Position numbers and translations under genes: made by a program
Shown here: in pieces, positions 1 through 64,000 of the stretch
Layout: each line of letters opens with the position of its first letter
How positions within the stretch are numbered: the stretch's first letter is position 1
Origin: an uncultured Chloroflexia bacterium
Lineage (GTDB): Bacteria; Chloroflexota; Limnocylindria; Limnocylindrales; CSP1-4
Reading direction: 5' to 3'
DNA length: 64,000 nucleotides
Assembly: GCA_963763775.1 (NCBI GenBank)
Contig: CAVXPZ010000003.1
Coordinates: forward strand, 640,001-704,000
The notes under the pieces: generated by a model
What the model saw: only the letters and a program-made list of their open reading frames with translations
Told to the model about the DNA's origin: nothing
Database searches by the model: none

Positions 1-617
1 TCCAGCGCGAGCTCGCCGAGGCGGATCGCGGTCAGGGGGGAGTACGAGGCGGGCTTGAGGATCGCGGTGTTGCCCGCGGCCAGCGCCGGCGCCACCTTCC
101 AGCTCGCCATCAGGATCGGGAAGTTCCAGGGCACGATGAGCCCGACGACGCCGATCGGCTCGCGGAGGGTCAGGTCGAGGCCGGGCTTGGACACCGGGAT
201 CGTCTGGCCGAAGACCTTGTTGGCGGCGCCGGCGTAGTAGTCGAAGACGAGGCTCGCTCCGGTGACTTCGCCGCGGGCGCCGGAGATCGGCTTGCCGACG
301 TTGCGGCTCTCGAGCTGGGCGAGCTCCTCGGTGTGCTCCTTCAGGAGGGCGGCGAACTTGGCCAGCGTGCGGCCGCGCTTGCCGGCGGCCCAGTTCGCCC
401 AGCCCTTGCGGTCCTCGAAGGCCGCCTGCGCCGCCGCCACGGCCCGGTCGACGTCCTCGCGGCCGCCCATCGGGGCGGTGGCGATGACCGTCCCGTCGAT
501 GGGGCTGACGACGTCGAAGGTGGCGCCGTCCGCGGCGTCGACCGACGTGCCGCCGATGACCATCCGGGCTGTGGTGGGTGCGGGCGTGCCAGTGGCCGGC
601 TGCGACTCGATCGTCAT
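1..617 (-). CDS. NAD-dependent aldehyde dehydrogenase (5' part; runs off window edge)
   Basis: Manual reverse translation from ATG at 617: MTIESQ...TLREPIGVVGLIVPWNFPILMASWKVAPALAAGNTAILKPAS, a typical ALDH N-terminal half. Confidence 0.92.
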   Translation of the reverse strand, partial: MTIESQPATGTPAPTTARMVIGGTSVDAADGATFDVVSPIDGTVIATAPMGGREDVDRAVAAAQAAFEDRKGWANWAAGKRGRTLAKFAALLKEHTEELAQLESRNVGKPISGARGEVTGASLVFDYYAGAANKVFGQTIPVSKPGLDLTLREPIGVVGLIVPWNFPILMASWKVAPALAAGNTAILKPASYSPLTAIRLGELAL

Positions 618-854
618 CGGGATCCCTCGGATGTCGGGGTGGTCAGGAGTGTCTCGATGATACGCCCGGCCCGGGTCGCCGGGCCTCGGACTGCACCGGA
701 GCAGGAGAGGTGCATGCGGTCCACTGTTCGACGCCTCGTTCCATTGACACGCCGGCTGCCCGGACCCGATGCTAGCCGCGCCGCTGCGAACCGACCGTCG
801 TGGACCGGGGGAACCGGAGGACGTCGTCGGCGCCTGTTCTGGAAAGGATCGATC

Positions 855-2505
855 GTGCCACCAAGCCCGTTCTCCATCGGCGCGGTGGGCGAACTCGAGA
901 CCGACATCTGTGTCATCGGCGGCGGTCCAGCGGGGATCGCCTTCGCGCGCGAGTGGATCGGGCGAGGGACGCGCGTCGACCTGCTCGAAAGCGGGAGCGT
1001 CGGTGACGACCGACGCCTCCAGGACCTGAGCGGCGGGGCGGTCGCCTCCGACGTCCACACGGCATCGGCGCTCCAGCACGGTCGACAACGCCAGCTCGGC
1101 GGCACGCCCAACCTGTGGTTCTACCGGACGCGTCCGGAGGACGGCCGACGGTATGCCAGGTCGGTCCCGCCGGAGTCCATCGACCTGGCCGCGCGCCCCT
1201 CTCGCTCCTCGTCGGGCTGGGGGCTCACCCTTGACCAACTCGCCCCCTTCTACGAACGCGCGCAGCGCGTCTGGAACGGCGCTCGATACGACTACGAGGT
1301 CGAGACGTGGAGCGCCCCGGGAGCCGTCCGATTGGACACCGCCGACGGGCCACTCGACACGGCGATCGCCCAGCACGGGCCGGGAGACGTCTTCCGTGAG
1401 CGGTACCGCGACGAGATCGAAGGCCGCCGAGAACGTCACCATCCACGTCGGCTGCACGGTGGTCGAGTTGCTCGCCGACGCGTCCGGCGAGACGATCGAC
1501 CGGGTCCGCGTCGTGCGATCCGACGGGTCCGCGGCCATCGTTCGCGCCCGGATCGTCGTGCTCGCCGCCGGCGGGATCGAGAACGCCCAGCTCCTGCTGC
1601 TGTCCGAGCCGACCAGACCGGGCGCCGTCGGCAACCGGCACGACAACGTCGGACGCTACCTGACGGACCACCCGGAGTTTCGCGTCGGGGCGTTCGTCCC
1701 GTCGGAGCGAAGCATCTTCGACCGACTCGGCCTGTATGACATCCGGTCGATCGACGGCACGCTGGTCAGCGCGGCATTCACGCTCAAGGAGGCGGTCAAG
1801 CGGCAGGAGGACCTCCTCAACGTCAGCCTGTCCGTGGTCCCGCAGGCCCGCGGATTCGGTTCGGACGCGCACCGGTCGCTGTCCTTGCTGCGCCAGTGGC
1901 TCCCCGGCGGTCAACCTCTGGCCACGTCAGCCGGGCTCGGCGGCATCCTCCGCTCGCCCCGCGACACGCTGGCCTTGCTTCGCTCGTCGCGCGGCGCCTA
2001 TCACGACTATCTCGGCGGCTGGTCGAGACCGGAGGTCGACCGCACGATCTTCGAGACGATCGAGGTCCACGCGGCCACCGAGCAGTCGGCGGTCCGGGAC
2101 AATCGCGTGACCCTGGGCGAGGACCGCGATGTCCTCGGACGACGTCGCCCGCGGCTGGAGATGGTCTGGTCCGATGCCGATCGCCAGGATGTCGGCCGGT
2201 CGATCCGGCTGGCCATCGCGGAGCTCGGCAAGATCGGCCTCGGCCGGTTCGAGCCGTGGGTCGCCGAGACCGGCCCGACTCGACCGTTCGAGTCCGGGAT
2301 CCATCATCCGATGGGCGCGACGCGGATGGCCGCTGATGCCCGCGAGGGGGTCGTCGACATGAGCGGCCTCGTCCATGGGATGGCGAACCTGTACGTCGCG
2401 GGCAGCTCCGTGTTCGCCTCAGGGCACGGCTATGCGAACCCCACGCTGTCGCTGCTGGCCTTGACCCTGCGGCTCTCGGACCACCTGTCGACGCGTCTCG
2501 GCTGA
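855..2505 (+). CDS. GMC-family FAD oxidoreductase (frameshift near 1422)
   Basis: GTG at 855 after AAAGGA; DICVIGGGPAG dinucleotide motif in ORF 333..1739 continues in ORF 1153..2505 (VLAAGGIEN, HHPMGATRM, NLYVAGSSVF, NPTL). Confidence 0.88.
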
Positions 2506-2537
2506 ACCCCGCAGGGCCGGCCCGAACGGGGACCCGG

Positions 2538-3359
2538 TCAGGCCGGGTGGTCCTCCGGCCCCGCCGGCGTCCAGGCGGATTCTGAGGCGACGATCGCCGC
2601 ACCGATGATGCCCGCGTCGTTCCGGAGTTCCGCGGGAACGACCGGGCAGCGGACCGTCAGGCGCGGAAGGAACTTGTCGGCGTTCTTGCTGACGCCGCCG
2701 CCGAGGATCATCAGGTTGGGCCACATGAGGCTGTCGATCGCGTTGAGGTGCTCGTCGAGGTCCGCGGCCCAGGCCTTCCACGACAGGCCGCGCCGGATAC
2801 GGGCGGCCGCGGCGGACCGACGTTCGGCGGCGCGACCGCGGATCTCCATCTGGCCGAACTCCGTGTTCGGTACGAGGCGGCCGTCGTTGAACGTGCCGGA
2901 TCCGACGCCGGTCCCGAGCGTCAGGAAGATCACGACGCCCGGCTGATCCTTGCCCACGCCGAACCGCATCTCCGCGATGCCGGCCGCGTCGGCGTCGTTG
3001 ACCAGGCCGACCGGGCGGCCGAGGGCCCGAGCAAGTCGTTCCACGATCGGGAAGTCGATCCAGCCCGGATCGATGTTCGCCGCCGTCTTCACATGCCCGG
3101 CGATCGTGACCCCGGGGACGCCGACGCCGATCGGCGTCGTCGGGCCGAGGCTGGCCGCGCGGACGAGCCGGTGAACGAGCCGGTCGATCGAGCTGATGAC
3201 CGCCTCGGGCGTCGATGGGTTGGGCGTGGGGACCCGGACCCGCTCCGATCGGAACCGACCGGACTCGACGTCGACGACCGCAGCCTTGATCCCGCTGCCG
3301 CCCACGTCGATGCCGATGGCGATCCGGCCACTGGCCATCCCCGCCTCCTCCTCGGTCAT
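2538..3359 (-). CDS. ppgK: Polyphosphate/ATP glucokinase (ROK family)
   Basis: [39 protein letters not shown] and NDAGIIGAA motifs. Confidence 0.9.
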
Positions 3360-3380
3360 GGTGTCGTCGCGGCCTCCCGA

Positions 3381-4148
3381 CTAGAAGTAGTTGACCGTGA
3401 TGCCGCCATCGACGACGAGCGATGCGCCGTTGGTCCACCGGGACTCATCGGATGCGAGGTAGACCGCCAGATGCACGATCTCCTCCGGCTTGCCGAAGCG
3501 GCCCGTCGGGTTCCTCGCGAGTCGAAGCTGCTTGGCCGCCTCGTCCTTGACGAGCCAATCCATCAGGAGCGGCGTCTCGATGGGGCCGGGGCAGATGGCG
3601 TTGGTCCGGATGCCTACGGGTCCGAACTGGACGGCAAGACTGCGCGTGAGTGACAGGACCGCGCCCTTCGACGCCGTGTAGGCGTCCTGCGGCACGCTGC
3701 ACCCGAGGATCGCGACGAAGCTCGCGATGTTGATGATCGAGCCGCCGCCGGCCTCGACCATGGCCGGGATGGCGTACTTGCAGCCGAGGAACACGCCGCG
3801 GACGTTGACCGCCATGACCTGGTCCCAGGTGGCGACGTCGGTGTCGGTCACGCTGTGATCGGCCTCCGGCATGATCCCGGCGTTGTTGTAGAGGCAGTCG
3901 ACACGCCCGTACGTCGCGATCGCATGGTCGACCATGGCCTTCGCGCTCGCCTCGTCGGAGACGTCGACCTTGACGAACGACGCCTCGCCACCGGCGGCCC
4001 GGACGAGACCGACCGTCTCCTCGCCTGCCGCTTCGTTGAACTCGGCGACCACGACCTTGGCCCCCTCCTTCGCGAAGAGCTGGGAGGCGACGCGGCCCTG
4101 GCCGCCGCCGGCGCCGGTGATGATGGTGACCTTGTCGGCGAGTCGCAT
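3381..4148 (-). CDS. Short-chain dehydrogenase/reductase (Rv2857c/SCO1611-like)
   Basis: MRLADKVTIITGAGGGQG, NNAG, YTASKG, NAICPGPIETPLL. Confidence 0.9.
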   Translation of the reverse strand: MRLADKVTIITGAGGGQGRVASQLFAKEGAKVVVAEFNEAAGEETVGLVRAAGGEASFVKVDVSDEASAKAMVDHAIATYGRVDCLYNNAGIMPEADHSVTDTDVATWDQVMAVNVRGVFLGCKYAIPAMVEAGGGSIINIASFVAILGCSVPQDAYTASKGAVLSLTRSLAVQFGPVGIRTNAICPGPIETPLLMDWLVKDEAAKQLRLARNPTGRFGKPEEIVHLAVYLASDESRWTNGASLVVDGGITVNYF

Positions 4149-4296
4149 CGTTCGACCTCGGAAAGACGGATGACAACGTTGCGACACAGGGTAGGACGTC
4201 CGGCGCCCCGTCGTGCACGGATCCATGCGGGTGGCGTGCTCCGTCACCGCCTGCGAACGTGCGGCAGACCTGCCGCGAGTCGGCTCGAACGCCGCG

Positions 4297-4735
4297 CTAC
4301 GCGGACTCGGCGAGCATCCGCTCGATGATGGCCGCCGCGTTCTCCAGCCGCCGCCGCTCCTTGGGCGTCAGCGGGTCGATCATCGTCGCCAAGGTGGCGA
4401 CCCGGCGGTCCCGTCCCGACAACAGCAGGTCGCGGCCGCGCTCGCTCGCGGCGACTCGCACGATCCGCCGATCGGACTCGTCCGGCAGCCGGTCGACGAG
4501 ACCGTCGGCGACCATGCCCGCGACCAGCCGGGTCATCGTCGGCGGGGTGACACCCTCCATGGTCGCGAGTGCGCCGATCGTCCGCGGCCCTCCGAAGACC
4601 AGGACGGACAAGGCCGACAGCCGCGGTGGCGAGACACCGGTGGCGCGAATCCTCCTGGGCGAGTCGCCGCAGCAGGTGAAGCGCCGCGGAATGGACGCGC
4701 GCCGGGAGCTCGTCAGGGGTTGCACGTCTCGCCAT
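4297..4735 (-). CDS. MarR-family regulator (frameshift near 4648)
   Basis: MARRATPDELPARVHSAALHLLRRL joined to SPPRLSALSVLVFGGPRTIGALA...PTMTRLV...DRR wHTH. Confidence 0.85.
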
Positions 4736-4745
4736 GACGCGTATA

Positions 4746-4769
4746 TTAGTTGCAGTACCTAACGACCGT
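4746..4769. promoter_or_regulatory. Divergent MarR/ankyrin promoter region with TTAG-N9-CTAA dyad
   Basis: AT-rich TATATTAGTTGCAGTACCTAACG in the 51-bp gap; TAATAT lies 7 nt before the MarR ATG on the minus strand. Confidence 0.5.
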
Positions 4770-4786
4770 CCAGTCAGGAGCACGTC

Positions 4787-5455
4787 ATGGCCAGCCAGGT
4801 CGAACTGATCGCGGCCGTCAATGCGGACGACGCACCAGCGGTCGCGGCGCTCCTCGCCGAGGATCCCTCCCTGGCCGGGTCCCGGGATGCGAACGGCGTC
4901 TCGGCGATCATGCTCTCGCGGTACCGCTTCGCCCGGGACGTCACCGACGCCCTGCTCGCCGTGGACCCGGACCTGGACGTGTTCGAGGCCGCGGCCCTCG
5001 GCTACATCGACCGGCTGCGCGAGCGACTGTCCGAGGACCCGTCGCGAGCGACCGAGTCCTCCCCGGACGGCTTCACCGCCCTCCATTACACGGCCTTCTT
5101 CGGCAAGGGCGAGGCGGCACGCGTCCTGCTGGAGGCCGGAGCCGGCGTCAACGTCTACTCGCAGAACGGGCTCAACGTGCAGCCCCTGCACAGCGCCGCC
5201 GCCGGTCGCCATCACGAGGTGTGCCGGATCCTGCTCGCGGCCGGGGCCGACGTGAACGCCCGCCAGCAGCTGGGCTACACGCCACTCCACGAGGCCGCAC
5301 AGCACGGGGACGACGAGCTCGTCGAACTCTTCCTCTCGGCCGGGGCGGATCCGACCGCCACCCTCGACGACGGCAAGACGCCCGCGGAGACGGCCGAGGA
5401 GGCGGGCCACACCGATATCGCCGCTCGACTTCGGGCCGTCGCCGACGCCCGATAG
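4787..5455 (+). CDS. Ankyrin-repeat protein
   Basis: DGFTALHY, VQPLHSAAA, GYTPLHEAA and GADVN repeats; RBS AGGAG. Confidence 0.92.
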   Translation: MASQVELIAAVNADDAPAVAALLAEDPSLAGSRDANGVSAIMLSRYRFARDVTDALLAVDPDLDVFEAAALGYIDRLRERLSEDPSRATESSPDGFTALHYTAFFGKGEAARVLLEAGAGVNVYSQNGLNVQPLHSAAAGRHHEVCRILLAAGADVNARQQLGYTPLHEAAQHGDDELVELFLSAGADPTATLDDGKTPAETAEEAGHTDIAARLRAVADAR

Positions 5456-5474
5456 ATCGCGTCTCGCGATCCGC

Positions 5475-5831
5475 TCAGTGCGTCGCGCGCGCCGCGGCCA
5501 GGGCGTCACGCACGTCGGCGAAGGTTTGCTCGCACGCGGCGACCCGAGCGTGAAGATCCTCGATGACCCCGCTGCGCCCGTCGGCCTCCAGCGAGCGGCA
5601 CTGCTCCGAGAGCGCCATGGCGCCCACGCTCGCACTGCTCGACTTCAGCGTATGCGCCGGCCGGACGACGCCCGCGGCATCGCCATCGGCAGCGGCTTGG
5701 CGCAACGCGGCGAGTTGCTCGGTGGCGTCGGAGAGGTACGTGTCCACGAGTTCGTCGAGGAACTCGAGGTCACCGCCGGTGATATCCAGCAGCCGTTCGA
5801 ACGCGTCCGCGTCGAGCGTGGGTTCGCTCAT
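5475..5831 (-). CDS. Stand-alone Hpt (histidine phosphotransfer) protein
   Basis: MSEPTLD...AHTLKSSSASVGA Hpt motif; ATGA overlap with the upstream cyclase gene. Confidence 0.9.
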   Translation of the reverse strand: MSEPTLDADAFERLLDITGGDLEFLDELVDTYLSDATEQLAALRQAAADGDAAGVVRPAHTLKSSSASVGAMALSEQCRSLEADGRSGVIEDLHARVAACEQTFADVRDALAAARATH

Positions 5832-6952
5832 GCGATCGTCTCCTCTTCGCGGACTCCGGTGACGGCGTACGTGACGACCGGTCGACTGAACCCCTTCAGC
5901 TGCCGCTCGCCGGCCTCGACGGCGTCGATGGACGACTCGGCCGCGGCATAGGTCCGCTGGGCGATCAGGATCTCGCCCGCCGCCGCGTCGCTGCTCAGAC
6001 GCGCCGCGTGGATGATCACGTGCCCGACCGCGCCGTAGTCGTAGCGACCCTCGAACCCGATCCGGCCGAGCGTGGCGAACCCGGTGGCGATCCCGATCCC
6101 GATCTCGAGGGTGTGGCCGCGTCGGCGCCACTCCGCCGCCAGCGTCGCGAACCGCGCCCGCATGGCGACCGCGAGGCGGACCGCCCTGGTCGCGTGGTCG
6201 TCCTGCAGGATCGGGTCGTTGAAGAACGTCATGAACCCGTCGCCGGCGAAGTGCTCGAGCGTCCCCTCGTGCTCGACGATGAGGGGCCCCATCAGGGCGT
6301 GGTAGGCGCGCAGGAACCCCAGGACCTCCTCAGGCTCGGCGGCTTCGGAGAACACGGTGAAGTTCCGGAGATCGCAGAACATCGCGGTGATCTCGCGTCG
6401 GTGCCCAGCCAGCATCGCCTCACCGTCGTCGCTCGACACGAGGGCCGCGACCTGCGGCGAGAGGAACCGGGAGAGTTCCGAGCGCTGCCGGTCGATCGTG
6501 GCCAGGAGCCGCCGTTGCTCGTCCATCGTGCGTCGCTCGAGGTCCCGGAACCGCTTCTGGGCCAGCGACGCCTCGATCCTGGCGCGGACGATCTCCGGGT
6601 CCACCGACTTCGGGAGGTAGTCGGTGGCGCCCATCCGGATGCAGCGGACGACGCTCGACAGCTCGTCGACGTCGGAGATGACGATGACCGGCAGGTCGCG
6701 GAGCACCTCGTCCGCCTTCAAGGCGGCGAGCGTCTCGTAGCCGTCCATCACCGGCATGTTGATGTCGAGCAGGACGACGTCGATCGGCGGCGCGTCCGGG
6801 TCCCGGAGTGTGACCAGGGCCGCCTCGCCATCGGTCGCCTCGCGGGCCTCGTGGCCGAGCCCGGCGAGCAGGCGCAGCAGCAGGCGTCGGTGGAAGGCGG
6901 AGTCGTCGACGACGAGGACCCGCCCCAGCCCGGTCGGCCGCTCGTCGGTCAT
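5828..6952 (-). CDS. Response regulator receiver fused to class III nucleotidyl cyclase
   Basis: C-terminal part of ORF 5828..10129 from MTDERP: VLVVDD, LLDINMP, YLPK; then [24 protein letters not shown]. Confidence 0.9.
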
Positions 6953-9900
6953 CGTGCGGCGTCCCGGCGCTCGGCGGCCACGAGGGCCGCCTGGAGGATC
7001 TCCGGACGGACCGGTTTGGCGATGTAGTCGTCCATCCCGACGGCCAGGCAGGCCTCGCGGTCGCCCTCCATGGCATTCGCCGTCATGGCGACGATCCGCG
7101 GACCGGTGGGCCCGGGCCAGCGCTGGCGGATCCGGCGCGTCGCCTCCAGGCCGTCCAGCTCGGGCATCTGGACGTCCATCAGGACGACGTCGTAGGCCGT
7201 GTCCTCCACCGCGGCGACCGCTTCGAGGCCGTTCCCCGCGACGTCCGCGTGGTAGCCCATCCGCTCGAGAAGTCGCAAGGCCAGTTTCTGGTTCACGGGG
7301 TTGTCCTCGGCGAGCAGGATCCGCAGCGGGTGTCGTGCCCCGAGCTCGCGGTCGATCCCGGTCCCGGCCGAGCGGACCGGCACGGACGTGGCCTGGCCGG
7401 CGAGGACCGTGGCGAGCGTGTCGTGGAGGGCGGAGGGCTTGACCGGCTTGACGAGGAAGGCCGCCACGGCCTCCGTCGCTCGCTCGCGGACGCCGACCGA
7501 CGAAAGGACGACGACCGGGGTCGCGGCGCCCACCTCGGTGGACCGGATCGCGGTGGCGAGGGCGATGCCGTCGAGCTCCGGCATGTGCATGTCCAGGATG
7601 GCGAGGTCGTACCCCTTGCCGTCCGTCACCCACGCGAGCGCTTCCCGCGGCGACGCCGTGGCGTCGAACGTCATGTGCCAGCGGCCCAGCATGGCTCCCA
7701 CGATCCGACGGTTGGTCGCGTTGTCGTCCACGACGAGCACGCGTCGGCCGGCCAGGTCGACCCCGACGAGCGGGCCGGACTCGATGGGCGTCGCGGCTTC
7801 GGTGACCTGGATGGTCAGCCGGAAGGTGCTGCCCTCGCCCGCGATGCCGCTGCTCTCGGCCGTCAGCGAGCCGTCCATGAGCTCCGCCAGACGACGGCTG
7901 ATGGCGAGGCCGAGTCCGGTGCCGCCGTATCGGCGCGAGATGGAGGCGTCCGCCTGGCTGAACGACTGGAAGAGCCGGTCGATCCGGTCGGGCGGGATCC
8001 CGATGCCGGTGTCTCGGATGCCGATCGAGAGCTCCCAGCGGGCCGCCCCCGAGCTGCGGCCAGGGAGGCGCTGGCCGGACACGTCGAGCTCGACCTCGCC
8101 CGTCTCCGTGAACTTCACCGCGTTCGACAGCAGGTTCAGGACGATCTGCCGGAGTCGGCCTTCGTCCCCGAGGATCGTCCTGGGCAGGCCGTCGTCGATC
8201 GCATAGGCGAGCTCGAGATGTTTCGCCGCGGCCGTCGGCGCAAGGACGTCCAGGGCCCCCTCGATGCAGGCCGCGAAGTCGAATGGGCGGTCGTCGAGGT
8301 CCACCTTCCCGGCCTCGATCTTCGAGAAGTCGAGGATGTCGTTGATGATCGTCAGCAGGGCGTCGCCCGAGGTCCGGATGGTGTCGGCGTAGTCGCGCTG
8401 CTCCTCGGTGAGTGGCGTGTCGAGGAGCAGCCCGCTCATGCCGATGATCGCGTTCATCGGCGTCCGGATCTCGTGGCTCATCGCGGCGAGGAACGTGCTC
8501 TTGGCCTGGTCCGCCGCCTCGGCCGCCTCGCGAGCCGCCTCGGCCTCGCGGAAGAGCCGCGCGTTCTCGATGCCGATCGCCGCCTGCTGCGAGAGGCCGA
8601 CGAGGAGGTCCAGGTCGCTCGGGCCGAAGCGCTCGCCCGTGGCCGGCCGCCAGACCGCCATGACACCGATGACCGCGCCACGGGCGACGAGCGGCGCGGC
8701 CATCAGCCGTTCCTCGACGTCCGGGTCGGTCCCCGGGATGACCATCGTGCGGGGATCGGCGAGGACGTCGTTGACGGCCTCCGCTCGCTGGCTCGCGGCC
8801 ACCGCCCCGATGATGCCCTCGCCAAGCGCCACCGCGTCCGCGAGGATCGGCTCGGCGAGCGTCCCGAGGGCGACGTTCGCCCGGAACGTCCGACCGTCCG
8901 GATCGGCGAGGAACACCGCGCTGGATTCGGCGGCCAGGAGGGACTGCGCTTCCGCGGTGATGCGCTGCGAGGACGGCCTGCGGCTCGAGCGTCGCCGAGA
9001 TCTCCCGCCCGACGTCCGCGAGCGCGGACATCTCGCCGGCTCGCCGGTCGGTCTCGCGGTAGAGCCGGGCGTTCTGGAGCGCCACACTCAGGCTCGCCGC
9101 GAGCGTGGTCAGCAGGCGCAGGTCCTCGTCGCCGAACGCACCTTCGCGGTCGAGGTTCTGGAGGGAGATGACCCCGAGGGCCTTGTCGCCCGTGACGAGT
9201 GGCGCGAAGAGCAGCGACTTGGCCGGCTCGCCCTGGATCGCGATGCTCGATTGGCCGAGCGCGGCCGCCGCGCCGAGGACGTCCTCGTTCACGAGCATCG
9301 GCTCACGCGTCCGCAAGACGTGTTCGCGGAAGCCGAGCACGGGCATCGGCTCGTCCGGGAAGCGGACGCCGCGCTCGATGGTGTACGGGAAGTGCACCAC
9401 GCCCGCCGTCGCGTCGAGGATCCCGATGTCGACCACCTGCGCGTCGAAGATCTCCTGGATCCGGTCGCCGACGAGGTCGTACATCGCCTGCATGTCGAGC
9501 TCGGCGGCCAGGCCCTGCTGGATCCCATTGATGATCGCGAGCTCGGCATTGCGCTGTCGGGTCTCCTCGACCAGGCGGGCGTTCTCGAGGGCGACGCTCA
9601 GGCCGGCGCCGATGTTCGTCAGCAGCCGGGTATCGGCGGCGTCGAACGCGTACTCCTCGTCGAGGTTCTGGAGGGACATGACGCCGACGACCCGGTCACC
9701 GGCATGGAGCGGCACGAACAGCGCGGTCTTCGGCGGCTCGCCGAACACGGCGGCCGGATTGCCGTACCGGACGTTGCTGGCCGCCATGTCGTGGTCGATG
9801 AGGAGCGGTTCGTCGGTCTCGAAGACGTGCTTCCGATAGCCGATCAGCGCCATCGGGTGATCCGGGAACCGCACGCCTCGCTCGATCGAGTACGGGAAAT

Positions 9901-11181
9901 GCAGTAGCCCGTCATCGTGGTCGTAGAGGCTGATCGCCACGACCTGGGCGTCGAAGATCTCCTGGATCTTGTCGCCAACGAGGTCGAACATCGCCTGGCT
10001 GTCGATCTCGGCCGCGAGCCCGCGCTGGATCGCGTTGACGATCGCCAGCTCGGCGGCGCGCTGGTCCGTCTCGGCCAGGAGGCGCTTCGTCTCGTCGAAC
10101 AGCCGGGCGTTCTCGAGCGCGACGCCCATGCTCGACGCGAGGGTACTGAGCAGGCGGACGTCGTCGTCGTCATAGGCGTTCGGCGATCAGGCTCTCGAGG
10201 GCGACGGCCCCGAGGACGCGGTCGCCGGCGAGGATCGGCACGCCGAGGTACGACTCCGTCGCGAGCCCTTCGGTGATCGCTCCCAGCGAATCCGCGTCCG
10301 ATCCCGAGTGCAGGTGCAGTGGCTGGCGGGAGCGGATGACCTGGCTCGTCAGACCCGTTCCGAACGCGATCGGACCCAGGTGATTGCGGTCACCTTCCTC
10401 GATCGCGTAGGGGAAGCTGATCATGCCGGTCGCCGCGTCGTACAAGGAGATGTGCAATGAGCGCGTCGCGAAGATCTGGCCGACGCGCTCGCCGACCAGG
10501 TCGATGATCGCGGCGAAGTCGAGTTGCTTCGCGAGCGCCTGACCGATCTCGTTGATGAGGGCGAGTTCCGCGTTGCGTTGGCGGGTCTCCTCGATCGCCC
10601 GCGCACGGCTCAGGGCCGAGCCGATGTGCTGGCCGACGAAGGTGAGGAGATCCAGGTCGCCCTGGGTGTGCAGCCGCTCGTTCGTGTAGGACTGCACGAC
10701 GATGACACCGAGCGTCCGGCCGTCCGCCACGAGCGGCGCCCCGACCCAGTCGCCATCCCCACGGACGCCGACCAGTTCCAATTCGCCGGCGGCTTCCAGC
10801 TCCGCATGGGCCGTCGACGTCGAGGAGGGCCGGCCGACCCGTGCGCAGGACGTAGGCGGTCGAGCCGCGCGCGTTGCCGACACCGAGCGGCTCCCAGACG
10901 TTGGGGTCCGGGATGTCGGTGTCCACCAGGTCGACGTAGTAGGGGAAGTTGATGGCGCGTCGCTGATCGTCGTAGAGGGCGATGTACGCGTTCTCGGCGT
11001 CCATCAAGCCCGCGACGATGCGGTGCACGGTCGCGTAGAAGGTCTGCAGGTCCTCGGCGGCGCTCGCCGCCTCGGCGATCCGATAGAGCGCGTCCTGGAC
11101 CTGTTCGCTCCTGGCGTGCTCCGCTTCGCCCGCCTCCAGCTCGGCGACGCGCCGGCGCAGGGCGTCCTCGTCGTCGGTCAC
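6949..11181 (-). CDS. Hybrid sensor histidine kinase: 5 GAF + HisKA + HATPase + 2 REC (frameshifts near 10810, 10185, 8968)
   Basis: Repeated GAF blocks (FPY..., LENARL) across ORFs 10390..11181, 10170..10883, 5828..10129 and 6949..9087; [11 protein letters not shown]-box, [22 protein letters not shown], two REC domains. Confidence 0.9.
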
Positions 11182-11310
11182 GACTGGGGACGCTGGCGTT
11201 CGAACGTCAGGACGCGCACCTGGCCTCCCTCGGGTCAGTCAGGAGCGCCACGCGGTCCGGTGCGCTCGTCGGCCGATGGTAGCGCCCCGGGGTCGGCGCG
11301 ATGACCCGGC

Positions 11311-12711
11311 TCAGCCTCGCTCGAGGTACCGCTCGCGGTCCCAGGGGTGGACGATGGAGTCGTACGTCTCCTGCTCCACCTTTGCCGCGTTGAGGTAGTG
11401 GTCGACCACGTCCTGGCCGAGGATCTCGACCGCCGCCTCCGAGCGCTCGAGCTCCCAGATCGCCTCGTACAGCGCGCGCGGCATGCGCTGGACGCCGGTG
11501 GCGAGGTAGCCGTTGCCCTTGAATTCCGCGTCCAGCGGCAGTTCGTGCTCGATGCCGTAGAGCCCGGCGCCCATCATCGCGGCGTACGTCAGGTAGGCGT
11601 TCATGTCGCCGCCCGGGAACCGGTCTTCGACGTGGAGCGCCGGACCGCGACCTACGAGCCGGAACCCGGTGGTGCGGTTGTCTCGGCCCCAGACGACGTT
11701 GACGGGCGCCCAGGACAGCGACGCGTAGCGCTTGTACGAGTTGATGAACGGCGCGATGAACACGGCCAGCTCGCGCGAGAGCTTCATCATCCCGGCCACG
11801 AAGTGCTGGCCGACCTCCGAGAGGCCGTAGGGGCCGGCGGGGGCACCTTCGGCTGCGTGCATCAGCGGAACGTCCTTGACCGCGTCCCACAGGCTCATGT
11901 GCAGGTGCCCGGATGACCCCGTCCAGTGGTGGTCCGGCTTGGCCATGAAGGTGATGCCCCATCCGTTGAGATAGGCGATCTCCTTGGCGCCGTGCTTGAA
12001 GACGACGCTCCGGTCGGCGGATTCGAGGACGTGGTCGTAGCGGATGTTGACCTCGTGCTGGCCGTTGGCCGCCTCGCCCTTGCTGAACTCGATCGGCACG
12101 TCGGCGGCGGTCATCTGATTGCGCAGGAGCCGATGGAGCGGCTCGGCCTTCGTCGCCTGGAGGAGGTGGTAGTCCTCGTTGTAGTGGCCGAACGTCTTCG
12201 GGACTGGCCAGCCTCGATCCGCGAGGTCCTCCCAGGAGTCCTTGAGGACGTAGAACTCGAACTCGGAGCCGGCCTTGAGGGCGTACCCGGCCTTGGCCGC
12301 GCGCTCGACCTGTCGCTTGAGGATCGTCCGCGGCGCGACCGGGATCTCCAGCCCTGTCTCCTCGTCGATGGCGTCGGCAAGGACCATCGCGGTTCCGGGC
12401 AGCCACGGCAGGACCCGCAGCTGGTCCCAGATCGGCTCGGCGATCCAGTCGCCGTAGCCGGTCTCCCAGTTCATGAGCTTGAAGCCCTCGGGGGTGTTCA
12501 TCTCCATGTCCGTGCCCAGGAGGTACGTGCAGAAGTGGGCGCCGTGCGAGATGACGCCGTCCAGGAAGGCCTGACCCTGCACGCGCTTGCCCATCAAGCG
12601 GCCCTGCATGTCGGTGATCGCGACGACGATCGTGTCGATCTGGCCGTCGCGGACCATCTCTTCGAGTTCCACGAGGCGATGGTGCTTGGTGGCGTGCTCG
12701 TGGTCGCTCAT
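11311..12711 (-). CDS. Glutamine synthetase-like gamma-glutamyl-amine ligase (GlnA4-like)
   Basis: DMQGRLMGKR, EFEF, GQHEVN, TFMAKP, GSSGHLH, NSYKR, WGRDNRT, EDRFPG; N-terminus resembles actinobacterial GlnA4. Confidence 0.88.
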   Translation of the reverse strand: MSDHEHATKHHRLVELEEMVRDGQIDTIVVAITDMQGRLMGKRVQGQAFLDGVISHGAHFCTYLLGTDMEMNTPEGFKLMNWETGYGDWIAEPIWDQLRVLPWLPGTAMVLADAIDEETGLEIPVAPRTILKRQVERAAKAGYALKAGSEFEFYVLKDSWEDLADRGWPVPKTFGHYNEDYHLLQATKAEPLHRLLRNQMTAADVPIEFSKGEAANGQHEVNIRYDHVLESADRSVVFKHGAKEIAYLNGWGITFMAKPDHHWTGSSGHLHMSLWDAVKDVPLMHAAEGAPAGPYGLSEVGQHFVAGMMKLSRELAVFIAPFINSYKRYASLSWAPVNVVWGRDNRTTGFRLVGRGPALHVEDRFPGGDMNAYLTYAAMMGAGLYGIEHELPLDAEFKGNGYLATGVQRMPRALYEAIWELERSEAAVEILGQDVVDHYLNAAKVEQETYDSIVHPWDRERYLERG

Positions 12712-12753
12712 CGGAACCTCACTGGACGTCGTTCTCCCGTTGACGGCGATGGT

Positions 12754-12789
12754 ACGAGGGCCGCCCGGCGGATGCCGGCCGGCCCTCGT
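12754..12789. terminator. GC-rich hairpin between permease and GS-like gene
   Basis: ACGAGGGCCG...CGGCCCTCGT inverted repeat with inner CCGGC-GGAT-GCCGG. Confidence 0.5.
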
Positions 12790-12818
12790 GGTTCGGAGCG
12801 GGGGTCAGTCGGCGGCGA

Positions 12819-14501
12819 TCACGCGCCGGTGCCACCCACCTGGCCGGCCGCCTGGTCGAACTCGCGCTCGATCTCGGTGAGCTCGGCCGAGTCGCCCATG
12901 ACGCGCGGCCCCTTGAAGGACCGCCGGGCAAAGGCGAAGTAGTACACGACGAGGAAGATCAGCACGCCGATCATGAACGGGAAGCTGATGTTCCCCGATG
13001 TCGGCCAGCTGAACAGGATCATGAGGACGATGACCCAGAACACGGCGATCCAGGCGACCGGTCGCGACCAGCGGCCCAGGCTCCAGACCCGTTCCTTCTG
13101 CCACTCGTCGGTCGTCGCGCCGAGGTAGATGCAGATCCCGTACGCGGCATACAGGAAGATGGTGCTGATGGCCGTGACGATGATGATCGCGGTGCCGCCG
13201 CCGACGATGCCGGCGAGGACCGTGAAGACGAACGCCACGACGACGATCGCCGTCAGCGAGTTCGCCGGGGTCCGGTAGCGATGCGAGACCTTCTTGAGCC
13301 AGCCCGCACCCGGGAGGCCGTCATCACGGCTGAAGGCGAAGAGCATCCGGCCGGCCGAGGCCACCGACGACAGGCCGCAGAACGCCATCGCGATCGCGAT
13401 CGCGGCGGCCAACAGGTCGCCGATCTGGCCGAGGTTGTACTGGAGGATCGAGATCACGGCCACCCCGCCGCCGAAGTAGTACTGGCTCGAGGCCGGGAGG
13501 GTCGTGTCGTCGAGCACCTTCGGGAACAGCGTCGAGAGGTCCGGCAGGTGCGTGGTGAGGGCGACGAGGAAGATGAAGCCGACCACGGCCGAGACCGCGA
13601 CCGCGAGGAACAGGCCCCAGGCGCTCGCGACGCGGGCGCTGACGGTCTCCTCGGCGACGTGCGCGGACGCGTCGTAGCCGGTGTACGTCCAGTTCGCGAG
13701 CAGGAGCGAGAAGAAGAAGGCCAGGATCAGGGGGTAGGAGATCGCCGGTCCGTAGTCCAGCGTCACCGGGCCGAGCGCGTTCTGCCAGCTTCCCGCGACG
13801 TCCTGCGGCTGGATCGCGAAGAGCGTGAGGCCGGAGACGTCCGGCTTGCCCGCCGCGAAGACGAGGATCACGACCGCGGCCACGATCGCGATGTGCCACC
13901 AGACGCTCACCTGGTTGAGGATCGCGACGATGTTGATGCCGGCGATGTTGATGACGAGCTCGATGAGCATCAGGATGCCCATCGTCAGCAGCTGGCCGGT
14001 GATGACGGCCGTGTCGCCCGCGGCGATCAGGACCGACGTGTTGTCGTAGGTGATGCCGGCATTCGACAGGAGCGGCGTGATGATCGTGGCGTTGAGGAAC
14101 GCGGCGGCGGCGAAGTTGATGCCGGCCACGATGGCGAACTGCCCGACGAGGTTGAACCAGGCCGTCCACCAGCCCCAGTGCTTGTTCTTCATCCGGCTGG
14201 CCCAGTAGTAGAGGCCGCCGGCGGTCGGATAGGCCGAGGCGATCTCCGACATGGACGCCGCGATCAGCAGCACGAAGACCGTGACCAGCGGCCATCCGAT
14301 CATGACCGCGGCGGTCCCGGCCCACGCGAGGCCGTAGTCGTAGAGGATGACCGCGCCGGTCAGGATGCTGATGATGCTGAAGCTGATCGCGAAGTTGCTG
14401 AAGCCGCCCATCGAGCGCAGCAGCTCTTGCGCGTAGCCGAGCTTGTGCAGGTCCGCGGTGTCCTGCTTGATGACGTCTTCCCGGGAACGACCTTGTGTCA
14501 T
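12819..14501 (-). CDS. APC-superfamily amino acid/amine permease
   Basis: LGYAQEL, FSNFAISFS, SAYPTAGGLYYW, GYDASAHVAEET, FSRD; many TM helices; RBS GGAGG before ATG 14501. Confidence 0.92.
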   Translation of the reverse strand: MTQGRSREDVIKQDTADLHKLGYAQELLRSMGGFSNFAISFSIISILTGAVILYDYGLAWAGTAAVMIGWPLVTVFVLLIAASMSEIASAYPTAGGLYYWASRMKNKHWGWWTAWFNLVGQFAIVAGINFAAAAFLNATIITPLLSNAGITYDNTSVLIAAGDTAVITGQLLTMGILMLIELVINIAGINIVAILNQVSVWWHIAIVAAVVILVFAAGKPDVSGLTLFAIQPQDVAGSWQNALGPVTLDYGPAISYPLILAFFFSLLLANWTYTGYDASAHVAEETVSARVASAWGLFLAVAVSAVVGFIFLVALTTHLPDLSTLFPKVLDDTTLPASSQYYFGGGVAVISILQYNLGQIGDLLAAAIAIAMAFCGLSSVASAGRMLFAFSRDDGLPGAGWLKKVSHRYRTPANSLTAIVVVAFVFTVLAGIVGGGTAIIIVTAISTIFLYAAYGICIYLGATTDEWQKERVWSLGRWSRPVAWIAVFWVIVLMILFSWPTSGNISFPFMIGVLIFLVVYYFAFARRSFKGPRVMGDSAELTEIEREFDQAAGQVGGTGA

Positions 14502-14767
14502 CGATACCTCCCTCACTCGAGTGGCCGACCCTCCCTCAGGGCCGGACCGGTGGCGGCGGCAGCGGCCCAGGCGGGGCGCCGCGCGCGAACGCGGGGACGT
14601 GCGGGGATGACGCTGGGAAGCGGTGGGCGGCCGGGGCGGCCGCGTGGGCGCTCGACGATCCGAGACGCCGGTCGGTCGCGTGCCCTCCTTTCTCCTCCCA
14701 CGAGTGACCTCGGGACGAGATGTGCGGGACTATACGCGTTCGCCGATGGGCTTCGGAAGCCCCTCGG

Positions 14768-15550
14768 TCAGTAGAGCATCGTCGTCCCGGTGGGAAAGAC
14801 GAAGTCGAAGGCCGACGGTTGCAGCGGAGCGTCCGGCGCGAAGTCGACGACCTCCGCGTGCCGGGTGACGGCGCCACCGATCGACTCGGCCAGCCGGAGG
14901 ATGACGCCGGTCTCGCGGTCGACGGCCAGCGACAGGTGGAAGTCGGGCCGGTCTCCGGCAAGCTCGGTGGTCCGCGGGTGGTCGCACGTGACGAGGACAG
15001 CCTCGCGGCCCACGACGACGGCGGTGCCGGTGACGGCGCAACGCCCGGTGGCGAGGACGTTCTGGCAGTACCCGGCCGGGTGGACGAAGGTGTCCGGCAG
15101 CGTCTCGTACGGCAGGGCGGTGACGGGTTCGTAGACCTGGGCGAAACCCGGGAAGTCCGGGTCCGCGAGGCCGCGCGGCCGATTGCGGACCGGCCGCTGC
15201 GTGCCCAGCTTGTGGGCGCCCGCGTAGGTCCGCACGAGGTCGCCATCCGAGACCCAGACCTCGTAGTCCCCCGCGACGATGCCGCCGGCGCGGCTCGTGG
15301 TGACCTTCGCGTCCCCCGGATGTCGCAAGGCCACGTCGAGTGTCGCCAGCTCGTCGCCGCGGGTCGTCGTGGCGCGCTCCTCGATCCGCATCCGCAGGGT
15401 GGCGAACCGAAGCTCAGCGTCGCGCATGAAGTCGAACAGGTCCCCGACGGTGGGCAGGCCCGGCGCCAGCGAGGCGATCTCCGGCGACCGACGGCCATCC
15501 ACGGCGGCGGGCAGGGCGGCGGCGCGATCCCAGAGGCGGGTAGAGGTCAT
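14768..15550 (-). CDS. Hypothetical protein, possible LolA/RseB-like beta-fold, no signal peptide
   Basis: ATG 15550 preceded by TACAAT; WVSDGD...RTY and LAVDRETGVILR...FDFVFP resemble the LolA-like fold. Confidence 0.6.
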   Translation of the reverse strand: MTSTRLWDRAAALPAAVDGRRSPEIASLAPGLPTVGDLFDFMRDAELRFATLRMRIEERATTTRGDELATLDVALRHPGDAKVTTSRAGGIVAGDYEVWVSDGDLVRTYAGAHKLGTQRPVRNRPRGLADPDFPGFAQVYEPVTALPYETLPDTFVHPAGYCQNVLATGRCAVTGTAVVVGREAVLVTCDHPRTTELAGDRPDFHLSLAVDRETGVILRLAESIGGAVTRHAEVVDFAPDAPLQPSAFDFVFPTGTTMLY

Positions 15551-15592
15551 CGCCGCGGATTGTAGCCGCTCCGGCCGCCACGATCGGGGGTC

Positions 15593-15636
15593 TTGACAGC
15601 GGCGCCGGCAGCGTCTATATATCGGCACACGATATA
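15593..15636 (+). promoter_or_regulatory. Sigma70-type promoter with overlapping PadR operator
   Basis: TTGACA(15593)-N17-TATATA(15616); perfect dyad TATATCG-N5-CGATATA at 15618-15636. Confidence 0.8.
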
Positions 15637-15668
15637 GTTTGACGAACGGACAGACCCAGGAGGACCGG

Positions 15669-15995
15669 TTGGCTGGCAACGAGATCCCCGAACTCGGCCG
15701 GTTCGCCGAGCCGTCGCTCTACATCCTGCTCTCGCTGAGCGGCGGTCCGAGACACGGCTACGCGATCATGACCGATGTCGAGGAGATCTCCGGATCGCCG
15801 CTCGGCCCCGGCACGCTCTACGCGGCCCTCGCCCGGCTCGAGGCCCGCGGCCTGATCGAGGCGCTCGAGCCCGTGGACCGGCGGCGGCCGTACCGGCTGA
15901 CGGGGGCCGGCGCGACCACCTTGCGCGCCCAGCTCGAGCAGATGCGCGGGTTCGCGCGGACGGCGCTCGAGCGACTCGGGGGGACGTCGGGATGA
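15669..15995 (+). CDS. PadR-family regulator
   Basis: ILLSL..GPRHGYAI, LGPGTLYAALARLE, RRPYRLT; TTG start after AGGAGG. Confidence 0.92.
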   Translation: MAGNEIPELGRFAEPSLYILLSLSGGPRHGYAIMTDVEEISGSPLGPGTLYAALARLEARGLIEALEPVDRRRPYRLTGAGATTLRAQLEQMRGFARTALERLGGTSG

Positions 15996-16747
15996 GCGCG
16001 CTCATCCGGCTCTATCCGCCCGATTGGCGGGCGCGGTACGAGGACGAGTTCCGGTCGCTGCTCGCGGAGCGTCCACCCGACGTGCGCGACCGCGTCGACA
16101 TCGTGCGCGGCGCGCTCGACGCGCGGATCCGGCCCCAGGTCCGCCGGGCGGCGACCGACCCGGAGCCGGAGACGCCGTCGGCGTCGGTCTCGTCCCGGGC
16201 GCTCGGAGCGTCGACCCTCGCCGGGGGGATCCTGTGGCTCGTGGCCATGGTCGTCGCGATCAACGGCCCGGTCGTGGAGGACGACGGGTCCCGCTATCGC
16301 GACGGGGTCGCCGCGATCCCGTTCACGTTCGCCGCGTTCCTCCTGCTGGGGGCCGGGCTCGTCGGCGTCGCCCGACGTCTCCCGTACGGCGAGGACGTCG
16401 GTGGACTTGCTGCCGCCCTCGCGGCCGTGACCGGGTCGATCTGGGCCTGCATGCCGTGGGTGTTCCCACTCCTCTTCGCGGCATCGGTCGGGTACATCGG
16501 GCTCGCGATCTCGGCCCGCCGGTCCGGCATCATGGGCCGCCCCGACGCCGCGCTGCTGGTCGGCGGGGTCGTCCTCGCGTGGATCTTCGTGGTGCGCGGC
16601 ATGCTCGGCTCGCAGCCGGCCATCGAGCCGGTCCTCGACGGGTTCGTCGTCTTCTGGATCGTGTTCACGACGGTCTGGGTGGCGGTCGGACACACGCTCC
16701 TCGCCAAGCGCCTCGCTCGGACCGCGCCGGCCGGGACCGTTCGGTGA
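15992..16747 (+). CDS. PadR-associated membrane protein
   Basis: LIRLYPPDWRARYEDEF N-terminus typical of PadR partner proteins; about 6 TM helices; ATGA overlap. Confidence 0.8.
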   Translation: MSALIRLYPPDWRARYEDEFRSLLAERPPDVRDRVDIVRGALDARIRPQVRRAATDPEPETPSASVSSRALGASTLAGGILWLVAMVVAINGPVVEDDGSRYRDGVAAIPFTFAAFLLLGAGLVGVARRLPYGEDVGGLAAALAAVTGSIWACMPWVFPLLFAASVGYIGLAISARRSGIMGRPDAALLVGGVVLAWIFVVRGMLGSQPAIEPVLDGFVVFWIVFTTVWVAVGHTLLAKRLARTAPAGTVR

Positions 16748-17150
16748 CGCGCCGCGCGTGGGATCGCCATGGTCGTCGTCGCGGCGGCGGCGGCGGTCGG
16801 TGCCTGCGGCTCCGGCGGGACGACGTCGCCGGCGCCCTGGTGCCTCGCCGGTCGAACCGGTCGCCGGCACACTGACGCTGCTGGCCAAGGACATCGCGTT
16901 CACGCCGAGCCAGGTCTCGATGACCAGTGACACGGCGCTCACGGTGGTCCTCGACAATCAGGATGCGAGTGTCCCGCACGACGCCGTCCTGTTCGGTGGC
17001 GTCGATACGAAGATCGCCGCGACGGACATCGTCGTCGGCGTCGCGCAGGCGCGGTTCTCGATCCCGCCCCTGGTCCCGGGTCAGTACCGCCTGAGCTGCA
17101 CCGTCCACCCGAACATGACCGCGACGCTCACGGTGGTCGCCCCGAGCTGA
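16744..17150 (+). CDS. Cupredoxin-domain lipoprotein (frameshifted N-terminus)
   Basis: MVVVAAAAAVGAC lipobox in one frame; AFTP...PHD...YRLSCTVHPNM copper-ligand motif in ORF 16758..17150. Confidence 0.75.
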
Positions 17151-17176
17151 CGACCGGTCCGGCGAGCAGCTGACGG

Positions 17177-18589
17177 TCAGCCGCCGGTCGGCCCGCCGCC
17201 CAGACCGGGTTCGGTCATCGCCGCCGGGTCGAGCAGGCGATCGAGTTCGGCCTCGTCCATCCCGCGCTCCAGCGCCAGCTCGCGGATCGTCTTCCCGCGC
17301 TTGAACGCGTCCTTCGCCAGGGCCGCCGCCTCGTCGTAGCCGATGACCGGCGCGAGGGCCGTCGCGAGCATCAGCCCCTGCTCCACGAGCGCCGGGCCGC
17401 GATCGGTGGCGGTCAGGCCTTCGACGCAACGAGCGCTGAAGTTCGCCGTCGCGGCCCCCAGCAACTCGATCGACTCGAGCAGCGCCGCCGCCGTGACCGG
17501 GAGCATCACGTTGAGCTCCAGGAACGAACCGGTCTGCCCGAAGGCGACCGTGGCGTCGTTCCCGACGACCCGGGCCACCACCATCGTCAGCGACTCGATG
17601 ATCACCGGGTTCACCTTGCCCGGCATGATCGACGACCCGGGCTGCGTCTCCGGCAGGGCGATCTCCGCGAGCCCCGCACGCGGGCCCATGCCCATCAGCC
17701 GGAGATCGCTGGCGATCTTCCAGAGGCTCAGGGCGATGGCCCGGATCGCCCCGTGGGCGGCGATGGCGGCGTCGAGCGTCGCCTGGGCGTGGAAGTGGTT
17801 CGGCGACTCGCGGACGGCAAGGCCGGTCAGGGTCGAGAGTCTCGCGCACGCCCGGAAGGCGTACTCCGGATGGGCGTTGATCCCCGTCCCGACCGCGGTG
17901 CCCCCGAGCGGGACCGTCAGGAGCTCCGCCTGGGCGGCGCGGGCGCGTCGGAGCGCTTCCTCGACCTGGCCGGCATACCCGCGGAACTCCTGGCCGAGGC
18001 GGATCGGCGTCGCGTCCTGGAGGTGGGTCCGTCCGGTCTTGACGACCGGCCAGAACGCCTGCTCCTTGGCCACGAGCGCGGTGTGGAGGCGTTCGAGCGC
18101 CGGCAGGAGGGCCTCCTCGATCGCGACCGCCGCCGAGAGCTGCAACGCGGTCGGGATCGTGTCGTTGGAGCTCTGACAGCGGTTGACCTCGTCGTTCGGG
18201 TGGACCCGGTGGGCGCCACCCAGGCGGTCCGTCGCCAGGCGCGCCACGACCTCGTTCATGTTGGTGTTCGTGGAGGTTCCCGACCCGGTCTGATAGATGT
18301 CGATGGGGAATTGGTCGTCGTGCCCGCCCTCGGCCACCTCGAGCGCTGCGGCCGCGATGGCCGCCGCGACGTCGGGTGGCAGCAGGCCGAGTCCGCTGTT
18401 GGTCTCGGCCGCGGCGACCTTGACCTGGGCGAGCGCCCGGATGAACCGGTGCGGGAGCCGCTGGCCGGAGATCGGGAAGTTCAGGACCGCCCGCTGGGTC
18501 GAGGCGCCGTACAGCGCATCGGCCGGGACGCGCATCTCTCCCATCGAGTCGCGCTCCGTTCGCGTGTCGCCATCGCTTGATCCGCTCAT
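17177..18589 (-). CDS. fumC: Class II fumarate hydratase
   Basis: RTERDSMGE, YGASTQRA, QTGSGTSTNTN, HPND, GRTHLQDATP, GSSIMPGKVNP. Confidence 0.92.
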   Translation of the reverse strand: MSGSSDGDTRTERDSMGEMRVPADALYGASTQRAVLNFPISGQRLPHRFIRALAQVKVAAAETNSGLGLLPPDVAAAIAAAALEVAEGGHDDQFPIDIYQTGSGTSTNTNMNEVVARLATDRLGGAHRVHPNDEVNRCQSSNDTIPTALQLSAAVAIEEALLPALERLHTALVAKEQAFWPVVKTGRTHLQDATPIRLGQEFRGYAGQVEEALRRARAAQAELLTVPLGGTAVGTGINAHPEYAFRACARLSTLTGLAVRESPNHFHAQATLDAAIAAHGAIRAIALSLWKIASDLRLMGMGPRAGLAEIALPETQPGSSIMPGKVNPVIIESLTMVVARVVGNDATVAFGQTGSFLELNVMLPVTAAALLESIELLGAATANFSARCVEGLTATDRGPALVEQGLMLATALAPVIGYDEAAALAKDAFKRGKTIRELALERGMDEAELDRLLDPAAMTEPGLGGGPTGG

Positions 18590-19496
18590 GGCTCCGATCG
18601 TACGCCGTCCGCCGGACGCTCGAAGCGACGCCGAAACCGGCGCCGCGTGAAGCCGACGGCCTGGTACAGGCCTTCGGACGCCTCGTTGTCGGCCTGCGAG
18701 TAGACCTGGACCGTGGTCGCCCCCGCTTCGAGGTAGCCGCGCAGCCCGTGGGTCAGGAGGGCCCGCCCGAGTCCTCGCCGCTGATGGTCCGGATGCGTCC
18801 CGACCGGCTCGAACTCGCCGACGCGGGCGATCGGGTCCCACCACGCCATCGCGAACGCGGCCAGCGTCCCGTCCGGCGCCTCCACGACCAGGTCGTCCTC
18901 GAAGGCATAGTGGGGGAGGGTCGTCATCCGCTCGTAGTGCTCGACGGTCATCCGCGAGGGCGCGAACGCGGCGCGATGGACGGCCACGCGGGCCGGGATC
19001 TCCCCCGGCCCCTCGACCTGTCGGATCCGGTACCCGTCCGGGACCGCGACGTTGTCGATCGGTCGACGACGGTCGAGACGCTGCTGGAACTGGGAGAGGC
19101 GGATCGGCTCCGCCGACGAACCCGTGGCGATCGAGGGCGGCCGACGTGGCCGGATCGTCCTCCGCCGCCCAGGCATGGAGTGCCCCCGCCGTGGCGGCGA
19201 TCGCGTCGGTCAGGATCGCGTCGAGGAGACCGTCGGCGTCCGCCGGCCGGTCATGGCGGATCTCCCAGTGGACCTGCCCCTGCACGGACCCAGCTCCACG
19301 CCATGGGGTCGCCCGCACCGGCATGCCACAGGCGGAGGTGGTCGGCGAGCGGGGCCGGAGCCGTCAGGGCGTCCCACCACTCGAGATCGCCTGGATGCGA
19401 CGCGACCATCGGGGCCTCGGCCAGCCACGCGTCGGAGAGGATCCGTTCGGCGGATCGGAGGTCGTCCAGGGACGCGGCGGGTCGGGGCGAGATCAC
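18586..19496 (-). CDS. GNAT acetyltransferase (tandem domain; frameshifted)
   Basis: GTG 19496 after TATCCT; HPGDLEWW N-part; EFEPVGTHPDHQRRGLGRAL...LYQAVGF acetyl-CoA motif. Confidence 0.75.
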
Positions 19497-19550
19497 GCTC
19501 GGAGGATACCGGTCGAGGGTGATCCGGCCGTCCTGTCCTAGACTCCGGGT

Positions 19551-20123
19551 GTGACGCCGCCGACCACGCCGACCAGCACCCCGACCACGCCCACCGTGCC
19601 GATCGAGTCCGAGACGTTCCGTCGGGTGATGGGCCACTTCGTCACGGGTGTCACGGTGGTCACGGCGCTCGACGGCGACCGGCCGTTCGGGATCACGGTG
19701 AACGCCCTGAGCTCCGTCTCGCTCGAGCCGCCGCTCGTCATGGTCGCCCTCGACCGCCGGCGGTTCCTGACGCCGATCGTGCGCGCGTCGCGCCGCTACG
19801 CGGTCAACATCCTGGCGGAGGACCAGCAGGAGCTGTCCGACTGCTTCGCCGGCGCGGACGTCACGCCCGGTCGCGACGAGTTCTGTGGGGCCGCCTGGCA
19901 TCCCGGTCCGAGCGGCCTGCCGCTCCTCGACGGGGCGATCGCGACGCTCGAGTGCTCGGTCGTCGAGACGTTCTCGGCCGGTGACCACGACCTCTTCATC
20001 GGCCGCGTCGACTCGCTCCAGAACGAGATCCACCATCCGATGCCGCTGCTCTACTACCGCCGACGCTACCTGCGCGTCGAGCGCGCCGGGACCTCCGAGG
20101 TCGAGGGCAAGCCGGAGGGGTAG
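19551..20123 (+). CDS. Flavin reductase (HpaC/RutF-like)
   Basis: FRRVMGHFVTGVTVVT, SVSLEPPL, AGDHDLFIG, PLLYY. Confidence 0.92.
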   Translation: MTPPTTPTSTPTTPTVPIESETFRRVMGHFVTGVTVVTALDGDRPFGITVNALSSVSLEPPLVMVALDRRRFLTPIVRASRRYAVNILAEDQQELSDCFAGADVTPGRDEFCGAAWHPGPSGLPLLDGAIATLECSVVETFSAGDHDLFIGRVDSLQNEIHHPMPLLYYRRRYLRVERAGTSEVEGKPEG

Positions 20124-20134
20124 CATCGAGCCCG

Positions 20135-20897
20135 ATGCCGACCATCTCCGCCAACGGGCTCCAGATCGGCTACGACGCCGTCGGCGACGGCCCGCCCCTG
20201 GTCGTGCTCCACGGGGCGACGATGGTGCGTCGCGGCCATCTCGACTCCCACCTCGACCGCCTCTCCGCGGCGTTCCGGCTCTATCTGCCCGACGCCCGCG
20301 GGCACGGAGCCACCCGCTGGGATCCGGACGACGGCTTCACGACCGCCCTGCTCGTCGAAGACCTCGTCGCGTTCGCGGACGCGCTGCGCCTCGAGACGTT
20401 CCACCTCCTCGGGTTCTCGCTCGGCGCGAACACCGCGCTCGTGTTCGCGACGGAGCACGCGGACCGCCTCGAGACACTCGTGCTCGTCGGGATCAGCCCG
20501 GAGCGCGAGCCGCGCGCCAGCGTCGCGCGCCGGTTGCTGGACCCCGTCCGGATCGAGCGGGACGATCCGGCGTGGGCCACGCGCCCTGTCCGCACGGCAT
20601 GACGCTGCCCAGGGCGCCGGGGCATGGCGCCGGCTGCTGCCCGCCATCGCCACGGACGTCGCGGAGCAGCCGCTGCTCTCGCCGGCCGAGCTCCATCGGA
20701 TCGACGTCCCGACGCTCGTCGCGTGCGGTGACCGCGACCCCTTCGTCACCGTCGGGCAGGCGTGGGCGCTCGTGCGCGCCCTGCCCGATGGACGGCTGCT
20801 CGTGGCGCCAGAATGCGGACACGAGGTCATGACGGAGCGGCCGGAGGTGTTCGCGGCCGCCCTCGATGCGTTCTACCGCGAGGAGGCGGGCCGATGA
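20135..20897 (+). CDS. Alpha/beta hydrolase (frameshift near 20585)
   Basis: LHG oxyanion motif, DARGHG, GFSLG nucleophile elbow; second frame gives GDRDPF and CGHEV. Confidence 0.85.
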
Positions 20898-21271
20898 CGA
20901 CGCTGCTCGCCATGTTCCGGCGACCCGACGGCGGTCCCGAGGCACTCGCCGAACTCGAGCGCCGCTACGCGGCCGAGCACCTCCCGCTCGTCGCCGGGAC
21001 GCCCGGGCTGCGCGAGACCCGCGTCCGGCGGGTGGAGGCGGCGCTCGGCGGCGAGACGGACCTCGTGCTGATCACGCTGATGCGTTTCGACGACCGGGGA
21101 TCGCTCGACGCGGGGCTCGCGTCCGATGCCATGCGCGCGGCGGGACGGAACCTCCGCGAGATCGCACCAGGGCTGGTGACCCTGCTCGTCGTCGAGGACG
21201 TTCCGGAGATGGACCGGGCGGCTATGCCGGGCGTGGATACTGTCAGCACGACACCCGAGGGAGCCGAGTGA
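20894..21271 (+). CDS. EthD-family protein
   Basis: MTTLLAMFRRP...Y..EHLPLV..TPGL, FDDR..L...LAS; ATGA overlap. Confidence 0.8.
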   Translation: MTTLLAMFRRPDGGPEALAELERRYAAEHLPLVAGTPGLRETRVRRVEAALGGETDLVLITLMRFDDRGSLDAGLASDAMRAAGRNLREIAPGLVTLLVVEDVPEMDRAAMPGVDTVSTTPEGAE

Positions 21272-22107
21272 CCGACGCCGCACCGACGACCGCGACCGCG
21301 TCCCCCATCCAGGTCCGGTTCCCGGCGCCCGCGCCGCGTTCCCTGGCCCCGGCGGCCACGGCCGCGGGTGTCGCCCTCGTCACGATCGACCGACGCGACG
21401 CACTCAACGCGCTCACGTTCGACCTGCTGGACGACCTCGCGGACGCGCTCGAGGCGCTCGACCGCGATCCCGCGTGCCGGGCCATCGTGATCACCGGCGC
21501 CGGGACGCGGGCGTTCGCGGCTGGGGCCGACATCAAGGAGCTGGCCACGGAGACCCCCGAGTCGTTGCTGGCCGGAGGGCGGTTCGGCGCGTGGGACCGG
21601 CTGGCGGCGATCGGGCTGCCGATGATCGCCGCGGTCCGCGGGTTCGCCCTCGGCGGCGGCTGCGAGCTCGCCATGACCTGCGACATGATCGTGGCCGGCG
21701 ACGACGCGAGGTTCGGCCAGCCCGAGATCCTCATCGGGGTGATGCCCGGCGCCGGCGGCACGCAGCGGCTCACCCGGGCTGTCGGCCAGGCGCGAGCGAT
21801 GGAGCTGATCCTGACCGGCCGATCGATGACGGCCGACGAGGCGGAGCGGAGCGGGCTCGTGACCCGGGTCGTCCCGGCCGAGGCGACGGTCGACGCGAGC
21901 CTTGAGCTCGCGGCGCGGATCGCCTCGATGCCGCCCCTCGCCGTCCGCGCGGCGAAACGGCTCGTGCGCGCTGCCGCCGAGCGACCGCTGAGCGCCGGGC
22001 TGGCCGACGAACGCGCGACGTTCTTCGCCCTGTTCGACACCGAGGACCAGGCCGAGGGCATGGCCGCCTTCATGGACAAGCGCGCGCCCGTCTGGGCTGG
22101 GCGCTGA
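21268..22107 (+). CDS. paaF: Enoyl-CoA hydratase (PaaF-like)
   Basis: AFAAGADIKE, ALGGGCELA, FGQPEI..GVMPGAGGTQRL; paa context. Confidence 0.85.
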   Translation: MTDAAPTTATASPIQVRFPAPAPRSLAPAATAAGVALVTIDRRDALNALTFDLLDDLADALEALDRDPACRAIVITGAGTRAFAAGADIKELATETPESLLAGGRFGAWDRLAAIGLPMIAAVRGFALGGGCELAMTCDMIVAGDDARFGQPEILIGVMPGAGGTQRLTRAVGQARAMELILTGRSMTADEAERSGLVTRVVPAEATVDASLELAARIASMPPLAVRAAKRLVRAAAERPLSAGLADERATFFALFDTEDQAEGMAAFMDKRAPVWAGR

Positions 22108-22147
22108 GCGCACGACGCTGACGGCACCGACGAACGAGGAGGGATCG

Positions 22148-22951
22148 ATGGAGCGCGATACATCCGGTGGCAGCGATGTCGGGCGGGACATCGAGCGCGA
22201 TCTCGGCGATGAGCCGTCGAGTGCCATCCGCGATTCGGCGCCGGACTATCTCGCCCCGATCGACGCCTCGTCGCCGGTGAGCGGCCACACGCCGGCGCCC
22301 GAGGCGACCGGGTCGGCGGTCGACGCGCCGGAGCACGACTGGACGAGCGCGCAGGACCTGATCTACCCGGCGTTCCGTCCGGTGGGGACGCAGGGCCTCG
22401 ACCTCGCGACGCTCGACCGCGACACGCTGGCCGCGCAGGCCACGGTGAGCCACGCCCAGCCGCTCATCGACACCGGGCCGGCCGGGCTGCCGGTCGTCTA
22501 CACGATCGATGCCGGCGCCTACGACATCGTCGTCAATGGCGATCATCTCCTCTCCTGGGGCATCGGGGCGACCGAGATCCAGGATGCCGCGATGCGCAAC
22601 CTGGCTCGGTGGTCGGTCTCGGCGCCGTGGACCGACGAGATCTCCGGGACTCGGCGGCTGATCAGTTCGGACACCGGTGATGGCTGGGACGCCGTTCGGA
22701 TCCTCCTGCCCGAGGTCGTGGCCCACCTCACGAGCGAGCTCGCGCCGTACGGGCGGATCCTGGTCGGGCTGCCAGAGCGCCACCTCCTGACCGCGGCCTC
22801 CCTCCATCCGGACGACGCGGAGTTCGCCGGATTGTTCGGCGACTTCGTCGTGGAGCAATCCGGTGGTGCCGACGAGCCGGTCGACCGGCGAGTCTTCGAG
22901 CTCGTTGACGGACGCCTCGTCGAATTCGACGGGGGCGGGCGACCCGGCTGA
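22148..22951 (+). CDS. Hypothetical protein (DUF1444-like), coupled to paaG
   Basis: Intact 267-aa ORF with RBS GAGGAGG; W.I....IQ..A..NL, DGWDAVRIL and VGLPERHLL resemble DUF1444. Confidence 0.6.
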   Translation: MERDTSGGSDVGRDIERDLGDEPSSAIRDSAPDYLAPIDASSPVSGHTPAPEATGSAVDAPEHDWTSAQDLIYPAFRPVGTQGLDLATLDRDTLAAQATVSHAQPLIDTGPAGLPVVYTIDAGAYDIVVNGDHLLSWGIGATEIQDAAMRNLARWSVSAPWTDEISGTRRLISSDTGDGWDAVRILLPEVVAHLTSELAPYGRILVGLPERHLLTAASLHPDDAEFAGLFGDFVVEQSGGADEPVDRRVFELVDGRLVEFDGGGRPG

Positions 22952-23757
22952 TGCCGACGCCCGGGGCGAGCCCCCAGGCCTTCGAGACCCTCCGGTTCGA
23001 GGTCGAGGACGCCATCGCGACGGTCACGCTCGACCGACCCGAGGCCCTCAACGCCCTGACGGTCCCGATGAAGGCCGAGCTGCTGCGGGTCCTCGGCATC
23101 GTGGCGCGCGACCGGTCCGTCCGCGTGGTGGTCCTGACCGGCGCCGGCCGGGCGTTCTGCGCGGGCCAGGATCTCAAGGAGCGCCTGGCGCCGGGCGCGA
23201 CGCCGCTCGCCATCGAACTTCGAGACCGCTTCAACCCGATCGTGCGGGCCATGCGCGCCCTGGATCAGCCGATCGTCGCAGCGGTCAACGGTGTCGCGGC
23301 CGGTGCCGGTGCGTCGCTCGCGTTCGCCTGCGACCTCCGGATCGCCTCGAGTGCCGCGTCGTTCGTGCTCGCGTTCGGTCGCATCGGTCTGGTGCCGGAC
23401 AGTGGCGCGACCTGGACCCTGCCCCGCCTCGTCGGCGCGTCGAAGGCCGCCGAACTGGCCTTGCTCGGCGACACGCTGAGCGCCGCCGACGCGGAACGTC
23501 TCGGGCTCGTGGCTCGCGTCGTCCCGCCGGAGGGGCTCGCGATCGAGGCCCGGTCGATCGCGGTGCGACTCGCCGGCCTCGCGCCCGCCGCGCTCGCGTC
23601 GACCAAACACGCGCTCGACCGCGCGTGGTCGACCGACCTCGACCGTGCCCTCGACGACGAGGCGTATCGCCAGGGCGCGCTCGGGGCCACGAGCGATCAT
23701 GCCGAGGGCCTCGCCGCCTTCGTCGAGAAGCGGACGCCGCGGTTCACCGGCGACTGA
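22951..23757 (+). CDS. paaG: 1,2-epoxyphenylacetyl-CoA isomerase (PaaG-like)
   Basis: GRAFCAGQDL, NGVAAGAGASLA.ACD, IGLVPDSG catalytic Asp motif. Confidence 0.85.
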   Translation: MPTPGASPQAFETLRFEVEDAIATVTLDRPEALNALTVPMKAELLRVLGIVARDRSVRVVVLTGAGRAFCAGQDLKERLAPGATPLAIELRDRFNPIVRAMRALDQPIVAAVNGVAAGAGASLAFACDLRIASSAASFVLAFGRIGLVPDSGATWTLPRLVGASKAAELALLGDTLSAADAERLGLVARVVPPEGLAIEARSIAVRLAGLAPAALASTKHALDRAWSTDLDRALDDEAYRQGALGATSDHAEGLAAFVEKRTPRFTGD

Positions 23758-23821
23758 GCCCCGGCGCGGCCCGGAGGCCGCCCGCTTGAAACGCACCGGT
23801 CGCGTGCCGTACCCTGCGCCC

Positions 23822-23835
23822 CTAACGACCGTTAG
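23822..23835. promoter_or_regulatory. PaaR operator
   Basis: CTAACGACCGTTAG fits the Thermus PaaR pseudo-palindrome CNAACGNNCGTTNG; just upstream of the TetR gene. Confidence 0.75.
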
Positions 23836-23854
23836 TTAGGAGGCCCGTCCGACG

Positions 23855-24442
23855 GTGGTCGAGACCACGCGCCGACGCGAGATCGAGGCTGTCGCGAGTT
23901 CGCTCTTCCACGAGCGCGGCTACGCGGGGACGAGCGTGCGCGACATCGCCCGCGCGCTCGACATCCAGGGGGCCAGCCTCTACGCCCACGTCGCCTCGAA
24001 GGAGGACGTGCTGTGGACGATCGTGGACCGGACGGCGGCCCGATTCGAGGCGGACGCCGAGACCGCCGACGCCCACGACGCCGATCCCGTCGTCCGCCTG
24101 GAGCGACTGGTCCGGGCCCACGTCGGGGTCGTCACCGAGGACGTCAAGCGCGCCAGCGTCTTCGTCCGCGAATGGCGCTCGCTCGAACAGGAGCGTCGCG
24201 CCACCATCGCCCGCCGCCGCGACGCCTACGAGGCGCGGTTCCGGGCGGTCATCGCCGAAGGGGCGGCGGCCGGACGGTTCGACGTGCCGGACCCGAGCGC
24301 CGCGTCGGCGTTCATCCTCACGGCCCTCAACGGGCTCGTGGCGTGGTATCGGCCGAACGGGCGCCTCGACGAGGCCGCGATCGCCGATGCCTACGCGTCC
24401 CTCGCCCTGGCGGCGGTGCGGGCGCCACGGCCGGCCCGATGA
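23855..24442 (+). CDS. paaR: TetR-family regulator (PaaR)
   Basis: LFHERGY.GTSVRDIA...SLYAH..SKE HTH; WYRP.G C-terminus; precedes paaA. Confidence 0.8.
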   Translation: MVETTRRREIEAVASSLFHERGYAGTSVRDIARALDIQGASLYAHVASKEDVLWTIVDRTAARFEADAETADAHDADPVVRLERLVRAHVGVVTEDVKRASVFVREWRSLEQERRATIARRRDAYEARFRAVIAEGAAAGRFDVPDPSAASAFILTALNGLVAWYRPNGRLDEAAIADAYASLALAAVRAPRPAR

Positions 24443-25425
24443 CCGATCCGCGGGCACTCGATCCCATCCTCGACCCGCCGGACCGCCCGCTCCCGGCCTT
24501 CGCCGGGGCCGGCTCCGACGACGAGCGCCTCGCTCGGTTCGAGGCGCACGTGGTCGCCGGCGGCAAGGTCGAGGCGACCGACTGGATGCCCGAGGAGTAC
24601 CGGACGGCGGTCCTGCGCTTCGTGGAGATGCACGCCAACTCCGAGCTGATGGGCGTCCTGCCGGAACGCGAGTGGCTGATGCGCGCGCCGACCCTCCGCC
24701 GGAAGCTGGCCCTCACGGCGAAGGTCCAGGACGAGGTCGGTCATGCCCAGCTGCTCTATCGCGTCGCCGAGGACCTCGGCAAGCCGCGCGAGGCGATGTA
24801 CGACGACCTGCTCGCCGGTCGAACGAAGTTCCACAACGTCTTCCACTACCCCACGGTCGGCTGGGCCGACGTCGGGATGATCGCGTGGCTCGTCGACGCG
24901 GCCGCGATCGTCGCGCAGCAGGCGTTGCGCGACTCGTCGTACGCCCCGTACGCGCGGACGATGCGCAAGATCTGCTGGGAGGAATTGGTCCACATCATGC
25001 ACGGCCGCGACGTCGTGGTGACGATGGCGACCGGCACGGCCGCGCAGCGCGCCGCCATCCAGGACGCGTTGGATCGATGGTGGGGTCCGCTCATGCAGAT
25101 GCACGGTCCGCGGTCGCCCCGCGAGACCGACCGCGACCTTCACTGGCGGATCAAGGCGAAGACGTCCGAGGAGCTGCGTCAGGAGTTCCTGACGATCTAC
25201 GTCCCGCGGATCCGCGAGCTCGGGCTCGTCATCCCGGACCCGGCCCTGCGCTGGGACGAGGCGGCCGCGACCTGGCGCTACGCCGAGCCGGACTGGGCGG
25301 AGCTGCGGACCGTCGTCACGAACCACGGCCCGATGTCCGAGCAGCGGCTCGCGTTCCGGCGCGCGACGCGCGAGGAGACCCGCTGGGTCCGCGAGGCGAT
25401 CCTGGGCGTGCCTGCCGCCGCATGA
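24439..25425 (+). CDS. paaA: Phenylacetyl-CoA epoxidase subunit A
   Basis: DWMPEEYR, HANSE, APTLRRK, KVQDEVGH and ICWEE..H di-iron motifs. Confidence 0.93.
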   Translation: MTDPRALDPILDPPDRPLPAFAGAGSDDERLARFEAHVVAGGKVEATDWMPEEYRTAVLRFVEMHANSELMGVLPEREWLMRAPTLRRKLALTAKVQDEVGHAQLLYRVAEDLGKPREAMYDDLLAGRTKFHNVFHYPTVGWADVGMIAWLVDAAAIVAQQALRDSSYAPYARTMRKICWEELVHIMHGRDVVVTMATGTAAQRAAIQDALDRWWGPLMQMHGPRSPRETDRDLHWRIKAKTSEELRQEFLTIYVPRIRELGLVIPDPALRWDEAAATWRYAEPDWAELRTVVTNHGPMSEQRLAFRRATREETRWVREAILGVPAAA

Positions 25426-25739
25426 CGCCGACACTCGAGCCATGGGAGGTCTTCCGCCAGGAGCGCGAAGGCGATCCGATGCGCCACGGGGGCAGCGTGA
25501 TGGCCCCCGACGCCGCGCTGGCCACCCACTACGCCCGGGAGATGTTCGGGCGCCGACAGGAGAGCGTCCGGCTGTGGGTCGTCCGGCGGGCGGACGTCCT
25601 CGACATCGACGACCCGGATCTGCTCCAGCCGCCCCTCGACCGGTCGTTCAAGAAGCCCGGCGGCTACGTGATGCGCGACAAGCTGGCCGCGGCCCGCGAG
25701 GCGGCCGGCCAGCCGAAGCCGAAGGCGCGATCGTCATGA
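25422..25739 (+). CDS. paaB: Phenylacetyl-CoA epoxidase subunit B
   Basis: WEVF...HGGSV.APD..A...AR..F.RR.E...LWVV. Confidence 0.88.
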   Translation: MTPTLEPWEVFRQEREGDPMRHGGSVMAPDAALATHYAREMFGRRQESVRLWVVRRADVLDIDDPDLLQPPLDRSFKKPGGYVMRDKLAAAREAAGQPKPKARSS

Positions 25740-26500
25740 GCGCCGCGGCCCCCACCGCCGTCGCCCTGGACGCGCTCCTCCTCTCGATGGCCGATGACGA
25801 GTTCGTCATCGGCTGCAGCGACTCCGAATGGACCGGGATCGCGCCGATCCTCGAGGAGGACGTCGCCATGAGTTCGCTCGCGCAGGACGAGATCGGGCAT
25901 GCCACGGCGTTCTACGGCCTGCTGGCCACCCTGACCGGCACGGACGCCGACGCGCTGGCCTACGACCGGCCGCCGGAGGCCTATCGCCACGCGCGACTGC
26001 TGGACCACGGCCGGGGCGACTGGGCGATGACGATCGCCCGCCGGTACCTGTACGAGACGGCCGACGCCGTCCGGCTCGAGGCACTCGCGGGCGGGTCGTG
26101 GGCGCCGCTCGCGGACCTCGTCGGCAAGGTCGCACGCGAGGAGCGCTACCACCGGATGCACGTCGAGGTCTGGCTGGACCGCCTCGCCGATGGCGGGCCC
26201 GAGTCACGGGACCGGCTGGTCTCGGCCATGACGACGCTCTCGTCGGACGCGGCGACCGTCTTCACGCCGCTTCCAGACGAACCGGACCTCGTCCGGGCGG
26301 GGATCCTGCACGCCCCGATGGCGGAGCTGGAGACGCGTTGGCGCGCGGTCGTCGATCCCAGGCTCCGGGCGCTCGACCTGCCGACACCGGGTGCTCGGCC
26401 GGCAGCCGCCGACGGCCGCGAAGGTCACGGCGACGCGTTCCGCTGGCTGTGGGGCGAGTTCACGGCCGTGCGCGCCGCCGACCCGGGAGCGACGTGGTGA
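25736..26500 (+). CDS. paaC: Phenylacetyl-CoA epoxidase subunit C
   Basis: MADD, SEWTGIAPILEEDVA, QDEIGHA, EERYH. Confidence 0.9.
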   Translation: MSAAAPTAVALDALLLSMADDEFVIGCSDSEWTGIAPILEEDVAMSSLAQDEIGHATAFYGLLATLTGTDADALAYDRPPEAYRHARLLDHGRGDWAMTIARRYLYETADAVRLEALAGGSWAPLADLVGKVAREERYHRMHVEVWLDRLADGGPESRDRLVSAMTTLSSDAATVFTPLPDEPDLVRAGILHAPMAELETRWRAVVDPRLRALDLPTPGARPAAADGREGHGDAFRWLWGEFTAVRAADPGATW

Positions 26501-27022
26501 GCGAGCGGGGCACGCAGGTGAGCGTCGCGCGAGCGCGTTCCGGGGCGGTCCTCGGGCCGGGGCCCGTCGCCGGCACCGTCGACGAGGCCGCCGTCCGCGT
26601 CGCGCTCGCCGAGGTGGCCGACCCGGAGCTCCCGATGATCTCGATCGTCGACCTCGGGATGGTCGGGGACGTGTCGGTCGGGCCGGTCATCCGCGTCGAC
26701 GCTCCTCCCGACCTACGTCGGCTGCCCGGCGGTGGAGATGATCCGGACGGCGGTGGCGGATCGCCTTGCCGCGTTCGGCCGGCCGGTGGAGGTCGAGGCG
26801 ACGTTCGAGACGCCATGGACGTCGGACCGGATCTCCCCGATCGGTCTGCGCGCCCTCGCCGGAGCCGGGATCGCCCCGCCGTCCGCGCCCTCGGACGTCC
26901 GCTGCCCGTACTGCTCGTCCGACCAGGTGGTCGCCGACAGTCTCTTCGGGCCGACACCGTGCCGGTCGCTGTCGTACTGCCGCACCTGCCGACAGCCGTT
27001 CGAAGTCATCAAGCCGGTCTGA
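26497..27022 (+). CDS. paaD: Phenylacetyl-CoA epoxidase subunit D (frameshift near 26702)
   Basis: VADPELPMISIVDLG, PTYVGCPA, WTSD, GIAPP, CPYCSS, FGPTPCRS..YC..C.QPFE. Confidence 0.88.
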
Positions 27023-27024
27023 CC

Positions 27025-28209
27025 GTGGGCGCGGACATCCGCACCGTCGGCGTGGTCGGGGCCGGGACGATGGGCGCGGGCATCGCGCAGCTGGCCCTGG
27101 AGGCCGGCCACGACGTCTGGCTGCACGACCTCGACGCCGGTGCGCTCGACCGCGCCGCCGCGCGGATCCGCGATGGCCTCGGACGTCGCGCGGCGCGGCT
27201 CGGCCTCGACGCCGAGGCGATCGACGACTGGGTCGAGGGGCGCGTCACGCGTCTGCGGCCGACGGTCTCGCTCGAGGCCGCCGCCGGCGGCGCCGACCTG
27301 GTCATCGAAGCCGCGATCGAGGACCTCGATCGCAAGCGGGCGATCTTCCGCGACCTGGACCGCGCGTGCCACGCCCGGCGCGATCCTCGCGACCAATACG
27401 AGCGCGTTGTCCGTGGCGGCGATCGCGGCGGCGACGCACCGACCGGCCAGGGTCGCCGGGACTGCACTTCTTCAATCCCGCACCGGTGATGACGCTCGTC
27501 GAGGTGGTGTCGACGCCGGCCACCGATCCGTCCACGACCGAGGTCCTGGCCGCCCTGATGCGTCCGCTGGGGACGCGTCCCCGTCCGGTCTGCCGACTCC
27601 CCGGGGTTCATCGTCAACCGCGTGAACCGCCCGTTCACGCTCGAGGCGTTGGCCGAGCTCGAGGCCGGCGGCTCGACCGCCGACGCCATGGACCGCGCCT
27701 TCCGTGCCGCCGGGTACCCGATGGGCCCGTTCGAGCTCATGGACCTGATCGGCCTCGACGTGAATCTCGCCGTCGCCCGGGCGCTGCACGCTGCCGCGCT
27801 GGCGGCGGGCGACCCGCTCGCGGACCGCTTCAAGCCATCCGCCTTGCAGGAGCGGCTGGTCGCCGCCGGTCGCCTGGGGCGGAAGACCGGCGCCGGGTTC
27901 TACGAGGGCGGTCGGCCCGACCTCGGGGCCGCGGACGCTCCTGCCCACCAGGACGACACCGCCTCGGCGGTCGTCGAGCGAGTCGAGCTCGCGATCATCG
28001 ACGAGGCGTATCGAGCCCTTGGGGAGAGGGTCGCGACGGAGGCCGATATCGACACCGCGCTGCGGCTCGGGGCCGGCCATCCGCTCGGTCCGTTCGAGCG
28101 CGCGGCTCGGATGGGTGGCCCCGTTGCGGTCCTCGAACGACTCACGCGTCTCGCGGGGCGCGGCCCGCGATTCGTGCCCGCGCCGGCACTCGTGGCGTCG
28201 GCCGGATGA
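27025..28209 (+). CDS. paaH: 3-hydroxyacyl-CoA dehydrogenase (several frameshifts 27370-27590)
   Basis: VVGAGTMGAGIA, IEAAIEDL..K, ATNTS, GLHFFNPAP, PGFIVNR, YPMGPFEL.DLIGLD. Confidence 0.85.
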
Positions 28210-28279
28210 CATGGGCGTGGGCTATCCTGCTTGCATCGGCTCGGCATCTGCCGGCCGGATGGATCGGGGAGGGATCTTG

Positions 28280-28942
28280 ATGCGATACCGGATCGCCGGC
28301 CCGGCGCTGGTGGCCTTCGCCGCCCTCGTGCTGGTCGGTTGCAGCAGCACCACGGGCGGCTCGGCCGCCCCGAGCACGGACACCGGGGCTTCGGCGGCCG
28401 CACCGAGCGAGGCGGCGCCCAGCGCCGCCGCGAGCGAGGCCGCCGCCAGCGAGGCCGCGCCGAGCGAGGGCACGCCGAGTCTCGCCATCCCCAGCTTCGC
28501 GTTCCCGAGCACCGACAAGGAGCTCGAGGCGTTGCTGCCCGCCGAGCTCTGCGGCGCCAAGGTCCAGAAGCTGAGCATGGGTGGCGAGATGTTCGACAAC
28601 TCCAGCGACCCGACGTTCGGCGCGGTCCTGCAGAAGCTCGGCAAGACGACCAAGGACGTCAGCTTCGCCGTGGCCGCGCCCTTGACGGCGGGCGACAACA
28701 CGTGCGCGGCCGGGATCTTCCGGATCAAGGGTGCCGACGGCGGCGCGCTCAAGGACGCGTTCCTCGCCGAGGCGGCGAAGGAAGGCAACACGTTCGTGGT
28801 CAAGAACATCGCCGGCCGGGACGTCTACACGGACCCGACCTCGGACTCGTTCGGGTATGCGTACTTCAAGGGCGACGCGCTGATCTTCGCGAGCGCGAAG
28901 AACGACGCCGACGCGGCCTCGATCATCTCCGCCTTGCCGTAG
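28280..28942 (+). CDS. Lipoprotein with SEAAP low-complexity linker
   Basis: LVLVGC lipobox; repeated (S)EAA(P/A); about 140-aa C-terminal domain. Confidence 0.8.
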   Translation: MRYRIAGPALVAFAALVLVGCSSTTGGSAAPSTDTGASAAAPSEAAPSAAASEAAASEAAPSEGTPSLAIPSFAFPSTDKELEALLPAELCGAKVQKLSMGGEMFDNSSDPTFGAVLQKLGKTTKDVSFAVAAPLTAGDNTCAAGIFRIKGADGGALKDAFLAEAAKEGNTFVVKNIAGRDVYTDPTSDSFGYAYFKGDALIFASAKNDADAASIISALP

Positions 28943-29103
28943 GGCACGCATTCGGGGCGTCTGCCGATCGGCGGACGCCCCTGCGAGGGAACTGAAACGG
29001 GATCCCGGTCGTCGCTGAGGTGCGACGGATGCGTGACTCACCACGCTCGTCGCTCGGGTGCGTCTCGGCACTCGAAGGCCCCCAGCGTCGATCGAGGTGC
29101 CCC

Positions 29104-29733
29104 ATGTCCCTCCGTCGATCCCCGTGGATCGTCCCCGTCCTGCTCAGCACCCTCCTGGCCGCGGGCTGCTCCGGCGGCGGCGCGGGCTCGTCAGGCGCGC
29201 CGGCGCCAACGCCGATGCCGCCCTCGGCCGTGGCGTCCGCCCCGACGCCGCCGAGCGCCGCCCCGACCGTCGGCCCGAGCACAGCCCCGAGCGCCCCGGC
29301 GGCTCCCGGCCCGGCGGCGACCCTGCCCGCCACCGTCGGCGACGTGTCCCTGACGATCAGCGAGCCGGATACGGCCACGTACCTGAAGGTCAACGTCGGC
29401 CGACGGCTCGGCCCGATCCTCGCGGCCCTCGGCAAGACCGACGCCGACGTCCAGGTGGCATCGGCGAACGGCGCGACCGAGGACGGCTCCCTGTTCATCG
29501 ACGCGGTCCGCATCGACGGCACGGACGCGGCCACGCTCCTCGGCGCGGCCCGGACCGCCCTGACGGCACCGCCCACGACGGGTGCCAAGGACGCGACGGT
29601 CGGCGGCAAGCCCGTCATCGCGTGGACCCAGACGTCGGGGACGACCGCCGTCTACGCGCACGACGACGTCCTGTATTTCATCGCGTCGCCGATCGCCGAT
29701 CGGGTGGACGCCACGGTCGCCGCCCTCCCATAG
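29104..29733 (+). CDS. Lipoprotein, paralog of upstream lipoprotein
   Basis: LLAAGC lipobox; Pro/Ala linker; shared LGKT..DV, R(I).G.D and terminal ALP. Confidence 0.78.
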   Translation: MSLRRSPWIVPVLLSTLLAAGCSGGGAGSSGAPAPTPMPPSAVASAPTPPSAAPTVGPSTAPSAPAAPGPAATLPATVGDVSLTISEPDTATYLKVNVGRRLGPILAALGKTDADVQVASANGATEDGSLFIDAVRIDGTDAATLLGAARTALTAPPTTGAKDATVGGKPVIAWTQTSGTTAVYAHDDVLYFIASPIADRVDATVAALP

Positions 29734-29781
29734 CGCGGTCCCGGTCCGGCAGTCCGGCCGGCGCGCGCTACCATCGGGTCC

Positions 29782-31009
29782 GTGAGCAGGGATCTGACGC
29801 GACCCGTCCGCGAGGCATGGATCGTCGAGGCCGTTCGGACGCCGATCGGCCGGTACGGCGGGGCGCTCTCGAGCGTCCGGCCGGATGACCTGGCGGCCAT
29901 CGTCCTGCGGGCGGTCGTGGACCGCGCTGGCGTCGACCCGGGCCTGGTCGAGGACGTCATCCTCGGCTGCGCGAACCAGGCCGGCGAGGACAATCGCGAC
30001 GTCGCGCGGATGGCCCTGCTGCTGGCCGACTTCCCGGTGGAGGTCGGCGGGCTGACCGTCAACCGGCTGTGCGGATCGGGGCTCCAGGCGATCAACACCG
30101 GCGCGCACGCGATCGCGGTCGGCGATGGCGACGTCTTCATCGGCGGCGGGGTCGAATCGATGACCCGCGCCCCGTACGTCCAGCTCAAGGCCGAGTCGGC
30201 CTACGACCGTGGCGCCCGCGAGCTGGCCGACACGACCCTCGGCTGGCGGTTCGTCAACCCGCGGCTCGCCGAGCGCCATCACCCCTATTCGATGGGGGAG
30301 ACCGCCGAGAACGTCGCCGAGCGCTGGGCGGTGAGTCGCGAGCGCCAGGACGCGTTCGCGCTCGAGAGTCAGCAGCGCGCAGTCGGCGGCGATCGAGGCC
30401 GGTCGGTTCGATGGGCAGATCGTGCCGGTCGAGATCCCGCAGAAGCGCGGCGAGTCGGTCGTCGTCGACCGGGACGAGCACCCTCGAGCCGACACGAGCG
30501 CGGAGGCGCTGGCCAGGCTGCGGCCCGCGTTCACGGCCGACGGCGGCTCGGTCACGGCCGGGAACAGCTCCGGGATCAACGACGGAGCGTCCGCCGTGCT
30601 GCTCGTCGAGGCCGAACGCGGCCGCCAGCTCGGCCTGACGCCGATGGCCCGGGTCGTCTCGACGGCCGTGGCCGGCGTGGATCCGGCGATCATGGGCGTC
30701 GGCCCCGTCCCCGCTTCGCGCAAGGCGCTCGAGCGGGCCGGCATCACCGTCGGCGATCTCGACCTCATCGAGCTCAATGAGGCGTTCGCCAGCCAATCTC
30801 TCGTCTGCATCGACGAGCTCGGCCTCGACCCCGCCAAGGTCAATGTCAACGGCGGGGCCATCGCCCTTGGCCATCCGCTGGGCATGAGCGGCGCGCGGCT
30901 GGTCACGATGCTCGTGCACGAGCTGCGCCGGACGGGCGGTCGCTACGGCCTCGCGACGATGTGCATCGGGGTGGGACAAGGGATCGCCACGGTCGTCGAG
31001 CGTCTCTGA
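29782..31009 (+). CDS. paaJ: Thiolase (PaaJ/PcaF-like; frameshift near 30385)
   Basis: [47 protein letters not shown]. Confidence 0.88.
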
Positions 31010-31043
31010 GCCCCGGCTGGTACGAGAGTTTCGGCGCGGGTGC

Positions 31044-31072
31044 TTGTCGAAACCTGTTGACGTGCGTACGAT
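31044..31072 (+). promoter_or_regulatory. Sigma70-type promoter for the A-type carrier gene
   Basis: TTGTCG-N17-TACGAT. Confidence 0.55.
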
Positions 31073-31142
31073 GAGCGCTGGCGCCGGGGCTCCCGGGACC
31101 ACGCGACCAGCCCAACGCCTGCAGACCACGAGGACGGAACGC

Positions 31143-31541
31143 ATGATCGACCAGCAGCCGATGATCGAGCAGCAGCCGACGATCGTCTCCCTGACCGACG
31201 CCGCCGCGGGCAAGCTCCGCGAGCTGACGAAGGACGAGACGAACCCGGCGATCGGCCTGCGGGTCTATGTGTACTCCGGCGGCTGCTCCGGGTTCCGCTA
31301 CGGGATGATGCTCGAGGACGCGCCGACCTCGGAGGACAAGGTCCTCGAGGCCAGTGGCATCAAGGTCTACGTCGACGGGAACAGCATCAACCTCCTGCAG
31401 GGCTCGCAGATCGACTACGTCGACACGCTCATGGGGGCCGGCTTCACGGTCAACAACCCGAACGCGGTCTCGGCCTGTGGCTGCGGTTCGAGCTTCCGCA
31501 CGGCGGACGACGAGGGTTCCGCGAGGTCCTGCGCGCACTGA
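31143..31541 (+). CDS. erpA: A-type Fe-S cluster carrier (ErpA/IscA/HesB)
   Basis: GGCSGFRYG and NPNA...CGCGSSF. Confidence 0.9.
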   Translation: MIDQQPMIEQQPTIVSLTDAAAGKLRELTKDETNPAIGLRVYVYSGGCSGFRYGMMLEDAPTSEDKVLEASGIKVYVDGNSINLLQGSQIDYVDTLMGAGFTVNNPNAVSACGCGSSFRTADDEGSARSCAH

Positions 31542-31564
31542 CGCCAGCCTGACCCAGCGTCCCT

Positions 31565-31591
31565 GAAGCCGCCGGCGGCGCCGGCGGCTTC
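31565..31591 (+). terminator. Perfect 12-bp hairpin after erpA
   Basis: GAAGCCGCCGGC-GGC-GCCGGCGGCTTC; no long U-tract. Confidence 0.6.
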
Positions 31592-31693
31592 GTCATGTCC
31601 GGCGGCAGTCGACGGACCATCGCGCGGCGTCACCGGTACTGTCGACCCATGGGCGGTCCGGTGCGGTCCGACCGACGCTTGCGACCGGACCAG

Positions 31694-33280
31694 ATGCCCA
31701 TCGAACCTCGCTCCATCGCGCGTATCCCGCTCTGGCTGGCGTACTTCGTCATCGGGGCGCTCCTGCTCGTCGTCCACCGGGTCCTGGAGACCGGCAGCCC
31801 GGCCCAGGACTGGTTCTATGACGTCGTCGGCGCGTCGGCGGTCGTGGTGGCCTTCATCGGGATCCACGTCAACCGACCGGAGCGACGGCTCCCGTGGTGG
31901 CTGATGGCCGCCGGTCAGGCCCTCTTCGTGGCCGGCGACATCATGTGGAACTACTACGACGCGATCGGCGAGTCCCCGTTCCCCTCGACGGCGGACCTGC
32001 TCTACCTGGCGGGGTATCCGTTCATGGCCGCGGGCCTGCTCCTGCTGATCCGACGACGCCTCGGCGACGGTGACCGCGGTGGCATCCTCGACGCGGCGAT
32101 CCTCACCACGGCCGTCGCGATCGTGTCGTGGACGTTCTTCATCCAGCCGCTCGTCGTCGGCTCCGACCTCGACCCGCTGTCGCTCGCGATCAGCCTCGCC
32201 TACCCGATCAACGACCTGCTGCTCATCGGGATGGCGATGGGCCTGCTCGCGACGCCGGGCGCTCGCACCCCGTCCTTCCGCCTCCTGGGTCTCGGCCTGC
32301 TCGCACTCCTGGCCGCCGACCAGATCTACGCGGTCCAGAACCTGGACGGCTCGTACGTGTCGGGCGGCCCGCTCGACTCGATCTACCTCATCGCCTACAT
32401 CCTGTTCGGCCTCGCCGCGGCCCATCCGTCGATGGTCCATCTCACCGACCCGCACCCGGTCGCGATCACGTGGCTGGGGCCGGTCCGGATGATCTGCCTC
32501 GCCGCGGCCATGATCACCGGGCCGATCCTCGTCACGATGGGGCCCGGCGCCGACAGTGGTCTCGCGGTCGTGGCGCTCGGCACGGCCGTCCTGTCGCTGC
32601 TCGTCCTCGTCCGGATGTCGGGCATCGTCCGGATGCTCGACCACGACGTGAAGAAGCGACGCGCCCTCGAGGCGCAGCTCAGCTACCAGGCCTTCCACGA
32701 CCCGCTCACCGGCCTGGCCAACCGCCGCCGTTTCGTGGAGCAGGCCGAGGCCGCCCTCGTCGGCCGCCAGCGCACCGGCTCGATCGCCGCCCTGTTCCTC
32801 GACCTCGACGATTTCAAGACGGTCAACGACAGCCTCGGCCACGCCGCGGGCGACGAGCTGCTGGGGACCGTGGCGGCCCGGATCCGCGAGAGCCTGCGCG
32901 CGACCGATCTCGCGGCCCGGCTCGGCGGCGACGAGTTCGGCGTGCTCCTGCTGGACATCACCGACGTCGGATACGCGCAGACCGTCGCCGAGCGGCTCCT
33001 CGCCACGATCCAGGCCCCGCTCACGATCTCTGACGTCGCGGTGGAGGTCGGCGCGAGCATCGGCATCGCGGTGGACACCTCGACGATGACCGGCGTGGAC
33101 GACCTCCTCGGCGACGCGGACGTCGCGATGTACCAGGCCAAGGCGATGGGCAAGGGCCGTCACCACACGTTCACGGCCGACCTGCACGGCTCGAGCGCCC
33201 GGGAGCGCACCTGGTCCGAGGGCCCCCGCTCGGTCCGCCGACCGCTCGGCGCTGCCCGCCTGGAGCCCGGCGCCGGCTAG
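31694..33280 (+). CDS. Membrane-bound diguanylate cyclase
   Basis: About 10 TM N-terminus; HDPLTGLANR, DLDDFK.VND..GH, RATD I-site, GGDEF; no EAL domain. Confidence 0.9.
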   Translation: MPIEPRSIARIPLWLAYFVIGALLLVVHRVLETGSPAQDWFYDVVGASAVVVAFIGIHVNRPERRLPWWLMAAGQALFVAGDIMWNYYDAIGESPFPSTADLLYLAGYPFMAAGLLLLIRRRLGDGDRGGILDAAILTTAVAIVSWTFFIQPLVVGSDLDPLSLAISLAYPINDLLLIGMAMGLLATPGARTPSFRLLGLGLLALLAADQIYAVQNLDGSYVSGGPLDSIYLIAYILFGLAAAHPSMVHLTDPHPVAITWLGPVRMICLAAAMITGPILVTMGPGADSGLAVVALGTAVLSLLVLVRMSGIVRMLDHDVKKRRALEAQLSYQAFHDPLTGLANRRRFVEQAEAALVGRQRTGSIAALFLDLDDFKTVNDSLGHAAGDELLGTVAARIRESLRATDLAARLGGDEFGVLLLDITDVGYAQTVAERLLATIQAPLTISDVAVEVGASIGIAVDTSTMTGVDDLLGDADVAMYQAKAMGKGRHHTFTADLHGSSARERTWSEGPRSVRRPLGAARLEPGAG

Positions 33281-33352
33281 CACCGGCCCGGCGCACTAGA
33301 CTCGATCCAGTCGCGCGGTGGCAACGGGTCGTCGCGCCGGACGCGGTCGCAG

Positions 33353-34144
33353 ATGATGGATATCCCGCTCTTTCCGCTCCACACGGTGCTCTGCCCCGGC
33401 ATCGTCGTGCCGCTCCACGTCTTCGAGGAACGCTATCGCGCCCTCACCCAGCACTGCCTCGACACGGGTCGCCCGTTCGGCGTCGTGCTGATCAAGAGCG
33501 GCCGCGAGGTCGGCGAGCGCGGCGTGCTGTCGCTCGCTGGGGTCGGCGCCTTCGCCGAGATCCGCCAGGCGGGCCGCTATCCGGACGGACGGTTCGACCT
33601 CCTCGCCGCGGGCACGGGCCGGTTCGCGATCGAGTCCGTCGATGCGGCCAGCGAGCCGTATCTCGTCGCGGAGGTCACGCCGCTCGACGACGAGGTGGGC
33701 GACGAGCCACGGGCGGAGCGGCTCGCCGCCTCGGCGATCCGGCGGTTCGTCCGCTACCTCGAGCTCATGCGGGCGCGCGACGGCGAGACCGCAGAGGAAC
33801 TCGACATCCGGGTGGAGCTCGAGACCGCGGGGCCGGACGACACGGCCGAGCCGACCACCGACACCGACACCCCCGAGATCGTGGCCAGCGCCAAGGCCGA
33901 CGACGAGCCGGCCACTGCGGCCGACCTCGCGATCCCGGACGACCCCACCGTGCTGTCCTACCTGTTGTCGGGCATCGTCCAGGTCGAGCTGCCGCGCCGC
34001 CAGGGACTGCTCGAGGCCGAGACCACCGTCGAGCGGCTGGAGGCGCTGATCCGCCTCCTCGACCGCGAGGTGATGCTGCTGACGAACCGGCTGCGGCTGT
34101 TCTCCGCGGACCCGCGCCAGATCGGCGGCGTTCGCCGGAGCTAG
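33353..34144 (+). CDS. Lon N-terminal (LON substrate-binding) domain protein
   Basis: IPLFPL.TVL.PG...PLHVFEERY, FGVVLI..G.EVG, DGR. Confidence 0.88.
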   Translation: MMDIPLFPLHTVLCPGIVVPLHVFEERYRALTQHCLDTGRPFGVVLIKSGREVGERGVLSLAGVGAFAEIRQAGRYPDGRFDLLAAGTGRFAIESVDAASEPYLVAEVTPLDDEVGDEPRAERLAASAIRRFVRYLELMRARDGETAEELDIRVELETAGPDDTAEPTTDTDTPEIVASAKADDEPATAADLAIPDDPTVLSYLLSGIVQVELPRRQGLLEAETTVERLEALIRLLDREVMLLTNRLRLFSADPRQIGGVRRS

Positions 34145-34163
34145 CTCCGCCGCCGCCCGCCGA

Positions 34164-34965
34164 TCATCCGACGCCGACTGCGGCGAGGTCCTCCGCGGAG
34201 GCCCCGAGCGTCCACGGGGCGATGTCGTCCACGAGCGCGAACCCGAGCGACTCGTACAGCGGCCGGCCGAGCGGCGTCGACCAGAACGCGATCGCGTCGA
34301 CGGCCTCGCCCCACGCAGCCGCATCCGCGAGCGCCCGGGTCAGGACGCTGCGCCCGGCTCCTCGCCGCCGGTGCCGGGGCGTGGTCATCATGTCGAAGAC
34401 GCCCAGCGAGTCGTCGACGCGCGTCACGAAGACGCAGCTCACCGGCTCGGGACCATCCCACGCCACCCACCCGCCGACATCGGGCCGGTCGAGCAGCGAC
34501 GGGCCGTACATGCCGGCCGTGAACTCGGGTGCGTAGCCGTGGGCCTCGGCGAAGAGCCGCTGGACCGCGGCATGGTCCGCTTCCCCGCGGACTCGCCGGA
34601 CCTCGAAAGCCGACTCGGCGATGGGCGGGAGTCTTGCGGCGAAGAACATGGCCTCGGGGATCCCCGTGGGCTCCCAGCCGTTCGCACGGAGGACATCGCC
34701 GACGTCCGCCGCCACCGTCGACGAGACGCCGAGCAGGCACGGGACGTCCCGCGCGGCCACGTGGCGGGCGAGGGTGTGGGCGGTCCCGGCGTCGGCGTCT
34801 CCGAAGAGCGCGGTCTGGTTCACGTCCACGTGCGATCCGCCCGAGAGGACCGCGAAGGCGCCATCCCATCGCGCGACGGACGGCGCCGGCCCGCTGGCCA
34901 GCAGGATCGCGGCGTGTCGGCCGTAGCGTCCGCCAGAGGTCGGGGACGCGCGATGGATCGGTCAC
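34164..34965 (-). CDS. GNAT acetyltransferase (frameshift near 34915)
   Basis: MMTTPRHRRRGAG, STPLGRPLYESLGF. Confidence 0.75.
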
Positions 34966-35041
34966 GCGCGCAGGATCTCGGGCGCTGCGGCCGACTCGGT
35001 CGCTCGGTCCGCTGCGCGCGTGACCATCCTGGTTCGGTTGG

Positions 35042-35425
35042 TCAGTCCTCGACGATCCCGAACGCGTTCTTCACGGACGGGCGGTGCAGGTACCACAGCA
35101 GGATCAGCGGGAATGCTGTCGTCGCCAGCGCGTAGTTGAGGCTGCCGGTCCCGAGGAGGGCGAAGACCGCCTCGACCAGGCCGAAGATCGCGAGGATCAT
35201 GCCCAGCATCCAGCCCCACGGCTGGAGGCGCCACGCGGCGAGGCCGCCCACCCAGAACGCCAGGCCCGTGAGGACGATCAGCCAGCCCCAGATCCAGGTG
35301 CCCTGGCCGGCCGGCAGCGGGCCGAACGTCACGGCGGTGGTCATCTGGAAGCCGAGCATCATGTACGAAAGGCCAGCCGCCGCGAAGATGATCGCGAGCA
35401 CGGTGACCCCGAACGGTCGCTTCAT
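35042..35425 (-). CDS. Small 4-TM membrane protein
   Basis: MKRPFGVTVLAI...W.LQPWGW...YL.RPSVK.AF; RBS GAGGGAG. Confidence 0.8.
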   Translation of the reverse strand: MKRPFGVTVLAIIFAAAGLSYMMLGFQMTTAVTFGPLPAGQGTWIWGWLIVLTGLAFWVGGLAAWRLQPWGWMLGMILAIFGLVEAVFALLGTGSLNYALATTAFPLILLWYLHRPSVKNAFGIVED

Positions 35426-35560
35426 GCGTCTCCCTCGAACTCGGTGATGGACGGGAACGGGCCGTCCGACCCGGGATCGGCGATCCCGATGCCGTGAGCG
35501 TCGTCTGCCGCGTGGCCATCGTCATCATGCGACATGGATGACCCGTCGTCGCGTCGCCGG

Positions 35561-36163
35561 CTACTCGCTGAAGCGCTCTTCCTTCCACGGATCGGCGTCG
35601 TTGTTGTAGCCGTAGCGCTCCCAGAAGCCGAGCTGGTCGTGATCGAGGAACTCCAGCCCGCGGACCCACTTGCTGCTCTTCCAGAAGTAGCGCTTCGGGA
35701 CGAAGAGGCGGAGCGGATAGCCGTGCTCCAGTTCGAGCGGCTTCCCGTCGAAGGTGTCGGCGAGGAGCACGTCCTCGTCATCGAGCACGCTCAGGGGCAC
35801 GTTGGCCGTGTAGCCCTGCTCGGCGTGCGACACGACGTGCGTCGCCGACGGGCGGACGCCGACCATCTCGAGGATGGTCTGGATCGCGACCCCTTCCCAG
35901 ACCGTGTCGAGCTTGGTCCAGCGGGTGACGCAGTGGATGTCCGTCTTGACGGTCTTGCGCGGCAGCGCCTTGAACTGCTCCCAGGTCAGGGTCAGCGGCG
36001 AGTCGACCTCGCCGTACACGCGGAAGTCCCATGCGGCGAGGTCCACCTTCGGGATCGAGCCGTAGTGCAGGACCGGGAACTTGTCGGTCTTGTACTGGCC
36101 GGGCGGGATGCGCTCGGCGATGGCCGGGTCCTTGTCGGCGGACCCGAAGAGGCGTTCGAACAT
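35561..36163 (-). CDS. Sulfite oxidase-like molybdopterin oxidoreductase (YuiH/MsrP-like)
   Basis: RIPPGQY, DIHCVTRW (Moco Cys), HGYPLRL, YFWKSSKW, GFWERYGY; alternative start at 36175. Confidence 0.9.
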   Translation of the reverse strand: MFERLFGSADKDPAIAERIPPGQYKTDKFPVLHYGSIPKVDLAAWDFRVYGEVDSPLTLTWEQFKALPRKTVKTDIHCVTRWTKLDTVWEGVAIQTILEMVGVRPSATHVVSHAEQGYTANVPLSVLDDEDVLLADTFDGKPLELEHGYPLRLFVPKRYFWKSSKWVRGLEFLDHDQLGFWERYGYNNDADPWKEERFSE

Positions 36164-36311
36164 GGTGCGGGACATCCTCGAAGATCTAGCTGAGCCCCGA
36201 TATCCTCGCACACCCTCCGTGACCGTTCGATGACCGAAGCGGTGTGGTCCTGAGGGGTATGGGACCATCGGCGGATGACCCGATCCGCGGCCGAGACGCT
36301 ACGCTAGCCCC

Positions 36312-37070
36312 ATGCCGTCCCCACCGCGGGTCGTGATCGTCATGCCCGCGTACAACGCCGCCCGCACCCTCGAGCGAACCTACGCCGACATCCCCCACGA
36401 GATGGTCGACCGGATCATCCTCGTGGACGACGTGTCGCGGGACCAGACGGTCGACATCGCCCGCCAGCTCGGGCTCGACGTCATCATCCACAGCCAGAAC
36501 CGCGGCTATGGCGGCAATCAGAAGACCTGTTACGACGCGGCGATCGCCGCCGGCGCCGACATCGTCGTGATGCTCCACCCCGACTACCAGTACGACGCGA
36601 CGCGGATCCCGGCATTGATCGAGCCGATCGCGTCCGGCCAGCGTGACCTGATGCTCGGCAGCCGGTTCCTCGGCGACCCCCTGGCCGGCGGCATGCCGCG
36701 CTGGAAGTACGTCAGCAACCGGGGCCTGACGGGCCTCGAGAACCGGGCGTTCGGGCTCCACCTCTCCGAGTACCACACGGGTCTGCGGGCCTACAGCCGG
36801 CACCTGCTCGAGACGATCCCGTACCGGCTCAACTCCGACGACTTCGTGTTCGACCAGGAACTCATCGCGCAGGTGGTCGCGGCCGGCATGGCCGCGCGCA
36901 TCGGCGAGGTCGCGGTCCCGACCCGCTACTTCGAGGAGGCGTCCTCGGTCGGATTCAAGCGAAGCGTCGTCTACGGCCTCTCCACGCTGCGCGTCGTCGC
37001 CCGCTACGTGCTCCACCGGCTCCGCGTCCGACGCTCGCCGAAGCTCCTGGCGCGCGACCGCGTGGACTGA
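36312..37070 (+). CDS. GT2 glycosyltransferase (polyprenol-phosphate glycosyltransferase-like)
   Basis: MPAYNA, VDD.S.D, N.GYGGNQK, HPDYQYD, GSRF. Confidence 0.9.
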   Translation: MPSPPRVVIVMPAYNAARTLERTYADIPHEMVDRIILVDDVSRDQTVDIARQLGLDVIIHSQNRGYGGNQKTCYDAAIAAGADIVVMLHPDYQYDATRIPALIEPIASGQRDLMLGSRFLGDPLAGGMPRWKYVSNRGLTGLENRAFGLHLSEYHTGLRAYSRHLLETIPYRLNSDDFVFDQELIAQVVAAGMAARIGEVAVPTRYFEEASSVGFKRSVVYGLSTLRVVARYVLHRLRVRRSPKLLARDRVD

Positions 37071-37085
37071 CCGGGTCCCGCCACC

Positions 37086-38117
37086 GTGAGGATCGGCTCG
37101 CGCGCGCTCCTGCGGAGCGTCCTCGGCATCGGCATCAGCCTCGTCGCGGGCTGGCTCGTCCTCCGCTCGGTGGACCTGGCCGCGGTCGGCGCGGTCCTGG
37201 CCAAGGCGAACCCCGGGTGGATCGTCCTGCTGTTCGCGGCGGTCTTCATCGACGTCGGCATGCGCGCGGCCCGGTGGCGCGTCCTCCTCCGGCCGATCGT
37301 GGTCGTGCCGTACCGGCGAGTCCTCGGTTACACGTACCTCGGCTACCTCGCGAACAACATCCTGCCGGCCCGCCTCGGCGAGCTGGTCCGCGTCCATGCG
37401 CTGGGCGAGGGCGAGGGCGTGAGCCGCACGACGGTCCTCGGCACCGTGGTCGTGGAGCGCGTCGTGGACACCGTGATGGTCGTGGCGATCGCCGCGCTGA
37501 GCGTCGTCGTCCTGAGCGTGCGCGGCGTGATGTCGAGCGCGGTGCTCCTTGGCGGCGCGTTCGTGACCCTCCTCGTGATCCTGCTCGCCATCGGCATCGC
37601 GGCGCATCGGCTGCCGGGCGCCGAGCGCGTCACCGTCTTCGTCGAGCGTTGGCCGCGCGTCATCGAGCTCGCCCGCCGGCTCCGTGACGGGCTCTCGGTG
37701 GCGGCACGGCCGCGGGTGATGGCCGGGGCGGTCGCCTTCAGCGTCTTCGCCTGGGTCGCCTCGATCATCGCGTTCCTCGCGGGCGGGCAGGCGGTCGGGA
37801 TCCAGCTCACCGTGGCCCAGGGGGCACTCATCGCCAGCGGCGTCGCGCTCGCGACGATCGTCCCGGCGGGCCCGGGCTACCTGGGCACGTTCGAGCTGAC
37901 GGCGGTCGGGATCGCGGACGGCTTCGGGATCGGCCGCGACGAGGCGTTCGCGATGGCCCTGCTGGTCCACGTCGCGATCCTGCTGGTGACCACGATCGGC
38001 GGCGTCGTCGAGATCGTCGCCGCGCGACGCCGCGGGCACCCGATGGCCTTCGATGCCGAGCCGGTCCTCGACGGGACCGACGACCCGGCCCCCGATCCCG
38101 CGCCTCGACCCGCCTGA
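37086..38117 (+). CDS. UPF0104 / lysylphosphatidylglycerol-synthase TM (flippase-like) protein
   Basis: RAARW..LL, N.ILPARLGEL.R, VERV.D, PGYLGTFE. Confidence 0.85.
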   Translation: MRIGSRALLRSVLGIGISLVAGWLVLRSVDLAAVGAVLAKANPGWIVLLFAAVFIDVGMRAARWRVLLRPIVVVPYRRVLGYTYLGYLANNILPARLGELVRVHALGEGEGVSRTTVLGTVVVERVVDTVMVVAIAALSVVVLSVRGVMSSAVLLGGAFVTLLVILLAIGIAAHRLPGAERVTVFVERWPRVIELARRLRDGLSVAARPRVMAGAVAFSVFAWVASIIAFLAGGQAVGIQLTVAQGALIASGVALATIVPAGPGYLGTFELTAVGIADGFGIGRDEAFAMALLVHVAILLVTTIGGVVEIVAARRRGHPMAFDAEPVLDGTDDPAPDPAPRPA

Positions 38118-38162
38118 CCGGGGCGATCCGAGCCGGCCGGTCCGGCGACGGACCGGTGGACC

Positions 38163-39226
38163 CTAGGCCGGCAGGCTGCTGGCCAGATCCAGGGACACGA
38201 TGGCGACGAGCGTGGCGACCCCGATGATGACCGCCGCGCCGAGTCCGACCGCGAACGCCTGCGGACCGACCGCGCGCAGGTCCGAGATCCGGATCGACAG
38301 CCCGACGCCGGCCAGGCCGACGAGGATGCACCAGCCGGAGATCGACCCGAGGACCGCCGCGAGGTCCGGGCCGATGATGCCGACGCTGCGCAGGACCGTC
38401 ATCGCCACGAAGCCGATGACGAACAGCGGCACGGCCTTGCGGATGCCGGCGCCGGTGTCGCCGGCGACGCCGCCCGAGCGAGCCCAGGCCCAGGCGATCC
38501 CGACGAGGAGCGGCGCCATGAGCGCGTTGCGGATCAGCTTGACGACCGTGGCCACGTCGAGCGCGTCCGGCGAGAAGGCGGCGCTCGCGGCCACGACCTG
38601 GCTCGTGTCGTTGATCGCGATCCCGGACCAGAGGCCGAAGGCCGGATCGGCGAGCGGGATCGCGTGCCCGATGACCGGGTAGATGAAGACGGCCGCCGTC
38701 CCGAAGATCGTCACGGTGGCGACCGCGAATGCGACGTCACGCGAGCGGGCGGCGATGACGGGTGCGGTCGCCACGACCGCCGAGTTGCCGCACACGGCCG
38801 CGCCGACCGCGAGCAGGACCGCGAGCCGTGGCTCGACGCTGGCCAGCCGCGAGAGCAACAGCACGAGCGACAACGCCGCGGCCATCGTCACGACCACGAC
38901 GATCGTCGCTGGGACGCCGATCCGGGCGATCTGCTCGAAGCTCAGCCTCGCCCCGAGCAGGACGATCCCGAGGCGGAGGACGCGCTGGGCGGTGAACCCG
39001 AGGCCGGGGTGAGCGTCGCAGCGTCCGCCCGCGAGGCGACGACCTGGCCGACCACGATCCCCAGGGCGATCGCGATGGTCACCGGCGGGATGCTCGAGGG
39101 CAGGAACCCGCTGGCCACGCCGGCCACCAGCGCGATCGCCGTCGCGAGCAGCAGGCCGGGGGCGATGGCGATCGCGGTCGCCCGGGCGCGCACGCGCCGG
39201 CCGTCAGCGGCCGACACGAGCGTCAC
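38163..39226 (-). CDS. YeiH-family putative sulfate exporter (frameshift near 39005)
   Basis: PGLLLA, LRLGIVLLG, G.AVCG.SAV.A, I.DTSQVVAA, VKLIR. Confidence 0.85.
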
Positions 39227-39681
39227 GAAGCGAGGGCGGCAGGCACCTGGTCGTACGGCTCGAAACGAAGGCCGGCGCCGCCGGCCGCGTGGCGGACCCG
39301 GAGGAACTCGAGCGTGTAGCGCTCGTACATCTCGCGGATGAGCGTGACCGCCTCCTGGTGGGCCGGTTTCCCGGACGCGGTCCGGGCATCGGCGCGGCTG
39401 TCCCAGAGGCAGAACGACAGGCAGCTGCCGTCCGACGCCGTCGGACCCTTGAAGTAGTGGACGAAGCCCGGTGACGTCGCCGCTTCCTGATGGGCGCGCT
39501 CATCGAACTCGCACAGCCGAGCTTCATCGGCGTCGGCACGACGGGTGGAGCGGAACACGACCATGTACCACTCGCGTCCGGCCGGGAGGTCGCGGGCGGC
39601 ATCGCGCCAATCGAAGGCCTCCGCGACCGGCAGGGACGCGTAGCGATCGTCGATCGGCTCGAGTGCGGCGAAGCCGTCCAT
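39223..39681 (-). CDS. Hypothetical dimeric alpha/beta-barrel protein (UPF0643-like)
   Basis: Y.VVFRS, D..AH.EA..S.GF..YF.G, C.W.S...A......H..A......Y..Y.LE. Confidence 0.6.
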   Translation of the reverse strand: MDGFAALEPIDDRYASLPVAEAFDWRDAARDLPAGREWYMVVFRSTRRADADEARLCEFDERAHQEAATSPGFVHYFKGPTASDGSCLSFCLWDSRADARTASGKPAHQEAVTLIREMYERYTLEFLRVRHAAGGAGLRFEPYDQVPAALAS

Positions 39682-39762
39682 CGAGGGTGGAGCATCGACG
39701 GTCCCGCATCGATTGTCAAATAGCGGGAGGTACCAGTCCTGACATACGAATGTCCGGCCCGG

Positions 39763-40533
39763 TCACACCCGCGGCGCCGCCTGCAACGAGCCGACGATGA
39801 GGGCGGCCGCGTCCGGCAGGAGCCGGCTGACGCGTGTACGCCAGGCGAGCCCGCATCGCATCTCCGGCCCGATGACGGCGATCGCCGCGACGATCCCGTC
39901 TTCCCGGATGATGGGAACCGCGACTGTCACGGTGCCGGGGATCGGGTCGTCCTCGCTGCGGGCGATCCCGGCCGCGGTGATGGCGGCCAGCTCCTTGCGC
40001 AGTTCGCGACGGCGTAGACCGGCCGGTGGGTGGGACTGGCCGAGCACTTCGCCGAGGATGTCGGGCGGGGCGTAGGCGAGGAGGACCTTGGCGATCGCGC
40101 CCTCGTGGAGCGGCGTCGCCAGACCGGGCCCGAGGTTCACCCGCAGGGCGTGCCGGGACGACACCTCGTGGAGACAGACGGCCGACAGGCCGACGCGCCG
40201 GCTGATCACCGCCGTCTCGCCGGTCTCCTCCTCGAGCGACCGGAGGATCGGGTCGGCGAGGCGGATCAGCTCCTCGCTGCTCACATTCGTGCCACGGCCG
40301 ATGACGAGCCGCGGGCCGAGCCGATAGCCGGCGTCGCTGCGCTCGACGAACCCGAAGTCCGCGAGCGTGCGCAGGTAGCGGTAGATCGTCGACATGGGGG
40401 TCTCGAGGAGCGTCCCGAGCTCGTCCGCGCGGATCTCGCCGCGGTCCGCGATCGTGAGCAGGACTCGCAGGCCGCGGGCGAACGAGGTGTCCTCGGCGGC
40501 TTCCTCGGGCGGCCGGTCTCGCGCGGTCGTCAC
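39763..40533 (-). CDS. IclR-family regulator
   Basis: RGLRVL, STIYRYLRTL..GFV, Y.LGP, GET, AIAKVLLAY, VAVPI. Confidence 0.9.
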   Translation of the reverse strand: MTTARDRPPEEAAEDTSFARGLRVLLTIADRGEIRADELGTLLETPMSTIYRYLRTLADFGFVERSDAGYRLGPRLVIGRGTNVSSEELIRLADPILRSLEEETGETAVISRRVGLSAVCLHEVSSRHALRVNLGPGLATPLHEGAIAKVLLAYAPPDILGEVLGQSHPPAGLRRRELRKELAAITAAGIARSEDDPIPGTVTVAVPIIREDGIVAAIAVIGPEMRCGLAWRTRVSRLLPDAAALIVGSLQAAPRV

Positions 40534-40583
40534 GGGACGGCCTGGACCGACGGCCGGCGATGCGGCCGGCGACGGGAAAGGCC

Positions 40584-40611
40584 GAGGCCCGCCCGTCGCC
40601 GGGCGGGCCTC
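40584..40611 (-). terminator. Perfect 12-bp hairpin after the ABC substrate-binding gene
   Basis: GAGGCCCGCCCG-TCGC-CGGGCGGGCCTC. Confidence 0.6.
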
Positions 40612-40636
40612 AGGGGATGCACGTCGGTGCCGGCGG

Positions 40637-41557
40637 TTACTTGAGCAGGCCCTGCTCGGTGAGCCAGGCCTTGGCGACGTCCGCGACGTCCTCGTTGTTG
40701 ACGCCGACCTTGACGCCGAGCTGCGTGAGCACGTCCGTCGTCAGCTTGGCCGACACGGCGTCGAGCAGGCCGGAGAAGGCCGTCTTGTCCACCTTGGACA
40801 GGTAGCTGTTCAGCACGACCGGCGCGATGTTCTCGGCCGGCTGGGTCTGCTTGTCGTCGGCGAGGACGACGAACCCGTTCTGCGCGATCGCCGGCTGGGT
40901 CGAGCAGAGCCACGCGAAGTCGATGGCCTTGCCCTTCAGGGCCTCGGCGATCGGCGCGTCGCAGGCGGCCAGCGCCTGTCGCTGCTTCGGCGGGTAGGTG
41001 ATGCCGTAGGACTCGAGCGCGCCCTTGCAGAGCGGGTTCGCGTCGCAGTCGGGCGGCAGGCCCCACTTGAGCTGGTCCTGCACGGCGGCCAGGTCGCTCA
41101 TCTTCGTGAGCTTGAGGCTGTCGGCGGTGTCCTTGCGGACGACCGCCGCGTTCCCGTCCACGCCGGGCGAGATCGCGAGCACGGTCGCCAGGTTGCTCTT
41201 GCCGTCGTAGACCGCCTGGAGCGCGGCCTTGTTCTTCTCGCCGTCGCCGGTGATCTTGGTCTTGTCGTAGTAGCCGAGGCCCGACCCGACGTACTCGGGC
41301 ACGAGGTCGACCTGGCCGGCCTCGAAGGCGGGCGCGCGGTCCTGCCGGGAGCCCATGCCGAGGTTCCGGGTGACCTTGTAGCCGGCCGCCTCGAGCACGT
41401 CGGCGTACATCTCGGCCACGAGCTTGGACTCGTAGAAGTTGTCGGACCCGATCTTGATGTCCGCCTTCGTACCAGAGCCGCTTCCCCCGCCGGACGAGCA
41501 GGCGGCGAGAACCACCACCACCGTCGCCCCGAGGGCCAGCAAGCGGTTCATCCGCAT
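40637..41557 (-). CDS. Osmoprotectant/betaine ABC substrate-binding lipoprotein (OsmF/OpuBC-like)
   Basis: VLAAC lipobox; IGS.NF.ES, DLVPEYVG, L.DDK...PAEN..P. Confidence 0.9.
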   Translation of the reverse strand: MRMNRLLALGATVVVVLAACSSGGGSGSGTKADIKIGSDNFYESKLVAEMYADVLEAAGYKVTRNLGMGSRQDRAPAFEAGQVDLVPEYVGSGLGYYDKTKITGDGEKNKAALQAVYDGKSNLATVLAISPGVDGNAAVVRKDTADSLKLTKMSDLAAVQDQLKWGLPPDCDANPLCKGALESYGITYPPKQRQALAACDAPIAEALKGKAIDFAWLCSTQPAIAQNGFVVLADDKQTQPAENIAPVVLNSYLSKVDKTAFSGLLDAVSAKLTTDVLTQLGVKVGVNNEDVADVAKAWLTEQGLLK

Positions 41558-41654
41558 CTGGGTAACTCCCTTCCAGGATCCTCCTCCGCCGTCAGGCTGA
41601 CCAGCGGTCCGCGTACCTTACCAGCGGTCTCGCCGAGTGTCCCTTGCGGAACGG

Positions 41655-42425
41655 TCAATTCCTGACAGGTACGCCGAGCATCCCGGGGTCGACCACGGTC
41701 TCGTCCATCTGTTCGGGCGGTCGCATCCCGCCACCGCCGCGCAACGCCTTCGGGGTCACGATCCGCTGGACCACCGCCAGGACCGCGTCCACGAGGAGGG
41801 CGAGCACCGTGACGAGGACCGCACCGGCGAACAGCATGTCGGGTTCGCTCCGGGCGATGCCGTCGATGATGAACCGGCCCAGGCCGCCGTACGAGAGGAT
41901 CGCCCCGATCGTCGCCGTGGCGATGACCTGGAGCGTGGCCGTGCGGAACCCGCCGACGAGGATCGGGGTCGCGATCGGCACCTCGATGCGACGGAGGATC
42001 TGCGACTCGCGCATGCCCATCCCGCGGCCCGCCTCGATGAGGTCGCGGTCGACCTCGCGCAGGCCGGCGTAGGCGCCGACCAGGATCGGCGGGATCGCCA
42101 GCAGGGTCATCGCGAGGAAGATCGGCAGGAAGGTCAGGCCGAGCCCGGGGTCGTAGCCGATCGTCGGCGCCATGGTCAGCGCGAGGGGAAGGACCGCGAC
42201 CATCAGGGCGTACGACGGGACCGCTCGCCCGATGTTCGCGAGGTTGATCGCGAGGTTGGCGTACCTGCCGGTGTGGCCGATGTACAGGCCGACCGGCAGC
42301 CCGATGGCGGTGGCCGCGGCCACGGCGAGCACGCAGATCCAGAGGTGCTCGATCAGGCGGGTGGGGATGCTGGTCGGGCCCGCCCAGTTCGCGGGGTCCG
42401 CGAAGAACCCGATGACGTCGGGCAT
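41655..42425 (-). CDS. Osmoprotectant ABC permease
   Basis: GRAVPS, EAGRGMGM EAA loop, GGLGRFI. Confidence 0.9.
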   Translation of the reverse strand: MPDVIGFFADPANWAGPTSIPTRLIEHLWICVLAVAAATAIGLPVGLYIGHTGRYANLAINLANIGRAVPSYALMVAVLPLALTMAPTIGYDPGLGLTFLPIFLAMTLLAIPPILVGAYAGLREVDRDLIEAGRGMGMRESQILRRIEVPIATPILVGGFRTATLQVIATATIGAILSYGGLGRFIIDGIARSEPDMLFAGAVLVTVLALLVDAVLAVVQRIVTPKALRGGGGMRPPEQMDETVVDPGMLGVPVRN

Positions 42426-43093
42426 CAGACGCGTCCCGCGCGCGCCTGAGCCCACGGCGTCAGGCGCTTCTCGAGCCGGATCAGCAGGAAGTCGGCGATG
42501 AAGGCGAGCGCGACCGAGAGCACCGCGCCCAGGTAGATCTTCGTCGGGAAGAACGTCTGGAGCCCTTCGGTGATGAACTGCCCGAGCCCGCCGAACGAGT
42601 CGCCGAGGATCGACGCCACCGTCGCGAGGCCGATGAGGGTCACGATCGCCAGCCGGATCCCCGCGATCATCAGGGGGACTGCCAACGGGAGCTCGATCCG
42701 GCGGAGCCGCTCCCAGCGCGTGTAGCCCATCGCCTCGGCCGCCTCCAGGACGTCGGCCGGGACGGCCCGGAACCCCTCGGCGTTGTTCCGGATCAGGATC
42801 AGCAGCGTGTACGTGGTGAGCGGGATGATCGCCGTGATCAGCGAGAGGCCGAAGATGGCCCGCAGGAAGGCGAACGCGGCGAGGCTCGGGATCGTGTAGA
42901 GGAGCCCGCTGACGGCGAGCAGCGGGCCGTAGACGCGTGGCTGGCGCACGGCCCAGATCGCGAGGAACAGCGAGACGACGAACCCGATCGCGAGCGGGAT
43001 GAGTACCAGCTCGAGATGCTGGAGCGTTCGCGTCCCGACGTCGTCGAGGTGGCGGCTGATCCAGTCCCAGTCGACGAGCGGCTTGCCTTCCAC
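42425..43093 (-). CDS. Osmoprotectant ABC permease
   Basis: LYTIPSLA, EAAEAMGY, ELPLA.P..AGIR, GGLG. Confidence 0.9.
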   Translation of the reverse strand: MEGKPLVDWDWISRHLDDVGTRTLQHLELVLIPLAIGFVVSLFLAIWAVRQPRVYGPLLAVSGLLYTIPSLAAFAFLRAIFGLSLITAIIPLTTYTLLILIRNNAEGFRAVPADVLEAAEAMGYTRWERLRRIELPLAVPLMIAGIRLAIVTLIGLATVASILGDSFGGLGQFITEGLQTFFPTKIYLGAVLSVALAFIADFLLIRLEKRLTPWAQARAGRV

Positions 43094-43103
43094 GGTTCGA
43101 CGC

Positions 43104-44330
43104 TCAGCCCGCCACGACGGAGCCGGCGGGGTCGACGGGCGGTTCGTCGAGCTCGGCCTCACCCTCCAGCCCGAACGTCTGGCCGTGGTCGCCCTCGCGC
43201 ATCATCTGGATGATCCGCTCGACGGTCAGGATCCCCTGGACCGCGCCGGTCCGGTCGACCACGATCGCGGCCTGGACGTCGGCGTCGAGCATCATCGAGA
43301 GCGCGTCCTTCAGGGTGGTCCGCTTGTTCACGGACGGCGACACGGGGTTCGCGTGGGCGGCGTCGAGGGCGCCGCTGGTGGGGATCGCGTCCTCCGGGAT
43401 CCAGCCGATCGGCTGTCGGTCGGCGTCGACGAGCAGGAGGTACCCGAACGGCGCCGCGTGCGCCCGGGTCCGGGCCGCCGCGGCATCGTCGCCCACCGTC
43501 CCGATGGCCGGCTGGACGAGGTCGAGATCGCTCACGCGGCTGAGGGCGAGGCGCTTGAGGCCGCGGTCCGCGCCGACGAACCGGGCGACGAACTCGGAGG
43601 CGGGGTTGGCCAGGATGTCCGCCGGGGTCCCGAACTGGGCGACGATCCCGCCTTCCTGGAAGACGGCCACCAGGTCGCCCATCTTGATGGCCTCGTCGAT
43701 GTCGTGGGTCACGAACAGGATCGTCTTGGCCAGCTCCTCCTGGAGCCGGAGGAACTCGTTCTGGAGTCGGTCGCGGACGATCGGGTCCACCGCCCCGAAG
43801 GGTTCGTCCATGAGCATGATCGGCGGGTCCACCGCGAGCGCCCGGGCGACGCCGACGCGCTGGCGCTCGCCGCCCGAGAGCTGGGTCGGGAACCGGTCGC
43901 GATACTTGCCGGGGTCGAGCCCGATGAGCGCGAGCAGCTCGTCGGCGCGCTCGCGCTGTCGCTCCTTGGTCCAGCCCTGGAGCCGGGGCACCGTGGCGAT
44001 GTTCTCGCCGATCGTCTGGTGCGGGAACAAGCCGACCTGCTGGATGACGTACCCGATGCTCCGCCGCAGCTCCGTGAGGTCCCGCGTCGCGGCGTCGACG
44101 CCGTCGATGAGGATCCGGCCGCTCGAGGGCTCGATCAGCCGGTTCACCATCTTCAGGCTGGTGGTCTTGCCGCAGCCGGACGGCCCGACCAGGACGCAGA
44201 TCTTGCCGGCCGGGACCGTCAGCGACAGGTCGTTGACCGCGCCCGGCGTGTTCTTCTGCTTGGTCGCGTCGTAGCGCTTGGTGACGTGCTCGAACTCGAC
44301 GACGGCGGCGCGGTGGGTCGGGGTGGTCAT
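43104..44330 (-). CDS. Osmoprotectant ABC ATPase with CBS domains
   Basis: GPSGCGKT, LSGGERQR, LMDEPFGA.DP, VTHD; CBS pair at the C-terminus. Confidence 0.92.
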   Translation of the reverse strand: MTTPTHRAAVVEFEHVTKRYDATKQKNTPGAVNDLSLTVPAGKICVLVGPSGCGKTTSLKMVNRLIEPSSGRILIDGVDAATRDLTELRRSIGYVIQQVGLFPHQTIGENIATVPRLQGWTKERQRERADELLALIGLDPGKYRDRFPTQLSGGERQRVGVARALAVDPPIMLMDEPFGAVDPIVRDRLQNEFLRLQEELAKTILFVTHDIDEAIKMGDLVAVFQEGGIVAQFGTPADILANPASEFVARFVGADRGLKRLALSRVSDLDLVQPAIGTVGDDAAAARTRAHAAPFGYLLLVDADRQPIGWIPEDAIPTSGALDAAHANPVSPSVNKRTTLKDALSMMLDADVQAAIVVDRTGAVQGILTVERIIQMMREGDHGQTFGLEGEAELDEPPVDPAGSVVAG

Positions 44331-44468
44331 CTTCGCCGTGGCTCCCGCTCGACTGGCCGATCCTGACGCCGGTGTCCGCGAACCGTACACCGATGGTCCG
44401 CGGCGATGCCACCCCGACTGCGCGATACTGCCCATCGTGTTGGTGCCCGGCGCCCGAGGGCGCGACCG

Positions 44469-45579
44469 ATGAAGATCACGTCGATCCGCCTGGACCGGCT
44501 GGTGCTGCCGCTCGACCCGCCGTTCCCGGCCGCGTGGGACCCGGTGCCGCGTCGGAGTTTCGCCGCCACGATCGTCCGCGTCGAGACCGATGAGGGCGTC
44601 GTCGGCGTCGGGTCCGGCGACACGATGGACGGCTTCGAGGCGTTCGAGCACCTGTTCCTCGGCCACGACCCGCTCGCGATCGCCCGGCATGTCCGCGCGC
44701 TGGAGACCATCGACTTCCATGCCGGGCGGTTCTGGCCGCTCGAGGTGGCGCTCTGGGACATCGTCGGCCAGGTCGCCGGGCTGCCGGTCGCCACGCTGTT
44801 CGGCGGCGCGCTCGACGGGCTGCCCGTCTACGCGTCGTGCGGGATGCTGCTCGAGCCGGCCGCCCGGGCCGAATCGGCCGTACGGCTCCGCGAGGAAGGC
44901 TTCCAGGCGCTGAAGATCCGGGTCGACCCCCGCGACCTCGAGCGCGGGATCGCCGCGGTCACGGCCACGCGCCACGCCATCGGCGACACCATGGCGATCA
45001 TGGTCGACCTCAACCAGGGCTGGCGGATGCCGGGCGACACGTCGCGGTCCGTGGACCCGGTGACGGCGCGGGAGATCGCGGTCCGGCTCGCGGAGCTCGG
45101 CGTGCTGTGGCTCGAGGAGCCACTCGCCGGCACGGACCTCGTCGGGGCTGGCCGCGCTGCGCGCCTCGGCGCCCGGCGTGCGGATCGCCGGCGGCGAGAT
45201 GACGCGGACGTTCGGCGAACTGCTCGACGCCATCGAGGCCGACGCGTTCGACGTCCACCAGCCCGATGTCGTCCTGGCCGCCGGGATGCTGCGCACGCGG
45301 ACCGTCGCCGAGGTCGCGATGGCCCGCAATCGCTGGTTCACGCCGCATACGTGGACGAACGGGATCGGCCTGCTCGCGAACCTGCACGTCGTCGCGGGCG
45401 TCGGCGGCGGCCCGTTCCTGGAGTTCCCGTACGACCCGCCCGGATGGACCCCGGAGCGCCGCGACTTCATGCTCGCGGAGCCCGTCCGACCCGGCCCCGA
45501 CGGGGTGCTGCGGGTGCCGGTCGGCCCAGGCCTTGGGATCGTCCTCGACGAGACGGCGATCCGCCGGCACGTCGCATGA
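44469..45579 (+). CDS. Mandelate racemase/enolase-superfamily protein (frameshift near 45148)
   Basis: VETDEG..G.G, ALWDI.G, KIR, DLNQGW, WLEEP, GE, QPD, PH, EFP. Confidence 0.88.
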
Positions 45580-47077
45580 CCGCGACCACCGCCGCCGACT
45601 GGATCGGGCGCGCCGCGACCATCGATCCGCGGACGGAGGCGTTCATCGACGGCCGGTTCGTCGCCGCGGTGTCCGGCCGCACGTTCGACGACATCGCGGG
45701 CCGCGACGGGTCGGTCATCGCCCGTGTCGCCGAGGGCGGCGAGCCGGACGTCGACGCAGCGGTCGCCGCTGCGCGGCGCGCGTTCGAGGACCGTCGCTGG
45801 GCGGACCAGCGCCCGCGGACCGCAAGCGGGTCCTCCTCCGCCTCGCCGACCTGCTCCGCGAGAACCTCGACGAGCTCGCGCTCCTCGAGTCGCTCGACGT
45901 GGGCAAGCCGATCCGCGACACGCTGCGCGTCGACGTGCCGAGCGCGGCGACGACCTTCCAGTGGTATGCCGAGACCATCGACAAGACCTACGGCGAGGTT
46001 GGCCCCACAGGCCCGGACGCCCTGTCGCTGGTCACGCGCGAGCCGATCGGCGTGGTCGCCGCGATCGTGCCGTGGAACTACCCGCTGATCATCACGGCCT
46101 GGAAGCTGGGAGCCGCGCTGGCGACGGGCAACTCGGTCGTGCTGAAGCCGGCCTCGCAGTCGCCGTTGACGGCCTTGCGTCTCGCCGAGCTGGCCGCTGA
46201 AGCCGGACTGCCGGACGGCGTCCTCAACGTCGTGCCCGGACCCGGTGCCGTCCTCGGACGCGCGCTCGCCCGCCACCCGGACGTCGACAAGATCGCCTTC
46301 ACCGGCTCGACGGAGGTCGGACGCGCGCTCCTGCGCGAGATCGGCGACACGAGCCTCAAGGCGGTCACGCTGGAGGCCGGCGGCAAGAGCCCGCAGGTGG
46401 TCTTCGCCGACGTCGGCGACCTCGAGGCTGCGGCATCGGCCATCGGGTGGGGGATCTTCTACAACAGCGGGCAGACGTGCAACGCGGGCTCGCGGCTGGT
46501 GGTCCACGCCTCGGTGCGCGACGAGCTCGTGGAGCGGATCGCAACGCTTGGCCGGACCCTGGCACCCGGCGAGCCCCTGGACCCGAAGACGAAGCTCGGG
46601 TCGATCGTGGACGCGCGACAGCTCGAACGCGTGCTCGGGTACGTGGACCTGGGCCGGAGCGAAGGCGCGCGCGTCGTCGCCGGCGGCGAGCGGGTGCTCG
46701 AGGAGACCGGCGGCTTCTACGTCGCGCCGACGATCCTCGACGGTGTCGACAACCGGTGGCGCGTCGCGCGCGAGGAGATCTTCGGGCCGGTGCTGACGGT
46801 GACCACCTTCGAGGACGAGGCTGACGCCATCGCGATCGCCAACGACTCGCCGTTCGGCCTGGCGGCCGGCATCTGGACGCGCGACGTCAATCGCGCCCAT
46901 CGCATCGCCCGGCGCATCCGGGCCGGCACCGTCTGGGTGAATACCTTCGACACGGCCGACATCACCGTGCCGTTCGGCGGCTTCAAGCAGTCCGGGTTCG
47001 GGCGCGACAAGGGGTTGCACGCGCTCGACGGGTACACCCAGCTCAAGACGACCTGGTTCGACCTGTCCGGGTCGTGA
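45576..47077 (+). CDS. Aldehyde dehydrogenase (frameshift near 45812)
   Basis: PWNYP, FTGST, LEAGGKSP, NSGQTC, EEIFGPV, PFGGFKQSG. Confidence 0.9.
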
Positions 47078-47087
47078 GGGCTGCGGC

Positions 47088-48659
47088 ATGACCGACGAAC
47101 TCCCCCAGTCGCCGGAGGTCGGTGCCCGCCGGCGTCGGACCGGCGGTCACGGCGGCGGCGGCGAGCGAAGCCGGCTCCCACCGCAGCGGCCGTGGGCGCA
47201 GCCGCGGCTTCGCTACCGCCCGACGGAGGTCGTGTCGGCGGACGAGCTGGAGGCCATCCACCTCGGCTCGCTCCGGGTGCTCGACGAGATCGGGATGGAC
47301 TTCCTCGACCCGGAGGCGCGGGAGCTGCTTCGCGCTGCCGGGGCGCGGGTGTCGCCGGATGGCGAGCGCGTGCGCTTCGACCCGGACATGGTCGTCGAGC
47401 GGATCCGGACGGCGCCGCCGTCGTTCACCCTCCATGCCCGCAACCCCGAGCACGACCTGGTCATCGGCGGCGACCACGTGGCGTTCGGGTCCGTGGCCAG
47501 CCCACCGAACGTCGCCGACCTCGACCACGGCCGTCGGGCCGGCAACCGCGTCGACTACCAGAACCTGGTCCGGCTGAGCCAGATGCTCAACGTCGTCCAC
47601 TTCATGTCGGGCTACCCCGTCGAGCCGATCGACCTCCATCCGTCGATCCGTCACCTCGACGCGATCCACGATCTGCTGACGCTGACCGACAAGACGATCC
47701 ACGCCTACAGCCTCGGCCGCCAACGGAACCGCGACGCCCTCGAGATGGTGCGGATCGCGCGCGGCATCGACGACGCCACGCTCGAGCGCGAGCCGTCGAT
47801 CTTCACGGTCATCAACTCCAGCTCGCCGCTGCGCCTCGACCTGCCGATGCTCCAGGGCATCCTCGAGTTCTCGTCGCGCAACCAGGTGATCGTGATGACG
47901 CCGTTCACGCTCGCCGGCGCGATGGCGCCCGTGACGCTCGCTGGGGCGCTCGCCGAGCAGAATGCCGAGGCGCTCGCCGGGATCGTGCTGACCCAGGTCG
48001 TCCGGCCCGGCGCGCCGGTCGTCTACGGCGGGTTCACCTCGAACGTGGACATGCAGTCCGGCGCCCCGGCGTTCGGGACACCGGAGTACATGCGGACCGC
48101 GATGATCGGCGGGCAGCTGGCGCGGCGGTACGGACTCCCGTACCGCTCGTCGAACGTCTCGGCCGCCAACGCGCTCGATGCCCAGGCCGCCTACGAGTCG
48201 GTGTTCGCGCTGTGGGGCGCGATCATGGGCGGGGTCAACCTGCTCATGCACGGCGCAGGCTGGATGGAAGGCGGGCTCCACGCCGGATACGAGAAGATGA
48301 TCCTCGACGCCGAGCTGCTCGGGATGGTCGCGGCGTTCCTCGACCCGGTGGTCGTGGACGAGGACACGCTGGCCTTCTCCGCGATGCAGGAGGTCGGACC
48401 GGGCGGGCACTTCTTCGGCGCCGAGCACACGCAATCGCGGTTCCGGACCGCGTTCCACAAGCCGATGCTGTCCGACTGGCGGAACTACGAGTCCTGGCAG
48501 GAGGCGGGCAGCCCGGAGGCGCCGGCCAAGGCCAATGCGATCTGGAAGGAGCTGCTCGCGTCCTACGAGCCGCCGCCGATCGACGCGGCCGTCGCCGAGG
48601 AGCTCGACGCGTTCGTCGCTCGCCGCAAGGCCGAGGGCGGCGTCCCGACCGACTACTGA
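47088..48659 (+). CDS. Non-pyrrolysine MttB-family (MtgB-like) quaternary-amine methyltransferase
   Basis: INSSSPL, TPF..AGAMAP.T.AG, GAP..YG.F...VDM.SGAP.FG.PE, H.AGW.EGG, VGPGGHF; no in-frame TAG. Confidence 0.9.
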   Translation: MTDELPQSPEVGARRRRTGGHGGGGERSRLPPQRPWAQPRLRYRPTEVVSADELEAIHLGSLRVLDEIGMDFLDPEARELLRAAGARVSPDGERVRFDPDMVVERIRTAPPSFTLHARNPEHDLVIGGDHVAFGSVASPPNVADLDHGRRAGNRVDYQNLVRLSQMLNVVHFMSGYPVEPIDLHPSIRHLDAIHDLLTLTDKTIHAYSLGRQRNRDALEMVRIARGIDDATLEREPSIFTVINSSSPLRLDLPMLQGILEFSSRNQVIVMTPFTLAGAMAPVTLAGALAEQNAEALAGIVLTQVVRPGAPVVYGGFTSNVDMQSGAPAFGTPEYMRTAMIGGQLARRYGLPYRSSNVSAANALDAQAAYESVFALWGAIMGGVNLLMHGAGWMEGGLHAGYEKMILDAELLGMVAAFLDPVVVDEDTLAFSAMQEVGPGGHFFGAEHTQSRFRTAFHKPMLSDWRNYESWQEAGSPEAPAKANAIWKELLASYEPPPIDAAVAEELDAFVARRKAEGGVPTDY

Positions 48660-48682
48660 CCCGTGACACGGAAAGGACCCGG

Positions 48683-51158
48683 ATGAAGACCTCGGCCCAG
48701 GTGGTGGTGATCGGCGGCGGCGTCGTCGGCGCGAGCGTGCTGTACCACCTGACCAAGCTCGGCTGGACCGACGTGATGCTCCTCGAGCGACGCGAGCTGA
48801 CGGCCGGCTCGACGTGGCACGCCGCCGGCGGGATGCACACGCTGAACGGCGATCCCAACGTCGCGCGGCTCCAGCAGTACACGATCCAGCTGTACGAGGA
48901 GATCGAGCGGGTCTCCGGCCAGGACTGCTCGATCCACCTGCCGGGCGGCTTGATGCTCGCCGACACCGAGGTCCGGATGGACTGGCTGCGGATGGCCCAG
49001 GCTCGCGGCCGGTACCTGGGCATGGAGCTCGACCTCATCACTCCCAACGAGGCCCGGGACGTCTTCCCGCTGCTCGACCCGCAGTACTTCGTCGGGGCGC
49101 TGTACGACCCGGTCGAGGGGCACGTGGACCCGACGGGTGTCACGCGCGCGTACGTGAAGTGCGCCCAGCTGGCCGGGGCCGAGGTCGTCCAGCACACCCC
49201 GGTCGTCGGGCTGTCGCAGCGGCCGGACGGGACCTGGGACGTGCGGGTGGAGAGCGGCGACGTCGTCCACGCCGAGCACGTGGTCAACGCGGGAGGCCTG
49301 TGGGCGCGCGAGGTCGGCCGCATGGTCGGCATCGAGCTGCCGGTGCTCGCGATGGAGCACATGTACCTCCTGACCGAGGACATGCCCGAGGTCGCCGCCA
49401 ACGTCGCGCGGACCGGCAAGGAGATGCCGATGGCGCTCGACTTCGCCGGCGAGATCTACATCCGCCAGGAAGGCGGGGCGATGCTCCTCGGCACGTACGA
49501 GCAGGCGTGCGTGCCGTGGTCGCCGCGGGAGACGCCGTGGGACTTCGGGTCGCAGTTGCTCAAGCCGGACCTCGACCGGATCACGCCCGAGCTGTCCGTG
49601 GCGTTCAAGCACTACCCGGCGATGGGCACGATCGGGATCAAGCGCGTCGTCAACGGGCCATTCACGTTCTCGCCCGATGGGAACCCGCTCGTGGGGCCGG
49701 TCCGCGGCCTCCGCGGGTACTGGGTGGCCTGCGGCGTCATGGCGGGGCTGTCCCAGGGTGGCGGTGTTGGCCTCGCCCTCGCGACCTGGATGACGAGCGG
49801 GGACCACGGCGACTCGGGGATGGATATCTGGGCGATGGACGTCGCCCGGTATGGCGACTACGCCACGCTCGCGTACACGAACGCGAAGGTCCAGGAGAAC
49901 TACCGGCGCCGGTTCCGCATCACCTTCCCCAACGAGGAGCTGCCGGCCGGGCGGCCACTCCTGACCACCCCGATCCGAGACCGTCTGACCGACGCGAACG
50001 CCGTGTGGGGCGCGACGTTCGGGCTGGAGCACGCGTTGTGGTTCCAGCGGCCGGGCCTCGACCCGGTCGAGGAGGTCACGTTCCGCCGGTCCAACGCGTG
50101 GGACCTCGTGGCCGAGGAGGTCGCCGCGGTCCGCGAGCGGGTGGGCATGACCGAGATCTCCAACTACGCGAAGTACCGGGTCACGGGCGACGGCGCCGAG
50201 GCCTGGCTCTCGTCACTGCTCACGGCGAGGATGCCGGCGCCGGGCCGCATCACCCTCACCGCGATGCTCAACGAGGCGGGCCGCATCGTCGGCGAGTTCA
50301 CGGTGGCCCGCGCCACGGAGGCGGCCGAATACCACCTGTTCGGCTCGCTGCCGGCGGAGGTCCACCACTCGCGCTGGTTCCGGCACCACCTCCCGGCGGA
50401 CGGCTCGGTCCGCTTCGACGTCCTTGGGCTCGGCCTTGTGGGACTGTCCGTGGCCGGGCCTCGGTCGCGCGAGGTGCTGGCGGCCGTCGCGCCGGACCTC
50501 GACCTCTCGACCGAGGCGTTCCCGTTCATGACGTTCCGGCGGGTCGACCTGGGCACGGTCCCGGCGCACGTCGCGCGGATCAATTACGCGGGGGACCTGG
50601 GGTACGAGCTGTGGGTCGCGCCCGAGTATCAGCGGGTCCTGTTCGATGCGATCGTCGCGGCCGGCGAGCCGCACGGGCTTGCGCCTCTTCGGGATGCGGG
50701 CCCTGATGTCGCTGCGGCTCGAGAAGGGCTACGGGACGTGGTTCCGGGAGTATCGGCCGATCTACACGCCGCTCGAAGGCGGCATCACCCGGTACCTGAG
50801 GCTCGACCACGACTTCATCGGCCGGGCGGCGCACGAGGCAGAGGTGGCGCGCGGTGGTCCGGACCGGCGGCTCGTGACGTTCGTCGTCGACCCGGACCCC
50901 GACGATCCGGCGGATGTCATCGGCGACGAGCCGGTCTGGCATGGCGGCGAGGTCGTCGGCTGGATCACGTCGGGGGGGTACGGCCACCACGTCGGGAAGT
51001 CCATCGCGCTCGGGTACGTGCCGACGGCGTTGGCGACACCGGGCGCTGCGGACGCCGAAGGCGGCCGGTTCGAGATCGAGATCATCGGGCGACGCCGACC
51101 GGCCCGGCTCCAGCCCGAGCCGCTGTTCGACCCACAGGGCGTCCGGATGCGCCAGTGA
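48683..51158 (+). CDS. Dimethylglycine/sarcosine dehydrogenase-like GcvT flavoprotein (frameshift near 50680)
   Basis: VIGGGVVG, GSTWHAAG covalent-FAD His, NGPFTFSPDG, GDLGYELW, SLRLEKGY, TSGGYG. Confidence 0.9.
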
Positions 51159-53342
51159 CCGAGGGCCGGGCTGCGGCCGAGGGTCGCGTCGTCGTCGACG
51201 GACGACTGATCGCCTTCGAGCCGGGCGACAGCGCCGCCGTCGCGATCCTGCGCGCCGGCGAGGTGCCCGGGCGGGGCGGGACGCTCTGCCTGGCCGGCGA
51301 CTGCGGGAACTGCCTGGGGATCGTGGACGGGGTGGCCTATGTGCGGACGTGCCAGGTGGCGGCCCGGGACGGCATGGCGGTGTCGCGGCACCCGAGTCAC
51401 GGGAACCCGCCACTCCCCGACGGCGCGCGGGAGGGCGAGGTCGTCGTGGAGCGGCGTCACGCCGGGCTCGTGGTCATCGGTGGTGGACCCAGCGGCCGAG
51501 AAGCCGCGGCGGGCCGGCCCGGGGCGCTCGTCCTTGACGCCGCCGCGGGCGAGGAGGTCGTCGCGGTCTATCCGGGCCCGACCGTCATCGTCCGGACGCC
51601 GGACGGCATGTCGCACGTCGAGGCCGACGCGATCGTCATCGCGACCGGCGCGGCCGAGATCCAGCCGGTCTGCCAGGGGAACGAGCTCGCGGGGATCCTG
51701 ACGGTGCGGGCCGCGGAGCGGACTGCGAGCCGCGGGCGTGGGCCTCGAGGCGCCGGTCGTGTCCGTCGGTCCCGAACTGGTTCGCTTCGTCGGCGATGAC
51801 GCCGGCCACCTCCGCGCGGTCGTGACCGCGACCGACGACGGCACCGAACGCGAGACGCCGGCTCGGACGGCCATCGTGGACCTCGGGCTGGCGCCTCGTG
51901 ACGTCCTCGCCCGGATGGCGGGACCGTCCGTGCCCGTCACGGTCGTCGGCGACGCCGCCGCCGACCACCCGCTGCCGCCACCCCCGGCCGACCCGGACGC
52001 CGTCGTCTGCCGCTGCATGGGCGTGACGGTCGGCGACCTCGACGAGGCGTGGTCCAGGGGCTTCACCGAGCTCGAGCTGCTCAAGCGCGCGACGCTCGCC
52101 GGCATCGGGACGTGCCAGGGCGGCGCGTGCCTGCCCCACGTCCGCTCCTGGATCGCCGCGCGGACCGGCACCGTGCCCGATCCGTTCACCGCTCGCCCGG
52201 CCTCGCGCCAGATCACCCTCGCCGAGGCGGCCGCCGACGTCACGGTCGATGCGTTCCGGCGGACGCCGCTCCACGAGGAGCACCTCGCGCTCGGGGCGCG
52301 GATGGACCGCTTCGGCGGCTGGTGGCGACCGTGGCACTACGGCGATGCCGTCGCCGAGTACTGGGCGGTCCGCGAGCGTGTCTCGATCGGCGATGTCTCG
52401 ACGCTCGGCAAGCTCATCGTCTCGGGGCCGGACGTCGTGGAGGCGCTCGAGCGGATCTACCCGTGCCACGTGGCGGACATCAAGCCCGGCCGCTCGCGCT
52501 ACGCGCTGCTGCTCAACGAGCGCGGCCATGTCATGGATGACGGCATGATCCTGCGCGAGTCCGAGACGCGGTTCGCGCTCTCGTTCACGTCCGGCGGCGC
52601 CGCCAACGCCGAGATGTGGCTGCGCGACTGGATCGATACATGGGGACTCCGCGTCCACGTCATGGACCGGACGATGTCGCTCGCGGCGATCAACGTCACG
52701 GGGCCGCTCGCCGGGGAGCTGCTTCGCCGCCTCGGCCTCGCCGAGCCGCCGCGGTTCCTCGGCCACGTCCACGCGGATGTGGCCGGCGTCCCATGCCACG
52801 CGATGCGCCTGTCGTTCACGGGTGAGGCCGCGTGGGAGCTGCACCACCCGGTCGACCGCTCGGTCGAGCTGTGGCGGGCCCTCATGGCGGCGGGCGCGGA
52901 CCTCGGGATCGCGCCGCACGGCCTCCAGGCGCTGTTCGGCTGCCGGCTCGAGAAGGGCCACGTCATCGTCGGGATGGACACCGAGCTCGACACGACCCCG
53001 CGGCGCATCGGGATGGAGTGGGCCGCCCGGATGGACAAGCCGCGGTTCATCGGCCGGGCCGCGCTCGAGCGCACCGCGAAGCTCCCTGACGACCGGCGCT
53101 GGGTCGGCTTCTCGATGGAGGGGTCGGCGCCCGTCGAGGGGACGCCGATCTTCGATGCCGACGGGCGCGAGGTCATCGGCAACGTGACGGGGAGCTGGCA
53201 CTCGCCGCTCCTCGGCAAGGCCCTGATGCTCGGCTGGCAGCGCCGGCCGCCGCACCCCGATCGCGTGGTGATCGACGGCCGCGAGGCGGTCGTGACGACG
53301 ACGCCCTTCTACGACCCCGAGGGGCTCCGTGCGCGCGCCTGA
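51155..53342 (+). CDS. Sarcosine oxidase alpha-like subunit with Fe-S motifs (frameshift near 51722)
   Basis: CLAGDCGNC..RTC, VIGGGPSG, IATGA, CRC...LKR.T..G.GTCQG..C, RRTPLH, DVSTLGK, SFTGE..WE, RLEKGH. Confidence 0.82.
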
Positions 53343-53724
53343 CGGGCCGGCCGTCACGGTCGAGCCGCTCGCCGGGCATCGGGTCGTCGCCGAGCCCGTC
53401 GACGATCGACGCGGCTGTCGAGGCGTTGCCCGTCTCGGCGACGGCGTGGCGCGTCGCTCCGGACGAGGTCTTCATCGTGGGGGCCACGGTCCGCATCGAC
53501 GATCCGGACGCCATCGTCGAGGACGAGACCGGCTTCGTCGCCGATCACGGTCGACGTGGACGTCGTCGCGCGCCATACGGAGTGGCCGATGCCGCCCGCC
53601 GGCGGGTTCGCCCAGGGCGCCATCGCGGGCGTCCCAGCCAAGCTCACCTGGTCTCCCGGACGGCCGGGCGAGGATCGTGACCCACGCCGCGTACGTCGCG
53701 GACCTGCTGGACCGGCTGACATGA
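53329..53724 (+). CDS. Sarcosine oxidase gamma-like subunit (frameshifted)
   Basis: Fragments RVAPDE, VEDETGF and FAQGAIAGVPAK in three frames, located between the alpha and beta genes. Confidence 0.55.
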   Translation: MRAPDGPAVTVEPLAGHRVVAEPVDDRRGCRGVARLGDGVARRSGRGLHRGGHGPHRRSGRHRRGRDRLRRRSRSTWTSSRAIRSGRCRPPAGSPRAPSRASQPSSPGLPDGRARIVTHAAYVADLLDRLT

Positions 53725-54932
53725 GCGACTACACGCGGACGCTGCTGCCGATCCGCTGGCCGGATCGGCCGAACGCCGCGTACGACGTCGTGATCATCGG
53801 CGGCGGCGGGCACGGGCTCTCGACCGCCTACCACCTCGCCACGCGCCACGGCATCACGAACGTGGCCGTCGTCGAGGCCGACTACATCGCGAGCGGCAAC
53901 ACCGGACGGAACACGACGATCATCCGCGCGAACTACGGCATCCCGGAGGCGATCCGGTTCTACCAGCACTCGCTCGAGCTGTACCAGGGCCTCGAAGCCG
54001 AGACCGGCGCCGACATCCTCCACCAGACCAAGGGCATCGTCTGGCTCGCCCATACCGAGATGGCCATGCGCACCGAGCGGGCCCGCTGCGCGATGAACCA
54101 GGCCTGCGGCGCGCAGACCTTCATGCGGACGCCCGAGGAGCTCAAGGCGATCGTCCCGCAGCTCGACCTGACGGGTGGTGGCCGATACCCGGTCCTCGGC
54201 GGGTCGCACCATGTCGAAGGTGCGACCGCGCGCCATGACCGGGTCGCCTGGGCCTATGCCGCCCTCGCGTCGCAGCGCGGCGTGGACCTCCTGCAGCACA
54301 CCACGGTGACGGGCATGCGCCTCGAGGGCGACCGGGTCGTCGGCGTCGAGACGAGCCGCGGGCCGATCGCGGCCGGCGTCATCCTCTCCGCAGCCGGCGG
54401 CCGTGTCACGCAGGTCGCGGCGATGGCCGGCGTCCGCCTCCCCGTCCGCACCCACCCGCTCCACGCGTTCGTGACCAACGACCACGCGCCGGGCTTCCCG
54501 ATCATCCTGGCCTCGACCGAGCTGGCCTGTTACGTCTCGCAGACGGACCGGGGCCAGATGCTCATCGGGGCCGAGTTCGACAGCCAGCCGTCGTACTCGC
54601 GGCAGTCGTCGTTCGCGGCGCTGCGCTCGTATACCTACAAGATCACCCGCCTGCTCCCGTTCCTGGGCGAACTGCGGATCCTCCGGCAATGGGCCGGGAT
54701 CTGCGACATCTCGGTGGACTACAGCCCGATCATGAGCGCGACCGGCGTCGATGGCTTCTACGTCACGACCGGGTGGGGGACCTGGGGCTTCAAGGCGATC
54801 CCCGCGGGTGGGGAGGGGATGGCCGAGCTCATCGCCACGGGGCGGCCGTCGCCGCGCATCGCGCCATTCGGTCTGGATCGCTTCCGGCGCGACCACCTGC
54901 TCGCGGACGCCGGCTCGGCGGGGACGCGCTGA
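53721..54932 (+). CDS. soxB: Sarcosine oxidase beta subunit
   Basis: YDVVIIGGGGHGL, GNTGRNTTIIRANY, ARHD, GWGTWGFKA.P. Confidence 0.9.
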   Translation: MSDYTRTLLPIRWPDRPNAAYDVVIIGGGGHGLSTAYHLATRHGITNVAVVEADYIASGNTGRNTTIIRANYGIPEAIRFYQHSLELYQGLEAETGADILHQTKGIVWLAHTEMAMRTERARCAMNQACGAQTFMRTPEELKAIVPQLDLTGGGRYPVLGGSHHVEGATARHDRVAWAYAALASQRGVDLLQHTTVTGMRLEGDRVVGVETSRGPIAAGVILSAAGGRVTQVAAMAGVRLPVRTHPLHAFVTNDHAPGFPIILASTELACYVSQTDRGQMLIGAEFDSQPSYSRQSSFAALRSYTYKITRLLPFLGELRILRQWAGICDISVDYSPIMSATGVDGFYVTTGWGTWGFKAIPAGGEGMAELIATGRPSPRIAPFGLDRFRRDHLLADAGSAGTR

Positions 54933-55174
54933 TGCCCTGGCTCGACTGCCCACGCTGTGGCCGGCGCCCGCTCGACGAGTTCGTGTTCGGCGGCGAGCGA
55001 CGGCGCGTCCCCGACTCGATCACCGACCCGGACGAGCGCGACTTCGACGAGGTCTGGGTCTTCGAGAACCCCGACGGGCCGACGACGGAGCGCTGGTTCC
55101 ACGCGTTCGGCTGCCGACGCTGGCTGACGGCCCGCCGCGACACGAGCATCGACGTCGTCCTGGAGGTGCGCTGA
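54932..55174 (+). CDS. soxD: Sarcosine oxidase delta subunit
   Basis: CPRCG.R...EF..GG...ERWFH..GC.RW....RDT Zn site. Confidence 0.9.
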   Translation: MPWLDCPRCGRRPLDEFVFGGERRRVPDSITDPDERDFDEVWVFENPDGPTTERWFHAFGCRRWLTARRDTSIDVVLEVR

Positions 55175-56359
55175 TGGGCTCGCTCGCGGAGCGACGATTC
55201 GAGATGACCCTGCGGAATCGGGTCCTGTTCGGCGTCGGGGAGATCGAGCGACTCCCTGAGGTCGTCGGCGCGGTCGGCGGCTCGCGGGTCTTCGTCGTGA
55301 CGGACCCCGGCGTCCAGCGATCGGGCGTCATCGACCACGTGCTCGAGATCCTCCAGCGTGCCGGGGTCCCGGCCGGCGTGTTCGCGGACGTCGAGCCGAA
55401 CCCGGGCGCCACGACCGTCGAGCGGGGAGCCGTCGCGCTCGTCGACTTCGGGCTCGAAGGGACCGTCGTCGTCCCGGTCGGTGGTGGCTCGGCGATGGAC
55501 ACGGCCAAGGCCCTTGACCTGCGCGCGGCCAACCCGGCCGGCGCGATCTGGGACCTGCCGTACGACGGTGCGGACCTCGCCCCAGGACGGCCGCTCATCG
55601 CCGTACCGACCACGGCCGGGACCGGAGCCGAGACCAACAGCTACGGGGTCATCACCGACGAATCGGCCGGGCGCAAGGGCTACATCGGCCATCCGAGCCT
55701 GCTGCCCGCCGTGACGATCCTCGACCCGCGCCTGACCGTCGGCCTGCCGGCGGCCGCCACGGCGGCGACCGGCGTCGATGCGATGACGCACTCGCTCGAG
55801 TCGCTGCTGTCCGCGAACCCGAACCCGTTCGCCGAGGCCGTCGCGCTCGGCGTCATCCGGACGGTCGGCACGTGGCTGCGCCGCGCCGTCGCGGACGGCA
55901 CGGACCTCGAGGCGCGCTCGCAGATGCTCATGGCGTCGCACCTCGCCGGGGTGGGGCAGGCGAGCGGCACGGGGGTGGGGCTGGTCCACGCGCTCGGGCA
56001 CGCGATCGGGACCCGGGGCCGGGTCGCGCACGGGACGGCGCTCGCCGCGGTCCTGCCGGAAGTGCTCCGCTTCTATCTCGGGCGACGCGACCGGGAGCTC
56101 GCGCTCGTCGGGATCGCGCTCGGTGTCGCCATCGGCTCGGAGCTGGAGGCGACGGCCGCCGCCGTCGCGGTCGGGGCGATCGACCAGCTCCTCCGCGACG
56201 TCGGCCAGCGCCCGACGCTGCGCGCCCTCGGGCTCGCCGATATCGCCGATATCGACCTGATCGTCAGCGACGCCCTCGACGACGCCGCGATCCGCAACTC
56301 GCCGCGGCTGCCGTCAGGCGGACGAGGCGCGCGCGATCCTGGTGTCGATCGCCGGCTGA
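55174..56359 (+). CDS. Iron-containing alcohol dehydrogenase (GbsB-like; frameshift near 56320)
   Basis: VTD.G, VEPNP, GGGSAMD.AK, PTTAGTG.E, DAMTH, GLVHALGH, HG. Confidence 0.88.
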
Positions 56360-56387
56360 GCCCGGGCCGAGCCGGGTCGAGACGGCC

Positions 56388-57338
56388 TCAGCCGCGGTCG
56401 ACGAGCGGCTTCACCTGGCCCACGAACCGCTCGAGCGTCTCGGTGTCGAACGGCGCCGGCTGTTCGGAGATGACGGTCGTGAAGCCGAGCTCCACGTACG
56501 GCATCAGCTTCTCGGCGAGCTGCTCGGGCGTGCCGTTCCAGAACGTGTCGTCGTCCTCGACCTCGGAGAGCGGCGTCCGGTTGTGGGCCATGGCGGCCTC
56601 GCAGACCCGGACGGCCTCGGCCTCGGAGTCGCGGATCGTGAACTTGACGCCGAGCGTGAACTCGATGTCCGCGATGTCCCGGCCGACGGCGTCGCAGTGG
56701 CCGCGGAGCACGTCGATCTTGTGCGCCATCATCGGGACGGGGCCCATCGCGTTCCACATGTCGGCGTACTTGGCGACGGATCGGAGGGTCTTCTTCTCGC
56801 CCGACCCGCCGATCATGATCGGGAGGTGCGGCTGCACCGGCAGGGGCGCGTGGACCAGGTCGTCGAACGCGTAATGGCCGCCCGGCGCCGACGTCACGTG
56901 CTCGCCGTCGAGCAACGCCCGGATCGCGCCGGCGGATTCGTCCATCCAGTCGAGACGCTGGCCGAACCCGGTCCCGAAGTCGATGCCATGCGCCTGGTGC
57001 TCCAGGTCCATCCAGGCGCCGCCGATGCCCAGGATGGCCCGGCCGCCGCTGATGTGGTCCAGGGTCGCCACGGTCTTCGCGACCAGGCCCGGGTTGCGGA
57101 ACGTGTTGGCGCCGACCAGCAGGCCGAGCCGTGTGTGCTCGGTGGACGCGCCCCACGCGGCCAGCGACGTCCAGCCCTCGAAGATGGGCTGGTACGGATC
57201 GCCGAAGATCGCGTAGAGGTGGTCCCAGCTCCAGAGGTGGTCGTAGCCGAGACGGTCCACGAGCTTGGCGGCCTCGAGCTGCTCCGGCCAGCTGGCGCCC
57301 TGGTTCCAGAGCAGGATCCCGGTCTTCAGGTCGGTCAA
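56388..57338 (-). CDS. LLM-class (probably F420-dependent) oxidoreductase
   Basis: W.WDHL, EGW..L, LV..NTFRNP, TLDHISGGR..LG.G.W, IGGSGEKKTL. Confidence 0.88.
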   Translation of the reverse strand: MTDLKTGILLWNQGASWPEQLEAAKLVDRLGYDHLWSWDHLYAIFGDPYQPIFEGWTSLAAWGASTEHTRLGLLVGANTFRNPGLVAKTVATLDHISGGRAILGIGGAWMDLEHQAHGIDFGTGFGQRLDWMDESAGAIRALLDGEHVTSAPGGHYAFDDLVHAPLPVQPHLPIMIGGSGEKKTLRSVAKYADMWNAMGPVPMMAHKIDVLRGHCDAVGRDIADIEFTLGVKFTIRDSEAEAVRVCEAAMAHNRTPLSEVEDDDTFWNGTPEQLAEKLMPYVELGFTTVISEQPAPFDTETLERFVGQVKPLVDRG

Positions 57339-57394
57339 CGTGGGGGCCTCCGGATGGGCGGTGGGGAGGCCCCCAGTCTAGGGCCGCGGCCGTC

Positions 57395-58213
57395 TCAAGG
57401 CAGCGACTGGACGTCCTGCTCGATGAGGGTGCGGTCCTCGGCGTTGCCGATCCCGTCGAGCGACGCGACGGCCTTCGCCTTCCACTCGGCGGCCGCGCTC
57501 GTGTCGCCCGCGGTCACGCACGCCCGGGCCATCCCCTCATAGGCGGCTGGCAGGTCCCAGTCCTCGCGGTCCTCGTCGGCCTCCGCGAGTTCCACGCAGC
57601 GTCGGGCGTGCCAGAGCGCCGGCTCGGCGCGGCCCAGGACCGAGTAGACGCGCGCGCACTGCCACTCGCCGCGCGCGAGGTGGATGTCGTCGGCGAGCTC
57701 GCCCCAGTGATAGCGCGAGGCGTGCGCGGCGTGGATCATCTCGTCGTCCTGGGCGGCCGTCCGGGGATGCGTCTCGAGCAGCGTCCAGGTGTGGTTGAAC
57801 AGCCCGGCGGCGAGCGCTCGGCGCGTCGCCTGGTCGAGTTCGGGCGGACCGGGTGGCTTGGTCACGATGGGCTCCTTTCGTTCGACGACGCCCCGCACGT
57901 GGTGCAGGACGCGTTGGAGTCGGTAGGTCCGCGCCTCGATCCTGGCGCGATGGGCGTCGAGCCGCCGGGCCCGCTCGGCCGGGTCATCCGCGGCGAGCAC
58001 GTCGCGGATCTCCTCGAGCGGGACCTCCAGTTCGCGGAGGCGCGCGATCGTCTGCGCATCCCCGAGCTGGCTCGTGCGGTAGCGTCGGTAGCCGGTCATC
58101 TCGTCGATCTCGGCCGGCCGCAGCAGGTCGAGCTCGTCGTAGTGGCGCAGCGCTCCGACGCTCAGCCCGGCGAGCCGGGCGAACCGTCCGATCGACAGCA
58201 GGTCGTCGTCCAT
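57395..58213 (-). CDS. MerR-family regulator with helical C-terminal domain
   Basis: LSIGRFARL.G....LRHYDE..LL.P..D..TGYR.Y. Confidence 0.9.
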   Translation of the reverse strand: MDDDLLSIGRFARLAGLSVGALRHYDELDLLRPAEIDEMTGYRRYRTSQLGDAQTIARLRELEVPLEEIRDVLAADDPAERARRLDAHRARIEARTYRLQRVLHHVRGVVERKEPIVTKPPGPPELDQATRRALAAGLFNHTWTLLETHPRTAAQDDEMIHAAHASRYHWGELADDIHLARGEWQCARVYSVLGRAEPALWHARRCVELAEADEDREDWDLPAAYEGMARACVTAGDTSAAAEWKAKAVASLDGIGNAEDRTLIEQDVQSLP

Positions 58214-58219
58214 GGCGCC

Positions 58220-58250
58220 ATCGTGGACCCTCGGGTAGCCCGAGAGTCAA
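58220..58250 (-). promoter_or_regulatory. MerR-type promoter with 19-bp spacer and dyad
   Basis: Minus strand TTGACT-ctcgggctacccgagggtc(19)-CACGAT, 6 nt before the merR ATG; dyad CTCGGG-N3-CCCGAG. Confidence 0.85.
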
Positions 58251-58259
58251 GCCCTCGAT

Positions 58260-58538
58260 TCAGGCGTTGTCGAGTTCGCGGTCGATGGCGCGGAGGATGA
58301 AGCGCGACGCCTCGGCGCTCTTGCCGCCGAGCTTCTGGTCGTCGTCCTGCTCGAGGGCGACCATCAGGTCGCCGAGGTACTGGTCCATCGACGGCGTCCG
58401 CTCGAGGTCGCCGGCCGCGAAGGCCGCGTCGAGCCGGTCCGCCACGGCACGGGCGTTGTCCACGGCGTGGCCCTTGGCCGCGATCAGCTCGCGGACCTCC
58501 GAACGCGCGGCCTCGGCCGCCGGTCCCTGGGTCGTCAT
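58260..58538 (-). CDS. Small hypothetical helical protein (92 aa)
   Basis: MTTQGPAAEAARSEVRELIAAKGH...; RBS GGGAGG; ATGA overlap with the GNAT gene. Confidence 0.7.
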   Translation of the reverse strand: MTTQGPAAEAARSEVRELIAAKGHAVDNARAVADRLDAAFAAGDLERTPSMDQYLGDLMVALEQDDDQKLGGKSAEASRFILRAIDRELDNA

Positions 58539-59224
58539 CGCCACCTCCCGATCACGCGCCGCAGCCGGTCCGACGCACCCGCGGCGACCGGTTCCTCGAG
58601 GTCCGTTCCCGCGGCAGGTGCCGCCTCGAGGCTGCGCGCGTGGCGATCGACGGCCGGCCCGGCATCCCGTCGCTTCCGCCAGTCCGACTCGAGCACGCTC
58701 ATGGCCAGCTCGTCCCACCATCGGCCGTCGCGCCAGATCGACTCGCGCGCCCGTCCCTCGATGACGAAGCCGCAACGCTGGTAGGCGCGAACGGCCCGCA
58801 CGTTGAACTCGAAGACGAACAGCGCGATGCGGTGCAGCCCGAGCGTCCCGAAGGCGTGGTCGAGCATCAGCTGGGTCGCCTCGGTGCCGTAGCCGTGGCC
58901 CCACGCATCGGACTCCCCGATCGTGATGTGGAACAGGGCCGAGCCGTTCTCCGCGTCGAGCTGGCTGAAGGCGCACGTGCCGATCAGCCGGTCCGTCGCC
59001 TTGATGTGGACCGCCATGGCCAGTGCCTCGGTGCCGAGCACGCGGGAACGGAAGAACCGCTCGATCTCCTCCGGCCGCATCGGGGTCTCCTGGTAGCGCG
59101 CGAGGCGGGCGATCTCGCGGTCGGCGTACCAGCGTCGGAAGGCGGTCAGGTTCTCCGGCACGTGTCGTCGCAGGACGACCGTCGAACCGGCGATCGATGT
59201 CGGGAACCACGTCCGATCCGCCAT
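58535..59224 (-). CDS. GNAT acetyltransferase (RimJ/RimL-like)
   Basis: LIG, WGHGYGTEA, LHRI.L.V..FN.RA...Y.RCGF..EG..RE. Confidence 0.88.
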   Translation of the reverse strand: MADRTWFPTSIAGSTVVLRRHVPENLTAFRRWYADREIARLARYQETPMRPEEIERFFRSRVLGTEALAMAVHIKATDRLIGTCAFSQLDAENGSALFHITIGESDAWGHGYGTEATQLMLDHAFGTLGLHRIALFVFEFNVRAVRAYQRCGFVIEGRARESIWRDGRWWDELAMSVLESDWRKRRDAGPAVDRHARSLEAAPAAGTDLEEPVAAGASDRLRRVIGRWR

Positions 59225-59251
59225 GGGAGGGCACGGTATACCATCCCCGCC

Positions 59252-60964
59252 ATGCGCCGCTGGAGCGAGCTGGCGGAACGCCTTGCGGCCACCACCCGGA
59301 CGTCCGAGAAGACCGCGCTGCTCGCCGACTACCTCCGCAGCCTGACGCCCGACGAGCTGCCGATCGCGGCGGTCTTCCTCACGGGCCGCCCCTTCGCCGA
59401 GGCGGACCAGCGGTCAGCTGGCCTCGGCTGGTCCGCGATCGTCACGACCATCGCGGAGATCGCGGGTGTCGAGCGCTCCGCCCTCGGTGCCGCGTACGAC
59501 CGGCACTCGGACCTGGGCCTCGCGGTCGCCGACGTCCTGGAGGCGGCGGGCCACGATCCCGCCGACCCGCCGCCGACGCTCCCCGAGGTCGCCGCCACCT
59601 ACGCCGCCATCGAGACCGCGTCCGGCCCGTCCCGCAAGTCTGCGATCCTCCGTGACCTCCTGGTCCGGTCGGATCCCCTCACCGCGAAGTACGTCGTCAA
59701 GGTCCTCGCCGGCGAGCTGCGGATCGGCCTGCGCGAAGGGTTGCTCGAGGCCGCGATCGCCCAGGCCTTCGACCGCCCGCTCGATGCGGTCAAGTGGGCC
59801 GGGATGCTGGCTGGAGACATCGGCCGGCTCGCGTCGCTCGCGCGCGACGACCAGCTCGACCAGGCGACGATGACCCTCTTCCACCCGCTCAAGTCCATGC
59901 TGGCGTCGCCCGCCGAGGATGCGGACGAGATCATCCGGCGCCTTGGCCCGGAGGTCTGGGTCGAGGACAAGTACGACGGGATCCGGGCGCAGCTCCACAA
60001 GCAGGGCGCTGACGTCCGGCTCTTCTCCCGCGACCTCCACGACATCACCGGGCAGTTCCCGGAGGTGGCCGAGGCGGCTCGACCGCTCGCCTGGGACGGC
60101 ATCCTCGACGGCGAGATCCTGGCCTGGAAGGACGGCGGCGTCCTGCCGTTCGTGAGCCTCCAGGCGCGACTCGGTCGCAAGGACCCTACGGACGAGATCC
60201 GCGCCCAGGTCCCGGTCATCTACGTGGCGTTCGACGTCCTCGCCGTGGGGCCGGGCGACGGGGCCCCGGTCGACCCGCTGTTGCGGGAGCCGCTCACCGA
60301 GCGACGGCGCCGCCTCGATGTGCTCGACCTGCCCCTGGCCGCTGCCGGAGGCCGGTTCGCGCGTTCGAACCTGGTCGCCGCGGCCGATGCCGACGCCCTC
60401 GAGGCGGCCTTCTCGGCCGCCCGCGCGCGACGCAATGAAGGCCTCATGGTCAAGGACCCCACGAGCGGCTACTCCCCGGGCCGCCGAGGCCTCGGCTGGC
60501 TGAAGATGAAGAAGGCCCTCGCGACCATCGACTGCGTCGTCGTCGGCGTCGAGGTGGGCCACGGCAAGCGGCATGGCGTCCTGTCGGACTACACGTTCGC
60601 CGTCCGCGACACGGCCAACGACCGATTCGTCACGATCGGCAAGGCGTACAGCGGCCTGACCGACGCGGAGATCGCGGACATGACCCGCTGGTTCGAGGCG
60701 CACACGGTCGCGCAGTTCGGCCGGTACCGGCAGGTGGAGCCGACGGTCGTCGTGGAGATCGGCTTCGACGTGATCCTGCGGTCCAACCGCCACAAGTCGG
60801 GGTTCTCGCTGCGCTTCCCGCGCATCGTCAACCTCCGCCCCGACAAGACGCCCGACGAGATCGACACGATCGAGACGGTGACGGCCCTCTACGAGGGTCT
60901 CCAGGACGGCGCGGAGCACCTGGTGACCGCCGCGGCCCGCGCCGCGGATGCCGCTACCGACTAG
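59252..60964 (+). CDS. ATP-dependent DNA ligase (LigB-like)
   Basis: EDKYDGIR (KxDG), LDGE, FDVL, EGLMVK, WLK.K, SLRFPR..LR.DK. Confidence 0.93.
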   Translation: MRRWSELAERLAATTRTSEKTALLADYLRSLTPDELPIAAVFLTGRPFAEADQRSAGLGWSAIVTTIAEIAGVERSALGAAYDRHSDLGLAVADVLEAAGHDPADPPPTLPEVAATYAAIETASGPSRKSAILRDLLVRSDPLTAKYVVKVLAGELRIGLREGLLEAAIAQAFDRPLDAVKWAGMLAGDIGRLASLARDDQLDQATMTLFHPLKSMLASPAEDADEIIRRLGPEVWVEDKYDGIRAQLHKQGADVRLFSRDLHDITGQFPEVAEAARPLAWDGILDGEILAWKDGGVLPFVSLQARLGRKDPTDEIRAQVPVIYVAFDVLAVGPGDGAPVDPLLREPLTERRRRLDVLDLPLAAAGGRFARSNLVAAADADALEAAFSAARARRNEGLMVKDPTSGYSPGRRGLGWLKMKKALATIDCVVVGVEVGHGKRHGVLSDYTFAVRDTANDRFVTIGKAYSGLTDAEIADMTRWFEAHTVAQFGRYRQVEPTVVVEIGFDVILRSNRHKSGFSLRFPRIVNLRPDKTPDEIDTIETVTALYEGLQDGAEHLVTAAARAADAATD

Positions 60965-60967
60965 CGG

Positions 60968-61810
60968 TCAGCGCTCGACGGGCAGATCCAGGCGGTTCCC
61001 CCATTCGGCCCAGCCGCCGTCGTACACCGCGACGTCCTCGTGGCCGAGCAGCATCAGCACGTACGCGAGCTTCGCCGCGGCGACACCGGAGCCGTCGTAG
61101 CAGACCATCCGCCGACCACGGGTCACGTTCGCCGTGTGGAGGAGGTCGCGCAGCGGTCCTCCATCGCGGAGCTGCTGGCCCCCCGGCTGGCTCGTCGCCC
61201 CGACGGGGACGTTCACGGCGCCCGGGATGTGCCCGAGCCGTTTCGTGTTGCCCTCGAAGCCCTTGAACTCGGCCGCGGCCCGCGCGTCGAGGAGGGTGAC
61301 ATCCGGCGCCCCGAGGAGACCGCGGACGTCGCCGGTGGTCAGGCGCATCTGGTTCGGGGCACGCAGCGCGAGTGTCGTCGGCTCCGGGTGCACCTCGGCG
61401 TTCGAGATCGGGCGGCCCTCCTGGGCCCAGACCGGGAACCCGCCGTCGAGGACGCGGACCGATTCGAGGCCGTACGTCCGCAGGCTCCACCACGTTCGCG
61501 CGGCGAACAGGCTCTGGCTGTCGTCGTACACCACGACCGTGCTGCCGTCACCGATCCCGAGCCGCCGGGCGAGGGCCGCGACCCGGTCGGGGGAGGCGAG
61601 CAGCAGCACGTCGCCGCCGTCCCCCTCGTCGACGAGGTCCACCCGCCAGTCGACGTGGACGGCACCCGGGATGTGGCCCGCGGCATAGACCGATGGGGCG
61701 CTCCCGTCGGGGCGCCAGCGCGCGTCCACGACCCGGATGCCCGGGCGCCCGGACTGCTCGGCGAGCCATTCGGTCGTGGCCAGGTGTTCGGGTCGGGCCA
61801 GGCCGCTCAT
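60968..61810 (-). CDS. Tandem-domain rhodanese/sulfurtransferase (SseA-like)
   Basis: VDARW, Y..GHIPGA, VVVYDD, LDGG, GHIPGA, VYDGGWAEW; active-site loop reads VCYDGSGV. Confidence 0.88.
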   Translation of the reverse strand: MSGLARPEHLATTEWLAEQSGRPGIRVVDARWRPDGSAPSVYAAGHIPGAVHVDWRVDLVDEGDGGDVLLLASPDRVAALARRLGIGDGSTVVVYDDSQSLFAARTWWSLRTYGLESVRVLDGGFPVWAQEGRPISNAEVHPEPTTLALRAPNQMRLTTGDVRGLLGAPDVTLLDARAAAEFKGFEGNTKRLGHIPGAVNVPVGATSQPGGQQLRDGGPLRDLLHTANVTRGRRMVCYDGSGVAAAKLAYVLMLLGHEDVAVYDGGWAEWGNRLDLPVER

Positions 61811-61828
61811 CGTCGGTATCATACGGCC

Positions 61829-63061
61829 GTGGTCGTCCCCTTCTCGCCCGACGCCGAGCGCCTCGCCGCGGTCCGAGACGCGCTGCCCGCGCTCGGGGCC
61901 GGGATCTACCTGAACACGGGGTCGGTCGGCCCGCTGCCCGCCGAGACCGCCGCGGTGATGGCCGAGATGGCCGAGCACGAGCTGCGCGTCGGCCGCGGGC
62001 ACATGGACGGCTACCCGGAGTTGCTCCAGCGGCTCGCGGAGGCGAGGGCCTCGGTCGCCGCCGTCCTCACCACGGACCCCTCGGCGATCGCGCTGAGCCA
62101 CTCCACGACGGACGGCGTCAATGCCTTCGTCCTCGCGCTGGACCTGCGGGCGGGCGATCACATCGTCACGACTCGTCAGGAGCACCCGGGCATCCTCGGG
62201 CCGGTCGCGACCGCGAAGGCGCGCGGCGTCGAGGTCGCCTACGTGGACATCGGCGACGGCGGCGACGACCAACGGACGCTCGCGGCGATCGAGGCGGCGA
62301 TGACCGAGCGGACCAGGCTGGTCGCGGTGTCGCACGTGCTCTGGACGACCGGGGCGGTGCTCCCCATCGCGCGCATCGCCGAGATCGCCCACGACCATGG
62401 CGCGCGCATCGTGATCGACGGGGCACAGAGTGCCGGTGCCATCGCGATCGACCTCGACGCGACCGGGGCCGACGGCTACGCGATCCCCGCGCAGAAGTGG
62501 CTCCTGGGACCCGAAGGGATGGGGGCACTGGCCGTGCGCCCGTCGATCGTCGGGGACCTGACGCCCGCCCTCGGCGGCTACCTCAGCCTCGAGTCGTTCG
62601 ACCCAGCCGGCGCCGCCGTCTTCCAGCCGGATGCGCGCCGGTTCGAGTGGTCCGGCTGGCACCGCCCGTCCGTGGTGGGGATGGCCCGCTCGATCTCCTG
62701 GCTCTCGATGTTCGTCGGGCTCGACTGGGTCTATGCGCGCGGCGGGGCGATGGCCCGTGCCGCCGCCGACCGACTCGCGGCGATCCCGGGCGTGGAGGTC
62801 CTGACCCCCAGCCACCAGATGGCGACGCTGGTGACGTTCCGGATCGACGGCTGGACCCAGGGGGAGGCCATGGCCGAGCTCGGCGCGCGGGTGTTCGCGA
62901 TCATCCGGACCATCGATGCCCTCGAGGCGATCCGCATCAGCGTCGGCTTCTTCACGGGCGACGAGGAGCTCGACCGGTTCCTGGAGGCGGTGGAGCTGCT
63001 GGCCACGCATACGCCGGAGACGATCCCGCCACGCCGGACCCTCACGATCCTCCCGGGATGA
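61829..63061 (+). CDS. Class V PLP aminotransferase (EgtE/C-S lyase-like)
   Basis: YLNTGSVGP, STTDG, EHP, SHV.W.TG, DGAQS.G, QKWLLGP.G. Confidence 0.88.
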   Translation: MVVPFSPDAERLAAVRDALPALGAGIYLNTGSVGPLPAETAAVMAEMAEHELRVGRGHMDGYPELLQRLAEARASVAAVLTTDPSAIALSHSTTDGVNAFVLALDLRAGDHIVTTRQEHPGILGPVATAKARGVEVAYVDIGDGGDDQRTLAAIEAAMTERTRLVAVSHVLWTTGAVLPIARIAEIAHDHGARIVIDGAQSAGAIAIDLDATGADGYAIPAQKWLLGPEGMGALAVRPSIVGDLTPALGGYLSLESFDPAGAAVFQPDARRFEWSGWHRPSVVGMARSISWLSMFVGLDWVYARGGAMARAAADRLAAIPGVEVLTPSHQMATLVTFRIDGWTQGEAMAELGARVFAIIRTIDALEAIRISVGFFTGDEELDRFLEAVELLATHTPETIPPRRTLTILPG

Positions 63062-63450
63062 GCGCCCCGCCGGTCCGGCGGCGCTCGTGGGCGGAGGTCC
63101 GCTGGCGGCAATTCCGCCATGCGCCGCGGCCTGTCGTCCGGGCCGTCATGGCCAGCCTCGTGATCGCGGTCGTCCTCGCGACGGCCTACGTCGTCTACGA
63201 CGTCCTGCTCAGTCGAGGCGTCGTCCTCCCGGGCGGCGATCTGCGCACGCTCGCGGTCGCCGTGTACGTCGTGCTGGTCCTGGTGATCGGCAGCGTCGTG
63301 ACCTACCTGGTCGTGCCACAGCCCACGGGATCGGGCACCGTCGTGCGCCGGTCCGCCTGGAGTGCCGCGCTCGGGTTCTTCGCCGCGGTCCCCATCGCCT
63401 ATCTCGTGATGGTCGTCGCCGTGCAGATCGTGCGTCCCGCCTTGGGTTGA
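63058..63450 (+). CDS. Small 3-TM membrane protein
   Basis: MSAPPVRRRSW...; three hydrophobic stretches; ATGA overlap. Confidence 0.7.
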   Translation: MSAPPVRRRSWAEVRWRQFRHAPRPVVRAVMASLVIAVVLATAYVVYDVLLSRGVVLPGGDLRTLAVAVYVVLVLVIGSVVTYLVVPQPTGSGTVVRRSAWSAALGFFAAVPIAYLVMVVAVQIVRPALG

Positions 63451-63592
63451 CGGCGCGCAACACATGGGACGTTCGGGCCACCCCGAAGGGTGGACCTCGT
63501 CCCTACAATCCCCTTCGGTATCGTTCCTCGGTATCATCGAGGACGCGAGCCGGAGCGCCGGTTCGCCCGGAACGAGCACAGAGGTCCACGCG

Positions 63593-63886
63593 TTGTCCAT
63601 CGACGAACAGCACGTCGCACTCCCGAAGCTCTACGGCGCGCCCGCCTATGCGCGGCCGACGGGGCATCGGGCGGAGGCGCCGCGACCCTTCGATCCGGAC
63701 GAGCTCCCGATCGAGGCGGCGATGACCGACGAGGACCGCGCGATCGCCGAGGAGCTGCTCGGTCGGGACGGCTCGAGTTCCGCCGACGACGGCCTGAACG
63801 GGCACGGGGTCGGTCTGCAGGGCCGGCCGTTCAGCATCCGTGGACTCGCCAGCCGGATCCTCAAGCAGGACGAGAGCCGGGTGTAG
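63593..63886 (+). CDS. Hypothetical protein
   Basis: TTG after GAGG; LSIDEQHVALPKLYGAPAYARP...FDPDELPIEA. Confidence 0.6.
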   Translation: MSIDEQHVALPKLYGAPAYARPTGHRAEAPRPFDPDELPIEAAMTDEDRAIAEELLGRDGSSSADDGLNGHGVGLQGRPFSIRGLASRILKQDESRV

Positions 63887-63895
63887 CATCCCCAC

Positions 63896-63972
63896 GGGGG
63901 AGTAGCTCAATCGGTCAGAGCGGCGGGCTTATATCCCGCTGGTTCCAGGTTCGAGTCCTGGCTCCCCTACCA
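63896..63972 (+). tRNA. tRNA-Ile (anticodon UAU)
   Basis: Cloverleaf: acceptor GGGGGAG/CTCCCCT, D-arm GCTC/GAGC, anticodon arm GCGGG-CTTATAT-CCCGC, T-arm CCAGG-TTCGAGT-CCTGG, discriminator A plus encoded CCA. Confidence 0.93.
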
Positions 63973-64000
63973 CCCCAGCGTGGCACGAACCCGGTCAGGT

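Follow-up and report, generated by a model that had tools for sequence, protein, structure and literature searches.

An entire order of Chloroflexota appears to read the codon AUA without lysidine. We propose that in Limnocylindrales a tRNA-Ile with the anticodon UAU, present throughout the order, replaces TilS and lysidine for AUA reading, with charging by a type-2 isoleucyl-tRNA synthetase (IleRS) and direct reading of the codon by U34, and we put the probability of this reading at about 0.85. The gene lies in a window of 64,000 nucleotides (G000:C3:640001-704000), by which we mean the whole stretch of DNA that was analyzed, from a genome of 3.30 Mb in 4 contigs with 71% G+C and a completeness of 87% (G000). 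What we call the order is, we infer, Limnocylindrales, consisting of the window's own CSP1-4-like family (f1) and the sister family Limnocylindraceae (f2). As described in PMC13212565, the class Limnocylindria comprises P2-11E, QHBO01, CSP1-4 and Limnocylindraceae, the last two being sisters, with genomes of 2.4-3.2 Mb and about 68% GC in CSP1-4 and of about 1.3 Mb and 63% GC in Limnocylindraceae; the sister-family genomes used here are roughly 1.1 Mb. The main text of that paper never mentions tRNA.

According to the proposed sequence of events, the common ancestor of the order would have lost both tilS and the CAT-anticodon tRNA-Ile2, which are kept in the sister orders, and AUA would since have been read directly with U34. 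Isoleucine would most likely be attached by the resident type-2 (eukaryote/archaea-like) IleRS, an enzyme that would read base 34 via its ARD3/DUF5915 C-terminal domain and would have been in place before TilS was lost. Misreading of AUG is probably limited by an intrinsic preference for AUA together with competition from tRNA-Met, and the remodelled anticodon loop, with a pyrimidine at position 38, is possibly a third limit.

ARAGORN finds a single tRNA gene in the 64-kb window, a tRNA-Ile with anticodon tat at 63896-63972 on the plus strand, and the same interval scores 72.5 bits against Rfam RF00005 (gathering score 29, E 6.3e-14). The gene is 77 nt long. It has the acceptor stem GGGGGAG/CTCCCCT with a G1.U72 pair, the D stem GCTC/GAGC, the anticodon stem GCGGG/CCCGC, the T arm CCAGG-TTCGAGT-CCTGG, a discriminator A73 and an encoded CCA. 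The anticodon TAT (U34 A35 U36) occupies 63930..63932 on the plus strand (gene position 35 in ARAGORN), within the anticodon loop CTTATAT, that is, C32 U33 U34 A35 U36 A37 U38; position 38, a T here, is at 63934 (plus strand). The sequence-only reading had described a complete 77-nt tRNA with this anticodon, A73 and CCA, and sequence, ARAGORN and Rfam agree that all of these parts are present.

The tRNA structure goes well beyond chance. When 16 distinct homologues from 5 genera are aligned, cloverleaf pairing holds in 99.4% of cells and both sides have changed in 10 of 21 pairs, including all five pairs of the anticodon stem; none of 500 shuffles gave pairing and covariation values as high as those observed. 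The stems vary, and their changes track taxa, whereas loop positions 32-37 are invariant in all 16 homologues, as are the anticodon TAT, A37 and the discriminator A73. Judged by its sequence, its scores and its covariation, the gene at 63896-63972 encodes a functional tRNA-Ile with the anticodon UAU. The body of this tRNA is distinctive. The nearest tRNAs inspected (Trp, elongator Met, Thr and Ile2-like) are only 70-75% identical to it, and no donor or origin can be named among them. Of the 57 tRNA-like rows of the order, 56 have a pyrimidine at position 38 (T in 23, C in 33) and one has G; none has A. By contrast, A38 occurs in every CAT and GAT tRNA inspected and also in the UAU tRNAs that two further Chloroflexota families without TilS possess.

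A simple sequencing or assembly error could in principle account for the unusual anticodon, in which case the true anticodon would be CAT and the gene an ordinary tRNA-Ile2 awaiting lysidine. The assembly does carry errors of the indel type (its mnmA gene is split over three frames), and the two best DNA runs, searched as Logan contigs, cover only 63700-63774, so that read-level coverage ends short of the tRNA and of position 63930. However, a DNA search among 40 relatives yielded 30 loci: the window's own, 19 within its genus and 10 from the sister family. All 30, from independent genomes, carry a TAT tRNA-Ile. Since TAT is found in 30 of 30 fetched loci, the T at 63930 is not a miscall. Two contigs from RNA libraries (metatranscriptomes) of other studies span 63890/63896-63972/63973 and agree with the window at every letter; they have other flanks, which places them in relatives of this genome, and they are no proof of transcription.

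The wider spread of the anticodon was determined with the pattern YTTATAN{13,17}GTTCRANNC in a class sample of 151 genomes, each at least 85% complete, which covers the window's own family (f1, 17 genera), the sister family (f2) and three other families (f3, f4 and f5). The pattern matches in 50 of 50 genomes of the own family and in 6 of 7 of the sister family (G029 has no match), as against 1 of 38 genomes in f3, 0 of 55 in f4 and 0 of 1 in f5. The lone f3 match, in the unpublished genome G094, does not look like a tRNA and was not used, which leaves no tRNA-like UAU match in the 94 genomes of the class's other families. The TAT tRNA is therefore present in 56 of the 57 genomes of the order in this sample, and the anticodon reads TAT in all 57 tRNA-like pattern rows; one genome (G059) has two copies. 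The earlier assessment that a C-to-T miscall was possible but less likely is strengthened by these counts, and its concern that relatives might carry CAT at this place is answered, as they carry TAT. In addition, TilS, which a CAT tRNA would need, was not found, and the tRNA body is only 71-73% identical to the Ile2(CAT) tRNAs of sister orders. We regard the error explanation as already refuted by sequence conservation, with next to no chance of being correct. The class and phylum tallies in this study include the unpublished genomes G094, G114, G122, G131 and G154 (sister families), and the phylum sample introduced below includes the unpublished G204, G321, G324, G405 and G413; no conclusion rests on these genomes alone, and a tRNA cluster of G413, mentioned below, was likewise not used.

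The same distribution bears on the origin of the gene. A tRNA carried by a mobile element or phage and recently gained, aiding the decoding of AT-rich foreign genes, would be a familiar kind of object: tRNA(TAT) genes do occur in tRNA clusters elsewhere, one such cluster being present in the phylum sample (unpublished genome G413), and the two copies of G059 could be taken in the same sense. Against recent gain, the gene is single and vertically conserved in all 17 genera of the family sampled, its stem changes follow the taxa, its flanks (a class-V aminotransferase, a 140-aa ORF, then the tRNA) are conserved within the genus, and the 67 ORFs that contain AUA codons have an ordinary GC of 0.66-0.76. 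We consider a recent mobile origin exceedingly improbable. The 140-aa ORF of the flank (63464..63886, plus strand, from the ORF list; no Pfam family) stops 9 nt short of the tRNA, and the two may be co-transcribed. By tblastn, 17 loci of the genus have a match to this ORF on the upstream side of the tRNA, as against 0 of 10 sister-family loci; the class-V aminotransferase, a rhodanese and the 140-aa ORF stand beside the tRNA only within the genus and not in the sister family. Because the adjacency is limited to the genus, we claim no functional link between the tRNA and its neighbors.

In G000, ARAGORN reports 52 tRNA genes, including one GAT-Ile gene in the rRNA operon, one TAT-Ile gene and two CAT genes. 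The first CAT gene (C3:820336-820410) is initiator-like, in that positions 1 and 72 do not pair and its anticodon stem closes with three G-C pairs, and the second (C1:718235-718309, minus strand) is of the elongator type, with the acceptor stem GGCGGAG/CTCCGCT. A usual bacterium has a third CAT gene, which encodes tRNA-Ile2; the whole-genome ARAGORN search found no such third gene in the G000 assembly. A pattern for CAT tRNAs (YTCATAN{13,17}GTTCRANNC) gave two matches each in G000, in another genome of the same genus (G024) and in a sister-family genome (G025), and three each in two genomes of sister orders (G049 and G125). The matches are of three kinds. Initiators and elongator tRNA-Met genes (acceptors GGCGGAG, GGCAGGG and GGCTGGG) are found everywhere, and the third kind, with the acceptor GGGCCCA, GGGCCCG or CGGCCCG, is found in TilS-bearing genomes only, among the matches listed. 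This third kind has the pairs C4-G69 and C5-G68, which would match the TilS determinants of E. coli.

In the class sample, at least three CAT-pattern matches occur in 48 of 55 genomes of f4 and 22 of 38 of f3, compared with 9 of 50 in the own family and 0 of 7 in the sister family. The nine genomes of the own family were inspected individually: seven of the extra matches are not tRNA-like by eye, one is a duplicated initiator and one is not called as a tRNA by ARAGORN. By pattern and sequence inspection, then, the third kind of CAT tRNA was not found in any of the 57 genomes of the order.

The enzyme was not found either. Profile searches of G000 with TIGR02432 and PF01171 gave no match, with 14 of 14 control genomes positive, and PF01171 exceeds its cut-off in none of 41 genomes of the order (the own genome, 24 of the same genus and 16 of the sister family). 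In the class sample, TilS (TIGR02432) is over the cut-off in 0 of 50 genomes of the own family and 0 of 7 of the sister family, and in 89 of the 94 genomes of f3, f4 and f5, at 107-178 bits; in one further genome of these three families tilS is split in two. Weak PP-loop matches (19-25 bits) lie in ORFs of about 540 aa, and the one checked is a GMP synthase. The genomes of the order are metagenome-assembled, and because G000 is 87% complete and has frameshift-type assembly errors, absence of tilS from it is weak evidence when taken alone. The case for loss of tilS therefore rests on the relatives, many of whose genomes are 90-97% complete, and on synteny.

The syntenic evidence is independent of these searches. 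In the TilS-bearing genomes G049 and G125 the gene order is elongator tRNA-Met, tilS (PF01171, 159.9 bits), ftsH and a DnaB-like gene. Without tilS, ftsH comes directly after tRNA-Met in G024, of the window's genus, and in G025, of the sister family. In G000 itself the gap between tRNA-Met and ftsH holds an MFS transporter and an ion-channel gene, and no tilS. The suggestion of the sequence-only reading that this lineage may have lost tilS is thus borne out for the order as a whole, with 0 of 57 genomes positive and the syntenic slot empty.

These observations also decide against the UAU tRNA being merely a redundant extra, with tilS and tRNA-Ile2(CAT) sitting in the unassembled 13% of G000. 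The incompleteness of the assembly leaves room for such an arrangement, and it has precedents: TilS and a TAT tRNA coexist in some bacteria (described in PMC3575796), and two genomes of the same phylum (G181 and G274) have a TAT tRNA alongside TilS. However, a gap in one assembly does not account for 57 genomes of the order, many of them nearly complete, without TilS over the cut-off and without a third CAT tRNA, nor for a tRNA-Met/tilS/ftsH slot that lacks tilS in G024, G025 and G000. The earlier caveat that a normal tilS plus a tRNA-Ile2(CAT) elsewhere would make the gene redundant does not apply, as neither was found in the assembly or in the 56 relatives within the order, and we hold redundancy to be very improbable. 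As there is no tilS and no CAT-type tRNA-Ile2, the UAU tRNA is the only candidate reader of AUA.

The IleRS of the order is of a kind that may accept UAU. The own IleRS (L062:745-4296, at about 393.4-396.9 kb of G000:C1; 1183 aa as listed) has the Pfam domains tRNA-synt_1 and Anticodon_1 and a C-terminal DUF5915 domain (PF19302, 101.2 bits, residues 996-1153), and Pfam finds no zinc-finger IleRS domain in it. It resembles MupA/MupB-type enzymes over its full length, and the closest solved structures are type-2 entries (8c8u-8c9d and 8wnd). All four IleRS sequences scanned, namely the own enzyme, one from the sister family and two from sister orders, have DUF5915 and lack the zinc finger; by this domain content, IleRS is type 2 throughout the class. 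Since the whole class has type 2, this enzyme is older than the loss of TilS. Type-2 IleRS is found in about half of bacteria (PMC13752280) and co-occurs with TilS in the sister orders, so that it permits the loss of TilS and does not explain it.

In IleRS2 of P. megaterium, base 34 is placed in a pocket of ARD3 formed by Q961, R964, K965 and L969, and A35 and U36 are the bases that the enzyme reads (PMC13752280). Aligned to 8c8u-8c9d, the own IleRS has Q, R, K and L at the four sites. In 37 loci whose identity with the C-terminal piece of the own enzyme is 54% or more, the same positions read Q, R, K/R and L/V/M; for the two enzymes from sister orders, they read Q or N, R, K and L. Comparison of the 37 relatives with these two enzymes thus reveals no order-specific switch at the four pocket residues. 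A separate feature of the order's IleRS is a typical EGD motif where others have EG followed by a hydrophobic residue.

The frequency and the meaning of AUA in these genomes were also examined. Among the roughly 663,000 codons of 1901 high-GC3 ORFs of G000, a crude set, ATA occurs 83 times (0.125 per 1000 codons) and ATT 50 times (0.075 per 1000), compared with 31,561 for ATC (47.6 per 1000) and 11,191 for ATG (16.9 per 1000). The 83 ATA codons are spread over the 67 ORFs of ordinary GC mentioned above. AUA is thus nearly unused in G000, yet the UAU tRNA is strictly conserved. Only 5 AUA codons of G000 fall in aligned conserved ORFs, opposite a gap, E, T, V and L, and they are uninformative. 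The meaning of the codon was read from 384 kb of the sister-family genome G025 (64% GC), the ORFs of which were aligned to the own genome; ORF pairs were filtered by codon-position GC, as antisense shadow ORFs had given a spurious AUA-to-Val signal. The 160 ORF pairs (58,752 aligned codons) contain 21 ATA codons, or 0.36 per 1000 against 16.7 for ATT. Opposite these sites the own genome has Ile eight times, Leu six times, Val three times, and Met, Asn, Ala and Pro once each, and the log10 likelihoods are -18.15 for Ile, -21.59 for Leu, -22.73 for Val and -24.23 for Met. By this alignment AUA behaves as Ile in the sister family.

The tRNA might still insert another amino acid at AUA, for example Met, or serve mainly outside translation. 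Its acceptor stem differs from that of the own elongator tRNA-Met only at pair 3:70, G1.U72 and A73 are common to the two, and strict conservation of a tRNA for a codon that is almost unused could be seen as a sign of another role. However, the AUA sites of the sister family fit an Ile profile about 10^6-fold better than a Met profile, MetRS depends on C34 of the CAU anticodon (as stated in PMC12514573), and the A35 and U36 of this tRNA are the bases read by IleRS2 (PMC13752280). A non-Ile or extra-translational role thus keeps a small chance at most, and we retain decoding of AUA as Ile.

A tRNA-Ile with U34 risks misreading AUG. MnmE and MnmG are over their cut-offs in none of five genomes (three of the order and two of sister orders), and MnmA is over its cut-off in four of the five; in G000, mnmA is split over three frames, as noted above. 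Because MnmE and MnmG were not found, xm5U cannot be made by the known route, and we expect U34 to be unmodified or, failing that, to carry something other than an xm5 group. Nor do the decoding-centre motifs differ. The 16S 530 loop, both strands of h44 and the h34 motif do not differ between G000, G024 and the TilS-bearing G049 and G125, and the 530 loop is also identical in the partial 16S of G025. In five S12 sequences, the loops PKKPNSALRK and GGRV.DLP are the same in the order and its sisters, and the flanking residues differ (RTM in the order versus MTR in the sisters). In the 16S decoding motifs and S12 loops checked, there is no order-specific change. The sequence-only reading had suggested a different U34 modification, or adaptations of the ribosome or of IleRS, as safeguards against misreading of AUG; the genes and sites checked give no sign of any of them.

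The 32-38 pair of a tRNA tunes its affinity for the ribosome, and as a hypothesis suggested by the sequences, the pyrimidine at position 38 could tune the reading of AUA versus AUG. An unmodified U34 would agree with the two bacterial UAU tRNAs studied experimentally. As reported in PMC3575796, the UAU tRNA of M. mobile has an unmodified U34 and much prefers AUA over AUG. In the account of PMC3919564, a B. subtilis suppressor tRNA with unmodified U34 reads AUA strongly and AUG weakly, and the anticodon-loop context, e.g., position 32, alters reading by unmodified U34. A stronger version of the idea would make AUA accuracy entirely intrinsic to the tRNA, through a re-tuned loop or a U34 modification by a still undescribed enzyme, with the decoding centre and the IleRS2 wobble pocket unaltered; the re-tuned loop may consist of C32 and a pyrimidine 38, never A, together with the remodelled acceptor stem. 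We find this version rather unlikely, though distinctly less so than the rivals weighed above. If it were true, the order would have a tRNA-intrinsic solution to the AUA/AUG problem, unlike lysidine, agmatidine and the pseudouridine of eukaryotes, and unlike the co-adaptation of synthetase and ribosome in M. mobile; two other TilS-less Chloroflexota families, the UAU tRNAs of which have an Ile2-type body and A38, would be natural earlier stages.

Those two families came from a phylum sample of 301 genomes, each at least 90% complete. TilS is over the cut-off in 275 of the 301. Of the other 26 genomes, 17 belong to the own family, 3 to the sister family and six to neither, so that the 20 genomes of the order in this sample are all without TilS. 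Three of the six others, G243 and G267 of family f35 and G356 of family f56, have a tRNA-Ile(tat) that looks, from its sequence, like a plain C34-to-T change: its body is of the Ile2 type, its acceptor is GGGCCCG or CGGCCCG, and it has A38. The remaining three (G205, G374 and G389) gave no tRNA-like match to the UAU pattern. The DUF5915 domain is present in five of the five other TilS-less genomes searched (all six but G205). The distribution points to at least three losses of TilS in Chloroflexota, each on a type-2 IleRS background, and, going by the tRNA sequences, remodelling of the UAU tRNA has gone furthest in the window's order.

The loss thus looks recurrent on an IleRS2 background, two further Chloroflexota families having apparently lost TilS independently, and the cases form a natural gradation for the study of how U34 reads A and not G: at one end stands an Ile2 body in which C34 alone has become U, at the other a fully remodelled tRNA. 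A whole order of soil and freshwater bacteria, abundant and free-living, would be without TilS, and the scar that its loss left in the synteny is clean. For annotation, a missing tilS in metagenome-assembled genomes of this order should not count as incompleteness. TilS has been proposed as an antibacterial target. In PMC6063277 and PMC12514573, it is given as present in about 98% of bacteria and regarded as essential and evolutionarily stable. Natural TilS-less exceptions in 2013 amounted to nine species in three clades, as counted in PMC3575796. We found no report of TilS loss in the literature on lysidine or tilS in Limnocylindria or Chloroflexota, Table S1 of PMC3575796 aside.

Several known systems invite comparison. 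The closest are Bifidobacterium and Neorickettsia, which, as described by Taniguchi et al. (2013; PMC3575796), have no tilS, a TAT tRNA and a eukaryote-type IleRS; it is argued there that such an IleRS may accept UAU since eukaryotic IleRS does. The order is like them in that tilS was not found, in its single tRNA-Ile(TAT) and in its type-2 IleRS with DUF5915/ARD3. It is unlike them, as far as that description goes, in being a free-living, uncultured, order-level clade of Chloroflexota that is very GC-rich and in which AUA is scarce. Its own tRNA is remodelled (GGGGG acceptor, pyrimidine 38); those of Bifidobacterium and Neorickettsia are known here by description only. On these sequence features we would assign the order to the Bifidobacterium/Neorickettsia subtype, and to neither the M. 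mobile subtype nor the canonical system.

M. mobile, which the sequence-only reading had cited as its example, is an apt comparison for the tRNA and not for the synthetase. Its tRNA-Ile2(UAU), like that of the order, is a natural bacterial UAU tRNA and the sole reader of AUA without TilS, with U34 likely unmodified. Its IleRS, however, is of type 1 and is described in PMC3575796 as having Arg865 (a Trp-to-Arg change) in the zinc-binding domain, a domain that is absent from the type-2 enzyme here. M. mobile is also described as an AT-rich, reduced parasite in which codons ending in A are frequent; G000, by contrast, has 71% GC and 3.3 Mb. A contribution of the ribosome is reported for M. mobile; in the order, the core motifs of 16S and S12 show no change.

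With the canonical TilS/tRNA-Ile2(CAU) system the order shares the reading of AUA as Ile, and the sister orders have tilS by tRNA-Met; unlike in that system, neither tilS nor a CAT tRNA-Ile2 was found in the order. The combination of a UAU-type anticodon with a type-2 IleRS recalls the cytoplasmic tRNA-Ile of eukaryotes, a comparison argued in PMC3575796. The eukaryotic tRNA differs in that its U34 and U36 are modified to pseudouridine. Bacterial life without TilS has also been obtained in a tilS-deletion strain of B. subtilis by the suppressor tRNA1-Ile(UAU) (as described in PMC3919564). The suppressor arose in the laboratory by mutation of the major GAT tRNA, whereas the gene here is distinct and anciently fixed. 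A natural tRNA of the B. subtilis type does exist in the phylum: the TAT tRNA of G181 is GAT-derived, but it occurs alongside TilS.

Six further Chloroflexota genomes from outside the window's order, each at least 90% complete (G243 and G267 in family f35, G356 in family f56, and G205, G374 and G389), gave no match to TilS, the enzyme that makes the lysidine of tRNA-Ile2(CAU). Three of these TilS-less genomes (G243, G267 and G356) carry a tRNA-Ile(tat) gene with an Ile2-type body and A38, and a type-2 IleRS was found in all five of those searched for it (G243, G267, G356, G374 and G389). Together, these sequence comparisons point to independent losses of TilS within the phylum. Within the family of the source genome itself, the tRNA-Ile(tat) pattern occurs twice in G059 (G059:C1:192875 and G059:C2:2846).

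In 384 kb of G025, from the sister family, ATA remains at 0.36 per 1000 codons, though ATT has climbed to 16.7 per 1000. As ATA is also about ten times rarer there than GTA (5.0 per 1000) and CTA (3.2 per 1000), AUA is specifically avoided in this genome.

The interval between tRNA-Met and ftsH holds tilS in the sister orders and is empty in close relatives of the source genome, G000. G000 is alone in having, at this place, two ORFs that belong to no family together with an ion-channel gene and an MFS transporter (G000:C1:716003-718123; locus L154:5306-8148). Comparison of the elongator tRNA-Met genes (loci L047, L053, L136, L137, L138, L140 and L141) showed exactly one per genome in the family of G000, yet three body types, with acceptors GGCGGAG, GGCAGGG/GGCTGGG...T and GGCTGGG...C, which switch even inside a single genus. 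Initiator tRNAs (L052, L048, L054 and L057) retain the 1:72 mismatch with a variable base 1: G in G000 and the sister-order genome G049, C in G024 (same family as G000) and the sister-order genome G125, and A in G025.

Among five ribosomal protein S12 sequences, the residues just before the PKKPNSALRK loop read V-R-T-M-T in 3/3 genomes of the order (L192, L191 and L195) and V-M-T-R-T in 2/2 sister-order genomes (L194 and L193).

Outside the window, mnmA (TIGR00420) of G000 is broken into three pieces in different frames (G000:C1:671704-672773; 226, 42 and 24 bits), whereas it is whole in relatives, which suggests either assembly indel errors or a pseudogene. In the part of the window upstream of tRNA-Ile(UAU) described here (58640-63061), an ATP-dependent DNA ligase (58640-60964, plus strand) is followed by a minus-strand ORF ending in rhodanese domains (domains at about 60997-61330) and, just upstream of the tRNA, by a plus-strand class-V aminotransferase resembling cysteine desulfurases (about 61937-62977). 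Because the two long ORFs run in opposite directions and share sequence, it is uncertain where each of them really starts.

ARAGORN found no tmRNA gene in the four contigs of G000. Its whole-genome calls include several over-long or odd tRNAs: Pro(cgg) of 98 nt (C1:1044374), Ala(ggc) of 94 nt (C1:1486035), Trp of 95 nt (C3:156857), Gly(acc) of 95 nt (C4:570851) and one with a 4-base anticodon (C4:420802).
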